This document shows, piece by piece, positions 1 through 64,000 of a stretch of 64,000 bases of DNA. Made by a program: the position numbers and the translations under genes. Origin of the DNA: Ramazzottius varieornatus (lineage: Eukaryota; Animalia; Tardigrada); assembly GCA_001949185.1 (NCBI GenBank), contig BDGG01000003.1:2835158-2899157 (forward strand), read 5' to 3'. The notes under the pieces are model-generated. The model did no database searches and was not told where the DNA came from. It worked only from the letters and a program-made list of their open reading frames with translations. Numbering within the stretch: the stretch's first letter is position 1; the number at the start of each line of letters is the position of its first letter.

Positions 1-684
1 AGTCGCTGCTGCAGACAAAGCATCCCATACTTCTTTCTTGCCTTCGTAAGCAGGCGCGGTTTCCCAGAAGACCTTCCGCTTCTCGGCGAGCTGTTCAGCG
101 GTCATAGCAGCTTGACTTCTCCAGCGAAGCTTTTCTTTCATCAGCTGCTGACTCTTCCCAATCGCCACCGCTAAAACAAAACGCAAAATAAATATTGAAT
201 GTTGATAACAGATGGGATGCCGGCCATTCAGTTGAACGCGATCGTTATCTCGAGTGGCGCACATTTTCATCGTTACTTGCTGAGCATGTGCACCACTTGG
301 GAAAACGACCATGTTCAAGCCTTCTATCGACATCCCAGATTATAACCAAACTAAAACCGAGACGAGTCCCAAAAATAGTCATCAGCAACTCATCAGAAAA
401 GGTAAGATATATGTTCATCTAACAAAAACCACAAGAGATTCAAAAGAAATTAGAAAATTGGCGAATAGAATTTAGTCATCAACTTGAGTTACTGTTTTCA
501 TTTTCTAATATTGCTCTATGTTGCGCGAACCTCCTTCATAGCGACTTCCGGTGGTGACTTCTCGGCTTTCCGAATTATTGCTAAAGTTATTGGCAGACTG
601 CGACTGCGAGCTGGGAATGGTCCGCCGGCGGTGAGGAGGTGGTGTGACCTGGCCAGCACGCTGCGACCCAATACAGCCACCCAT
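1..684 (-). CDS. UBTD: Ubiquitin domain-containing protein UBTD1/UBTD2-like, 5' part (gene continues beyond the window start)
   Basis: Exon 1 starts at ATG 684 (MGGCIGS, a myristoylation-type start). Exon 2 (170..1) reads [56 protein letters not shown], matching the UBTD signature [22 protein letters not shown]. Confidence 0.88.
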
Positions 685-1877
685 ACACGCGAATAGGCGC
701 ATCAGGCAAGGCTGCAAGGATTGACAAGCCAGCTCAATAACTCGATCGATTCCCCTCGTTAAGATGATCAACAGGATTCTCTTCTCCAGACGGGGGTTTG
801 TGAAGAAAGGCTTCGTCGAGCAACTGTAATCGAAATATCTGGTAATAGGCAAAAGGTACCGGAAATACTGTCTTAACGCGGAGCCTACACTGCCAGCTCC
901 GCAAAAGAAAGGATATTTGGGTTACACGCTTATTCCTCCCACAGGACCTACACCGCCATGATATGATGGTAAAACCCTTATAAGATTTCACAAGGGTGTA
1001 AGGAGCAGTACAGGATAAAAGTCGAGAACGACTGCAGCACCTAAGTTAGCTCTTACCCCAAGGCTACGGCACACAGTCCCACCGCTTTACTTTCGCTTCG
1101 CAGTGATGACAACGAGATGGGCTCTTTGGCTTAGCGAAAAGGTTCAACGTATGCTGCAGAAGAGGGGAAGAAAGGTGCCTTGCAAGCGTGAAGGGAAGTG
1201 TTGAGGCGAGACGCTAGGGTAGATGGCTGCTTCAGCTGTGATCGAGAAGAGGCTATCGACTTACAGTTACAAATGGCGTCTTGGCACCTTAAGACGCTAA
1301 TATCCTGGAGAAAACATTACATTAATCCTGTCGCAAATAGCAGCAGGAACGGAAGCAGCAGGATGATGACAAAGGAAGGCAGCGTACCCGAATGTGCAAT
1401 CGCTGCATCTGACGATCACAAAGGTGCCCTCATCATCTGCTTCTTCGGACTCCTCATGGCGAACGCTCAACAAATCCCACTCACCGCAGTACTAGGAAGA
1501 CTAGATAGTACAGAAATGGTGGACGATGGAGAGTTTGATTGGATCTTAGTCTTACTGCAGAAGATGTCAAAGAAACAAAAAGAAATGAGATCGTTCACTC
1601 GTGATTCATGGATAGAGAGGATTCATACAGCCGACTTCCGCCCCAGGGGCATCTCTATTCTCTAACTTAACTTGGCCCAAACGTCGCCCAGGGTTTTTCC
1701 GGCCCATGGAATCGATGAAAACCTTCTTTTTCCTTCATTCGTACGAGTGTAACAAAATCTCAGTATCGAAAAGCATAAAAAAGAAAAGCGCCCAACGAGT
1801 AAAATAAAAATACCGGAGTATACAGTACACTGGGAAAATATGGCGAACCAATAACTGCGGATCGAATTATGCGCATT

Positions 1878-7571
<5,694 letters not shown>

Positions 7572-8013
7572 CTTGACTCAGGTACCGGTAAAGTTGAGGA
7601 TGGGCCGGAAGTCTACAAAGAAACAAGATAAACTTCACTAATGAAATTGTATATAACTGAAAATCGAATAGAAACCTAAATCCTTACTTACATGTTGCAA
7701 AAGAAATCAGGCCACCGACTGCAGGCCTGTGGGATCCAGAAGCTTGGTTGCAAATGGGCAAAAGAATGGATCGGCGGTGGCAGAGGATGGAATCCGATGG
7801 ATCAATCCTCGTCGTTCTCGATGTCCCGTTCAAATATCAAAATGACTTCATCGATATGAAATTCGATAGCGCGCCGATGAAATCTGAACTCTGGAGGCGG
7901 TTTGTTTGTTCTGACTTATGAATTATGATCTCATTCCTCAACAGTTTCTCAAATTTCAACTAGGAGTTTGCGATATGTAGTGACATCACATACGTTACAG
8001 ACAATAATGGGGC

Positions 8014-8049
8014 CGCCTGATCGCCTGATCGCCTGATCGCCTAATCGCC
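8014..8049. repeat. 8-bp tandem repeat (CGCCTGAT) x ~4.5
   Basis: cgcctgat cgcctgat cgcctgat cgcctaat cgcc, upstream of ABCC10. Confidence 0.9.
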
Positions 8050-8415
8050 ACGCCGGCTCATGAACCTCTATCGAAGATTATCAAAGGTTATCAAACCTTT
8101 GCCTTTATAGTCGATACAGATGTCGTCAGCAATTCACGATGCGATGAAGCATATTTGCTAAAATAAACAACTTACATGAATCGGTTGTAAACACGGACAG
8201 CAGAAAGAAAATAGCGTACGGAGTCACAGGAACACAGACGAAAACCCGTAACTGGGGTGTCGGACCCAAACAAACTGTCCCCAGGTTAGAGCAATGAGTA
8301 CCCAAGTGACACACCAAAAATATGCATCTCGGAAAGCTTCGCAAGCTAAGTACTTGACTGACTCTGTGCTTCCAAGTAAGAGCTGTCATAAATCGAACAA
8401 AACTCAGCAGAGATT

Positions 8416-11400
8416 TCAGGAGCGCAGAACACCATCGGCTTTAAACTTCGAACCGATTCGCCCGAGCAGCCAGTAAGTAGAGTCGTCTGTCTGTAAACGA
8501 ATAAGATCAACGAAATCCAGAATCACCCAGTGTTGTTGTTTCAATGACGCAGTCAAGCTGAATAATAATGGTTCTTACGGTGCTCACGAAGTCTTCCGAG
8601 TCCCTCTTCTGCAGATCGAATCCACCCAGCTTGGTCAGAAGGTCTCTGCAGGCTTTACTGACGTGAATTCTTTGCGCTGGAAAAAAACACTATGGCACTT
8701 TCGTGTAGACTTTTAACATCATCTGGTCGTCATTACCTATTCCCGTTTGCTCCATGCGAGCAGCGTGCGTGACAGTGGGTCCGAACAGAGTGTACCTTGG
8801 CATCTTGGTTCCTACGACACCGGTCAAAACAGGGCCTGAAGGAGAAACGACGTTACCAAACAAGGAACTATAATTGAGCCGGAAGTCTTGAAAGGTCATT
8901 GATCGCCTTTCATGATGACCATCATATATCTACTATAAGTTGACGCCGAACTGTTGCGTGGTTTTCGGTAGGCTTGAGTTTACGTGACGATGTTTGGTCA
9001 TTTAACTGGGATCAAATTAGATTTACGAACCGGTATGGAGACCAATCCTCAGCTTGAGACGATCAGAAGGCAAATGGACAATTTTGAATTCGTGGACCGA
9101 CCGGAGAAAGATTAGTGACAGATCGGCAATTTCTTTTGCATGCTTCAAAAAGCCGAAAAAAAGTTAAGCTTGAACCTGGCACAATGGTAGTTAAATTTCT
9201 TTTCACGAACCTTATCTCCGTTACGGTGTGGTAAGCCCGAACAAACCTGCGAAGTTAAACTACTCACGTTTGGTCTGTCCAAATTCGTATTTGAGAAATG
9301 AGACCCGGAAGCATCACGTACCATGTAAGCGTCACCTACAACAGACATGTCACGATTTAGAGGAGCTCTTCGAAAATTCCAGGCCAATGCAACCGGCCCA
9401 GAAAAGGTATATTATTTGAACAGTTACCAATGGTTTCCACTTTGTAAACATCATGTGCATCGAGTTCCTCGTCGAACTCTGAATACAGAGTATTCAGCAT
9501 TTCCACGACTTGCATCGGGGTACTTTTCGCGCTGATCTTCGTGAAACCTATCCGCGAAATCTTTCGTTAAACCTTTCTGGTAAAACCGGTACTGTATATT
9601 TCTAACAATATTTACCCACGATATCCGAAAAATAGATCTATAGAAAAAAGAACAACTTGGATAATATTGAATGACCACGAGGATATAGAGGAACCTGCTG
9701 GCACACACCGTCACAGCGTCGTAGTGCTCGGCTGAGATGGCTTCACCGCGTTTCAGAGCATCGGAGATGGATGGCGGAAGCATTCCTGTGCATCATCGAA
9801 AGATTGAAGCAAACCCGCGGTGTGGTTGTCAGTACTTCGAGAGAAAAGATACTTACGATGTAATAAACCTTCCCCCTTCTTCTTCTCTGCCGAAATTTCT
9901 GTTGTCTGGTTAGCCAGTTGTTTAGCCGAGCTCCCAATGAATTTATTTATCCGCGTTACCGACAAAACGTACCAAAGGCACAATGGCGGACACACGATTA
10001 CCGAAAATATCAACAAAGCCAGAGCTCCAGAGAACTCGGCTTCCGCTGTACTGATCTAAAAACGAGAAAAAACGTGGAGACAAACCGCAATACTATTTCG
10101 TTGTCCTGCGGGGTGATGAGCAGGGTAACGCAAATGAAATCGCGAACCTGGAGGTGAAGAGCGCCGTTTACGGTAGTGACCAGATTGCCCTCAAGAGCAC
10201 TTATTGAGTCCATGTACGTTGTCATGTTTCCAAACCATAACTAAAAATAATAAGACCGTATTGAATTATCAGAATGGTTTTCTTTGGTGGGACCAATGAT
10301 CTTCTGCACCAGCCCTCTTGCAACATCCGCGCTCTGTGGAACGTTCGCCAATATTATGGGCCTCATCCTTTCAAACAGTAGGCTGGTGAGGTTCTCCTTC
10401 CCGGTTAGGATCTTCTTGTACAGTGATCTGCTGTCCTCCGAGTGATCGAAACATATCTCGAAAAAGGTCTTCGACTTAACATACACATCTGAAAGAAACG
10501 ATTATAAATGTCCATACAGTAAGCAGGTCCAAATTTTGTGACAGTATTGAACTCGGACTGCCTTACCGAAGAACATGTCGTGTTCATCCGGGGTACTGTA
10601 TCCTTTGGAAAAATATGCGCTTCCAAGAGCCCGCTGGATTCCTGTCCGTATGGATAAATAGAACGTCAGCAAATACTTTCGCGCAGATAGTTTCCACGAG
10701 TGGCGCGTAATCTTATCGTTACTGGTCGAAAGGGTGCGCCACTTGGAAAAACGATCTGCGTGAATTCATCTGCCGATGTTTCAGTTAATTCTTTTTATCA
10801 AACTTCATATTCAGGTTCACTTTGGTCATCGCATTCTCGCTTACCAAAGGCTTCTTTCGTGTTCGTGAACAGTTCGAGCGCGAACAGGTTCTTCCATAGT
10901 TCGCCGCCAATATCCCCACTAAGTTTCACATCCCTGTTCATCAATTTCAGCGCTCCTTCGATCAAGCGAGTGTACCAGACGACCTCCTCAATCGATGTGT
11001 GGTTGGATTTTCTATCAATCCTATGACGTAGCAAGCGATTCCTGAGAATAAAGAAAAAACGACAGACGGTTAGTCAACGTTTTTCATACGGACTAGATAA
11101 CAAAGTGTAGCTCCGGGCTACCGAAAATTGGCGGATGTTGACAGCCATTCCACATCATCCGGCTTTCCGGGCCACAAGTTTACGGCCGAGATCCCTTGCT
11201 CCGTGGACGCCCGAAGCTTAATCAAATTATTCCAAGTTACATTGCTGCTGCAAACACATCGCAAAGAGTGAAAAATTGAACAAATATGGGAAAAGAGGGA
11301 AAAATTGAACAAATATCCTGCCAGATCATAAAAGACACGGACCAGTCCTTTGAGTCGTATTTACTCACTTGTTCGAACTGAGAAACAAGCTGCAACAGGA

Positions 11401-11831
11401 AGAGTGATAAATGTTTCTTGTTGAAATAAAACAACCTAGAAGTGGAACACACCTGGTCATTCCACGTTCGCGTTGCAGTCTGGTGACGACCTCGCCGACC
11501 TGAACGCTCGCAGCTACCGCTGCGGCGGTGGACTTGGCAATTTGTTTTGCGTTCAGAGCAGTATACATAATTAGTCCACACTATAAAAAAAGAAGAATCA
11601 AATTAAGGTTGCCACATGAAAAACAAAACATTCAAACGAACAAACACTTACCTGGAAAAAGAGGACTGTCATCGGCACGCAAAGGACCAACACTAATTTC
11701 AGGAAACGCTTTTTCCGGATGGATGGCGAATCCTGAACAAGTTGTAAGAACTCCCTGGCAGTGGCATGACCAACACTCAGGCTGCTTTGAGCAGTACTTT
11801 GACCACGCGGAGAAGCATGACCGCGAACCAT
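8416..11831 (-). CDS. NIT-domain transmembrane guanylyl cyclase, copy A (catalytically atypical); start codon uncertain (11831, or further upstream near 12071)
   Basis: Spliced exons give TM1 ([18 protein letters not shown]), NIT motifs [20 protein letters not shown]|IQRALG and [12 protein letters not shown]2 ([23 protein letters not shown]), a coiled coil ending LLH/MLPPSI, and a cyclase domain with [49 protein letters not shown] and TYWLL. Stop at 8416. Confidence 0.85.
10682..10760. repeat. Hairpin/MITE-like element copy in an intron of NIT-GC copy A
   Basis: CGCAGATAGTTTCCACGAGTGGCGCG ... GTGCGCCACTTGGAAAAACGATCTGCG. Confidence 0.75.
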
Positions 11832-12789
11832 CTTTGCCAAAAGCGCCTTTGGTGATACTCGTTCCTGCTTCGCGCGGTCAAGCTGTTAAGTTCTTACAAA
11901 CAGTCGGACGCGGCGGACGACCTCACGAAACTTCTGTAGACTTGTACAGTGGTACAGACGATCATTGGGATGCACGAGACTTGTCGAAGTGCGCAATGCA
12001 ATCGATGTCGTGTAGGTTCGATGCCGTTTAGGACCTCCCCACAGGACCGACCCTGTAGGCGGGAATGGCATCTGCTAATAACTCCTGGGACTCTATAGAC
12101 GCATTCATGCAGCTAATTTGGTATCGTTTAGGTTGTTTTGTAAAACCGAGCGCTGTCACCCTGAAATTCCATTGAACCCTGTAACATGCTTTTTTTCAAG
12201 TCTGTCGGCGTTCCCACTGAGAGATGTCTACGGCCGCCCATCTTCCGCATCCGCTCGGCGACATCAGGTCTGTCAAATACCCAACGAAAACGACATCTAC
12301 AAGTGGCCAAAATCTAACTTTATTGGACGACAGTGCCCATCCTGTCATCATAGCACGTTACTAAACATCAGGCCATCCGAAATTTAAAGAACAAGGTAAT
12401 TAATTGTCAAGGCGGTTATCGGCCTTGATCTTTCGTGAAGGACTCATACGGTTCCCCGCAATTTGTTAGACCTCACGGCTCTTGACGAGAACTAATGTAC
12501 ACGTGAAACCGTTAGATTCTCTTTAGACTGCCAAGAAAATCAGCTTTTCCTGACTGTTCAAACGCCAACCGACTTTCCAGTTCGGACTCCAGAGAACTGG
12601 CGGATATCGTGCTACGGAGCTCTTGACCACTTCGAGAAGGCTCAAAAGAAAACGCTTGGCGACTTCTCCTGAATACCGATTGCCGTTCCGGCGAGGCAGC
12701 CCCGATGCACCCTAAATGTGCATTGCAGGAAAGCTTTTCCAGTGTGCGAGGTTTTCCCTGAGTCTATTTTCACCATGTGATCATGAGTA

Positions 12790-14370
12790 TCGAATCTCGC
12801 GTAAAGCGAGTTCAGAAACTCGATAACCTCGAAAGAGATCGAAGGTGTTAAAGTCAATGTAATCTCGATTATAAACGGGCGGCACTTGAAATTTTTGCCT
12901 TCATTACTGCAATACCGATACCGGCGTGAACGAACAGGAGGCCGGCAGTTTCGTGAGTTCAAGTACAACATCGTTATAAGCAATCAACAGAACAATTTGC
13001 ACACAAACTTGACTTGCAGACGGATTAATGGATTAACCACTACCTGCAATATATCATATCACAATCGTAGCATTCGGCACCAGACAATGGTCAAGTACGG
13101 TTCGAATGCCCAGCTCCCGTATCGGATATAATCGACAGTAAGGACAAGGTGACATTGCCTGGTCGTCTAAACGAAGTTTGATGAGGGCAGTCAGATCCAC
13201 CTCGGTGGGCTTGATGAGGTCAGCGATCCATACAGTCACTTCGGCGAACCAACCCTGCCGGAAAACTTGAAAGCTTAAATAGTCAACCAGAATGAAACTG
13301 TGAGTTTTGCAGTAGGTTTTTACTTGGTTGGTTTTGTTGCTCGTCATGTCGGGGACGTCTGTCATGCTGGAAGAATTTCCCCAGGTCGCGTCCACGAACT
13401 TCTGGATATTTGCGATTGATTCGATTATGTTCTTGTGCAAGCTTTCTGCTCCGCACAGAGTGCAGGCATGCTGGGCGAGCAGAACCGGCGTCTGAACTTG
13501 CGCCTGTGCAACAAAGGACAGCTAATATATGCGGATCGATTCAACATTTTTATATGTCTCTGTCAGTGAAAAGGACTGATCTAGTGGGGGGATAATTATC
13601 ACAACTTCATCGAGCTTATTCTGCAGCAAAGACCAGCATAAAACGGGAGCGTGCCGGTGTCGTTTCGGAATTCCGAAACTCGCTCCCAGTCAATCAGACT
13701 ATAGGGGAAAAAATCGGCTTACCAGCGTGAATGCACTGTCCAGGCCCCAGCACCGTAACTCTTACCTCAGTGATGATAATCAACATCATGGATCCCGGAA
13801 CGAAAGAGACTGAATTTAAGTTAGCAACTTTACGAAAGGCTGAAACAGTAAGAAGGCACCTTGTCACCCCTCTTTCCTTCTGTAAACAAGTGACCAGGGT
13901 CCCAATCTCCAGTCACTTCATTATTCGTATCTGTCGCAAGGTGCTGGCTCCTGACCACCTTGGATTATGAGCCCACACTACTCGTACAGAAATACAGCAA
14001 CTAAAACTATCATAGATAAGTTTGGACCATGCAGGAACGAAGCTTACTTCAATGAAGACCACTATCGTCGATACGGCGAAGATGACCAGCAGTCGGACCA
14101 ATCTGGCACGATGGACGGCGTTGTTATCTTTGGCGAAGTGCACCGGACCAGCCGTGTTTGCCTTCCACGTCGTGACGATCAGGTCCGGCAAGTTCTTCGG
14201 TGTCGTTCGGCGAACGCTGTCCAGTCTCGAAATGGTAGCCGGCACAGCCAAAGACAGTGTGGCACCGGACTGCCCACGGTCCGAAAGGACGGAGCCATTA
14301 AGAGACAGTATATGGACGAGACTGTCGCGACGAAATTTTCGGCACAGTGTCGAATGGAACCTTGTTCTGT
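12790..14370 (-). pseudogene. Decayed, internally deleted NIT-guanylyl cyclase copy B (derived from copy C)
   Basis: [22 protein letters not shown] matches copy [23 protein letters not shown]. The NIT exon EIGTLVTCLQKERGVT is out of frame because of small deletions. Only [13 protein letters not shown] (about 12828-12790) remains of the cyclase domain. Confidence 0.75.
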
Positions 14371-15334
14371 GTTTTAAACGAGCAGCAATTTAGAGGAAAA
14401 AGGGTTCCTGCGCTGTTATCTATAACTTCGGTTCGCGGATGGCAAAACGCGTTTTTCCAAGGGTATCAAACCAGCCTAAACCCCCTACCATGCAGCCTCC
14501 AACCGCTGTGCCATTTGGCAAATCCTAATGGCACAGCGGCACCTGGTAAAGATGCATAGCACACTGTACCGGTTGACACGCACCGATCTTATTACAGCTC
14601 AACTTAATCCATACGGTACCGCAACGGCAGCCTCTGCTCTTTTATTCGATCATCTCTCGTGAGTATAAAATTACAAATTTCCGTGACCATGTCTGAACGA
14701 AATGCAATCATATAATACCACAAGTATTTTTCTTGGAGATCCACAACGGCAATGAATTTTTCCAACTAATACGTGTTTTCAATTTCTCCAGACGTAATTG
14801 CGTCTCCTTCGTGATATTCCCCTAGCTTTAACTTCCAATTCCAACACGGAATAGCGCAACAGCTGTGGGACTCTCACAGTTTCACTCGCCGACGGGAAAT
14901 TTAACCTCCGACAAACAACTGATGTTGACCCCGCTCACTGGGACGGCATGCTTTGTGCTGTCGGAAAATGAAAACGTCGGCGAATGAAAGACGTCGGCAA
15001 ATAGGTACGGTTTGTGCAGTCAATTAAATTACAGAGATTGAGTTGGTACATCCGGCTTTGGTAACAGCAAGTCCCAGAATTCGAACTAGCTGTGTACGGC
15101 TGGCTCATCAAGGGACCAGCCAATCGCTCTGGCACCCAACTGCTTTTGTAGTTTGCAACAGATACTCTTCAACATGCTACAACAGCGAAAATTTACCCCG
15201 GGTCAAACTTCGCGGGAATTTGGCAAAATACAACTTACAGCAGGAGGACCTTCAATCCCAAGGGAACCTTGCAGCTGATATCACACTTTACGGAGCCAGA
15301 ACACGAACAGAAAGTCTCTGGCTGCGATGAATGA

Positions 15335-18300
15335 TCAGCTTTCCCACTCTTGCAGCGCCAGTCGAGCTTGCCGTTCGGCTTCGTGGAGGTCCACGGAGAA
15401 CCCGATGTCTGCTGACCGGATCAACCACCATGTCACCATGCTACCTTTTCCCTGCAACGACGACGGTTCTCGTACTGCGAAATAAAGTGACCAGTATATT
15501 ACAGCCTGAAATGTCACACCTTGACTTCTATATGGCCTCTACAGTCGAACTCGAAACCTCCCAGTTCGTCCAAGGCTCGTTTACAGGAATCGCTCAAGTG
15601 GATTCTCAAAGCTACGAGCCGACAAAGACAAAGTCGGTTAGATTGCCAATCAAACGAGTTTCTTAAGAAAGCAAGAAAGCAGAAGGCCTTACGTGCGCCA
15701 TGAGATTCCATGCGGGAAGCTGTGTTGACAGTGTCTCCAAATCTATCAAAAATACGGCAAGGCCATTCAACCGCGCAGGAAACCTTATCTGTCAAACAAA
15801 CAACCCACCGATTGTGAAAAAGAGTACAAGTTATTACTTACAGACAATACCGAGGCATCTTCAGGCCAATTACACCAGCCACACAGCTTCCTTCAAAGAA
15901 AGCAGTCGAATCAGTCATTGCAACGAAAATTGGTCAGTCTTGTGCCTATGCTCACCTGTGTGCATACCGATCCGGAGTAAAAGCTTTTTATGTGGCAGGT
16001 GTGGTATCACAAAGCTCTTGACCAGTTCCAAAAGGCTCAAAGAAAGATTGGCGACCTCGCCCGAGTGCCTGTTTCCATTGCGCATCGGCAAGCCCGAAGC
16101 AACCTGGAGCAAAAATACGATGGAACCATAAAAGTATCGGTGGTACGCCGCGGTAAACGCCTTACCATGTAAGCGTCTCCTGCAAAAAGTGAAACAGGTA
16201 TCTGGATCAGATTGATTTTCAGCTTACCTGACACCGTTTGCTCAAAAGAAAGTCAACATACCGATTGTCTCGACTTTGTAGACGTCGAACCGATCGATGA
16301 TGGAATCAAACTCCGTGTAGAGAGAGTTGAGAAACTCAATAACCTTCGTGGAGGCGAGCGAATAGACATAATATTAATATCTACGGCACACAAGGACCGT
16401 AAAGGATGCGCACTTTACTCAAATCGTATTAGTACCTGCGTGGACGAGCAGGAAGCAGAAAGCTTCGTAAAATCCACAACATCGCTACGTAAACAAAACA
16501 TTGTTTTGTTAATTTCGGCGTGCGGCATGGAAATGGAAGCTGATTACCTAAAATAGATTGTGACGGAATCGTAATATTCGGCTTCAACTTGGCGGTTCTT
16601 CTTCAGTGCATCGGCGACCGAGGGTGGAAGCATCTGGTACAGAAGTCTTTCCGTGCGTTTCTTCTCAAAGTTCAGCTCGACGGTCTGCTGACCGACGTGC
16701 TCGGCGTAGTTTCCGATCAACTGGGCCATCTTGCTCACGGAGTAGACATACCAGGTACAGAGTAGCGGGCACACGACTATGATAAATATCAATATCGCGA
16801 TTGCCAGGTTGAAGTCATGACGCGCAGCAGCGGCCTATTGAATATTGCTAGATATTGACAGAACCAATTCCCTGGCGGATCTAACGTGCAAAGGACGAGC
16901 AACAATGTTGAAGGTCCTTAAACAACGATCCAGTTCAGTGCATTTGCCCAGCCTACAGGATATACCTGTTCATCCAGATGAAGCAGGATGAAGGTTGTTA
17001 AATCCAACTCGGTCGGTCCGATAACGTCGTCCATCAGGACTGTCATATTGGCGAACCAACTCTGCAAGAAAGAAAATTAATAAAATTATGAATTAGATCA
17101 AGGACATGGAAAAAGAGACGTGCTTGAGCTTTTGCCTGGTCCGTCACGTTGTTCTTTCCATTGGTCAAGTCTGTGCCATTGCCGCGGTCTACTATTAGGG
17201 AAGAGTTATCCACAGATCGGACGTTTCGGAACAGCTTCGCGGATTTCCGGATGTCAATGACCGGCTCACTGTAATGATCCAGCAGACTTTGGTACAAGTC
17301 TTTAGTTCGGGCTGAATGCAGGAACGCAGCATCGAGCAGAACGCGAGCTTGTACTTCCGCCTCTGCAATCAAACAGAACTAATATGAGAACCGAGTCATA
17401 AATCACCAGCGCGTATTTATGAAGCTGCCTGTCAGGTTGGGTATCTCCGTAGGGGACTTGCCATTGAACCATAACTGCTCTTCGGAAGTATGATATCCTC
17501 GCGCGTAGTAATTTCCTCCCAACGCACGTTGCAAACCTTCCGATGAACTCGGGTTAGAACCAGAGTATTGCCCAACAAGAACAAAGTTAAACACTTCCGG
17601 TATATGATAATACTTCGTCATCCATGAGATGGGAGACGGGCAAGGCAAACGTAAGAGATCATTCTGACGAGTCATATATTTTCTCATTGTTATTGGCTGG
17701 AGGGGTGCGCCACTCAATAATTTTACACGTTTTGTTTGCCCAGCTCCCAAATTGTACCTAAAAAGAATCTTTATTGAAAAGTCATGATTAAAAATGCTAA
17801 CCAATTGTGTCCTTGGCCTGGAGTATGAGCTCGTAAGCCACGAAATATCTCCAAAGGTCACCACCGTTGTCTCCACCCATATAGATGTCGCGGTTGACCC
17901 ATTTGATCAAGATCGTGATGGCTGCGGTGTACCAACGAAGCTCACTCAAAGATTGGGTGGTGGAGTTAATTGTCCGCCGGTAGTCCAACAGAAAATTACT
18001 ACAAACGACAAAAGTGCAAATCCAGCTTATCGACTTGCTAAGGGCGTATGTAGAACGGAAGTTATTAGAGCTATATTGGACACGTCCATTAATCTTGGCC
18101 TTGCGATTGGAGAGTACCGATCGAAAAATGAGCACTACGATACCAACCGGAAGTCTTCCCCAGTTGCGAAATGTTTGTCGTCCTGTGGTCCTCCGCGCCA
18201 TTTGGTCACGTGTTCGAACGCCAGGTCGGTGTTATTACGGAATTTCAACACTCGCTCCCAGGCAATGGGACTAGGAACAAAAGTGGACTGATAATTATAA

Positions 18301-19210
18301 TGCAAATCCTTTCCGCTGTGTCTAATTTCATTATTGCACCGGAGGGCACTCAAGCATTGGATAAGTGCTCCATGTCGAATATCGCTCACCTCAGTGACGT
18401 TAAGTAGATACTACGGGATTCCGAATGGAAAGAAAAAATGAGTGTAAGAAAAAAACTGATGAAAACCCATTCAATCGGAAGTTGGAAACAATACAGGAAA
18501 AAAACATACCTTGTCATCCCTCTTTCCTTCTGTAAACTTGTCACCAGCGACCCAATTTGTAACGCAGCCATTATTCCACTGTTCGTCTCCGCTACCAGCT
18601 GCTGGCTTCTGACGGCCTTCGTAATAATTAGTCCACACTAAAAGAAAAGTTTTAATTGAAGCTGGGCACACAAAACGTACAGAAAGCATATTCTCAAGTG
18701 GCGCACGTTTTCATTGTCACTGGTTGGGACGGTGCGCCACTCGAGGTAACCATACTAAACGTTGTGTGTGCCCGGTTTCAAGTATTCAGGGTAAACTTGG
18801 ACCATTGAGGGACTGAAATTTACTTCGACGAAGACCACGATCATCGGTACAGCGAAGATGACCAGCAGTCGGACCACTCTTGCTCGATGAGTCGCACTGT
18901 TGTCTTTCGAGAAATTTCGGAATTCGTTCTCCATCCCATCGGGCATGCTGTGGACACTGTTTCGCGTGGGTTCACGGAGAGCAATAGTTGTCGAAGGTTC
19001 GGCTTTTCGCAGTGCATGGGCCACATCCGGTAAGTTTTCTTTTGCTGGTCTCCGGCCGGTGTTTAGTCGAGAGGTGGTAGTTAAAGTAGGCGACGAAACT
19101 GTACCATGGTCCGAGCGAAGGGACCCATGAGGCGAAGGTGTGGGCGAAACCTTGGCCGATCTGTTCGACGGAATACTGAATGAAACTTTGTTCCGCATTG
19201 TCAAGCACAT
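15335..19210 (-). CDS. NIT-domain transmembrane guanylyl cyclase, copy C (canonical catalytic residues)
   Basis: TM1 [19 protein letters not shown]; NIT motifs [15 protein letters not shown] and KDTIG|LQRALGG; TM2 [18 protein letters not shown]; coiled coil [18 protein letters not shown]; cyclase [63 protein letters not shown]. Confidence 0.9.
17670..17718. repeat. Partial hairpin element copy in an intron of NIT-GC copy C
   Basis: TTCTCATTGTTATTGGCTGGAGGGGTGCGCCACTC, i.e. the family loop plus right arm. Confidence 0.6.
18690..18753. repeat. Hairpin element copy in the first intron of NIT-GC copy C
   Basis: CTCAAGTGGCGCAC-GTTTTCATTGTCACTGGTTGGGACG-GTGCGCCACTCGAG. Confidence 0.75.
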
Positions 19211-20453
19211 GGAAAAACTAATTCACACAAAATGAAGCCGATAAAATGATAGCCGACGTAATACGCCCAAGACCCATTATGACAAATTTTTGCGTGGTTG
19301 GCGGACGAAATCTGTCGCCAGCGAGAGGTTACTGTATGTGGAACTATGATGAGTGCGAACATGTTTTCGCGGTATCCTACGATTCGTTGTTCACGTGAGC
19401 GGCTCAGTGCGATCCTTGAAAAAGATGAGGAGTGCTACTTAGCACGCATCAGTCTCAACAAAGTCCCGGAAATCCATACAACCAACCCCGCACTGATACC
19501 TTTCACTTTCCCTCCTCCTCTTTCCGTGAAATGCGCATCTACTGCGGGCGTGCACTGCATAGTGCCTCCTGTTCGGTCGTTTGGTTCTTGCGGTGGCATA
19601 AAGATCCATCTCGATGGAATCCCGGAAACGGACAAAAGACTTATTCTACTGATCCATGTTTCCGTACTTCGCGTGCGTACACTTTGCTGCGTTGGTTCTT
19701 CGTCGGTCTTTTTGCGTTCGCCAAGAGATACAAAAGACAAAGCGCCACCTAGCGGTGAAATCGATTTCCCGCAGCGGATACGCCAAACAGTCCAAGCCTT
19801 TTCCCGCCTCTGTGGATTCGCGCTCTGCGATTCTGAAGCAATCAGAACTCTGGATGGCCCCGGACCCCGGATGACTAATTGATTAAATTACAGAGCTTGA
19901 TTCGGCATCGATCCAGATCAGCGATATTGAAACACGACCAGAGGTACGTATTTGCGTTGGATGAATACCGGATGCGAAACGTCAGACTCAGACAGACTGT
20001 GCGCAGTGTCGTAACACGCCGGTGCAAAGGACCCACAAAGGCCATCACACCAACAACAAATTTGCACTCCGCCTTATCGAAAGTGTTCTGCTACAAGCCG
20101 ACGATTCTTTGCTAACCTTGACCTTACAAAAGCTCCCTCCGCATTCCGCCTTAATCCGGCTCTAGCCACAGACCAAATATCTTTCAGAAATGAAAGAAGA
20201 AAATTTGCTGACGCAGCTGGCAAATATTTTAGTAAATATTACAGCCTGCAATCTGTCATTTGCACCCGAGAGCGATTGTCAGATTCCGGGTTTCTTCCGT
20301 CTGGTTTCAACTATAAAATGACAAGGAGTATTCCCTCTCTCGTCCGCTTTCTACTTGCCTTCCGGATACGTCGAGTCTCTCATAGCAGACAACTCTGTCG
20401 AAACTTCAATTTGCCTTAGAATTGCATTTCGCCATCAGAAGAAAGACACCATC

Positions 20454-20852
20454 ATGGACATTTCCTGCCTAAACTTGACCATTTTCACGATCGCAATGAC
20501 ATTCCTGCTCACGCTTTGCAACGGACAAAGAGCAGGCATCTGTCCAAGTGGAGGACCCGGAAATGGAGCAGCCCAGTGCAACTACGACAACATGTGCCCT
20601 TATCCACAAAAGTGTTGTCCGATCGGAGCAACAGGCTTTTCGTACTGCGCAAACCCAATCGGCGGTAACACGGGTTACACCAACGTCATTGTGGGGACTC
20701 CCAACTACAAAAGAGGCTATTGTCCCAACCGGCAATACTTCGTGAACTGCTACCGAGCCACTTACTACTGCAACAACGACTACAACTGTGCAGGAAACCT
20801 CAAATGCTGTTCTAATGGATGTGGTAGACAGTGCACTTCTCCCTACTTTTAG
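20454..20852 (+). CDS. Secreted double-WAP (four-disulfide core) domain protein, intronless
   Basis: Signal-peptide-like start MDISCLNLTIFTIAMTFLLTLCNG, followed by RAGICP..C....CPYPQKCC and KRGYCP..C..CNNDYNCAGNLKCCSNGCGRQC. Confidence 0.85.
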   Translation: MDISCLNLTIFTIAMTFLLTLCNGQRAGICPSGGPGNGAAQCNYDNMCPYPQKCCPIGATGFSYCANPIGGNTGYTNVIVGTPNYKRGYCPNRQYFVNCYRATYYCNNDYNCAGNLKCCSNGCGRQCTSPYF

Positions 20853-22076
20853 TTTTTCATGCTTTGAGATCCCGACCCATTGCCCACTTTGCGCTGCCTT
20901 GTACGTGACCACCAGCATGCTAATGTGATAGCGAAAATAAATACGATTTATGCAGAGAGCGTATCTTTCAGCTCAAAACCCGAAACTCAAAGTTTCCCCA
21001 AAATCAGCAACAACCAAGGAACAACCACTAGTACTGTGTCAACACTTGCACGGGTCGCTAGTCGAGGCAGAACCGGGAGTAAATTATGTAACCGTACCCA
21101 CAGGTTCGCCGAATACGTAGAGCATACATCATTCGATTTGTGTCCTTGCCGAAAGTGCTTAAACAAAGCTTTGCGAGCTAGCAATCAAAAATCAGCAACA
21201 TTTGACATCTGCATGCAGTTGAAGGTATGGCGATTTGGTTTACACCTCTATTATACTTTCACTACCAAGTACCAACTAAAGAAGAACACCTTCTACTCTG
21301 TTATGGTAGAATGTTTTGAGGACAACAACGGAATTCTTTTTGGGAGCTCCATAGAAGCCTGATTCGCAACTCCCATTTTCTTGACTGTGTCAGTGGAAAA
21401 AAACAGCCGCTATGGGACCTCTCAGAGGGGTTCTGACCTTCATTTTGGTTTTAGTCGCTTTCTGCGATGGAAAAGAAGTCTATGTTTGTCCCCTTGGAGG
21501 ACCTCCTGTCAGCGGCAATCGACAATGCTGAGCTGACTACAACAGGACTCAGCTGACAGCAAGCACCGCCGGGATACGTATTGCGCCAATGCGATTCTGC
21601 TGGACAGCGGTCCGAGGAAGGGTGGTGACCATCTACCGGCAACCATTCGTCTTCTCGTTGCTGGCGCAGTTTTGTTCATCACATGGAATCTCAATTACTC
21701 ACATCTCGAAAGGTGAAATTATGGACTGAACGTCTGTCCAAAGTTCGCTAAATCCAGTGCTGCGCTTGTCTACAGTATTGTAGTACAGTATAATTTCACA
21801 TTTCCGTGTAACTCATGTAAAACAGCGTTGCAGATATGTAGCCCTTTAAAAATTTCGCTGATATTTGCGCTAAATATTTCACAAACAATGCAGCCAGCGA
21901 AATTTGCCTTTCTCTTGTCATTTATATTTCAGAAGACCTGCATCAAAATCAGCCCCTATCTTCATGAAAGAGTCTGCCCACTGTTCGTCCGATACTCTAA
22001 ACTCGGAACGGCCACCGAATGATCATGTATTAATCTTTCTTTGTTTCCATACTAAACTGCCAGCTTTACCGTCACG

Positions 22077-22505
22077 ATGTGTTCCGACGCCATAATCTTT
22101 AGCTTGGCCATCCTACTGATTACAGCTATGCTCGCCAGTTGCCACGGTCAAGTCTTCGGCCCAATCGAAAGGCCCGGCGTCTGTCCAGGTGGAGGACCCG
22201 CCAACGGCGACCGACAATGCCGCTACGAAAGCATGTGTCCTTCTCCCCAAAAGTGATGCCCGGTTCTCGGTACTACCGGCGTATCCTACTGCGCCACACC
22301 CGTCAGGCTGGACAACGGTATCGGAAAGAGTGGATACGGCCCCAACCGTCAGTACTACAAGACCTGCGCCAGCGGAAGTCTCAACGGCTGCAGCAACGAC
22401 TAAAACTGTCCAGAAACTCTCAAGTGCTGCTTCACCGGGTGCGGAAAACAGTGCACACCTCGTGTCACTAATTCCAACGTACTTGGACAGATATTTTCTG
22501 GCTAA
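22077..22505 (+). pseudogene. Tandem paralog of the WAP gene with in-frame stops
   Basis: The frame from ATG 22077 aligns with the 20454 protein (RPGVCPGGGPANGDRQCRYESMCPSPQK*CP...CSND*NCPETLKCCFTGCGKQC). It has TGA at 22254, TAA at 22401, and a Cys->Gly change in GYGPN. Confidence 0.8.
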
Positions 22506-22534
22506 ATTGGGACGATAGGAAATGGTCTGAGCAT

Positions 22535-22610
22535 CTACGTGGCGCACGTGCTCATTGTTACTGGCTGGATTGTGTACGCCACTAGGAAAAACGGTACTGT
22601 TCAAGTCATT
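22535..22610. repeat. Hairpin element copy between the WAP pseudogene and the SMYD 3' end
   Basis: GTGGCGCAC-GTGCTCATTGTTACTGGCTGGATTGT-GTACGCCACTAGGAAAAACG. Confidence 0.7.
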
Positions 22611-22816
22611 TCCCGATGTTTAAATTATGTGTGTTGTTTTTCATATGCTTTAGTCTACAAACATTCATACCCAAAACAATTTCACCAGCAGAACGAAATG
22701 ATTATTCGAGTGTTTGGTGAAAAATGGGAAACATGATAATATTGGAGGTATTTTCTCATGCGACTATTGAAGTATAGATTCCAAGTTCGTTCAGGCACTC
22801 ACCATTCAAGTCTTTC

Positions 22817-25065
22817 TCAGTGATGATGGTTGCAACAGCCGCCGCCATGTCCATGTTGGTGGCCGTGTGACTGTTGGATGGCTGAAGGTAAACTTTGCCT
22901 CAAAGCCGTCGTCAGCGTCATCAGCATTTCCAGAGCCTTCTTGTAAACAGCCGATCCAATGCCTGTAGCGTCAGCAGTAATGTCCACTGCGTTCTTGGCT
23001 AGCAGCTCCAAGTCTTCGTACAGGCTCTTATCCCTTATACGCATTTTCAGTCCGATGTGAACTAGCTGTAGCAAGTGCGACCCTACTGCTATGTGTTTGG
23101 GTGGGTAAGCGAAGGTAGTGCCTTCTAGGGCGTTCTGACTGAAGGTAAAAGCCATCGGGAGATTGCTCATTGAGGTATAGGCCGATGAACAAAGTAAGGA
23201 CATTGTGCAAATTACAAAGTTCTTTGGATGCAGAAGACCTGCAGCGTCCCGGAGGATCGGGTCCGCTAGCTTCACCACCGTCGTGAAGTCACCGGCTGCC
23301 GCGCGAGACTGCATTTGCTTCATGGCAACTTCAGCGTGAGACATCAGGTCCTCGGCGGCTGCGACAGACTGGTCGGGGTATTTGGTTCCGCAGTGGGCGC
23401 ATTTGTAGTCACCGGGTGCTTGAGCTTTGAAAGGGACGGACTCTCCGCACTTCTTGTCGATGCACATTGCACTCTGAAGAAACGCATCCTGGAAAACAAG
23501 CAAGAAATCTTCAGAAGACTGATGCAGTGTTTTTATCGAGTTGGACAAAGACTGTCTTTCATGCGGTCACGAAGGGTTACTTGGCACGACAGTAAATTTA
23601 GCATATTTTGTACGGTCTAACTAGCCCGTGCTCGGCACCAATTTGGTAGGCGTCTTCGTAGGAAAAATGGCAAAATATACTCAGCACCCAAAACAACTGA
23701 CGAGTTTCGACGCCCGTACTTACGTGGATTAGGTCTTGGCATCCTACGCATTCACAGTGAAAGAAATACTGCTCCTTCAGGTACTGCCGACGGAGACGCG
23801 TAGGTTGATTCAGATCGGCATAGGTAACTCTGACCTATAACAAAAGCAGGATGAATATGCGAGCAGACAAGCCTTTCTCATAAAGAACAGATCAAAATGT
23901 TGGTCTCCTACATCATCTAGAGCTGCAATTTCGTCTATAGCATAGACCAGCATGTCGGGCCCGTCATAAGACTGGCAGGCATTCGGTCGGCACGAGTGGT
24001 CGAACTTTCCAGCAGACAGGAACAGTCCATGGCCGATGCACTCATTAAAGGAACCTTGGATGGAGTACGCGTTGCTCTTTATGCGACTGTAAATTTCTCC
24101 AAGGGAGTCGAACTGCAACAAGTCCGCGTAAGCTGGATCGTTGAAGAAGGAAGAAAGCGTGGTCGACGATTCAGCAACATACGTCGCGATTTCCTTATCC
24201 TCCTTTGCTTCAGACCAATCTAAAACACAGCGTAAGTATGCAAACCCGGAGAAGACGTCAAAATATCCGCAACGGACGCACTTACGAGAGGCGAGGTGGT
24301 AGAATTTGCGCTTAAAAGGGGTTTCGTTCCGCGATGAATCTTCCGAATCAAGGCCCATCTATTAAGCAAAGAATGTGTCTCACGGGATCATCACCACGGA
24401 TAAGAATACTGTGGGACGCACCTTCAGCTTGAGGACGGTTTGAGCAAGAAGGTACATGAAGCTAGACAGTTTGCCTTCTGTCCGTAGCAGACCACCGCAT
24501 TCGTGCTTGTGATTCTCCTTCCATGCTTTCTTCTGTAACAGAAACGACGTAGATATCTTTGGTATTGTAAGGCACTATGTGTCCCTGAGAGGCATATCGC
24601 AGCGTACGCTACATAGCATTCATGACTCTGCAAACCAACTCCACCACATCCTTTCTGCAAGTAGCGCACATTTACAGTGTTGGCAGCTGGAGGCATGCGC
24701 CACTTGAGAAAACGATCCGGCGGAGTTGGTTTGACGAGCACCCGATAGATACCTGCAAGTTTCAACCCCCTGTGCTACCCTCTTGAACTCACCTGACATT
24801 CCGGAGAGCAATAACAAGCTATCTTGCACTTGGCACAGCGTTTCGCTGAGGGATCACTGCGAAGCAGGAGCACATACTCAAAAGTCAGCGATGACGTGTA
24901 GAATGCAACGGAGAAATTACTACGGTATGGAAACGTTCGCATTCCGTGGGTGCTAACTTACAAAGCAAAGCAGTACTCGCAGAACTGTCCGCGACGGGAT
25001 CCTTCCAGGACGTAAGAGAAGGGATGGTTCTTAAGGATGCGATCACCGAGTTGGTAACGAGGCAT
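22817..25065 (-). CDS. SMYD-family (SET + MYND) lysine methyltransferase
   Basis: Exon 1 reads MPRYQLGDRILKNHPFSYVLEGSRRGQFCEYCF. MYND motifs RCAKCKIACYCSPECQ and AWKENHKHEC; SET motifs IKSNAYSI and GLFLSAGKFDHSCRPN; post-SET QYFFHCECVGC; TPR-like C-terminal helices. Confidence 0.88.
24650..24720. repeat. Hairpin element copy in a SMYD intron
   Basis: CAAGTAGCGCAC ... ATGCGCCACTTGAGAAAACGATC. Confidence 0.65.
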
Positions 25066-28000
25066 CCTGCAGGATGTTGCATGCACATGAAGTCACAGCG
25101 AATCAGCTGTCCATGTCATCATACAAAGCCCGCGTCGATCGACCTTGTGCACTTATCCACGCATAACTGCCTGAGACCAGCTATTCTCCACGGTATCTGC
25201 AAAGGGAACAGATCTATCTTCTTCTCCTGAGATCCTCATCCAAGAAGACGAGACAGACAGAAAGGCCTGCAGCCTGCAGGACGCAAAATTGAGTTGAAAA
25301 TACAGAGATTAAGTTGCCACTTCGGTTCACTTTGCAACAGTAGCTACGGACTTTTTCTGCCCCTTTCGTGACGTGTATTCACGGTTTGCTTTCCGGATCT
25401 CCCCCTTGTTTTCGAAAAATAGCGTGATAGGAGTTACGGTTAGCTAGCATTGGGAAGCATGGCGGCTGCCCAACTATTCAAATCAAATATTAGCTGCTGC
25501 GCTTATCATTTCAGCTACAGTCGGATTTCCATCCTGCGGTGGCAATTTAATGTCTGTATTACATTCTACATTCTGAACATCTGAATTTTTTCGGGGGGAT
25601 TTTTGCAGTTGGAATGGCTAATCCCCGAAACGGAATTGGCCAAGGGTGGGGAACTTTGAAAATCTATGTGAATCTATCAAAAATCTATCAAAATCCAAAT
25701 CTATCTTCAAAATGTATGTGAGCATCATTGCCCGTAATACTTGCCATGTCAAAACCAGAACTCGATTTGAGATGTGCTATTATACTTATCATGAATCGGT
25801 AGATGGATCACGGTTTTCAGTATAATAGCCCACTTCCCCAGCTCAAGGGTAATGGATCAGGTGTTGAGAAATGAGTGCCGAGACTCGGATCATGGAATTA
25901 GAAAACCATGCTCGACGCCGTTCAGGATGTGGATTTTTCAATCTAAAATGCATCAGACATAAAGACCTGCGTCCAACGCCGCGCTGGATGTAATTGTTGT
26001 AGCGATGTCTCGCCGCATTGTTTTAAAAATAAGCACTCTGATGGAAGACCTAAATCCCCTTTCACAAGGCAAACAAGCCGAATGATGGCCCAATCGAATC
26101 ACAATCTATAGCACTAGAAAAAGTTTGAGACTTCGATCACCAGGCTCAAGTACCACGTTTTCGCAACTTTCACATCCCGGGATGTGGCGAGATTGGAAGT
26201 GAGAGTGGAAAACGCGAACGGCCACCGTTTCCCAGGAATCGAGTGCGGAGAAATGGAATATACCGCTCAATTTAGGCAAGGGCATTGGCCCTCCCATCCG
26301 GCAACAAAATTTCATCGTTCTGGTTCCCTGATTTTCGACACGGAATTTTAACAATCTTTTGAAATTGGTCCTGCTGATATATTTTTTCAGATTTGTAGTT
26401 TCTTTGTGCTGATACCCTTTGCGAGTCAGGTATGGGACGGAGTGGTTGCAGAGGATGAGAAACTGGCTCAGGCAAAGGACCGAAGTGGATGCCCTGCTCG
26501 ATCGAAGATTCGTGATAGCTGGTAATAGAGGTACAACTAAGTTTTTGACTGGTCTATACTAGTCTGTAGCAGGGCTTCTTTCTGATTGCATCTTCGAACG
26601 CCTATTGAGCAGGTTATTATGTTTCTTCGAATGTTATGATTGCCGGGGATCTTCGTGAGTTTTGTTCGTCCGACGACTGGGCGGAAAAGTGGCTAGCTTC
26701 GGCACGTACAGAGTCTTGTAAAGGCAGCGCCAACTTCACGAGGACTTTATAGGGAACTGTCGATATACTACGGGCAGGATCAAGATCTCTCAACGACAAC
26801 AAGGCGTACTTTCCCTTGATGTCTAATGTTCCTGCTATTTATGATGTCTGATGTGTGTATCTGCAGGCAACGGCAACGCGAGAGTCGAAGAAAACGAGGA
26901 CGTACAGCACTTTGCGTCGCTGATGTACTATGGTGAAGAGTAGTTTGAAAGTCACGCCCCCATACACCGCCTTCCTCTATATCGTTTATTGCACCTCTCT
27001 TTGGTAATTCCAGACTCTGGCTGATACAAGCCACTTTTCCGTCTGGAATGGGAACACGAGCCTGGGCAAACAGGAGAACGGACGAGCGAGTGAGACTATC
27101 TTGACGACGGTGATGCTGATGCCGGTCGTGAATGCCATAGGCCCATAGCGACTTGCTCCAAATCACTTCATAGGCATCTGCTCGTATACTGTAGGTTTAA
27201 CGTAAAGGGCAGATCTTGCGGTCGTGGCATGTGCTCTCTTCCCTTTTGAGTTCGCTGAAGAGTAGGACCGGCGCTTCCCTCTTGTTTAAACTTCAGGCCT
27301 GTGTAAAGACGACTCTCGGTCGCGTTGATCTCCTTGTTAGAAGAATGAAATTCTTTCTGATCTGACACTGTCTGTTTATTTTCCCTGTTGTTCTTGGAAG
27401 AAACTAGTCGTTGCCTGACTGTCTGTGATTCCATATTTTCATCTTCTCCGTGACTTCATCGTTTTTGGCATAGTGGTTCCCCTTTGAGTGTTCGGTGAAT
27501 ATCCAGCCACTTCCGTGTTGTTCGATCCTACCGCTAATTGGTAATTTGTTGCGTTCACGTAGGTGGGTGTATTATTTTGCTGTTTGGACACAGACAATAA
27601 TTTTGCAAGTAGCTCGCTGACGTCCAAGTCAATCGTTACACGCTCGTATTGAGCCTGTTTTTTCTTCCTCCTCCTCTGCATAGTTGTAGTATATGGATTG
27701 AGGACGCTGTGGAAGTAAAAATAACCCACATTTCCGCACGTTTACATCCTTCCGTCAATTGAAAATTCACTCTTATGCCAACGACTTATCTGGGATCGAA
27801 GCAGCCGAGGAAATATAGCCGGTTATACTTTATGACCAACTGCGTGCTTGGCCGCATCCCGCCATATTCCGACCGCACTGATTGCGCTCTAAAACTTATG
27901 TTGCTGTCGACTGCAGGAATTCACATTGTGCAGTGCAGCAGAGGCCGACGATGAGCATCTACGAGTTCGATTTGTCGCAGCATATTGCTCCCGTCTATTT

Positions 28001-28541
28001 ACTTCCTGCTAACGATATATGCCAAATAACAAAGCACTTTGACATTTGCATCTAGCTGCAGAGCCTTCCCCGGAGTAGACCGGGTCCTCTGTGCCTTCGC
28101 AAAGGGGGATGCCCGCAGAATTGAAACAAGTAGCGAGGATAGTGTCCATACGATTTCAGGTATCCCATGTCATGAGCTAGCGTTTAGGCGCTACCCTTAT
28201 TTCCTGCCATCCCGTGCTGCGTTGCAATTTAGCCCCATCGTTTCGTGACACTCATCTTTTACCTTTTATCTCATTCACAGAAGCGGTATTAGCTGAAGCT
28301 CGTCGGCAAAAACCGGCATTGCGTTATCGCATGGTTAACTTACGTCCTGCGGGTACCTCGACAAAAACAGAGGCGTGGTGAACTACCTGGCTTATTGTAT
28401 CAGCTTAATTGCGAAGACCCTTTGGGACCTCGGACATACCTTTTTTCATGGAGCAGCGGTGAACCGAATAAACTTCTTCCGGTGCGGGGATTGTGAGGCG
28501 CTTGTGGGTTCTTCCCCTGCAACGGCAATGAAGCTTGTGAA

Positions 28542-31500
28542 ATGAAGAAGCAGAACATTCGAACGTTGTCGCTAATTGTCTGTACATTTACATATCTGCT
28601 AATTGGAGCGGCTATTTTTGACGCTGTGGAGGGCGATACTGAGGAGCAACAACGACTGATGCTCGACGACCTGGATGTTTTCTACAGGAACAAGTATAAT
28701 ATGAGCGCGATCGACTGGAAGATTCTCGAAACTATCATTGTAAGTCCCTTACTGAGCACCGCATCGGATATTCTACTATATTTAGGATTTTAGAAGATTT
28801 AGACAGTATTACATACAGGTACCTACAGAGTTCTTCTGACTATCCAGAAATCGTAAAGCTGATTGAAAGGAAGCCTCATCCTCGTGCCATAACATTCTCC
28901 CTCTTACTGTCCACGTTGTAAAGGGTGTGGTACCAGTACCCACCTTGATAAGGTTTCTGATGAACACGATGGTTCTTTGTGGGGTTCAAACAGCGAAGTA
29001 TGGGCAGAGGAGGACGCTGAAGTGACCCTACGAAAACAGTTATCGTAATCTGTTATTAGACAAACTGGCAAAGTCATCTTTCGATAATCTTGTCCCTGTG
29101 GGCATCCAGCAATTAAGTTTCTTTGTCGGTTCCTCGTCCTGCTGCTTTATGTTTGCTTATGGCAGAGGAATCGTCAAAGTGCCGGCGGAAATGGACCGAG
29201 TTATGTCTATCTCTCTCCTCTTTCTCTGTTGCAGATAAAAAGTGTCCCTCACAAGGCTGGAACTCAGTGGCATTTTTCGGGAGCCATCTATTTCGCAACG
29301 ACTGTTATTACAACCATCGGTAAGCAAAGACCTCAAACAGCCTTTGAAGAAACCGTTGATTCCGCTATACACAGAAATATCGACAAGTACCCAACTCACA
29401 ACTACATTTCTCAACCGAAAACGTTTTTTACCACAGTGCGCTAATTAAAGCAAATCGGAGAACGCGGCAAAAATTAGACCACCATACGAACCTGTTTCCT
29501 TGTGGGACTGTAAGGGCGGTTGTAGTTTTTTTCTCGAAAGGAGTATGTAGAGTATGTAGCCATCTCTTTGAGTTATTTGTTCACTTATCGGACTATTCTA
29601 GCGTGACATTATACAGCTTGACACTTCCTGCGGCTGTCCTTCTGTGAAATATTCGCTGTGTCGGGTTTCCTTCCCATGTCCATGTCTGCTGGCAGCCACT
29701 GCATAACTCCCTGTAATGCTCATCCATTTTTTACTCGGACGAGATTGAATGCTTCGTTTGTCCAGGCTCCGCCATCTGCTCTTGGAAGACTGGAATGCCC
29801 TCGATATCTTTCCAGGCCTCGCGACGTTCAGCCAGCGTCTCTTGGTGCGAGACCTTCGATCGGTGTAATGTGCACTGGGTTCCAGCTGGGTTGTCCGCGT
29901 GCGTTCTTCCTTCGTGATGGTCAGCCTGGTCATTAGGCTTTGTCTGAGAATGATACTTTGGAGGAACTTTCTATGATTGTAGGCGTTAGAGAAAACAAAA
30001 GATTTCCATGACAAAAGTATAAGACATGGTATTGGACAAAGCTCTTCGACTTCCTGTCGTTAAATCAAGTGCTATGTTCTCTATCGATTTCTTCTCGCTT
30101 GAAATCTCGCCATCGACCGATGCCAAGCCGACATTTCTCCCAGAGTTCGTTGCATCTTGCAGACAGGCATGCCCCACTTTTTAGGATGGAAAAGAGCGCG
30201 CGAGTCTGCTGCAAAGATAGGTCTAATGGCCGGCTGTAATGGGGACTGAAGCAAATGGATAGTTAGCGCTCGTTCGGCTCTAATTTCAGAAAGAATCGAA
30301 AGACCGATGCGCAAACTGTTTTAACTTCATTCTGGGTGTATCTGTACGATAAGTAACGACGACGTATTTTTGGCACGCTAAAATGAAGTTTATTCGATAC
30401 ATGTTGGAACCGAAATATTTGCGTCACTTTATCTGGGAGTCTAACGTCATCACGCGGTCCTCAAGCTCTACTCGCATCTGTTGCAGATGGTCTTATTGTT
30501 TATCCGTCATTGAAACTGCAAGGTCTTCGATCGCAACATCTATCAGGAATAGCCAGGCTTTGATTGATTTATGCAAATGAACTTTGCAAATAGTGGAGGA
30601 GGCATGGCGGATGATGTGATCGATGCCTGGGATACGGATGTATTGGACACGACAAGCCAATGCAATCAAGCTGCCACAGAATAAGCCGTCTCACTAGGTT
30701 CGCGCGATCCCCGTTGTGCAAATTACCATTCAGTGAAAGACGCTTTTGAGTTTCCGATCAAAATTTGCACGAATGCCAAAAACGATGTAAAGATCTTCAA
30801 GACCTAAGCTTACCTTCACATTCTCAAAAAAAGCATTCTAGAACACCGAAACCGTCTTTCATGGACCCACGACAAGTCCAGGCATTTCGAGGTCTAAAAC
30901 GACTCAGTGTGTAGTCCTCGTAATACGTGTCGAAACTTTAAATTAGCTCGTTCTGACATGTGGAGTGCATGTATGTATTACCGGAGAGGAGAGAGATGAT
31001 AGTGCTTTCGAGTCATGCATATATGAAGGAGCTAAGCATGTTCGCAGCATCTGTCGAGTTCGCGTCGTTCGGAAATGACACCGCTCTCCGATAAGCAAAA
31101 CTCAGAAGGATCGCAGAAGGCGCACATGAGTCAGGCTATAGCGTAATACACATCAATCGATTCTCAATGTGAAGGATCTATCTATCATTTGAACTTTTAT
31201 CCTTGTTCCACTTCGTTTCCGCAAGGATATTGTATATTTAGCTGGCCAGTTAAAATCTAACCCTCGTCGCTGTTTGCTCGCGTGAACGCAACTGTTCCCG
31301 TTCAAAGTGGCGCACTAATGTACGTACGGCGGATGCTGACAGTCTAAGCCCTTGTGCCTTGACCCTCTAAGCCTCCCCCGAGTTATTTTTATTCGTGATA
31401 ACGACGGCTTTACGATGGTTATTTCCGGGTCCTCGTTTACTGGAATTAGGGAGTAGAACCGCCAGTTAAAATTTTACCAAAAAGTCACATAGCATGAAAT

Positions 31501-33491
31501 GATCTACGCGTTCGACCTTCGTACAGAGACTAACTCTCGTCCACTTCCGGGTTCCTAGAGAAACGATCACTCGGTGGACTGAATCCACGTAGCTTTAGTT
31601 TCTCGACCTCTCAACCAGTGTTGCTGGCAAACTGAATCCAAACAGTGCTAACCTTGTCCAATAAAGTGAGACCACAGGGAAGTTTGTCTGTGCGTCACGC
31701 ATACTAAATACGACATCGTAATCATGAACTCCCACGTCTCCCGGCTTCATACACCAATTTGCCAGAATGTTATTAGGGAGGTCTAGAGTGGCATCCGCGT
31801 GTCCTCCATCTCGTAACCACAACTGTCGCTACAATAATCCAAATATTTTTTCCAGCTTTCCGTCAGCCGCCTACATGCACGACAGAGCCGCCTATATTAT
31901 ACATGGCAAAGTGACGACAAGGGTTCTGGCATGAAAAAACTGCTGATAAGGAGGACTATATCTTGATGAAGGCCGGATAGAATTTCCTAGTGCCTGGGAG
32001 GATGTTTGATTGAGGATCGGTTTTAATAGTCATTTAAGTTGACAACAGATGCATCGCCAAATCGTTAAGCTGCAATTATTAGGCTCTGAAAAAATGAGGC
32101 TTCCGATAACGATGTGCTGACGTCAGTAGGTTTTCCTCTTGAGATTCACCCATTTCAAAGCGCCTGGATGCCGTTGAGTCAAGTGTATTTACTGCCGTTC
32201 GTCAGTATCACATGACAAACTCGGATGCAGAGTTCACGCTGACAATTCCCCGATCGACCTTTTCCTAGTTCACTCACAGCACGAACTATGTCTAAAAAGA
32301 TTAAAAACAATATTGTACAAATCCCAAACGATTATCGCGATGTTTTCTACGTGCAGATGTATCACACCAATCGTTCCTCCGTGCTTTCGAGCAATTTCGT
32401 AAAGTTATAACTAACTTTGTTTCGTCTCTTTCAGGTTATGGCCACTCCACGCCCTTGACTTATGGTGGGAAGTGCTTCTGTATGGTAAGGAATCATTTGT
32501 GGGCAGAGATATTAGGGCAGAAATCCGTTTTGTGATGGAATACGGGCGACCTCGTCGAGGTAGAAGTAAGCTTATGTAAACGAGTACCATAAATTTACTT
32601 TTGCAGGCTTACGCGACAATCGGGATCCCTCTGGGCCTGGTGATGTTTCAGTGTATCGGTGAACGGCTCAACAGTTTTGTCGCCTTCCTGCTCAAAGCTT
32701 TAAAAAAATGCCTGCGGCTACGCAACACCGAGCCTTCCCAAACCGATCTGATCATGGTGATCGGGACCATGTCTTCGGTGGTCATTTTCGCGGGAGCCGC
32801 CGGTTTCTCATACTTCGAAGGCTGGGGCTACTTCGATGCTATATACTACTGCTTCATCACCCTGTCGACCATCGGCTTCGGCGACTTCGTAGCCATGCAG
32901 AAGAACGGGGTTCTCGAGTCGAAACCCGGCTACTTGGCCTTCAGTCTCATATTCATCCTCTTTGGGCTCAACACTTTCGCTGCCTTGATGAACCTTCTGG
33001 TTCTTCGTTTCATGACAGCCAACACTCAAGATGAGCGTGCTCAACAACAAGAGGCAGAACTAGCCCGACTGCAGGCCGTGCATGTCGAAGGTGACATAAT
33101 ACAGCATAACAAAGTTAACGGCAGTATCTGTTCTGAGAGGCATGCCCCACCTGAAACGCGAGAGGCTCCCGCAAGAGCTCTTATGCACCGCACAGTGGAG
33201 GATGATGGAGCCTCAGTGTGTTCTTGCACTTGCTATCGTCCCTACAGAGCCGAACGACACCCCGTAGAGTATCCCATTAATAACGCTCCGCCATCAAGGA
33301 GAAAACCCAAGCATTACACCGCTCGACGCTCACCCACGAAAATATCCCATCTGCTACCCATGGAGACCTACGTCCCCGACGACTACAACGACGACGATGT
33401 ACCGCCCTTCCATGAAAAGGATTTTGACGCAGTGGAAACTCACGCGTTTCTAAGTTCGCCAGCATCGAAAGGCAAACGCCATTCATTCTGA
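28542..33491 (+). CDS. TASK-type two-pore potassium channel (KCNK3/KCNK9-like); exons ~28542-28739, 29235-29319, 32435-32484, 32607-33491
   Basis: N-terminus [28 protein letters not shown]; P1 TTI|GYGHSTP; P2 TIGFGD; [15 protein letters not shown]; [10 protein letters not shown]; C-terminal KRHSF. Confidence 0.93.
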
Positions 33492-34255
33492 GTTTCCGGG
33501 CGTTTTCGCCGTCAAGTTTTTGAACTGTGATACGCACCGTGCAGAATGTTTTCGTGGGACCTCAGACTTTGATGTGTTGGCAATGGGGATTAGCAAAAGG
33601 CGGACTTAATTTTTACTCCCCCTGATAAACCGCTGTTCGAGTTAACTTTGTGGATCCGTTTCCACAAGGGAGATCCTTGATCACACAACAGGGCCAAAGA
33701 ACGTTGATGGAATTTTCAAGTCATATCGACCTTATGTAAGGACGTCGACGACCCGACGGGATCAAGTCCCACAGCGGCAGATAAGCGCAGTCCTCTAGCC
33801 TTTGCATGTTCCAACGCAGCGATCGCATACAGAACGCCCACTGCTTGAACTTCACCGGAAACCAAAGAAAGCAAGATCTACTTGAAACTAATCTACTCTA
33901 ATTCAAGATTAGCGGCTTTCTTCAACGCCGACATTTTGTTCCTACGATTTTGCTCAAGAGGTTTGAATTTGGGGTAGCTCATCCTTATTCGATTGATTTC
34001 GATGTATCGTATACTTATTTCACCAAGGAATACCCCGGGACCTCCAATGTGGTTTTTTCATCGAGTCGTGCCAGCGATGACCTGCGATGACTATAAATAA
34101 AACCATACAAGTGTACGACAAAATAAACCGTTGAAAATGGGTGTATGGAGCCAGATGGTTAAAGCCAATGAAATTTGCGCATGCAGTAAAACCTAATTAT
34201 TTTTTTAGGATGCTGTTGAGGCGCGGGTTGCCTCCCTTGGTCATTGCTCGTGCTT

Positions 34256-36405
34256 TTATTTGATATTCCCCGTTCTGGCCATTCGTTCATCGGCTGCGCC
34301 CAGACACCCCATCCGATTAATGGAGACCATTGAACGAAAGACCGAATCTGCACACAGATATATCGCAATCAGGCCGTCAAGAAGGGACATGGTACCAAAC
34401 CGGTTGGTAAACTTGCCGCTCTGCCGCAAGGCGGTTTCCGGTCCTCCCGACATGTGAACCATCAGAGCGAACCAGTATCGCTTGATGCTGTTCTCTTTAG
34501 ACTGTGGTCCGTAGTAGTGAGCTATTATACGCTTTCCAGTATCGTAATAGTTCGGATGTATACATCGTGGCCTGGTCGAAGTTGCGTCCGATCAGGCGCG
34601 TGCTTCGGCCAATACTCTTGTTACTCCAGCTTGATCAGGGCTTCCGGTTTCGGCCGGTCGTCCAGCTCGGGGAAATGCCAACGCGTCTCACGTTTCTCGT
34701 ATGCATCTAGTTGACGGACCAAAGAGCATGTGTGCATTCTCTTATCCGCGTCTTGTTGTCGCTGTTCTTCTTCATGGTTTCCGGCAACTCGTATAGGTCG
34801 TCTACGTGATCTGCGAAAAGGAAAGCTGTAAGCTCGAGGGATCTCCAGTCGAATACAATATACCCTTACCGAAGGTGGCGTCTTTAACGGAAGAGTCCAC
34901 CACGTCCGACACCAGTTCATTCGCTCTTCTCAACTCAATGCAGTTTTTCGCGGTCCAACTAGAGGTCGAAACCAAAGGCGATCTTTCTTTGCGAACGTGC
35001 AGGTACGAGTTTTCTCTGAGGTGCTCACGACGAAAGATGTTGGACGGTTAACGAACCGAGGACTTGACGTTGGAAACCATCTTTGATGGTCAGCCGATTC
35101 CACTTTCCACTGCACAATTTCCGGTGCACCTGTAGACCGATGCACCTCACGTGGTCTGAAATCAATGCAAGTTAGATTTCAATGAGGTCTATCGCTGTAA
35201 AATATTTCGGCCTTTTTTCTACGAGATGTTCAGACAGGTTGGTGCCCAGCACGGCCCTATTGGACAGTTTCGTATGAAAAGAGCATTGTAACCCGTACCT
35301 GCGATACATACCTATAGTTCCGGCCAGAACTTTGGTGACATGGTCAAGCACCTCGTTCTTGCCTATCGGAGAACTTTCGTCGAAAGAATACTCAAAGCTG
35401 CGCGACATGGATTCTCTTCTGCCCAGCAGATACTCCAACAACTGCCAGCAGTATTTGATACTCTCATCGAAGTGGGTTTCTGGCGGTGTTTCCTGGAGCC
35501 CAGGTAGTCTATCCAGAACTTCCACATCGAAAAAAATATGGTTTGTACAGCTGAGCTTTCTCCAATTCATCGGCTGGAGTCTTCCAGCACTGCGGCGAGT
35601 AGATCGTTCCACCCGAACTGGGATGCACTTGCAAAGAGGGCGTACCAGACAACAGATTGTCGAAAGATTTCCAGCAGCCCTCTTTGAATCTTTTCCGATT
35701 TTTCTTCCCTCTGATTTCTGAACTTTCGCTGAAATTTTCGTTTTTGACTGCTTCAAGTCTTTCTACGGAGCCTGTTTACCTTTCTTGTATACTTCAGTCC
35801 CTACCAACGTGGATGGCTCCGCCACTGTTTCGTCCCTCGGCTGTTGAGTCTTTTGCTCTTTACTGGGCGACGCATCTGTTATATTCTCCGGAGATCTTTT
35901 CGTTGGAGCGGAAGACGAAGAAAGGTTCTTAACTGGCTTCGCCTTCTTCCCTTCCGGCATGCGCGGCTGGGACGACTTTGCAGGTAGGCGAACGGAACCA
36001 TCGAAATCATTAGGGAAGAGCGGCATGTTTTCTTCCAGAGGTTCTTCATAACTATATTTTTCTTTGTTCCGATATCTTTCTTGATAGCTCTAGATGATCC
36101 ACCACCCTCTGAATTTCAAGCGGAGAAGTCAGCTTTTCCTGGTCAACCAGTTCGGGCAGGATTGACAGATCCATGCGGTTTCCGCTGGAGCTGATGGTGG
36201 GAATAAGAGAATAACCTAAAGGGTTTGATCCATCGCGGCAGTACTCCAAACCCACGCAATCACTCACTCTGACGACACGATTCTCGTACCTTAGCCTGTA
36301 AACCGTCAGCAGTACGGATTGCGGCTGGACATCGTATTTCCACGTTGCAGCCTTTGGGACAATCAGCATCACCAAATCCGCGAACATGTTATCCTCGGAC
36401 GTCAT
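34256..36405 (-). pseudogene. Decayed tandem copy of the BEN-like repeat gene
   Basis: MTSEDNMFADLVMLIVPKA aligns with the 39676 gene. There is a frameshift near 36088 (YQERYRNKEK lies in another frame) and a stop at 35763. Repeat 3 and part of repeat 2 are absent. Positions 34540-34700 are nearly identical to 37180-37345. Confidence 0.7.
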
Positions 36406-36813
36406 CACTGCTGTCAGCAGGACCATCGAGCAGTAATCATCCAGAGGCTGGCAGCACGCTTCCCACAGACGAAATAATTCCAGTTAGAATACAGCTTAGC
36501 CAGCAGATGCAGGACGATAACAACGAGCACATCCAGAGTCCGGACCTAAATTCCTGAAACAGTCTGATTACTTCCGGTTGGCTATAACGATTAACGAAAG
36601 TGCGAAAACGATGACATGGCACAACATTACGAAATCACACATTACATTACGGTGATACGGTTATCGACTTATCGTTTGGTTATTTAGCCCTGTCGGACTT
36701 TGTAGGTAACTTCCTCAGATCTCGCAATCAAAAACAGGACACTGTGTCTGATCACTGGAACAAGGAAAAAGACAAAAGCAAGACGGAGAGTCTGACGGGA
36801 CATCAAAAGAGCT

Positions 36814-39676
36814 TTACGGAACGTTAAGGGCTTTTTCCAGCAGACTTCTTGGGCGACGGGGATGACTTCCGTTGGCCATCCGGGCGTCATGGATATCCGT
36901 GGTCCGTCGTAACACAGCCATCTGCTCCGAAACAGCGAAATGGCAGGCCGCAGGATTTATAGAGACTACCAAGTGAAAGACCGAGTCTGCATGCAAGCAT
37001 ACCGCGATCAGGTCGTCAAGAACGAACACCGAAGTCAGTCCGTTGGCGAACCTCCCACTTTGCCACAGTGAGAAGGCGGTTTCTAGTCCTCCCAGCATAT
37101 GCATAAGCAAAGCCATGCTGTACTTCTTGATGCTGCTTTGCTTGGACTGTGGTCCGAAGTACTGCGCTATACTTTCCAGTATCTTGGTTCGGATGTATAC
37201 ATCGTGGCCTGGTCGAAGTTGCGTCCGATCAGGCGCGGGCTTCCGCCAGTACTCTTGCTGCTCCAACTTGGTCAATTCTTCCGGTTTCGGTCGATCGTCC
37301 AACTCGGGAAAATGCCATCGTGCTTTTCCCTTCTCATATGCTTCCACCTGACGCACTAAGAAACCGCGAGTGCGTTCTAATAGTTTCTTACGGATAGTGG
37401 AAGCGAAACGCAAACTGTCCTGTTTGATGATCTCCGGCAGCTTGAATAGCTTCTCGACATGATCTGAAACACACAGCCAATTGGTACTGAAATGCAAACT
37501 ATAGAATAAAAGCAGTACCTACCAAAGACAGCGTCCTTCAACTCAGTATCGAGAGCTTCTAACAGCGGTTCATTCGCCTTCCCTAATTCCAGCAGCTTCT
37601 TCAAGAGAACTTTTTCCCCTCCAACGGCATGTTGTATAAGCGTCCACGTGTACAAGCTCCAGTCTTTGTTTTTTCTTGTAGATTCAGGACCCAAGTAGCG
37701 CTGGTACTCTGCAAGCCGGACAGTGTCCATGTAGACGGAAAACCTTGGTGATAGTCGCGTTCGGTGAGAAGCCGGTGTTATCCAGTAGTTGGCTCCGGGT
37801 TCTGCTGGCAAAACTTCGGAAGGAGCAGGAGGTACTGAGGAAAAGCCAGTGACGATAGTCTGGAATGGAAAGAGAACAGAAGCCATCAACCCAAGGTTTG
37901 ACTCAGTTGGCTTCTTGTGCCAAGCTTGGCATTCGCCAACGCCTTTGCGAAAAGCTTTCAGTTTGAAGCAGTCGTGTAACCCAAAAGTCTTCTTGGTCCT
38001 CTCTGCAATAAATAACACGGTTGTCGAAGAGTGTTATACCAAATTTTCGCACTAATGGACGTACCATATGCAGCTTCGATAACGTTGTCTCCCAGGAGAC
38101 TCAGTAGTCCACCAGCGGTCTTCAGGCCATCCACGAAGACGTCCATACCTCCCATCAGCTCGATGATAATTTCGCAACCGTAGCGAAACCATCGTCGATC
38201 ATCTCTGACCTGATCGTGAATCTTGACGTATTCTTCCTTGTGGCGTTGGTCGATCTCCCGCAGCTTTTCTCTCTCCAAGTACAGGTCAAAGCCATAAGCG
38301 ACCTGAACTTTATCAGCTCCTGGGAACGAGTTCTTCCGCAGGTGGTCTCGAGCGAAGGTGTGCGACAAACGCCGGCTGACAGATTTATGGCCGACGAGAA
38401 CTTTCGGTCGACACGCGGAATTCATTTTCAACCGAACTATCTCCTCTAGCTTGTCCTGAGTGTCTTCTGTCCTGTCCACCGCGAAGGCACGTTCGATGTG
38501 TTCTAAGGTCAAGCAAAGTTTAATTCACCTTAAAAAGTCTCATGAGATAATTTCTGTTTTACCCAGAATTCCGTCGGTTAACTTCCTGATATGTTCGAGT
38601 AGGTCCTTTCTTCCTATCGGTGAGGTGTCGCTTGCGGAGTAAACAAAGCTCCTGTACATGGCTTCGCTTCCGCCAAGTAGATACTCCAATAACGTCCAGC
38701 TGTATTTCACACTGTCATCAAAGCGACTTTCTAGGGGGGACTTTCGAAGATCTGGGACACTGTTCAGTGCTCCTGTATCGACGTAAATTTCCTTGGTGCA
38801 GTTGAGCTTCTGCCGATTGTCTGCCGAGGTTGTCCAGTACTGCGAGGAAAAGATGGTTCCACCGGAATGTGGGTGAACGGGTAGAGATGGAGCGTCGGAC
38901 AGGAAGACCTCGACCGATGCTAACGCTACTGAGTCCAGTTCCTCCCTCATTTTGTCTTCCTTTGATGGCCGTCCTACCTTTCGAAACGGACTCTTCGAAG
39001 TTCCTGACGCTTCTACAGGAACGACAGGGTGGGTCTCTGTTTCACCTTCTGACGATGGAATTTCAACCGACTTTGATGTTTTCTTTCTCTTAGTTGGTTC
39101 GATAGGGACTGCACTCGGACCGTCTTCTCGAAATCTCTTTCCATGAGAAGAGCTAGCCAAAGAACCGCTGATAGAAGCTTTTGCGGCTTTCATAGCACCG
39201 GCCTTCTTTTTCGAACTCGGAGGCGCCTTTTGAGGAGATTGAGAGACACCCTGCGGCTCCCTGGGGTTGCAGGGATGCACTTCCGGTCCAGCTTCGCGCT
39301 CGGTACGGACTTTCTCCTTGTAGCGATATCTCTCATCGTAGTTCTTGTCCAGATGATCCAGTAGTTTCTGAACTTCCTGCGCAGATGTCAGCACGTTCTT
39401 GCCGCTAGCCGTCGGCAGATACCACCAGTCCATCTCGCGTCCACCGGAAGTGAAGGTGGGAATAAGGGAGTATCCAAATGGATTTGTTGCATCACGGCAA
39501 AACTGCAGGCATACGCAATCGCTCACTTTAGCGGTATAGTTCTCGTACCTCAGTCTGTAAGCCGTTAGTAATCTGGACTGCTTCTGAACGTCGAATTTCC
39601 ACCTCGCGTCTTCTTGCGCGGCTTTTGGAATAACCAACATTAGTAGATCCGCAAACATATCTTCTTCCGAAGCCAT
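36814..39676 (-). CDS. Uncharacterised protein with an N-terminal domain, a basic/Ser-rich linker and four tandem BEN-like helical repeats (multi-exon)
   Basis: Four repeats share the pattern YW..(R)..L....(I/V/L)Y...L...Y...L(L/I)..LGG.E....L..(I/V).A, e.g. KYSWTLLEYLLGG, RYGCEIIIELMGG, LYTWTLIQHAVGG, KYSMALLMHMLGG. The BEN assignment is by eye, not by HMM. Confidence 0.6.
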
Positions 39677-40391
39677 CACGTCGATATTAGGGTAACGGGT
39701 TCTCCTCCAGTTTTTGCGTCTTCTCCTGTTGTCAAAGCCCAAGGGGGTCCGGTAATTCGAGAGTGCTGTTCGCGTTGACCCTTACTGGATGTAGAAAACC
39801 CTCAGAGACTACCGGAGCGGGTACAGGGGATTGCGGTGCACTCCCACTCCAGCTGTCCACTTTGTAGCTGTCATGAAGAGATTGCGATACAGTAAAAGAA
39901 GGTAAGAATCAACCTAAATCAACCCATTTCTTCTAAGACGGCTTCTTGCATCTTTTATTGATTTATTTTTCGTACACGCACGACGAGATATCAGGCTGAT
40001 TGCGATTTCTTGATCGGTCAAAACGCACGGTAAATCAATCGCACAGAAATGGAAATAGAAATAACTGAATTACAATTCCCATGATTTTCGTTTTTTCTGC
40101 GTGCGAACTTCACACAAGGGTTTCGCACAGAAAATGATTCGTATTTTGACCGGAAGTTACTCTTCGTGTTCCATTGCTCGGTCATCGCTTACGTCCCAGC
40201 AAACGATCTTCAAGGAAGGTTCTTCCTTCATGATCCAACGGAGGATAGGAGTGCGCACTGCTGCTTGGAGCTCCAAGCTGGTTATTATCTTTGGTACTGA
40301 CTCAGAATCACCTGCGACTCGCTTGTACGTTTGAGGTTACCGTTGCTTCTCGCTTGGAGCTCCAGGCCTTTTTGGAACTCCAAATTCCACG

Positions 40392-41635
40392 ATGTCCGAG
40401 TCCTCTTCGCGAATGGCCCAGTTTTTCGAAGAGCAAGAACGGTTATTCAGACGGCGACGAACCAACTATGCGCTGAGGACAGAGAATATGCTGACTGAGA
40501 CCTACTACGTTCGACATACCTCGGAATTAGCGGAAATGGCCGATGTAATTTTCAGAGCTCACTTCCGGTTGCATAATTACAATGATTTTCTTTATTTGGT
40601 CCACCGCCTGGAAATTTCAGCCATCATGACTTGCTCCAATGGATCCCGTTTTACTGACGAGGTAGCTTTTGCGTTAGTGGTGCGAAGGATGGCTTATCCT
40701 TCGAGGTGGATAGATCTAGCAGATCTTCTTGGACGAGACGTTACGCAGTTATCTAGGATCTACAACACGATGGTCGACTGGCTGTATTCGAAGCACTGCC
40801 ATCGACTAGAATCGCTGGATCAACCCTGGCTGGCCCGAGAAGACGTCGAACGTTATGCGCGTGCTGTTTACCGACGTGGTGGACGATATGGTATGTCTTG
40901 ATGTTGGAACTCCAACCTATTTGGATCTCCAAATATCTCCAAATATTTTCTTTTTAGACAATTGCTGGGCTCTTGTGGACGGAACTGCTCGGCCAATCTG
41001 TCGACCGGGAGCTGATCAAAGGGACTACTACAGCGGACATTGTCGACTGCACGTCCCCAAGTGGCAAAGCATTGTAGCTCCCGACGGTTTGATAGTGAAT
41101 TTGTGGGGACCAGCAGAGGGAAGAAGGCCCAACTGTTTCATACTGGCTCAGAGTAACCTAATTGCTCGCCTCCGAGCAAAGAATGAAGAATGGAGGAAGT
41201 TGTACTGCGTATTCCGGGATCGAGGTTACGGCATCTCGGACGTTGTTCAGCGTTCTTTCAAAGGCGCAGACTTGACGGAAGAAGAAAAGAAGTTCAACGA
41301 AGATTTGGCCTCTTGTCGAATATTTGTTGAGAGCGGGTTCGGAAAAATTATCCAGTATTTTGCTTTTGATAATTACCAGCAAAACAATAAACTATTTCTT
41401 CTGCAGGTGGCCACGAGGTACATTGTTTCTGCTTCTGACGAACTGCCATACCTGTGTTTATGGATTCGGAATAGCGAAGTCTATCTTTAATATAGACTCA
41501 CCAGATCTAGAGCGTTATCTCGACAAAAACCGAGCTTGGATCTCCAAGCATTTGGAACTCCATGTTAAAGATTCACTCAGAATTGTTTTCACCGACTTTG
41601 AAACCAGATTTATTATTACTTTTTCTAACAGCTGA
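40392..41635 (+). pseudogene. Harbinger transposase (HARBI1-like nuclease), intron 40891-40957, frameshift near 41425
   Basis: RRMAYPSRWIDL, NCWALVDGT, YSGH, DGLIVNLWGPAEGRRPN (family HD replaced by PN), FRDRGY and RIFVESGFG. The C-terminal LLTNCHTC is in a shifted frame. Confidence 0.82.
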
Positions 41636-43121
41636 GCCTGCGATTGGAACATGAATTACAAAGTACGTTCTTGCTCCTCTCTTTTGTACTGGCGTTCCCT
41701 CTCCGTTTCTCCCTTTTGAAACTACCGATCTTTCTCGCGCTGCTCTTTATCATTGATAAGGAAGTCCAGTTGTCTTTTCGCGGCGGACCAGGTATCTTCC
41801 ATCTTCGCCAGCAGCTCATCATTACGACGCATGAACGGTCGATCCATAGCCCCCTTGCGAATCTCCTTCTCGCTTTCTTCACCGGCGCTCGGTTTATTCA
41901 TTATCGCAGTACATTGTCCTACCAAAAGTATTTTTGCAAACTTAATGTTATAGAAGAACAGTTAAAATAAAAGGTCCTACTGATTTTCGAGCTCGAGTCA
42001 TTCTTTATTCTCCGATCCACTCCTGTCTTTGGTTCTGTTTGAGCTCCAACCTGCTTTGGTCTTTCGGACTCGCTTATCGACGAGAATCTTTTGTCGAGGG
42101 TAGTTGAAATTCGAGATCCAACAAAGCTTGGAGCTCCAAGCCGCTCGTCTTCTGAAAAGGAGGAGGCATTGTCAGGTAAGAAATATTTATGTCTATTCAA
42201 GGAAATTCTTACCTTCGATCTGTTCCTACCAGAGTCTTTTTCAGCTGGTTAACATGGTCTGCTTCGCTAGGCTTGGTCATTTCGATGTCCAAGCTCTTCT
42301 TCACATCCGCGCTCGATATGGATTTAGCAGCTGCTTCGAGATCAGATATCTTCCGTCCACTTTTGGAGGCCAGACCGATGGCTTTGTGAGCTGCTTGTGT
42401 TTTTCCTTCAGCAATCTTTATCTTCGAGTCATTCGCCCTTGCCTTTGCGCGGACTTGGTCGAACGAGCCCGATAGAATCAAGTCTCGATCAGTCCAGTCT
42501 GGCCCTTTTCCGTCTAACTCTTCTCCGGTTCGAGGCCTTATTTATCGAGCGGAAAGCAGACAGATGTCGATTCAGGTAAGCGACTAGGTTCTCCTTTGTT
42601 CTGGCTGACCCAGGGATAATCTTTTTATGCTGCAAATCCTTGACGATCCGACCCCAGCAGGCCTGGTTCTCTGGCGAGCCATGTGGGAACTGATACGGGT
42701 TGTACTGCATAACAGTCTCCACTCTTGTAAAGAACTGGTAAACAGTACCTTCTCCAGAACCGTTCTTGTTCGCGATCGCTGTACGGCCACGCTTCTTTGG
42801 CTTGTAACTATCGTCCACCATCTCGTCCTCTGACTTGACATCGTCTTTCTCGGGACCAGTTGGATCTCCAACTTTGCTAGTTGGACTTCCAACATCAGGA
42901 CTGGTCGTGGAGTAAGATAGAATCGATGAATCTGGTGTGAAGAATTCGTAAGTTATCGCCTGCGCGTCGAAGTAAGTCACCTGCCCGTTCTCCGCGTTGA
43001 GTAACCCGATCGCCTGGTATCCTCCCAACGTCTCATCGGCACTTCCTCCCGCAGCCATACCTGTGGTGCGGGTTACAACTGGGAAGAATACTTCAAAATC
43101 GGAAGGAGAGATCATGAGCAC
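41625..43121 (-). pseudogene. Harbinger ORF2, Myb/SANT(trihelix)-like DNA-binding protein with coiled-coil tail; frameshifted
   Basis: VETVMQYNPYQFPHGSPENQACWGRIVKDL...LNRHLSAFR, then a frameshift near 42529 into TGEELDG. Charged coiled-coil fragments continue to about 41625. The ORF is convergent with the transposase. Confidence 0.65.
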
Positions 43122-44677
43122 ACAGCTTTCTATGACCAGAACATGCGACTGCTGGAAAACCGCTCAAATTGAGTGAAGGGTCGCAAGCACCACTGAACCG
43201 CCAGGTGGGACAGAAGTCGATGTGAAGTATCAGTAAATCAATGAACGGTATGGCAGCTGATCTTGAATTTTCGTGTTTGGGGGCAGTTGAAGTGGCTTCC
43301 CTGCTGGGGTCCCATCAAAATTTCGGAATTTTGATGGGAGCGGAAAAGCACGGAAATTCGAAATCGCATCGAAATAGAAGAATTTCTCGCCTGATTGGCT
43401 CGTGGGCGGGCTAACTTTCATTTTCCATTTTTGATTTGCCATCTCTGTGCGATTTGTTTTGGACCCTTGAGAGATCGCAACCTGCGTATTATGGGCCAGG
43501 CGGAAAAGACAGCAAATTTACAATTTGTATTGAAGTGAGAAACAGAAATCGGACAAATGACGTAACATAGTGAAATTCAACCGTAGAAAATTGTCATGGA
43601 CAATGGCCTCCAGCTGATCAGCTGTTTTACTCTGATGCTACAACACTGCTGTCGACTTCCTCCCGGAGAAGCTTTGGACTAGCCTGGACTGTTGAAGGTA
43701 TGCGTGTTCCGGTAAAATAGAAATCTAACTGTTACAACAAAATGATCTAACTGCTATAGCAAAATAACATGACAAGCTTTAGCTCTTCGGCCCAATATCC
43801 CGCACGTACGTACAGCAGTGCAGCCTTCGATGCTGTTTTTACTTGTAGCAAGAATCACCTGCCCGTGCCGCCGTAGCGAAAAGGCCTGGCCCGTAATTTT
43901 TTCTGGTTCATAATATCGTATCCTGCGTGTACAGGAAACCGTCAGCCTGCTCAGTCGACACTGGCCCTGGCCTGCTAAGCAGACTCTGCTTCCTTCAACA
44001 TTTTCTTCCCCGGATGGGAGATCTGGACCACGTTCGATCCCAATTTTGAATTTCGAGGGTGGGAGCGATTAGAATCTCGTCGGAAGATCTTGCGCGGTAG
44101 CAGCTGGATGAGAACCAGAACGGGGAGGAAGAAATCCGATGCCCAGAGTCGTTTCAATGCACAATTAGCGTGACATAGATTATCAAACGTCCTTCGCGCT
44201 CCCCCCTCACCTTACGAGTTACGAAGGACAACTATACTTCGTCCTAAACTTGCTGAAGGGTCTCCTCAGTGCACTACAGCACCTTACGGCATAGACGCAA
44301 GGTCTCCTGGTGGGGCTGGGTTAGCGGATGATGCTGCGCGCACTGGTAAGTGGGCTTTATTTCACTACTGCTCCACCGGGAGAACAACGTTACTGTACGA
44401 GCCTCGTACCTTCATAAGCTATGTATACGATCTGTATGGTGCACCAGTAGCACCACTGTTGTTCCAACATAGCATTGGGATATGCTGGGTGTCGTTGCAG
44501 ATTGTGGACCACGCTGTGATATCGGACAAAGCAACCCTGTGAGGTGAATATGCCAATGAGTGCCATCGCTTGTCAGGTTAGAGGAGATCGGGTCTTGGGC
44601 AGCAGACGCAACGTCGGCCTCGTCTGAAGGTGGAGGATTTGTCATGACCGAATAACTTGCTCGGATAGTACCTCAAC

Positions 44678-46768
44678 ATGGCCGAATCTTCCGCATCCAG
44701 TATACTGTACAATATCTCCTCGCCTCAAGTCAGTGATGCGGTTATGAACGAGTCTATCACCATTGCTCATCATGTCGAGTACACCGACCCTGAAATTCTT
44801 GCCGTCCTGGGGATGGGCAGCTTCGGTTTCATCTTGAACATCGCCGTCATCTCCATCGCTAGTCGGCGACCTGCCTTCTTTCAAGTTCCTGTCAAGTCCC
44901 TAGTTATCAGTCTCGGAAGTGCGAACCTCTTCATTATAGTGGTGTGTATGCTGTTGAATGCTGCGTGGTACTCTCTGCGAAGTGTCTTCGGACAAGATTG
45001 CCGGTTCTTCAAGACCCTGGAAGCTTTTAGTCTAAACGCGGCGGCTTAGTAAGTGGACTATGTAGTAACTAAACTGATTGTATCATTATTGGTTTTATTT
45101 GTGGTGTGGTCGAGTTTGTTATGCTAATGCGTGTTTCATATATCATGTTTCCTCGTGATCTTAGTGTCGTGGTAGCGTGGGTTATCGATCGATGCCGTTC
45201 ATGCATGGTCTACTCGGCGGAAAAATTACCTCCTGAACCTTCTGTGCGTAAACCTCGCCACTTGACCAAGCTCATCATCGCAACATGGGTCCTTGCGCTG
45301 CTGATGTCCCTCCAACACGTATGTATATTAGATTAAAATTGCGGAAATGGTATCGAAAAAAGTTAGATAAAATCGTTTGCCTTACGTTCACAGAAGATGC
45401 TACAGTAAAATCAAGCAAAATGTCTTTATGGCGGTCGGTTTTCAGGTTGACCTGTCAAATGTGTTGGCTGGCGGAAGTCAGAACAAACAGAGGCGGTAAT
45501 TTATGCAAACATATTTATTTGTTTTTTGTATTGTTGTAGGTTATTGTTGTTCCGTTCGATGTGGAGCTGGACGTTAATGAAACCTTGCTGAACGAGCTGA
45601 AGCCCGCAAAGATGGCGTGCGTCTCGCGTGGGATCTTCTACCCGCCCTGGAAGCAGATGATCGTGGAATTTACCTCGATTTGCACCACCTACCTCATCCC
45701 GGTGGCATTCATCGTGGGTTGTCTAGCGGCATTACTGGTCAATCAAATTCGGAAAACAAGGAAAAGCGGAGGTAAATTCATGTCGTAGAAATAAATCAAT
45801 AAGGAAGATCGGTAGTTCGTTTGAATGTTTTACCTTCCTGCATACAGCAGGCCACCGTTTTTGATACGGTGCCTGAGTATGTTGGTGAATGACAGTCGTT
45901 CGTGTTTTGCTTTCCGATTTCATATGTGGGTGTGATTCGAAATTAGCTAATTTCTTCTCGTTTGTTTGTAGATGGTAGCAGGGCTCCCTTACGACGCTTC
46001 TACAGCTACGACGATGAAGCTTCCGCGGATAGTCGCTTTATCACCGCGTTCACCATCTGCTTGGCGGTGTTGTTCATCACCATATGGGGTCAGGCTAATG
46101 CGTATTTTAAAACCATACGATTAGCAGCGCAATAGGATAGGGCATGTGTGTTATTTGAGCCAAATATTAATCCCGGGTGTTGTTTTACAGGCCCATATTA
46201 CTTTGCCTTGATTGCCAAAATTTCCGGTTCGGTGGATGTTGACGTCAGTCTCTCTACTATTTTCTACCTTGCAGGTAGGTTCTTTACGTGGGTCGCGGTC
46301 GATTGACCACCTTAAACGTTTTCAAGTCCGCTGGGATATTACCCGACCAGAAAGAACCGAAAGTTGAAGCAGGAACGAACTGGCAGTTTTATGAAATAGG
46401 TTTTTTCTTCGAATATGAACCAGGTTGAACTGCGGCCTATGACTGACTCGGGTTTTCACCCACCTGCATACATCAACTTGTGGTTTTGCGATTGCGCTAA
46501 GTATGTAGGTGTGTGTGTGAGAGAGTCGTTTGAAGAATCCATTGGATGCAGTCAGCGGTGCTTTGCGACTTTGTTGTGATGACCAGGTGGGTTTTCAGGT
46601 CTGGCATACCCTCTGGCGTCGCCTGTTCTCTATTTGAATTTCCACTTGTTTCGATCGGCAAATTGCTGTCGCGATCCATCTCAGCTGGGACGCTCTTCGT
46701 CGACTATTAGGGAACGCATAGAAATGCTGCAGCGCAACCAGCTCAGCCGGAGATTTGATGACCTGTAG
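44678..46768 (+). CDS. Orphan rhodopsin-like (class A) GPCR, 6 exons
   Basis: TM1 GFILNIAVI; TM2 SLGSANL; Cys before TM3; IDRC at the DRY position; TM4 ATWVLALLMSLQH; TM5 TYLIPVAFI; TM6 LFITIWG|PYY; TM7 AYPLASPVLY. Stop at 46768. Confidence 0.8.
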
Positions 46769-47097
46769 TGATCCTGCTGAGATATAAACTTTACATTTTT
46801 ATTTGTTGTAATATCGTAAAGAATTTTCCGGTGATATCAGTCTGATTCTCATCAGGCAGCTGTTGTGTGTTTTTCCCACAACCTCACTTGTTGTAATACT
46901 GTCTGCGTTGTAATACTGTGCCATTTCTTACCGGCTTTATGCGAAATAATGCACTCATTTTCGAACGAAACTCCCTGTCTTCTTAATGCAGCTCTGAGAG
47001 ATTTTATTTTCGGGAAACTGTGTTTGCACTTCGTGGACAACGAATTGTTGTTTTCTTTCATCAACAACTATCATAAATTAATTAGCGACGCCGGCAA

Positions 47098-47193
47098 ATG
47101 ACTTGAACATAATCGTTTTACCGGGTGGTGGAAAGTTTCAGTTAACGACTATGGACACGTGCGCCACTCGAAATAACGACTATGTTCCAGTCA
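47098..47193. repeat. Hairpin element copy (reverse orientation), intergenic
   Basis: TGACTTGAACATAATCGTTTTACC ... GTGCGCCACTCGAAATAACGACTATGTTCCAGTCA; the inverted arms extend outward. Confidence 0.7.
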
Positions 47194-47806
47194 GATACCG
47201 ACGTCCCATTGGTCTTTGCAAAAAGAACTGTAGAAGTCGTCAGAAGGCATGGTGCCTGTTGACTTCAAGCTTCTACCGTGTATGGAACTCAATGCTGTCG
47301 CCTCTCGGCACCGCATAGCTTGACCAGATCTAACGCTTCGGGCGCCGAAGCGCTTAAACGTTTCGAGGGTATACTGCAGGCAGAACGAAACATTTAGATC
47401 TTCAGGCAATGATGTTCAGTAATTGATGGTATTGTTTTTGTTCAATTGATTACACAAGTCCAGCAAATATCAGGAATGATATTAGCAGTGAAAAATTTCG
47501 CAATGATGCAAAGCGACTTGGCGCGCCGTGTGCGGTGATCACATAAGCGATCGATAAACCGTGGCGACCCTCACATTGGTCCATAAAACCAGCTTTCTAA
47601 TTTATTGATATCAGAGGTCTTGGCTTCCTTTCTGGTTTTTCGAATAGAGAACTTACGGCCGCGAATTGATTATGGATAGCATAACCTGCGGCTGCACGTA
47701 CTGCAGGCGAAGAACCAATGCGTGTCTCAACGGGCAGACCAGCGGAGGTAGATGCGAAAGAAGCAATACGGCACCTGCATCCAGTCTCTTCTCTACATCT
47801 TCAGTG

Positions 47807-50800
47807 ATGGATTTCGTTTCCACGATGGCGGGGGATGCCTTCAAAAGAAATGACCGCGTACGCCGAGAGTCGGTTGCTGAAGGCGGCGGCGAAGAAGAAC
47901 GCCAACTTCGAACAGCTTTGTTGAATGGCTTCGGCCAGTTTTTTATTGTGATTTTGGTATACGTCGGATATCAAGTCTACCAGCTCCTGGATCCCTTTCT
48001 GCGTCCGTTATCTTGGGTAATATACTGGGACACACTGTAAATGACGTCGGTAAACTGGCAATCGGTTGATATTTTTTACGTTAAAGGCGTTGCTGGTCGG
48101 AATAGTTTTGTACCCGTTCAAGATGGCGCTGGCAAGGTGGGGGAAGAACTGGGTAAACCATCTGAAAGCTACCGACACTCCGCTTGCGGTTGGCATTCTG
48201 CGTGTCCCTCTGGGGCTGACCGATACGGCACTGGAGCATGTCGGTAAGAACCTTTGCAGGAGGAAGACGGAAATCTTGTCAATTATTCATTTTGAGCGAT
48301 CCGTGTGCCATGTCTTGAATGTGACGAACAAAACGACAACGACAGCGGCTCTCTGGTTTTACTTCCAGGCGGTATTGTGGTCGGGATCGTGAAGGAGCAT
48401 ACGGTCTTGATACTATGGGCTGGAGTATTCTACTCCTTAGGCGGTCTTTTCAACTTCATGATCTACGTTTTCAATATCGATGTCATCGCCGCGATGTATC
48501 TCGCGTTGGGGTTAGTGGTGACTATCGCAGCCTCGAACTGGGTATGAACACCAACGACGTCCAGCAAGTACAACTTATAAGAGCTCGGCAGAAAAAAACT
48601 CAACAAGATCGATTTTCCAAATAGCGCACGCTTTCGGCCAATAATATCAAAGATGCGCTCGAGTTGGGGAAAACGATGTAGTATAGTCCGGTTTCCGAGC
48701 TTAACTGTCCACAATGGCTTTTGTAACAGTCAGGTTATTTGAATACTGCTGCAGGTATGGGTTATAGTGCTCGCGCATGGTTTCGCGCTCATCTTCTACT
48801 GGAACTCTGAAAACGAGAAAGAGACCATAATCAATATGGCCACCCCAGTCTACCTTGCCCTCGCCATCCACCTCACCGCCTGGTTCGGGATAATCGCGGT
48901 TCCGCTGGTCTTGTTCTGCGGAGCAGTGTTGGTCATTGGGCTCGCTGCCGAAGCTCGGACGTTGATGCAGCGTTTCAGACATCATAAGACTCAAGCTCTA
49001 CATCAAGAAAAGATTGCCGAGTGGGGGCGCTTCGCTGCTCTTAGTCCTTGGAACTTTTCCTGGTGGCCTTTACTCGTCAAAGTACAGACGCATATTACCG
49101 AAGGCCAGTTGGCTGTCGATCCACATAGCTCGCGGGCTGACTTGGACGGTATGGCTACTGCAGGAGACACCACCGATCCCGCAGAATCCATTACTGAAGC
49201 AGAGGACTCACAAGGGAACGGTCAGGACGATCATACGCCGATCTTCGTTTTGATGCTTTTACCTGATAGGTATGTCTCTCAGCTTACTATAAAGTGCAGG
49301 AAGTGGTGCTATGAAACCCCCCCCCCCCTGGAGCTGGAGAAAATCCGAAAGGGTGGAGCCATTGTCTACCCCGTATAGCACCACTGAGTTCTTGGGGTGT
49401 CTACTGGTCCTTGTATCGTGGGTAGCATGGAGTCACCGGCAGCAAAAACGAAGAAGACGTACTGTAGTGCTCGCAGTTTATCGCGCACTCAACCACGTGA
49501 TTAGTCAGGTTTGCCCGGCAAGATCAGCTGTTGCCAGAAGGGCGTGAGTTGATTGACTTTAATGGGTCGTCAGTTATTTTGAAAAACGATCCGGTCCAAA
49601 TTCCAGTTCCTTTCACTGGATCCGAAGGTAGAAAACATTGTCATGGCTAGGACCCGTATATTTATAGCGATGAGGATGCGGAGAAAGCTTTGAGAAACTA
49701 TGAAGAGAGCGGATTATCGAGGAGAAAGCATGCGAAGCTTACAGGAATTCCGGAATCCGCCATGCGCAGCTGGTGGTGAGTCGAATGATACCTGTTCCAT
49801 AAGCAGCTGATAAGCTTCACGGAACCTCATGTTTTTGCTTCACAAAGCAAAGATTCCGGGCAAGCGAGGACCGGAGAAAAGTGAGCAGATACCGGAAACG
49901 CTCCAGATGGAAATGAGCAATTTGAGTTTGACTTTTCAGAATAACACTTGTCTCAACCGATGGCCAATCATTGATTGTTGATAAAGCAGTACAACGTCTA
50001 AAATCCCCGATCGGGCGTTATTTACTGTTCACGTGGTTGAGTGCGCGATAAACTGCGAGCACTACAGTACTTCTGAACACCTCTACGGTTTCAGGCAGGG
50101 CAAAAAATTTTCGACTCTCATCGATGTTTCCTCCCGTGGTCGCCTCCGAGGGGAACGTCGATGAAAATCGAAACTTCCCTTGTCTTACCTGAAACAGTAA
50201 AAGTGTTCACGAGTACATTTACTTCGTTTTTGTTTATAGTAAACTGAGAGACATACCTATCAGGTAAAAGCATCAAAACGAAGATCGGCGTATGATCGTC
50301 CTGACCGTTCCCTCGTCAGAACCAGAGTCAACTCGCTATTTGAGATTATTATGGAGAGTTTTCGTCGTCGTTCAGTTACTCAAGAACCCAGGGCTGATTC
50401 CCTTGGTTTTATTCCCTGCTGCGTATACCTATATCAAACATGCAATTCCCAAATCGACCTACTACCAAACTTTCGCGGAATGGGTAAGGCAGATGTACGA
50501 CAAGGTGAAAGATGAACTTGGGGATCGGAGGAAAGCTCTAGTTCCAAAACCGGTTTTTGGACTGTACAAGATGGCCACATACGGTAACAGGAAAATTCTG
50601 ACGATTCTGGGGAATACCATCGACGAGGCTGCGGCGAACCTGATGATCTGCCTGATGTTCTTATTTTCCATTTTTGCTGGAGGCTTTGTTGTTGTGCAAG
50701 TGCAGCAAGAAACCGCGTATATGGTTCGAATGTCAGGTACGCTACACCAAACCATATACTCGGTACACACGATAATACTCTTACTCTTTGAGTATTTGAT

Positions 50801-51758
50801 CCTGGCTCTTTTGGCAAAGGATAGTTTGGATGTTCTTCTAGGTTGCGGATACCGTTATCACCCTGGTCAAAGACAACGCGGCTTTGATCGCGTCGATGGC
50901 AACATCGGTGCTGTCTTTTGTTATTGCGTACTTCTCCCAGTTCGTCGATTTCATCTTGAACACGGTATGGTAAATCGCCTGCGCTGTTCATTGACGTGAC
51001 CACATTTCACACGTGAATATTCTCACAGATTTTCTTCCTTGCTTCGCTGTCGTTATTGCTGAGTTTGAGTGACGACCAATACTACCCCTTGTACAAACTG
51101 TCAAAGCTCACCGATTACTTCCCCGAAGTCGGGAATATTGCCGATGTAGTCGAGCTCTCGATCAACGGGATCTTCAAGGCGTCCTTCAAAATGGCACTGT
51201 TTTATGGGACCTACACATATACGTTGCTGTCCTTCTTTGACGTCTACGTTACCTTCACACCGTCCGTAGTCGCCAGCATTTTTGCTGTGATCCCCTTGTT
51301 CCCCACTTATATAGTTATTCTACCGGCGCTTGCCGAACTCTTGTTCGTACAGCAAGACTACTTCCTGGCCGCCCTCATGGCCATCGGTGCTTACTTCCCA
51401 ACCACCTGTGTGGACGAAGTAATGTACCAGGAAGTCAAAACGTGAGTAACTTCTCGATTGTAAAATTTTCAGGATGGCAGGACGCGTGGAAAAAACAAGC
51501 AAGCTATATTTTTGACTTCCAGTCGAGTGAGCGGACTGTATGACGTATTTGCAGTGACGTTAGTGTTCTCGTAGGGCCCACCCATATCTGTTCGGATTGG
51601 CTGTCGCTGGAGGACTGCTGACTTTCGGAATAGAGGGCGTGCTGGTTGGTCCTGTTCTGCTTTGTGCGTTTGTTATCTTCCTTGAGTTATCCCGATCGAT
51701 ATTGAAACCTTCAGAACCTCCTCCTGCTAATAGTTCTGTTATTACTTCTGTCCACTAG
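47807..51758 (+). CDS. TMEM245: Transmembrane protein 245 (AI-2E family-like), multi-exon; start could be 47672
   Basis: LDPFLRPLSW|ALLVGIVLYPFK near the N-terminus; SINGIFKASFKMALFYG; C-terminal HPYLFGLAVAGG..FGIEGVLVGPVLLC. Confidence 0.85.
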
Positions 51759-51979
51759 CCTCTGTTGCTTTCATTCTGCGTTACGATTACACTTACAGCT
51801 CTACGATAATAAAAAATCGAGTGAGATACCGGTATGTGCCGTACGGAATTTGGATATGGGGATAAACGGAAATGGCGACGATTGGCGATTCAAACTTGGC
51901 AAGGTAAGTCAGATTGGTATTGATGTTATGTACAGTATATAGCCGTAGATAGAAAGAGGAGATCTATGCTCTCCCACGT

Positions 51980-53020
51980 CTATGCTATAACTAATGAGTA
52001 TATCTTCGAGCGGCTCCGTTCCTTGTTGTTCGGATCCATTGATACGATGATAGTGTGACCGCTTCCAGCTTCCCGAGTTGGAGGTTGGAGGGAGAAGCCT
52101 TGGCCAACCGGAACGAGGTATGAGCAGTGTTCATGAAGATGATAATGGCGCGATAGCAAGTCCGATGAATCCCCTTCGTCCAAGACCAAGTCGCTTTCTC
52201 CTCGGAACTGCCATATCCAGTACTCCGCAGTGTTGTTGGCCGGGAAGGTAGTACTTTGTGCTCCACCCACGACAAAGACGTCAGTCTGGTAAGATTCATC
52301 AAACATGCGCACTTTCCCATTTTCCGTCATCTTGTCTTTGTTCTCTTCCAGCCACTGGACTATCGAGAATGGATTGCCGAGTTTCCTGTCAGCATCCGGA
52401 TAGAACGGTGGATTATGGACTACGCTATTCTCTGAAGGTTTGCCTGTTTCGTGTTCTTCAGAAGCAAAGTACTCACTGATGATGGGCGCGATCTGTGTAC
52501 CCAGGTTGGTGCAGTGGATCCATCGTTCGAAGAGAATGTTCGGTAGGCCCTCCATAAAATATCTAATGCAGTCTTCTTCTTTCTCGGTGCGTTGTCTTTC
52601 GATTACAAGTCCGACGGTGTCTTTGAAGCGCTGGGGACTGTGGGGAATTTTACCAGGCAGGAGGAAGACTTCGCCCTCCTTTATCTCGATATCGCGGAAG
52701 ACGCCTTGCTCCAGCACACGTAAGCACATGTCTCCTTTCTCCATGTAAAATAATTCCTCACCTAAAAAAGGACCCATGAAACAGCTGGCTAGATTTTGGT
52801 TTTTTTGTTGGTGGTGGAACAATTTGTGGTAGTTCCGTCGACACACTGCTAATGTCGACTTACCTTCTTCTAGGTGAAAATCCTTTCGTTGGTTCGGTCC
52901 ACCAACGTACATGACGAACAGCTGACCGTCTGGTCCATGCATCAGTCTGTTGCAGACCGGGGGAGCGAAACTGTTGCTGTTTGCATTCAGCCACGCAGGG
53001 ATGGAGTTAAACGCCGACAT
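51980..53020 (-). CDS. HAAO: 3-hydroxyanthranilate 3,4-dioxygenase; one intron 52863-52762
   Basis: PPVCN, VGGPNQRKDFHLEEG|EELFY and FLLPGKIPHSPQR..TVGLVIER, with the His/Glu/His iron ligands present. Confidence 0.95.
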   Translation of the reverse strand: MSAFNSIPAWLNANSNSFAPPVCNRLMHGPDGQLFVMYVGGPNQRKDFHLEEGKSTLAVCRRNYHKLFHHQQKNQNLASCFMGPFLGEELFYMEKGDMCLRVLEQGVFRDIEIKEGEVFLLPGKIPHSPQRFKDTVGLVIERQRTEKEEDCIRYFMEGLPNILFERWIHCTNLGTQIAPIISEYFASEEHETGKPSENSVVHNPPFYPDADRKLGNPFSIVQWLEENKDKMTENGKVRMFDESYQTDVFVVGGAQSTTFPANNTAEYWIWQFRGESDLVLDEGDSSDLLSRHYHLHEHCSYLVPVGQGFSLQPPTREAGSGHTIIVSMDPNNKERSRSKIYSLVIA

Positions 53021-53944
53021 TTTCTGGATCGGAACCGAATGGCTAAATAACGATCGAAACACGGGCGAAAGTTCAAGCAAGTCGGGATAAAGACGACCGA
53101 AAATATCGTGCTATCAACGCGTGTTTGTCTTATTGCTGATCTCGCACTACGTGGCACAATGGAACGGTACTCTATAGTGAGTACTAGTTTACGATGTGTA
53201 AGCTCAAGTGAGTTATCCAATTCACCTTGTCCTTATCGCCGTTAATCATTTGTTGTTCTTAGTAAGAAATCTAAATCCGGTGATAACAATCTGTTGGTCA
53301 GTTCAAGGTTCACCCACGTCAGCTCAACTTGAACCACATGATTCATTATGTCCGGTCATTAGATGAAAGTCTCTTGTTTCAGGCTTCGACACCCTGGATG
53401 ATTGGAGTTTGAAACCGCACGACTCCATTCAGGTGAGACTGAAGTATTCTAGCAATTAAGTCTCAGTAAATTTCCTCTCGCCCGGCTTCTTGGAGTCCTT
53501 GTAACCTTGCACCATTATCAATTTTGTCCGGCGAGACAATAAGAGAGAAGAAAGGTCCTACTAGATGGTAGGCAGCATTGGGACTTCTAGCTTCAAGCCA
53601 AAGTCCGGAGGCGAGGCAGGCAAGGGAGTGACAATGCATGAGAATTGAAGAATCGACGACCCATGAGTTGATTGGCCGATTAAGAGAAAGCGTCTGGTTA
53701 CCATATCGGATCACGCGAGCACGTGCAACAGTGTCGGAATTTCAAATTTTATCGAAACCCTCGAGACTACAAAATTATTGCAGCTGAAGCTTCCAAAGCA
53801 GGCGTAGTGAAGTTCCAAAAATTTAAACTACGAACCTGGTGACGATCTGAGACTATGGATACAGGCATGATCTTTCCGACTTTAATATTCCAACAAAGCT
53901 TGACAGCAAATTTGTACCAGTCTCACCCTACAGAACTTCAAAAA

Positions 53945-55421
53945 CTAATAGTTTTGGGCCTGGTTCGATTGATCAGCCCGGGCGCCACGAGCAGCCTGCA
54001 CACGGACGCGAGCTCCCGTGAGTGCGGCTTGCTGCTGTGTCTGGTCTCGCTCAGCAGGAGTATCGAGAAGGGGCCAGTCCGAATGATAAAGTCGGGCGTT
54101 GGAATAGTCGTAGAACTGGGCAGACCTAGGAACCAGGAAGTCATCTCATGCTGTTTAGGATGGAACCGGGTAACTTTACTTACAGCGCGCAGTCGACGTT
54201 GAAGAACCTGAAAATAGACAGAATAATGTCTTAAAATGCATACTCTGAATCGTTCTTGGGCTGACTCACCAGTCGCACACGAGTGTGATTTGGTTGTAGA
54301 CCTAAAAAACAGTAATCACGCCATGATGTCTCTAGGCTATTGCCTCACGGAATGGAAGTATCTCTCTGTTCCTCTCACGAAACACCTTCGCTTTTTCAGA
54401 CGTAGCTGAAGGGACTTACCGTCTGGTTGGGGCAGATATACGAGGTTTCGAGCCCGTTAATGTCGCAACGATGGAAGACTTGGCACCTGTAAGGTCGTTC
54501 CATTAATGACCAGTAATTGTTCGTGGACCTTTTGTTCCTGCAGGCTGCACTTACCGGGTCTCGGTATCGGCGTAATATCCACCCTACGGAACAGACAGCA
54601 ATGACGAGGTGAGGAAGTTTTGATAATGCCAAAGAGTGATTGGTCGCTTATGGCCAGTTATCCCAACCGCACGAACCTGTTTGACATTGGCGCAGTTGAA
54701 GCTGGTGTCGGGGAGGTCGGATAAGATCGGGTAGTCTTTTCCAGGTTGCGCAGTGGCAAGAATGAGTTGAATCTCGTCGGAGATCAAAGCTCCACGGCCT
54801 CGTAGCAGGTCCAAGGCGTCCCAAACTCCGGGGTTCTGCGGAGGAGGAACTCCACCGGGCGACACGATTTCAGGGTACACAACTCCGTGAGGATGGACCC
54901 AGCGAGCTAGTTCGCGCTCGGCGTCGGTCTGCGAGACAGTTCCGCCCTGTTGGTTTCCGGTAGCTGCTCCGCCATCGCCGAATCCACTGGCCGAAGCTCC
55001 ACCCGAAGAACCACCTTGGGAGTTGGCCTGTCCGTTGGAGGAAGCTGAACCGCCGACACGGATATTCTGGCCACTTCTCTGCTGGCTCGATGAGGCACGG
55101 CTTGAAGAGGATCCGCGACCGGTCTGAACGTTCACGGAAAGCTGACCCTGTAATGGAAAATAAAATTAAAAAGAGTTAAACAAACGTACAGAAATCTATG
55201 GGAAACACATCACAGAAATTAATGAAGCCAATAACGTCAAAATAGAAAATCCATAAGGGCTTGGTAAACCGAATCCTGAATTAGACAGAGGGAACTGAAA
55301 CGGCGGCTCGGTCAAAAAAGCAATTTTTAGTCCCGGCCGCTGGGGGGATTTAGATCGTTACCGTGTTTTGGGCCAGCGCCACCGCGACGAGGCACAGGGA
55401 CACAAGAACGCAGCGGAGCAT
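53945..55421 (-). CDS. Secreted CBM14 (chitin-binding type 2/peritrophin-A) protein with a Gly/Ser/Gln-rich N-terminus
   Basis: Signal peptide MLRCVLVSLCLVAVALAQ, then AQPGKDYPILSDLPDTSFNC..YYADTETGCQVFHRC..YICPNQTVYNQITLVCDWFFNVDC (6 Cys) and SAQFYDYSNARLY. Confidence 0.85.
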
Positions 55422-56307
55422 GGTACTTCCTGGTTTCTCAAATATTTTGAAATAATGTGGAGTTCTGAACGACTTGTGAAAAGTAATAATCCTTGGTAGA
55501 GTTACAACACAAGCAGTTATGGAATGGGCCGAAGGTTGAAGAACATGAAGTCAACGAGATAATTGGTGAACAAGAAAGTGAATAACAATAAGCAATATGC
55601 AAGCCTTGTTTTTCCTAATAACTACTTTGAGGCTTCATAAGGCGGTTTCTGGCACCAGTATAGCGATCAAGTTTCTGAGTGAATTTTTTTCCCCTTTGTT
55701 AAACTAGTTTTAGTCATGCCGGTAGCTCCTCGGTTGGTCTTACCTTGCGTGGCTTTCCGCTATTGGCACCTGTTGTTTCATAATATATCCTTGTTAATCA
55801 GTGACTTATACATATTCCTGGTACAGACGAAAAAGCTCCACTCGTACGGGGAAAAGAGGTTTTTCTTCAGTTGTCGCAGCAATACAATAGGCTGACACTT
55901 TTTTCAGTCGACCTTAAACTGGTTACATGCGTAGCTCTCAGTGCAGTACCACTTTACATTGGACGGGCTGGTGTTTGGCAACAGTTCTTTCGATATGGGC
56001 TTGTGCCGCTAATTATCTTCGATCTTGGTGCGCAAGACTAGCACGATCATGACAAGCTGCAGGTGGGGTCAAAGAATACGGCTAAATATTATTTACAGTT
56101 TTGTACATCTGCTCGACGGTTAGGCTAGAGAAAGCATTAGTAACCAAGAGCCGCAGGAAGATATTGACAGAAAAAGAGGAGTCTCAAGGAAGGACTGAGG
56201 ATTTACCGAAGAGTAGTAAGTACAGCTCTGCCGTCGAAATTTTTTGTTTTTCTTTAGTAAGTTAGGAATTACGTCGTTCCTGGAGGGGAACTGGATAAAT
56301 CTTAGCC

Positions 56308-57833
56308 TTATATTTCGAGGAGAGGGTCTCTGGTTGTAGCGGCGTTGGCAGCGCGATTTTGGCCGCTTTGCAGCTCTTCATCCGAAAGGAGGACCCAGTC
56401 GGCTCCATGGTACAACCGGCGATTGGAGTAATCGTAGAAGTTGCTGGACCTAAAACAGAAGGGCTCTCATGTTAAGTCCGTCGCTGCTTCATTATGAACT
56501 GTTCTTTTGAACTTACTGAGCGCAGTCGACGTTGAAGAACCAGTCACAGACAAGGGTAATTTGGTTGAAAACCTAATCTGAATTTGATTAGCCGATGATA
56601 CGAGTAACGCATGATTCGTTGATTTATTTTTACCGTCATATTGGGGCAAAGGTAGCTGGTCTCGATGGCGTTGATATCGCATCGGCGGATGACTTGGCAC
56701 CTGCGACATCAGTTTTTTAGTTGATGAGAAGGCCTTTTATGCCGGATGTCCGCAATGACGTCAGAAGGGCGTAACGTACCTGGCTTCCGTATCCGCGTAG
56801 AATCCGGGTTGGCCCACTTGCTCACAGCTGAAGCCTGTTGTGGGTATTGTGGAAAAGTTAGGGTAGTCCGAGCCAGCTTGAGCAGTAGAGATGAGATCGT
56901 AGGCTTGAACAGAGTCCAGCGGATCTTGAACATTTCTCCCCTTGTTGTACCCGCGGAGCTGGCCTAGAGCTTCCCATACGCTCGGAGCTTGGACGTTCAT
57001 TTCAGTAATGGGCGCCCATTGAGCGTTGGTCTGGATAGGTCCGAAGTTTCCAGGAACGACGTTGGGGTTGCTGGTCAGTCTTGAAGTAAACCGGTTGTTG
57101 TTGGCAGAAGCGGAAGCTACGTTATTCCTTCTCGGAGTTGTGCTGCTCTGACTTGACGGTGTAGCACCGGCTCCGTTGTTGTCCAGAGCGCGGCCTTGTG
57201 CACCAACTTGATTTGAACTTCCTTGTGTTTGTTGGTCGCCCTCGCGGTTTCTGGTCTGCGAGGAGGTGGCATTGTTCGATGTTTCGGTCGTGTCGGAGCT
57301 TGAACCGATGGATGATTCACCGCTGAACTGCGAGCCGGACTCTGTGGTGGTGCTATCGGTGGAGCTTTCTTCTCTGGAAGATGCAGTAGTCGAGGAGGAC
57401 GATTCTGTGGTAATTTCGGACTGACCAGGGCTTGTTGAATTGCTGCTGCCTTTTTGGTGGTCTGCCGAACCAGCGCTTGTACCGCTCAAAGCTCCTTGGT
57501 CGGAAGAGCCACTTGTTGCTGTTGTGCTGCTTTGATCTTGGGTTCTTGTAGGTGGCGCTGTCGATCCATTCTCTCTGGGTACGCTACTTGCGCTGCCGTT
57601 CAGGGCGGATCCCGAAGCACTTAGGGTGGTGTTCGCCGTTGTAGCCGATGGACCAGTCGTTGTGGATTCAGGTGAAGGAGAAGCCTACAGAAATTTTCTT
57701 TTTCACACTATAGAAACACAAAAGGTTGTCTACAGTAAACGAGTGATAGCTTTTTTTCGAAACTCACGTCTTGCGTGAAGGCCGGAGAGGCGGCAACAAC
57801 GCAAAAGAAGATCGTCACGACCATCCGATTCAT
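56308..57833 (-). CDS. Secreted CBM14 protein paralog with a mucin-like Ser/Thr-rich region
   Basis: Signal peptide MNRMVVTIFFCVVAASPAFTQ, a long S/T-rich stretch, then AQAGSDYPNFSTIPTTGFSC..FYADTEARCQVIRRC..YLCPNMTVFNQITLVCDWFFNVDC and SNFYDYSNRRLY. Confidence 0.85.
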
Positions 57834-58425
57834 CTTTGTATAAGCAGGCTTGGTCGATCCGCGTCGTATGGAAGAAACTGACCGGCAACGTAGGGGAAAA
57901 GAAAAGAATTCGCGCAATCAATGGAGGAGCTAACGATCAGTTTACGGTCGGTAAATGAAGTGTGTGATTGGAGCAATTAAATTTCATTTATATATGGAAA
58001 GCTTTCTTTCCTCTGAAGTGATCTGTTCTTTGTCAGAAGGGCCGATCTTGGCATCGATATCACAAGTTTGTTGTGGCACACGTAACGGTAACTTGACGCG
58101 TGAAAGAGCAAAAATCTGTCATAGATCTACGGAAGGGGATGTGATTTTCGTCAAGTTCCTTGGTATCATCGATAGAAAAATCTGTCATTTGATTACGAAA
58201 GAAGCGTAGACCTTACGTGTGGCGACCGGCGCGGCAGGAACCCGCATGCAAAACATGAGGAACCAAAGAATATGTGGCGGATTCCGTCATGCAGCCATCG
58301 CGGTAGCTGGCAGTGGCTTTGACTTTTTTGTAAGAGCAAATTATCAATTGTAATTCAGACGTACAGATGAAGTTGTTGCATAGGTGCGTAAACGGGCCGC
58401 GGTACCTCATCAATAGATCATCGTA

Positions 58426-58611
58426 TTTTTCTATCAAAATTCAGCGTCGAATAACTGATCCCGTAATTTGACCGCATCAATTGATCATGTTGTTTTCCTA
58501 TCAAAATTCAGCGCTGAATATAACTGATTCCGTAATTTGACCGCATCAATTGATCATGTTGTTTTCCTATCAAAATTCAGCGCTGAATATAACTGATCCC
58601 GTAATTTGACA
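58426..58611. repeat. Minisatellite, ~67-69 bp unit x ~2.7
   Basis: TTTTCCTATCAAAATTCAGCGCTGAATATAACTGATCCCGTAATTTGACCGCATCAATTGATCATGTTG recurs at about 58426, 58493 and 58562. Confidence 0.9.
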
Positions 58612-58789
58612 GATTAATCTCATGATACAGAGGACCATGGGTGTTAACACGATTTGATGAATTCCCGAATTTAGTATTGACAGTTAGTACAATCTTTGGT
58701 AACTGTAATTCAGATGTGCGCAGTTTCAAAGTACTTAGAATTTCAGACATTAAGCTGAACTGTATCAAAGGGAATGGGAGGGAAAGCTG

Positions 58790-58860
58790 GACAGGATCGT
58801 TTTATCCAAGTGGCGCACTCTTCCAGCCAATATAATTGAGGACATGCGCTTCTAGTCAAG
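58790..58860. repeat. Hairpin element copy (reverse orientation)
   Basis: GATCGTTTTATCCAAGTGGCGCAC-TCTTCCAGCCAATATAATTGAGGAC-ATGCGCTTCT. Confidence 0.65.
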
Positions 58861-61040
58861 TTTGTTCACCGATTTCGCTAATTAATGTTTTTATGGTTTC
58901 GTGATCGGGTGACGGTTGCGATTGGGGTTCGCTAAAGATGGTGTGGTTGCACGAACCTCTGCACATGAGGATAGTTATTAATGTCTGTGTACTTTGGGGC
59001 GGACACTGCTCAAGATCGTAACTCTTTCTGTAATTGCCAGTATCTTAATTATGTTAAACGTGTGATCAGAGGGAGGTAACGTTGAATCAACAGGTGTCAA
59101 GATCTCATGGTTCGACTGACTGGGCTGTCAGGTAAACTTCTTCTTGTTATTGACTGGCCGCCGGGGTTATGTAGTGATCTGCAAGTCCTTATTCGATTGC
59201 CAAGATCGAGTTGCCTTTCAAAAACTTATTCGTCGCATTATCGCGGCTTGTCGTTATGGTTCACTCGCTAGCGATCATGTTTTTTAATTTTAACACTGTT
59301 GGAGTTTCAGGGTGGCATGTCCGGCACATATATGTGACTTATATCAGGTGCCGTATGGTAACGCTCAAGTCTCTTCTGGAACTTGACCAAAGGCGTTTGG
59401 CGTTAATGTGAGGTTGACTAATACAGTAAAAAACCGAAAACCCCAATCGGAAACTAAGTGAAAATTTCCAGGCGACGCCAGGTGAAGCAACTCATCACAA
59501 GTGACATCTTTTGTTCTCCACGTTTCTGGCGACTATTCCTGGCTGATTGGTCAAACGATTCCGGACAGTCAATTACATGGTTGTCATTTACAGGCATGGT
59601 TCGGCGCAAAAGTAAACAGTCTTTTCACTTCACAGGCGGGTTCAGTGACTTCAGTCCGATGTTTGAAGGACTCGGAAAGATTCCGCCTTGCTACGTTCGT
59701 ACCAAGACACCGTAGCTTTTAGACCGCGATCTACCTGCAAAGACTCGCCAAACGACCAACCATGCGTTATACGATACGCAAACGATGGCAAGCCACCCGG
59801 ATACCCAGCCGATTCTCGTTCCCTGGCATGCAAAGTCACAGAACCCCTATCTTCTCGCGATACTCAACCAAGTAAAGCTTCCGACTTTAGGACCCCGCTT
59901 CCCTGAATGCCCGAGTTCGGGACTTCCGACTTCCTGCTTCCTGATTCCAAACCAATCAAGTAATTCCCAATCAAACCTGGAGCACAACACGCCAAGAATC
60001 CGTAAATTCATACTGCCTCCCATCTCCGTCGATCAGCCTGCAAGCTGCAGTCAAAGGAGTAAATCAGAACGTGAGCTAAGCAACAAGAATCCCATGAAAG
60101 AAGAGAGAGGGATGGGGGTATCGTGGCAGCCTGGAACCGGACCGGTGCATCTTTTGGTAATATTTTTCAGCTAAGTGAAGGAGCCTAGGTTTCCTGTCAC
60201 CTTTGTGATTGGCGAAATGCACTTCCTAGTTCACTTTCGATCTGGACCTTCTACGTTTACAGGCTCGTGAATATTTTTCAAGACCTCCTAAGGCCCATGA
60301 GTCCGTGCCTTGAGAGTCGTCATCAGCACTAACTTAGTTTCATGTTGAGCTTAATTGCCTGAACAGGTTCGGTCTACCGTAGACCATGTTATAGTCCGTA
60401 CATCGATTCACTGTATCGAGTTTCCTCTTCATATGCGTTGTAATTCATAAATTAAACATTGATATTTTGAACGATCGACTTTTGAGTGTACGAGCACTGG
60501 TCGTTTTCGACCATATGTTTACGGTTCGCGTACGTTAGCAAAACTAACGTCAAAGCCATTGTACACACGCTATCCTACCGCGGACCTTCAAGTTGTTTTT
60601 CAAATTTAGACTGTGGGGTTTACATAATGTACTACACATAACACTATACGCTTGGGTTCGTAGCTGCGACTCTTGGAAATCGTTTTATGGATATCTAAGG
60701 ACGTATACGGATATGAATGCGAAAGTACGTCAAATGTGGTAGATTCGGTGTGCGGACCTGTGAGTTGTTTGATCGCGTCGTTCCTTGTTTGTCTTGCTGT
60801 AAACACCTTGCAAACTTTTCACTTTTGATAACAAATTTTGTCACTTTGTTAGGGTACAGATATCACCCGAGCAAAGAGTCCAAGATTAAGGCAATCTTAT
60901 ATTGGCCATAGCGTGATAATTGGCTGTTTCCGTCAATATTAGACCTTCAATATCGGCTAAACCTCTGATGTCAGAATGAACGACGCTCAGTTTGTTACAA
61001 GCGGCGAAGGTTGCTCGTTCCACCACACCGTAATCCCACA

Positions 61041-62574
61041 ATGCTGCCAAAAACTGTCGCAAAGCCTACTCGGGTGGAAAAGTTCCGTCAGCGCTTCCTG
61101 GCTGATGTTCCGGAGAACGAAGAGCTGATTGAATGTAAGTGAAGTGCATTTGTATGTCACATTTGACTCGCACGTGCGTCACGTGTTGTATGTCCTCAAA
61201 ACTCTAGACCGGAAGTGCGACAACCTTTATTGTTTTTTATCACAACAGATTATTCATGTGCTCTGCACAAGGACTACTATCTGCAACATGGAGCTCTGTA
61301 CATCACCAAGAATTTTGTCTGTTTCCGTTCGACTATTTTCGGTCAAGAACGAAAGCTTATCATCCCTACGTGTGATATCCTCCACGTCTACAAGAACAAT
61401 ACTCTACGGCTGATACCGAGTGGCATAGTGGTAGACACGGGAGCTCACAAGGTACTTCCGGCTTTTTGAAATCGAAAACCGGTAAATACGCTGAGAATGA
61501 TCGTCATCTCAAGTGGCGCACGTTCGTGGCCAGGAACAACGAAAAGTGCGTCACTTGAGATGACGATTATTCCGAGATTGTTTGCCGGCCTCCCAAATTC
61601 TTCCTTGAATTCTTTTCGAAAATTCCTGGTGAATTCTCCGCGGTTGTAACGCCGGCCCGTAATCAGATTCGGTTTGGCTTGTAGTATCATTTCGCAGCAT
61701 TCGGCGGTGGCCATGGACGCCATTCGGCCTACATGATGCTGCACAACGTGGCAGTTAACCAAGTCCGTCCAGCAATCCTCCAGAATGGTTTCAAGGACGA
61801 GCAGAGATTCATCAAGTCCCAGTCTTCCTGCACACTGAGTTCACCCTACAAAGCCGAAACCATGGCCAAAAAGGAAGATTTTCTGGCGCCGCTGAGTGCC
61901 AGCGTGATGCATTCCTATGTGGACAATATTAGGCGGCAAAGTCGGTCACTTATGATTCCCCCGGCCATATGTATAACACCGCCGGAAACCCCGGCATCCT
62001 TCTCGTCACTGTCATCCGAATACTGCTGTGATGTACCGGACTGTGGTTCTGAGGACCAAACAGGCTATGAACCAAAGTTTTGCGGGGAACCCAGTTCTTT
62101 CCAGTCATCGGCGCCAAAGACCGAGGACAATTTTGCGATTAGCGTGCCCACCTGGGTTCCTGTCTTCTTGGGCTATCTGCTGTAATCAAACACACCCACA
62201 ATTGAAAAATTTACCAGAAGCATATGATCACCTAACGGTCTTGCTCCTCCGTACAGGTGTGCGGTCCTCGCCTGCACCGCTGTTTTCGGATTTTTCCGCG
62301 AGATGAAGCTGTTTGGCAATGGAGTACCTTCCACAACGTACATTCCTCCTCTGTGTTCCAGGCTGCCGTTGAAGGCCCCACTGTCCAACGAAACGGTGCA
62401 AATAATGCGGTCTCTGGAAGCTTTAGAGAACCTAGTGCAAAGGATATGCCACCAGGTAAGGGAGCTCGTCAGAATAACAGATTTTACTACTGGTATTAGC
62501 GCAGTCTGCGCTAGATTCATCCTTTGCTATTTGTGTAGGTTCACGATCTGAAGAACTCGCGGGCGGCATGTTGA
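61041..62574 (+). CDS. GRAM-domain membrane protein (GRAMD2-like); upstream exons possible
   Basis: EKFRQRFLADVPENEELIE|YYSCALHKDYYLQHGALYITKNFVCFRSTIFG..LRLIPSGI..K|YHFAAF, followed by a C-terminal hydrophobic segment and a short coiled coil. Confidence 0.8.
61495..61572. repeat. Best-preserved hairpin element copy, in an intron of the GRAM gene
   Basis: GAATGATCGTCATCTCAAGTGGCGCAC ... GTGCGTCACTTGAGATGACGATTATTC: 27-bp arms with 2 mismatches. Confidence 0.8.
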
Positions 62575-62738
62575 TAAGATCATGACTTCTTGACATCGGT
62601 GCACAATGTTTGACACGGAAAGCGCAAAGCATCTGACTACTGACTAGAAAAAGATTGACAAAATTTGACAAAAATTGAATTACGGTAATCTTCGAGTGAA
62701 AAGTTCAAACGAATACATTCTGGTCAGACAGCACCACT

Positions 62739-63588
62739 TCACGATGCTGTCGTTAGGAGGCCAATCACAAACGATTCTATTTTACTCCTGGCTTCCTCTT
62801 TGTGCACCGTCACGCCATGGTTGTCGTTCTCGAACAGAACTAGTTGTTTGGGTTGCCCAGCAAGACTGTACAGCTGCTCACTACACCGAGGTGGAAGACA
62901 CGCATCCGCTTTCCCGTGAATGAATAAGCAAGCCTTCCCTAAACAAGAAGACCGGAACAGTACAAGAACAAGAAGACAGTACAGTATAAGAACTGCTGAA
63001 GAACTTACTGTGGTCCCTCAAGTCTTATATAATTGTAAATCTCACCTTGACCAGCAAGCTTCCCAACGTCATTGGTCCCTGCCGTCTGTGAAGCTATCGT
63101 CGCGATCCCTTTGACAACGGGGTGTGCGGCTGCTGCACTGATCACCACAGCTCCGCCAAACGACCATCCCACGAGGACGGCTCGCTCAACGTTATACTCT
63201 TTCCTCAGCATGTTCAAGGTGTTAATGGTATCTTCCACACAGGGTTTGAGTTCTCCAGGGTATCTATAACCCGTCTGGACTGCAATTAAGTTTGGATAGG
63301 CGGATATGGCTTCGCTGAGCTCTGGATACATCCCAGCTATAAAAAAGAGACACCGTAGTATGATATATAAATATTGTGGCGAGTTACTTCCGGTGAGAAA
63401 ATGCCGACTCTCAAGCAGAGGTATCAACATTGTGGAGTTGATATACCTGGGCCGGTGAATCCTCCTCCTGCTCCTGCAACCATAAGGATAGCTCCTCTTG
63501 GGTACGTCGGAGCTGGTGCGTCTGGATTCTTCAGGTTCACAGGTAGCCGTATCCGCATCTGAGGCATTTCACTGCCATGGTTTGCCAT
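62739..63588 (-). CDS. Small alpha/beta-hydrolase (serine hydrolase), 3 exons
   Basis: Oxyanion region VAGAGGGFTGP; nucleophile GWSFGG; Asp in FIHGKAD; His in ENDNHG. Introns at about 63446-63339 and 63045-62938. Confidence 0.85.
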
Positions 63589-64000
63589 TTTGCTCTGTCC
63601 AAACAGTTGACCAGGGATGCTCCAAAGACACCGATACGAGCGATAGCTGAGATGCGCCGTCCCTCCGATCGTTCTACCTCACTTCTGAAAGAAAACAACC
63701 GTTCAAGTCGACTGCCAAGCTAACCGAAACCGATGATGATCGTTTGTATCAGGCCGGTAACGCGACAACTACGGGGAAAAATAGCGAGAGTAATTAAAAC
63801 GACAACAAAGCGATAACGTATGCGAAATTGCGACGTTTATTCGCCCGAATAAATCTACCCGTGCCCTGGAGCAAAGGGGAGCTTTTCGAGGGAGACGACT
63901 GCCGACTGTTTCGCCAGAGTAATACTCTGGTTTCGCTTTCTGGCAGTTGATCGAGAACTGCGTTAATTTTGACTAGTCCGATTCTGAAGCTTTCTCAACA

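What the first reader, a model, noticed from the sequence alone, without database searches (positions are those of the whole stretch)
8416..9790. Copy A keeps only the alpha/C1-side catalytic residues: predicted obligate heterodimer with copy C
Seen: copy A retains both metal-binding Asp (FSDIV, IGDAY) and the Arg of RIGLH. It reads [17 protein letters not shown] where copy C has the canonical [17 protein letters not shown], and RDSEDF|TDDSTYWL where copy C has RGHIEVK|[10 protein letters not shown]. Known: in class III cyclases the Asp pair comes from one subunit (sGC alpha/AC C1), while the guanine-selecting Cys, the transition-state Asn and the KGK Lys come from the other (beta/C2); sGC alpha also has Thr at the Asn position. 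Inference: the losses fall on one face only while the cyclase frame and splice sites are intact. Copy A should therefore be inactive as a homodimer but able to complete one active site with its neighbour C, or act as a dominant-negative. This would be an independent re-evolution of alpha/beta asymmetry in a NIT receptor cyclase.
Basis: partly seen in the sequence, partly recalled or inferred. Interest (0 to 1): 0.85.

Follow-up and report, generated by a model that had tools for sequence, protein, structure and literature searches.

The report
Half-site NIT guanylyl cyclase subunit, tardigrade
This expressed, conserved tardigrade membrane guanylyl cyclase has kept only one of the two halves of its catalytic site, as the alpha subunit of soluble guanylyl cyclase has, so it probably makes cGMP only when paired with an intact relative; the principle is known, but not in this receptor family.

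Summary
Copy A (Ramazzottius varieornatus RvY_07447) is an 18-exon, 616-aa minus-strand gene. Every junction is GT..AG, and spliced transcript contigs from four studies cover it. It keeps both metal Asp, the Arg of RIGLH and the Glu of VETIGD. It has lost the Cys (Thr), the Asn (Thr) and the KGKG hairpin (VSTT). One correction: the real donor lies 9 nt downstream, so the protein reads ...SEDFVST|TDDSTYWL.

This is not decay.
- Five coding differences out of six in a second strain are synonymous.
- Four relatives share the pattern: a paralogue on another contig, two Paramacrobiotus proteins and one Hypsibius protein. All keep the alpha-face residues and lack the Asn.
- Together they form a clade with 99% support.
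- Outside the two beta-face segments, A-type proteins are as conserved between genera as the intact C type (68-70% against 66%). Inside them they are relaxed (40-45% against 88%).
- Human sGC alpha-1 shows the same pattern.

A half-site subunit that needs an intact partner is the best reading (0.6). That the partner is neighbour C is only inferred. Independent origin within NIT cyclases is unresolved. Obligate heterodimeric receptor cyclases are already known (ODR-1/DAF-11), and half-site cyclases are common in this genome. It is a new member of a known kind.

The parts
8416..11926 (-). Copy A gene (RvY_07447). 18 exons, ATG at 11831, stop at 8416-8418, 616 aa. Layout: short N-terminus, TM, NIT domain, TM, signalling helix, cyclase domain.
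   Evidence: Spliced contigs and joints; model and ORF; P0045 = RvY_07447-2 matches the N-terminal exons; Pfam hits exon by exon.
9616..9637 (-). 22-nt microexon that encodes IYFSDIV(G) and carries the first metal-binding Asp (alpha/C1 face).
   Evidence: joints 9547->9616 and 9637->9709 in three runs.
9322..9335 (-). 14-nt microexon that encodes (G)DAYM and carries the second metal-binding Asp (alpha/C1 face).
   Evidence: the exon's letters lie between joints in run X7 and in a loose end of run X5 (tables 5c and 7).
9031..9142 (-). Exon ending in RIGLHT, with the triphosphate-positioning Arg of the alpha/C1 face kept.
   Evidence: joints; role of the Arg from Winger 2008.
8737..8835 (-). Exon with the degenerate helix-alpha4 motif [17 protein letters not shown]: Cys->Thr, Asp->Pro, Asn->Thr, Ser->Ala, Arg kept.
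   Evidence: alignment to GC-C, GC-A and CYG12; PF00211 positions 110-140.
8579..8676 (-). Penultimate exon. It ends ...RDSEDFVST. The donor used in RNA is at 8579.
   Evidence: Joint 8490->8579 in all four runs.
8416..8490 (-). Last coding exon, TDDSTYWLL...stop. With the preceding VST it replaces the KGKG hairpin (Lys of the beta/C2 face lost).
   Evidence: gapless alignment to copy C.
15335..16834 (-). Copy C, second TM plus signalling helix plus cyclase domain (9 exons). All catalytic residues are canonical (pattern DEDRCDNRKGKG). Candidate partner.
   Evidence: Splice sites are inferred from GT..AG and homology; they were not checked against RNA.
12598..14305 (-). Copy B, a decayed C-type copy between A and C. 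VETIGDAY has become SHTGKAF, the C-terminal half of the cyclase domain is missing, and no spliced contigs cover it.

Best explanation
Copy A is a working, conserved subunit of a NIT-domain membrane guanylyl cyclase whose catalytic domain has become alpha/C1-like. It still supplies the two metal-binding Asp and the triphosphate Arg. It no longer supplies the ribose-orienting Asn, the hairpin Lys or the guanine-selecting Cys. Class III cyclase sites form across a head-to-tail dimer, so an A:A dimer would have two crippled sites. A dimer of A with a subunit that has an intact beta face would have one complete site (A's Asp/Asp/Arg plus the partner's Glu/Cys/Asn/Arg/Lys) and one dead pseudo-site, as in sGC alpha/beta and adenylyl cyclase C1/C2.

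Shown here: residue pattern, expression, splicing, selection, and conservation of the pattern across a tardigrade clade.

Inferred: heterodimerisation, inactivity of A alone, and the identity of the partner. Neighbour C is the nearest candidate; I put it at about 0.4 given that a heterodimer forms.
For: 1. Residue pattern confirmed.
2. Face assignment from the CYG12 structure paper: Asp482(A), Asp527(A) and Arg571(A) against Asn599(B), Arg603(B), Lys640(B) and Cys592(B).
3. Human sGC alpha-1 keeps FSDIVGFT, VETIGDAY and RIGLHSG and reads FGNNVTLANKFE, the same pattern.
4. Transcribed and correctly spliced in four studies. One run carries a cDNA-cloning adapter, and introns are removed exactly at GT..AG.
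5. Against a second strain, 5 synonymous and 1 non-synonymous change in the CDS, while the UTRs and introns carry many more per base. With 431 synonymous and 1417 non-synonymous sites, the chance of at least 5 of 6 synonymous is about 0.003 (my arithmetic).
6. Five A-type proteins (RvA, RvA2 on contig C11, Paramacrobiotus P0002 and P0014, Hypsibius P0015) form one clade with SH-aLRT 99 when the catalytic columns are removed. All keep Asp1 wherever the model covers it, and Glu, Asp2 and Arg. None has the Asn (T, T, A, V, R), and the beta Arg is mostly lost (R, H, T, Q, W).
7. Of 69 near-invariant columns, 47 are fully kept. The 8 lost in all members all lie in the two beta-face segments.
8. Between genera, A-type identity is 68-70% outside those segments and 40-45% inside. 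C-type identity is 66% outside and 87.5% inside.
9. The pseudogene copy B lost alpha-face motifs too and has no spliced transcripts. This shows what decay looks like at this locus.
10. Modelled dimer of the Paramacrobiotus A-type and C-type cyclase domains: score 0.71 against a best control of 0.40. This mark was reached by 51 of 78 solved complexes and 2 of 108 mismatched pairs. The runs share at least 88% of contacts and the partner's pLDDT is 87.
Against: - No biochemical or co-expression data exist.
- Copy C has every catalytic residue and needs no partner, so the pairing is one-sided and not forced.
- RvA keeps the beta Arg and the Glu, so weak homodimer activity is not excluded.
- A-type and C-type genes are on different contigs in Paramacrobiotus, so adjacency is not a conserved feature.
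- The complex prediction passes for close relatives of a true partner and may come from memory of solved cyclase dimers. It says nothing on A:C against A:A or C:C.
- The selection test rests on six differences.
- The orthologue models are imperfect: P0002 lacks the microexon with Asp1, and P0015 is truncated.
Confidence: 0.6

Rival explanations
1. Pseudo-cyclase. A-type proteins form homodimers that bind nucleotide and metal through the retained Asp/Asp/Arg but do not cyclise. They would act as ligand-binding receptors, scaffolds or sinks, or would titrate intact subunits (dominant-negative modulators).
For: The beta-face residues have been lost for a long time. The NIT domain keeps both conserved Arg motifs (sequence), so ligand sensing is probably retained. 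Intact partners do not need A.
Against: Strict retention of the metal Asp pair and the triphosphate Arg in all five proteins is most simply explained by use in catalysis, given the relaxation elsewhere. The dominant-negative variant still requires heterodimers, so it overlaps the best explanation.
Confidence: 0.2
2. Low-activity or re-tuned homodimer. A:A still makes some cGMP, or another cyclic nucleotide, because Arg and Glu are kept and other residues compensate for the Asn and Lys.
For: RvA keeps ARME and VETIGD. All A-type proteins share a clade-specific Gln (MEQ in place of MES), which could be compensatory.
Against: The other four A-type proteins have lost the Arg as well, each to a different residue (H, T, Q, W). 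The Asn position is also hypervariable (T, T, A, V, R). That looks like release from constraint, not a new conserved solution. The Lys hairpin varies in length.
Confidence: 0.12
3. Decaying paralogue or pseudogene in a tandem cluster.
For: The neighbouring copy B is a pseudogene. Some contigs retain introns, and the annotated isoform RvY_07447-2 is truncated.
Against: Intact 616-aa ORF with 17 canonical introns. Spliced transcripts in four studies. A 5:1 synonymous excess. Conservation across three genera equal to that of the intact type outside the beta face.
Confidence: 0.03

Closest known systems
Soluble guanylyl cyclase alpha subunit (for example human GUCY1A1, PDB 6jt0 chain A)
   Same: It keeps both metal Asp, the Arg of RIGLH and VETIGDAY. 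It has Thr at the Asn position, has lost the transition-state Arg and lacks the KGK hairpin. It works only in a dimer with a subunit that supplies the other face.
   Different: Copy A is not an sGC alpha by descent. It is a two-TM NIT-domain receptor with no H-NOX or PAS region and nests among NIT cyclases. The sGC partner (beta) has lost an Asp, so the pair is mutually dependent. Here the candidate partner is fully intact.
C. elegans ODR-1/DAF-11 receptor guanylyl cyclase heterodimer
   Same: These are membrane receptor cyclases in which each monomer supplies essential residues to a single catalytic site. They are reported as an obligate heterodimer (PMC5225109).
   Different: They have a single TM, a kinase-homology domain and an ANF-type ectodomain, not a NIT domain. 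Their degeneracy is complementary on both partners. They belong to a nematode lineage.
NIT-domain guanylyl cyclases (Moroz et al. 2020; Platynereis NIT-GC1 and NIT-GC2)
   Same: Same architecture and family (PF08376 plus PF00211). NIT-GC1 makes cGMP in response to an NO donor and needs its NIT domain to do so.
   Different: The papers held here do not mention catalytic asymmetry, heterodimers or tardigrade members. NIT-GC1 is active when expressed alone.
Mammalian membrane adenylyl cyclase C1 domain
   Same: It supplies the Asp pair and an Arg. At the helix-alpha4 motif it has Thr and Asn/His in place of Asn and Arg. The tardigrade's own C1-type exon reads the same way (locus L008).
   Different: C1 and C2 are fused in one polypeptide, and the enzyme uses ATP.

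Membership tests
Class III nucleotidyl cyclase catalytic domain (PF00211) | Significant match to the family profile | tested here: met
   Exon-level hits of 41.0 and 37.1 bits against a cut-off of 21.9, plus a weaker exon at 15.5 bits. PDB hits to GC-C, GC-A and CYG12.
Class III nucleotidyl cyclase catalytic domain (PF00211) | Full set of catalytic residues for a homodimeric site (Asp, Asp, Arg, Asn, Arg, Lys) | tested here: not met
   Asn->Thr and KGKG->VSTT; the Asp pair and both Arg are kept.
NIT-domain guanylyl cyclases (NIT-GC) | NIT domain (PF08376) between two TM segments, followed by a cyclase domain and no kinase-homology domain | tested here: met
   A single exon gives only 19.2 bits, below the cut-off of 24.9. 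The database protein P0045, which is A's N-terminal half, and the orthologues P0002 and P0014 carry PF08376 in the precomputed annotation. Hydrophobic segments flank the domain in the model.
NIT-domain guanylyl cyclases (NIT-GC) | Groups with NIT-GCs in sequence searches and trees | tested here: met
   All 120 best hits of orthologue P0002 are NIT-plus-cyclase proteins; tree.
Alpha/C1-type half-site subunit of a heterodimeric class III cyclase (functional class) | Keeps the metal Asp pair and the triphosphate Arg | tested here: met
   Invariant in all five A-type proteins wherever the model covers the position.
Alpha/C1-type half-site subunit of a heterodimeric class III cyclase (functional class) | Lacks Asn, Arg and Lys of the opposite face, with those positions released from constraint | tested here: met
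   Asn is lost in 5 of 5, Arg in 4 of 5 and the hairpin Lys in all. The 8 universally lost columns all lie in these segments. Identity there is 40-45%, against 88% in the intact type. RvA itself still has the Arg.
Alpha/C1-type half-site subunit of a heterodimeric class III cyclase (functional class) | Maintained by selection (not a pseudogene) | tested here: met
   Spliced transcripts, intact ORF, 5 synonymous to 1 non-synonymous difference, conservation between genera. dN/dS on orthologues was not computed because their DNA could not be fetched.
Alpha/C1-type half-site subunit of a heterodimeric class III cyclase (functional class) | Physically pairs with a subunit that has an intact beta face, and is inactive alone | not testable with these tools
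   There is only an in-silico pass for the Paramacrobiotus pair: 0.71 against a best control of 0.40, a mark reached by 51 of 78 solved complexes and 2 of 108 mismatches. It does not distinguish family members.
Soluble guanylyl cyclase alpha subunit (by descent) | H-NOX-like and PAS N-terminal region, no TM, and grouping with sGC alpha | tested here: not met
   The architecture is TM-NIT-TM. A nests among NIT-GCs. The resemblance to sGC alpha is convergent.

The most novel reading that the evidence does not exclude
A-type proteins are a dedicated 'alpha' subunit class of NIT receptor cyclases. They pair with intact NIT cyclases to make receptors with two different NIT sensor domains, one catalytic site and one allosteric pseudo-site. 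This division of labour would be old and widespread rather than a tardigrade oddity. A 23-member lophotrochozoan NIT-GC clade also shows beta-face changes. Nemerteans even have NIT proteins with an sGC-beta-like Asp-to-Gly change alongside alpha-like ones, which would make true complementary pairs.
Probability: 0.2. Interest if true: 0.7.

Novelty: new member of a known kind. Interest (0 to 1): 0.5.

Why it matters
NIT-domain cyclases were recognised in animals only in 2020. Their first functional study treated them as self-sufficient enzymes. If a conserved subclass can work only in heterodimers, expression of single NIT cyclases in cell assays will miss or misread their function. Co-expressed pairs, as in Platynereis photoreceptors, should then be tested together. 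It would also be another independent case of a symmetric class III cyclase dimer evolving into a one-site, one-pseudo-site enzyme. It comes with a simple test by complementation. The principle itself is textbook (sGC, adenylyl cyclase, ODR-1/DAF-11). Half-site cyclases turn out to be common in this genome, so the surprise is moderate.

Tried and rejected
- **Pseudogene reading.** Rejected.
Replaced by the RNA-supported donor at 8579.
- **Full-length R. varieornatus proteins for A and C.** Only a truncated isoform of A (P0045) and an N-terminal fragment of C (P0013) are in the databases. The structure job and profile work therefore used Paramacrobiotus orthologues.
- **The look-up of encoding contigs.** Synteny in Hypsibius and Paramacrobiotus and dN/dS on orthologous coding sequences could not be done.
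- I replaced it with coordinates.
- **Single origin with the lophotrochozoan clade.** The AU test neither supports nor rejects it (p-AU 0.32).
- **Complex prediction.** It passed but cannot discriminate A:C from A:A or C:C. I give it little weight.
- **Co-expression of A and C.** Not testable, because the single read-laying run went to A plus B.
- **Literature.** No paper in the held library mentions NIT-GC heterodimers, half-sites or tardigrade NIT cyclases.
- **Joined model.** The spliced model of A was never sent to a search tool. Database searches used single exons by reference.
Full report
**What and where.** The window is contig C3:2835158-2899157 of a 55.8-Mb, 200-contig assembly. Database proteins identical to its exons are named Ramazzottius varieornatus, a tardigrade (P0045 = RvY_07447-2). 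The finding lies in the 3' half of a minus-strand, intron-rich gene.

**Checking the observation.**
- A six-frame motif scan finds FSDIV (9617-9631), GDAY (9325-9336), RIGLH (9035-9049) and RYTLFG...HAARME (8750-8797) in copy A. It finds the canonical [12 protein letters not shown] (15706-15741) and GKGSM (15437-15451) in copy C.
- I built the exon model by hand and then tested it against public reads.
- Contigs from four runs of four studies lie on the gene with introns removed exactly at GT..AG. More than fifteen joints are listed. They include the two microexons that carry the catalytic Asp residues (22 nt at 9637-9616, 14 nt at 9335-9322). One 1023-nt contig spans 8303 to 10030 in spliced form.
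- The tool labels these runs RNA only as a guess. However, exact intron removal cannot come from genomic DNA, and run X1 carries a cDNA-cloning adapter at a transcript end.
- The full model has 18 exons and a 616-aa ORF from the ATG at 11831 to the stop at 8416.
The protein reads ...SEDFVST|TDDSTYWLL, and KGKG of copy C aligns without a gap to VSTT.
- Alignment to solved GC-C, GC-A and CYG12 chains confirms which residue of A lies under the Cys, the Asp of FGD, the Asn and the Ser.
- Copy C's cyclase half (15335-16834) has every catalytic residue and canonical splice sites. C's junctions were not checked against RNA.
- The joined model of A was used only in local scripts (alignment, tree, tblastn on fetched loci). 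Database searches used single exons by reference.

**Which residues belong to which face.** In the CYG12 guanylyl cyclase structure paper (PMC2576301), the residues are assigned as follows.
- One monomer supplies the two metal Asp and the triphosphate Arg.
- The other monomer supplies the ribose-orienting Asn, the transition-state Arg (both in helix alpha4), the Lys of the beta7-beta8 loop and the base-recognising Cys.

An HMMER alignment of the A-type protein P0014 to human sGC alpha-1 (6jt0_A) shows that alpha-1 keeps FSDIVGFT, VETIGDAY and RIGLHSG and reads FGNNVTLANKFE. That is Thr at the Asn position and Lys at the Arg position. The comparison with sGC alpha is thus verified, not merely recalled.

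**Is it decay?** No, for four reasons.
1. *Expression and ORF.* See above.
2. *Polymorphism.* Runs X6 and X7 come from a slightly different strain. Within the CDS they differ at six places, five synonymous and one H506Y. The short UTR and intron stretches they cover carry ten differences. With 431 synonymous and 1417 non-synonymous sites, five or more synonymous out of six has a probability of about 0.003 under neutrality (my arithmetic).
3. *Relatives.*
   - An exon of the NIT domain, searched against 1.8 billion representative proteins, found a 598-aa Paramacrobiotus metropolitanus protein (P0002).
   - A search with P0002 found a second Paramacrobiotus protein (P0014) and a partial Hypsibius exemplaris protein (P0015).
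   - A search of the window's own genome found a paralogue, A2, on contig C11.
   - All five keep Asp1 (where the model covers it), Glu, Asp2 and the alpha Arg.
   - At the Asn position they have T, T, A, V, R. At the beta Arg they have R, H, T, Q, W. None has KGKG, and the Cys is kept in three.
   - With the catalytic columns removed, the five form one clade (SH-aLRT 99). Copy C and the Paramacrobiotus protein P0016 form another, fully canonical clade (99).
4. *An unbiased scan.* Of 69 columns that are at least 93% invariant in 77 canonical NIT cyclases, the A clade keeps 47 completely. It has lost 8 in every member. All 8 lie in the two segments [11 protein letters not shown] and R-G...K-G-K-G-x-M. 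These two segments hold 21 of the 69 columns. All 8 falling there by chance has a probability of about 2e-5, but the segments were delimited after seeing the data, so the figure is only indicative.

Between Ramazzottius and Paramacrobiotus, the identities are:

| Type | Outside the two segments | Inside the two segments |
|---|---|---|
| A type | 68-70% | 40-45% |
| C type | 66% | 87.5% |

 This is the signature of a domain kept under normal constraint, with one face released long ago, before these genera split.

The cluster supplies its own negative control. Copy B (about 12598-14305) is a C-type copy. Its VETIGDAY has become SHTGKAF, it lacks the C-terminal half of the cyclase domain, and it has no spliced contigs.

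**How it most likely works.** Class III cyclase sites form across a head-to-tail dimer. An A:A dimer would lack the Asn and the Lys in both sites. A dimer with a subunit that has an intact beta face would have one complete site and one pseudo-site, as in sGC and adenylyl cyclase. Strict retention of Asp, Asp and Arg in all A-type proteins is the main argument that they are still used in catalysis, and hence that such a partner exists. The NIT domain of A keeps both conserved Arg motifs (LQRERG and IQRALG), so A probably still senses a ligand.

- *Shown:* pattern, expression, selection and conservation.
- *Inferred:* dimer partner, inactivity alone, and any regulatory role of the pseudo-site.

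**The partner.**
- Neighbour C has the same architecture, the same strand and lies 3.4 kb upstream, with pseudogene B in between. It is the obvious candidate.
- C is complete and could work alone.
- Its closest relatives are arthropod NIT cyclases such as Drosophila CG33958.
- In Paramacrobiotus the two A-type genes share one contig, while the C-type gene is on another.
- Two further intact NIT cyclases exist in this genome (loci L002 and L003).
- A modelled dimer of the Paramacrobiotus A-type and C-type signalling-helix plus cyclase regions scored 0.71 against a best control of 0.40. This mark was reached by 51 of 78 solved complexes and 2 of 108 mismatched pairs. Contact agreement was at least 88% and the partner's pLDDT was 87.
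- By the tool's own caveats, this may reflect memory of solved cyclase dimers and passes for close relatives of a true partner. It shows compatibility, not choice of partner.

**Comparison with what is known.**
- Receptor guanylyl cyclases with split catalytic sites are already described. ODR-1/DAF-11 of C. elegans is reported as an obligate heterodimer in which each monomer supplies essential residues (PMC5225109).
- NIT cyclases were described by Moroz et al. 2020. Platynereis NIT-GC1 is active alone in an NO-donor assay.
- None of the papers held here mentions catalytic asymmetry, heterodimers or tardigrade members.
- Within the NIT family the phenomenon is not confined to tardigrades. A well-supported lophotrochozoan clade of 23 proteins shows Asn to S/T/H/R in many members, Arg to Lys, and KGKG to KFKG. 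Single nemertean and annelid proteins do too.
- An AU test does not reject uniting that clade with the tardigrade A clade (p-AU 0.32). 'Independent re-evolution' is therefore secure relative to sGC but open within NIT cyclases.
- Within this genome, about nine or ten of 40 sampled cyclase exons, tmAC C1 domains aside, have a degenerate Asn and/or Arg. One 258 kb beyond the window reads FGETVTIANKME (L040).
- Earlier first-stage notes on this genome point to the same kind of half-site cyclase elsewhere.

**Verdict.** Copy A is a real, conserved, one-face cyclase subunit, best read as an alpha-like partner subunit (0.6). The choice of C as partner and the word 'obligate' remain untested. It is a new member of a known kind and of moderate interest.

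Noticed in passing
window 12598-14305 (minus strand): Copy B is a decayed C-type NIT cyclase between A and C. Its N-terminal exon is disrupted, VETIGDAY has become SHTGKAF, there is no RIGxH, FGDTVN or KGKG part, and no spliced contigs cover it. A low-depth unspliced contig lies at 13415-13633 in one run.
   Followed up: partly
window 9616-9637, 9322-9335, 11369-11389: The gene has three microexons of 22, 14 and 21 nt, all seen in transcripts. The first two carry the two metal-binding Asp. Gene predictors miss them: Paramacrobiotus model P0002 lacks the IYFSDIVG piece, and the annotated RvY_07447-2 is a truncated intron-retaining isoform.
   Followed up: partly
window 10728-10758 and 13100-13299: Runs X6 and X7 show high-depth pieces (18-26x, against 3-8x for the gene) with long loose ends on both sides. 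One lies inside intron 5 of A and one inside copy B. They look like short segments shared with abundant transcripts from elsewhere (a repeat or mobile-element fragment).
   Followed up: no
G000:C11 about 1404757-1407450 (locus L001, minus strand): A second A-type NIT cyclase (A2). It keeps Asp (CLDIAGFT), VETIGDAY and RIGFH, but reads RYSLVGETMTYAQHME (Cys->Ser, Asn->Thr, Arg->His) and has no KGKG. It has no microexons. Its expression was not checked.
   Followed up: partly
proteins P0047, P0080 and P0043 (Tubulanus polymorphus), P0070 (Lineus longissimus): Two nemertean NIT-domain proteins have the sGC-beta-type FSGIVGF (first Asp replaced by Gly) with an intact beta face. P0043 from the same species is alpha-like (Asn->Thr, Arg->Lys, no KGKG). 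Together they could be a truly complementary alpha/beta pair inside the NIT family.
   Followed up: no
G000:C3:3157530-3157830 (locus L040) and other loci L014, L020, L025, L032, L033, L038, L041: Many cyclase exons of this genome have a degenerate helix-alpha4 motif. L040 reads FGETVTIANKME with no KGKG, as in sGC alpha. Half-site receptor cyclases seem to be a general feature of the expanded tardigrade family.
   Followed up: partly
window about 3550-7580 (minus) and 22800-24360 (minus): Long ORF pieces of an ABCC/MRP-type ABC transporter lie downstream of copy A. Pieces with SET and MYND zinc-finger features (SMYD-like) lie upstream of copy C. Both were identified only by eye from the translations.
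   Followed up: no

What the first reader, a model, noticed from the sequence alone, without database searches (positions are those of the whole stretch)
8416..19210. Tandem cluster of membrane NIT-domain guanylyl cyclases (candidate nitrate/nitrite/NO receptors)
Seen: three co-oriented genes. The two intact ones have the architecture cytoplasmic N-tail / TM1 / NIT domain / TM2 / coiled coil / cyclase, with no kinase-homology or H-NOX domain. The NIT call rests on the paired motifs LQ(R/K)ERG and K(E/D)xxGxQRA plus the WF..MT helix. Known: NIT domains sense nitrate/nitrite in bacterial NasR and chemoreceptors, and NIT-GCs are described in a few animals (placozoans; Platynereis, where one mediates NO-dependent cGMP). 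Inference: the two-TM topology places NIT outside the cell, as in a bacterial chemoreceptor, giving a heme-independent cell-surface NOx-to-cGMP sensor that is expanding locally in this lineage. The second NIT motif has Q where the family usually has E (QRA vs ERA) in both genes, which could alter the ligand.
Basis: partly seen in the sequence, partly recalled or inferred. Interest (0 to 1): 0.82.

Follow-up and report, generated by a model that had tools for sequence, protein, structure and literature searches.

The report
Tardigrade NIT-domain guanylyl cyclase gene pair
Two neighbouring genes of the tardigrade Ramazzottius varieornatus, with a dead copy between them, encode membrane guanylyl cyclases whose outer sensor is a nitrate/nitrite-type NIT domain; this animal receptor family is already described, so these are new members, and one of the two has lost half of its catalytic residues.

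Summary
On the minus strand of 8416-19210 lie two intact spliced genes and a decayed copy. I call them gene A (19210-15335, 17 exons, 709 aa), gene B (11831-8416, 18 exons, 613 aa) and pseudogene C (about 14305-12598). The window is Ramazzottius varieornatus, locus tags RvY_07449 and RvY_07447.

Both intact genes read cytoplasmic tail, TM1, NIT, TM2, short coiled coil, class III cyclase. Neither has a kinase-homology or H-NOX domain.

NIT is supported three ways:
- The window's own public partial products pass Pfam NIT (25.9 and 55.8 bits; cut-off 24.9).
- Full-length orthologues score 84-88 bits.
- A fold model of gene B's product matches NasR (Z 14.5, 239 residues).

Three corrections:
- NIT-GCs are widespread and published (Moroz 2020; Jokura preprint), including Drosophila CG33958.
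- A and B are an old pair, each with orthologues in other tardigrade genera. The only recent duplicate is dead, so the cluster is not expanding.
- B keeps both metal-binding aspartates but lacks the catalytic Asn and the KGKG lysine loop, as do its orthologues. It probably works only as a partner in a mixed dimer.

Ligand and dimer partner are untested. Verdict: new members of a known kind.

The parts
15335..19210 (-). Gene A (public locus tag RvY_07449): intact NIT-GC with a canonical cyclase. 17 exons, 709 aa. Exons: 19210-18824, 18637-18510, 18410-18390, 18270-18148, 17998-17802, 17536-17462, 17362-17148, 17061-16966, 16834-16548, 16484-16436, 16343-16262, 16179-16166, 16103-15956, 15890-15842, 15742-15693, 15611-15520, 15451-15335.
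   Evidence: Exon table with splice dinucleotides and phases. Colinear with the P. metropolitanus orthologue P0006/P0014. Exons 1-4 are 100% identical to GAU95930.1. The end of exon A6 (donor at 17148) is the least certain boundary; an alternative in-frame donor lies further downstream.
18623..18865 (-). Gene A TM1 ([19 protein letters not shown]). It is split by intron 1 (18865-18824 plus 18637-18623) and preceded by the basic stretch HRARVVR.
   Evidence: Kyte-Doolittle 19-residue mean of 2.78 on P0001 residues 116-134.
16966..18637 (-). Gene A NIT domain, exons A2 to A7. Motif 1 LQKERG at 18535-18518, motif 2 LQRALG at 17534-17517, WFANMT at 17058-17041. Five N-x-S/T sequons.
   Evidence: Pfam NIT: exon A4 alone scores 18 bits on profile positions 74-132; public product P0001 scores 25.9 bits against a cut-off of 24.9; orthologue P0006 scores 83.8 bits. 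Motif columns; sequons.
16736..16813 (-). Gene A TM2 ([26 protein letters not shown]), with the tardigrade-specific CPxLC motif.
   Evidence: Kyte-Doolittle mean of 2.91; alignment.
16604..16711 (-). Gene A coiled-coil / signalling helix between TM2 and the cyclase. There is no kinase-homology domain.
   Evidence: Pfam HNOBA C-terminal helix: 28.3 bits, E 1.5e-6, profile positions 181-216.
15335..16594 (-). Gene A class III cyclase domain and C-terminal tail, with the full catalytic set: [49 protein letters not shown].
   Evidence: Sequence read exon by exon. Pfam Guanylate_cyc hits on exon pieces. Alignment.
12598..14305 (-). Pseudogene C: a decayed partial duplicate of gene A, lying where tag RvY_07448 would fall by numbering. 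Recognisable pieces: exon-1-like 14305-14048, exon-2-like 13964-13862, exon-3-like 13694-13656, exon-6-like (weak, 25% identity) 13503-13327, exon-7-like 13251-13159, exon-9-like 12966-12925, exon-10-like 12827-12786, exon-12-like 12708-12598.
   Evidence: tblastx and exon-by-exon tblastn. The exon-2-like part has an in-frame stop (IMK*LEIG) and a frame change. Counterparts of exons 4, 5, 8, 11 and 13-16 were not found. It is closer to A (58-79% identity in the well-preserved pieces) than to B.
8416..11831 (-). Gene B (public locus tag RvY_07447): intact NIT-GC with a half-degenerate cyclase. 18 exons, 613 aa. Exons: 11831-11652, 11580-11453, 11389-11369, 11247-11122, 11041-10845, 10641-10567, 10488-10310, 10240-10148, 10055-9857, 9785-9709, 9637-9616, 9547-9428, 9335-9322, 9246-9211, 9142-9031, 8835-8737, 8676-8588, 8490-8416.
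   Evidence: Exon table, all GT-AG. Junctions B1 to B6 agree with the public product P0070 = RvY_07447-2, apart from its retained intron. Colinear with P0008/P0068.
10148..11580 (-). Gene B NIT domain, exons B2 to B7. Motif 1 LQRERG at 11478-11461, motif 2 IQRALG at 10639-10622, WFGNMT at 10237-10220. TM1 lies just upstream (11696-11652 plus 11580-11569).
   Evidence: Pfam NIT: 55.8 bits on P0070; exon B4 20.2 bits and exon B5 12.9 bits at colinear profile positions. The AlphaFold model of P0070 matches NasR 4AKK with Z 14.5, 239 residues and rmsd 4.2, against 10.2 for the next hit. Foldseek also ranks 4AKK first, probability 1.00.
9957..10022 (-). Gene B TM2 ([22 protein letters not shown]).
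   Evidence: Kyte-Doolittle mean of 2.32.
8416..9785 (-). Gene B cyclase domain. Both metal-binding Asp are kept: IYFSDIV on the 22-nt microexon 9637-9616 and DAYM on the 14-nt microexon 9335-9322. The C2/beta-side residues are lost.
8750..8785 (-). Degenerate catalytic motif of gene [13 protein letters not shown], where the canonical motif is [12 protein letters not shown]. The catalytic Asn is replaced by Thr, and the preceding specificity Cys by Thr. The KGKG loop is also absent, at the exon B16/B17 junction (8588/8490).
   Evidence: The Asn is likewise replaced in all B-type relatives (P0008, P0068, P0069 and the paralogue in L004) and the Arg in all but gene B; the KGKG loop is absent in P0008 and P0068. 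P0069 is truncated before the loop and it was not read in L004.

Best explanation
The locus holds two functional genes of the animal NIT-GC family in the tardigrade Ramazzottius varieornatus, with a dead partial duplicate of the first gene between them.

Each protein is a two-pass membrane receptor. A basic N-terminal tail and the C-terminal cyclase face the cytoplasm. A NasR-type NIT domain of two four-helix bundles lies between TM1 and TM2 on the extracytoplasmic side. A coiled coil of about 45 residues links TM2 directly to a class III cyclase.

Shown here: the architecture, NIT homology at both profile and fold level, retention of the two arginines that NasR needs to respond to nitrate, guanylyl-type specificity residues and a complete catalytic set in gene A, and an old A/B split.

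Inferred: binding of nitrate, nitrite or an NO-derived species at the arginine pair changes the packing of the NIT helices. This is passed through TM2 and the coiled coil to the cyclase dimer and raises cGMP synthesis, as reported for Platynereis NIT-GC1.

Gene B keeps the two metal-binding aspartates. It has lost the catalytic Asn, the KGKG lysine loop and, in this species, the specificity Cys, and its orthologues show the same kind of loss. Like the soluble guanylyl cyclase alpha subunit, it therefore most likely contributes to one active site only in a mixed dimer with a complete subunit such as gene A.
For: Organism and gene identity: P0001 = GAU95930.1 (RvY_07449-4) and P0070 = RvY_07447-2 are encoded in the window.

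Gene models: complete in-frame models with canonical splice sites.

NIT:
- Pfam 25.9 bits for P0001 and 55.8 bits for P0070, both over the 24.9 cut-off. Orthologues score 83.8 (P0006), 86.9 (P0008), 74.2 (P0068) and 88.3 (P0069) bits.
- Exon-level hits fall at colinear profile positions.
- The fold model matches NasR with Z 14.5 over 239 residues, 4 units above the next hit.

Cyclase: Guanylate_cyc and the HNOBA-tail helix are the only other domains found.

Topology: two hydrophobic helices, basic residues before TM1, and 5 (A) and 4 (B) sequons between the TMs against 1 each in the cyclase part.

Ligand site:
- LQxERG matches NasR LQCE49R50G, and G(L/I)QRALG matches NasR GQE175R176AL.
- R50A and R176A abolish the nitrate response of a NasR-based sensor.

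Family: the closest full-length relatives are arthropod proteins carrying PF08376 plus PF00211, E about 1e-108. The architecture and the NO-donor response of Platynereis NIT-GC1 are published.

B-type degeneracy is conserved in three genera and in a second paralogue of this genome.
Against: - No ligand, activity or dimer data exist for these proteins.
- No RNA evidence was available here. The public gene models stop inside the NIT region (319 and 344 aa), so a full-length transcript joining NIT and cyclase exons is inferred from exon phases and from full-length RefSeq orthologues, not observed.
- The spliced proteins themselves were never searched or folded as one piece.
- Gene A is catalytically complete, so the A/B pair is not strictly complementary, and A could work alone.
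- In Paramacrobiotus the A-type and B-type genes sit on different scaffolds, so adjacency is not conserved.
- Gene B retains the Arg of the ASRME motif, and some residual homodimer activity cannot be excluded.
- Q in place of NasR E175 may change what is bound.
Confidence: 0.8

Rival explanations
1. Gene B is not a heterodimer partner of gene A. It may be a catalytically silent or weak NIT receptor that acts alone as a homodimeric pseudo-cyclase, scaffold or dominant-negative regulator. Or it may pair with a different cyclase encoded elsewhere in the genome.
For: Gene A has every catalytic residue and needs no partner. A-type and B-type genes lie on different scaffolds in Paramacrobiotus. The genome holds at least four more NIT-GC loci and many other receptor cyclases that could be partners.
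Against: The two metal-binding aspartates are strictly kept in all B-type proteins, while the Asn and (where it could be read) the KGKG loop are lost in each, and the Arg in all but gene B. That is the pattern expected for a subunit still supplying one half of an active site, and not for a dead enzyme. B is under enough constraint to stay intact across three genera.
Confidence: 0.3
2. The NIT domains do not sense nitrate, nitrite or NO. They bind another small anion or ligand, or serve only as a structural ectodomain, and the cyclase is regulated from inside the cell.
For: No animal NIT domain has a defined ligand. The Platynereis assay could not separate NO from its oxidation products. The tardigrade motif has Q where NasR has E175. 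Platynereis NIT-GC2 appears to act tonically in phototransduction. The arthropod relatives lack the second arginine altogether.
Against: Both arginines whose loss abolishes the NasR nitrate response are kept in all A-type and B-type tardigrade proteins. The cGMP response of Platynereis NIT-GC1 to an NO donor requires its NIT domain. The genome has two NOS loci, so an endogenous NOx source exists.
Confidence: 0.2
3. The TM/NIT exons and the cyclase exons belong to separate transcripts. On this reading the locus encodes stand-alone membrane NIT proteins plus separate cyclases, as the truncated public models might suggest.
For: The public models RvY_07449-4 (319 aa) and RvY_07447-2 (344 aa) end within the NIT region.
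Against: Both public models end by reading into an intron, and they carry retained-intron segments that the fold model leaves disordered (pLDDT below 50 at residues 105-128 and 325-344). All downstream exons continue in phase with canonical splice sites to a single stop. No start codon or promoter-sized gap separates the NIT exons from the TM2 exon (introns are 60-265 nt). RefSeq orthologues in Paramacrobiotus are full-length NIT plus cyclase proteins with the same exon order.
Confidence: 0.05

Closest known systems
Animal NIT-domain guanylyl cyclases (NIT-GCs): placozoan NIT-GCs (Moroz et al. 2020, PMC7400543) and Platynereis NIT-GC1/2 (Jokura et al., bioRxiv 10.1101/2023.08.02.551600)
   Same: TM, NIT (PF08376), TM, short coiled coil and class III cyclase (PF00211). 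No kinase-homology or H-NOX domain. Multi-gene families. The two conserved NIT arginines are present, as reported for placozoans.
   Different: These are tardigrade members, which I found described in no paper of the library. They form their own clade against the arthropod NIT-GCs (100/100). TM2 is four residues longer and carries a CPxLC motif. One subtype (B) has a conserved half-degenerate catalytic site.
Arthropod NIT-GCs, e.g. Drosophila melanogaster CG33958 (Q1EC29)
   Same: Closest full-length relatives of the A-type orthologue: 33-37% identity over about 84% of its length, E down to 1e-108, with the same three Pfam domains.
   Different: The arthropod proteins read GIS(S/M/T)VYG where the tardigrade proteins read G(L/I)QRALG. 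They therefore lack the second NasR-type arginine. Most of them have a canonical cyclase.
NasR NIT domain (Klebsiella oxytoca, PDB 4AKK), a bacterial nitrate/nitrite receptor
   Same: Same double four-helix-bundle fold (Z 14.5, 239 residues aligned). The E-R of helix 1 and the R of helix 5 are conserved; R50 and R176 are needed for the nitrate response.
   Different: About 16-18% sequence identity. NasR is soluble and coupled to an ANTAR RNA-binding domain, not membrane-bound and not coupled to a cyclase. Q replaces E175.
Heterodimeric guanylyl cyclases: soluble GC alpha/beta, and nematode ODR-1/DAF-11
   Same: Gene B resembles an alpha/C1-type subunit: the metal-binding aspartates are kept and the catalytic Asn is replaced by Thr. 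From memory, soluble GC alpha1 has the same Asn-to-Thr replacement.
   Different: Here the sensor is an extracellular NIT domain, not a haem H-NOX domain. The neighbour A is fully competent rather than the complementary half. No dimer data exist.

Membership tests
Animal NIT-GC family | NIT domain (Pfam PF08376) over the curated threshold | tested here: met
   Window-encoded public products: P0001 (gene A) 25.9 bits and P0070 (gene B) 55.8 bits, cut-off 24.9. Orthologues 74-88 bits. Single exons are sub-threshold but colinear with the profile.
Animal NIT-GC family | NIT fold: two four-helix bundles as in NasR | tested here: met
   AlphaFold model of P0070 (mean pLDDT 74) against 4AKK: VIA-align Z 14.5, rmsd 4.2, 239 residues, next hit 10.2. 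Foldseek ranks 4AKK first with E 0.054 and probability 1.00. Tested for gene B only.
Animal NIT-GC family | NIT flanked by two transmembrane helices | tested here: met
   Hydropathy peaks of 2.3-2.9 before and after the NIT exons in both genes and in the orthologues. No dedicated topology predictor was available.
Animal NIT-GC family | C-terminal class III cyclase joined to TM2 by a short coiled coil, without a kinase-homology domain | tested here: met
   Pfam Guanylate_cyc on exon pieces plus the HNOBA C-terminal helix. About 45 residues lie between TM2 and the cyclase. The orthologues have no other domain.
Animal NIT-GC family | Groups with metazoan NIT-GCs rather than with other receptor cyclases | tested here: met
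   The A-type orthologue's best hits all carry PF08376 plus PF00211; kinase-homology receptor cyclases match only over the cyclase third. In per-exon trees the tardigrade clade is well separated from the arthropod NIT-GCs.
Animal NIT-GC family | Guanylyl-specific residues (Glu, Cys) and a full catalytic set (two Asp, Asn, Arg, Lys loop) | tested here: met
   This row is for gene A. All are present: [39 protein letters not shown]. The residue roles come from general knowledge of class III cyclases.
Animal NIT-GC family (as a self-sufficient cyclase) | Full catalytic set in gene B | tested here: not met
   Asn is replaced by Thr, Cys by Thr, Asp of FGD by Pro, and the KGKG loop is absent. Both metal Asp, the specificity Glu and the Arg are kept. 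B-type relatives show the same kind of loss.
Animal NIT-GC family | cGMP production that depends on NO, nitrite or nitrate and requires the NIT domain | not testable with these tools
   Shown only for Platynereis NIT-GC1.
NasR-type nitrate/nitrite-binding NIT site | Arg equivalents of NasR R50 and R176 | tested here: met
   LQ(K/R)ERG and G(L/I)QRALG in A, B and all tardigrade A/B-type proteins. NasR residues were read from PMC7496416 and from the primer sequences in PMC9581486. The correspondence is by motif; no residue-level structural superposition was obtained.
NasR-type nitrate/nitrite-binding NIT site | Glu equivalent of NasR E175 before the second Arg | tested here: not met
   Q in A, B, P0006, P0008, P0068, P0069 and L004. 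A paralogue of another clade in the same genome (L001) has E-R.
Obligate heterodimeric class III cyclase (soluble GC alpha/beta type) | One subunit keeps the C1/alpha-side residues and lacks the C2/beta-side residues | tested here: met
   Gene B and its relatives.
Obligate heterodimeric class III cyclase (soluble GC alpha/beta type) | A partner subunit with the complementary defect, and physical heterodimerisation | tested here: inconclusive
   Gene A is complete rather than complementary. Dimerisation cannot be tested with these tools.

The most novel reading that the evidence does not exclude
The B-type proteins are dedicated alpha-like subunits. With a complete A-type subunit they would form asymmetric NIT-GC receptors carrying two different NIT ectodomains and a single active site. 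This would be an arrangement conserved across the eutardigrade genera sampled here, and the first heteromeric NIT-GC. Such a receptor could compare or integrate two NOx species, for example nitrite and nitrate or NO, and would have a second, non-catalytic nucleotide pocket available for regulation.
Probability: 0.35. Interest if true: 0.55.

Novelty: new member of a known kind. Interest (0 to 1): 0.35.

Why it matters
NIT-GCs are a recently recognised, haem-independent route from nitrogen oxides to cGMP in animals, and their ligand and mechanism are still open. The tardigrade pair adds three things.

- **Compact genes that keep the NasR site.** Both NasR-critical arginines are retained, whereas the arthropod relatives, including the Drosophila gene, have lost the second one. 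That makes the tardigrade proteins better candidates than the fly protein for testing direct nitrate or nitrite binding.
- **A conserved half-dead subtype.** It suggests that some NIT-GCs work as mixed dimers.
- **Corrected gene models.** The public annotation splits both genes and misses microexons of 14-22 nt that encode catalytic residues.

None of this changes the picture of the family. It is a solid, ordinary extension of it.

Tried and rejected
I therefore could not fetch the genomic neighbourhoods of the Paramacrobiotus and Hypsibius orthologues. Adjacency there rests only on the contig lengths given.
- **Sequence search against the Protein Data Bank.** P0001 found nothing and P0070 found only chance hits with E near 1. 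The NasR link came from the fold comparison instead.
- **Supplements of the genome paper** are not held, so I have no expression values for RvY_07447 to RvY_07449.
- **Whole-genome six-frame scan with the NIT profile**. It did not report the window's own genes, because their NIT exons are too short singly. It is therefore not a count of NIT genes.
I repeated the step with coordinates only. One Pfam call failed on a stop codon in a locus reference, and I dropped that piece.
- **A possible conserved cassette exon or RNA.** Intron 4 of A and of B share a block that I considered as one of these. I rejected both readings. There is no Rfam match, the P0014 isoform insert lies elsewhere, and the block is a genome-wide 45-nt repeat.
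- **Recent local expansion** was rejected by the per-exon trees.
- Exons were handled singly by reference. In some searches they were aligned as separate fragments and only overlaid on one display line.
- The contig is not human.

Full report
**What is there.** I read splice sites base by base and checked phases numerically. This gave two complete gene models.

- Gene A runs 19210-15335: 17 exons, 709 codons. All acceptors are AG and all donors GT, except one GC donor after exon A5.
- Gene B runs 11831-8416: 18 exons, 613 codons, all GT-AG.
- Introns are 60-265 nt.
- Several exons have identical lengths in both genes (128, 21, 197, 75 and 14 nt), so the two genes share an ancestral structure.
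- Microexons of 14, 21 and 22 nt encode DAYM, part of the first NIT helix, and IYFSDIV.

Between the two genes lies a third copy at about 14305-12598. Its exon-2-like part has an in-frame stop and a frame change. It has no counterpart of exons 4, 5, 8, 11 and 13-16, so it is a pseudogene derived from gene A.

**Organism and public models.** A search with exon A4 alone (65 aa) found only 13 proteins among 1.84 billion representatives.

- The best hit, 100% identical, is GAU95930.1, 'hypothetical protein RvY_07449-4' of Ramazzottius varieornatus.
- Gene B's first exons are RvY_07447-2 (P0070).
- The assembly size, 55.84 Mb in 200 contigs, fits the published genome of 55.8 Mb in 199 scaffolds plus the mitochondrion.

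Both public products are truncated (319 and 344 aa) and carry retained introns. The contig is not human.

**Method limit.** The evidence comes from three sources: single exons given by reference, the two public partial products that the window itself encodes, and natural full-length orthologues.

**NIT domain.**
- Single exons give sub-threshold but colinear hits to Pfam NIT. A4 scores 18 bits on profile positions 74-132, B4 scores 20.2 bits on 75-135, and B5 scores 12.9 bits on 132-157.
- The window-encoded products pass the curated cut-off of 24.9 bits: P0001 at 25.9 and P0070 at 55.8.
- Full-length relatives from Paramacrobiotus metropolitanus and Hypsibius exemplaris score 74-88 bits for NIT and 157-210 bits for Guanylate_cyc. 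The window exons are colinear with them at up to 65-75% identity in the best-conserved exons.
- An AlphaFold model of P0070 has mean pLDDT 74. The retained-intron and read-through parts are disordered, as expected.
- Its best match in the Protein Data Bank is NasR (4AKK), the solved NIT structure I know of. Foldseek ranks it first with probability 1.00 and E 0.054. VIA-align gives Z 14.5, rmsd 4.2 Å and 239 aligned residues covering both four-helix bundles. The next hit scores 10.2 and covers a single bundle.

**Rest of the architecture.**
- Hydropathy gives one strong helix before and one after the NIT exons in both genes.
- Basic residues precede TM1 (HRARVVR in A, IRKKRFLK in B).
- The cyclase must face the cytoplasm, so NIT faces outward or into a lumen.
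- N-x-S/T sequons number 5 (A) and 4 (B) in the inter-TM part against one each in the cyclase part. This is weak support.
- Between TM2 and the cyclase lie only about 45 residues. They match the terminal helix of HNOBA (28.3 bits).
- No kinase-homology or H-NOX domain appears in the exons or in the orthologues.

**Ligand-site residues.** NasR has LQC-E49-R50-G in helix 1 and GQ-E175-R176-AL in helix 5. I read these from the mutagenesis primers in PMC9581486 and from the text of PMC7496416. R50A and R176A abolish the nitrate response of a NasR-based sensor.

- All tardigrade A-type and B-type proteins have LQ(K/R)ERG and G(L/I)QRALG.
- A paralogue of another clade in the same genome (L001) has E-R at that place.
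- The arthropod NIT-GCs, Drosophila CG33958 included, read GIS(S/M/T)VYG there and so lack the second arginine.
- Moroz et al. report both arginines in placozoans, so the tardigrade state is probably the older one.

**Cyclase.** Gene A has every residue expected of a guanylyl cyclase: two metal Asp, the specificity Glu and Cys, Asn, Arg and the KGKG loop. The residue roles come from general knowledge of class III cyclases.

Gene B keeps both Asp, the Glu and the Arg. It reads [19 protein letters not shown], so Asn and Cys are both replaced by Thr, and it has no KGKG loop.

The same kind of loss is seen in both Paramacrobiotus B-type proteins, in the Hypsibius one and in a second B-like locus of this genome, L004. 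Asn becomes A, V, R or T, and Arg becomes T, Q, W or H. The KGKG loop is absent in the two full-length Paramacrobiotus proteins; the Hypsibius protein is truncated before it and it was not read in L004. The aspartates never change.

This is the pattern of an alpha/C1-type subunit. An earlier first-stage note (s1-812314) proposed it, and my comparison with orthologues supports the 'half-site' part. The proposed partner, gene A, is complete rather than complementary, and the partnership itself is untested. In Paramacrobiotus the two types lie on different scaffolds.

**Family and history.**
- The A-type orthologue's nearest full-length relatives are arthropod proteins with NIT, the HNOBA tail and a cyclase, at E down to 1e-108. 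Kinase-homology receptor cyclases match only the cyclase third.
- Per-exon maximum-likelihood trees put gene A with the Paramacrobiotus A-type (support 92/99). They put gene B with the Paramacrobiotus and Hypsibius B-types (96/98). All tardigrade sequences stand against the arthropod ones (100/100 and 100/99).
- The A/B duplication therefore predates these genera. Only pseudogene C is younger. 'Expanding locally' is not supported.
- Elsewhere the genome has at least four more NIT-GC loci, two NOS loci and several H-NOX loci. NIT-GCs thus sit beside the canonical NO pathway and do not replace it.

**What is known already.**
- Moroz et al. 2020 described TM-NIT-TM-cyclase proteins in placozoans and many bilaterian phyla.
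- Jokura et al. found them in most animal phyla. They showed that Platynereis NIT-GC1 makes cGMP in response to an NO donor only if its NIT domain is present.
- UniRef already labels RvY_07447-2 as a protein containing a nitrate/nitrite-sensing domain.
- I found no paper on tardigrade NIT-GCs. The genome paper notes only an unexplained expansion of guanylate cyclases.

**Verdict.** The genes are new members of a known family. The local-expansion claim is wrong and the rarity claim is overstated. The most interesting residue of the finding is the conserved half-degenerate B subtype, together with the retention of the NasR arginine pair that arthropods have lost.

Noticed in passing
window 18741-18697 (-), 17714-17665 (-), 10743-10693 (-); genome-wide: A 45-nt element with 10-nt inverted ends (AGTGGCGCAC ... 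GTGCGCCACT) and a semi-conserved middle sits in intron 1 and intron 4 of gene A and in intron 4 of gene B. With exact 8-nt ends it occurs at 2584 places in the 55.8 Mb genome, against 4 for the reversed control. Intact copies fold as hairpins (z -4.8 and -4.0), and there is no Rfam match. It looks like a very abundant miniature palindromic-ended repeat.
   Followed up: partly
window 20355-20852 (+): A single-exon ORF of 165 aa with a hydrophobic N-terminal stretch and two WAP four-disulfide-core domains (Pfam WAP 60.9 bits). It lies just upstream of gene A on the other strand.
   Followed up: partly
window 6789-7571 (-): A 260-aa ORF with several hydrophobic stretches directly downstream of gene B has no Pfam match.
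   Followed up: partly
window 9637-9616, 9335-9322, 11389-11369, 16179-16166, 18410-18390 (-): Microexons of 14-22 nt encode catalytic or conserved residues (IYFSDIV, DAYM, part of NIT helix 1). The public R. varieornatus models retain the neighbouring introns. The RefSeq model P0008 of Paramacrobiotus lacks the IYFSDIVGF segment, probably because a microexon was missed.
   Followed up: partly
window 16775-16761 and 9992-9978 (-), TM2 of genes A and B: TM2 of all tardigrade A-type and B-type proteins carries a conserved C-P-(L/P)-L-C motif and is four residues longer than in arthropod NIT-GCs. Its meaning is unknown.
   Followed up: no
alignment (P0015-P0062, incl. Drosophila CG33958 = P0024): Arthropod NIT-GCs have GIS(S/M/T)VYG at the second NIT motif and so lack the arginine equivalent to NasR R176, which the tardigrade proteins keep.
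   Followed up: partly
L001 (G000:C3:258000-266000), L002 (C1:2836500-2845000), L003 (C2:1809500-1818000), L004 (C11:1401500-1409500): Four further NIT-GC loci in the same genome. L001-L003 have a canonical [13 protein letters not shown] motif, and L001 encodes most of NIT, TM2 and the start of the cyclase on one 353-aa exon. L004 is B-like with a degenerate motif (VGETMTYAQHME).
   Followed up: partly
window 17462/17461 (-): Intron 5 of gene A uses a GC donor (G|GCAAGT), whereas the paralogous intron of gene B uses GT.
   Followed up: no
G000:C11:364515-366061 and G000:C2:1761850-1763574: Two nitric oxide synthase loci, and at least seven H-NOX (soluble guanylyl cyclase type) loci elsewhere in the genome.
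   Followed up: no
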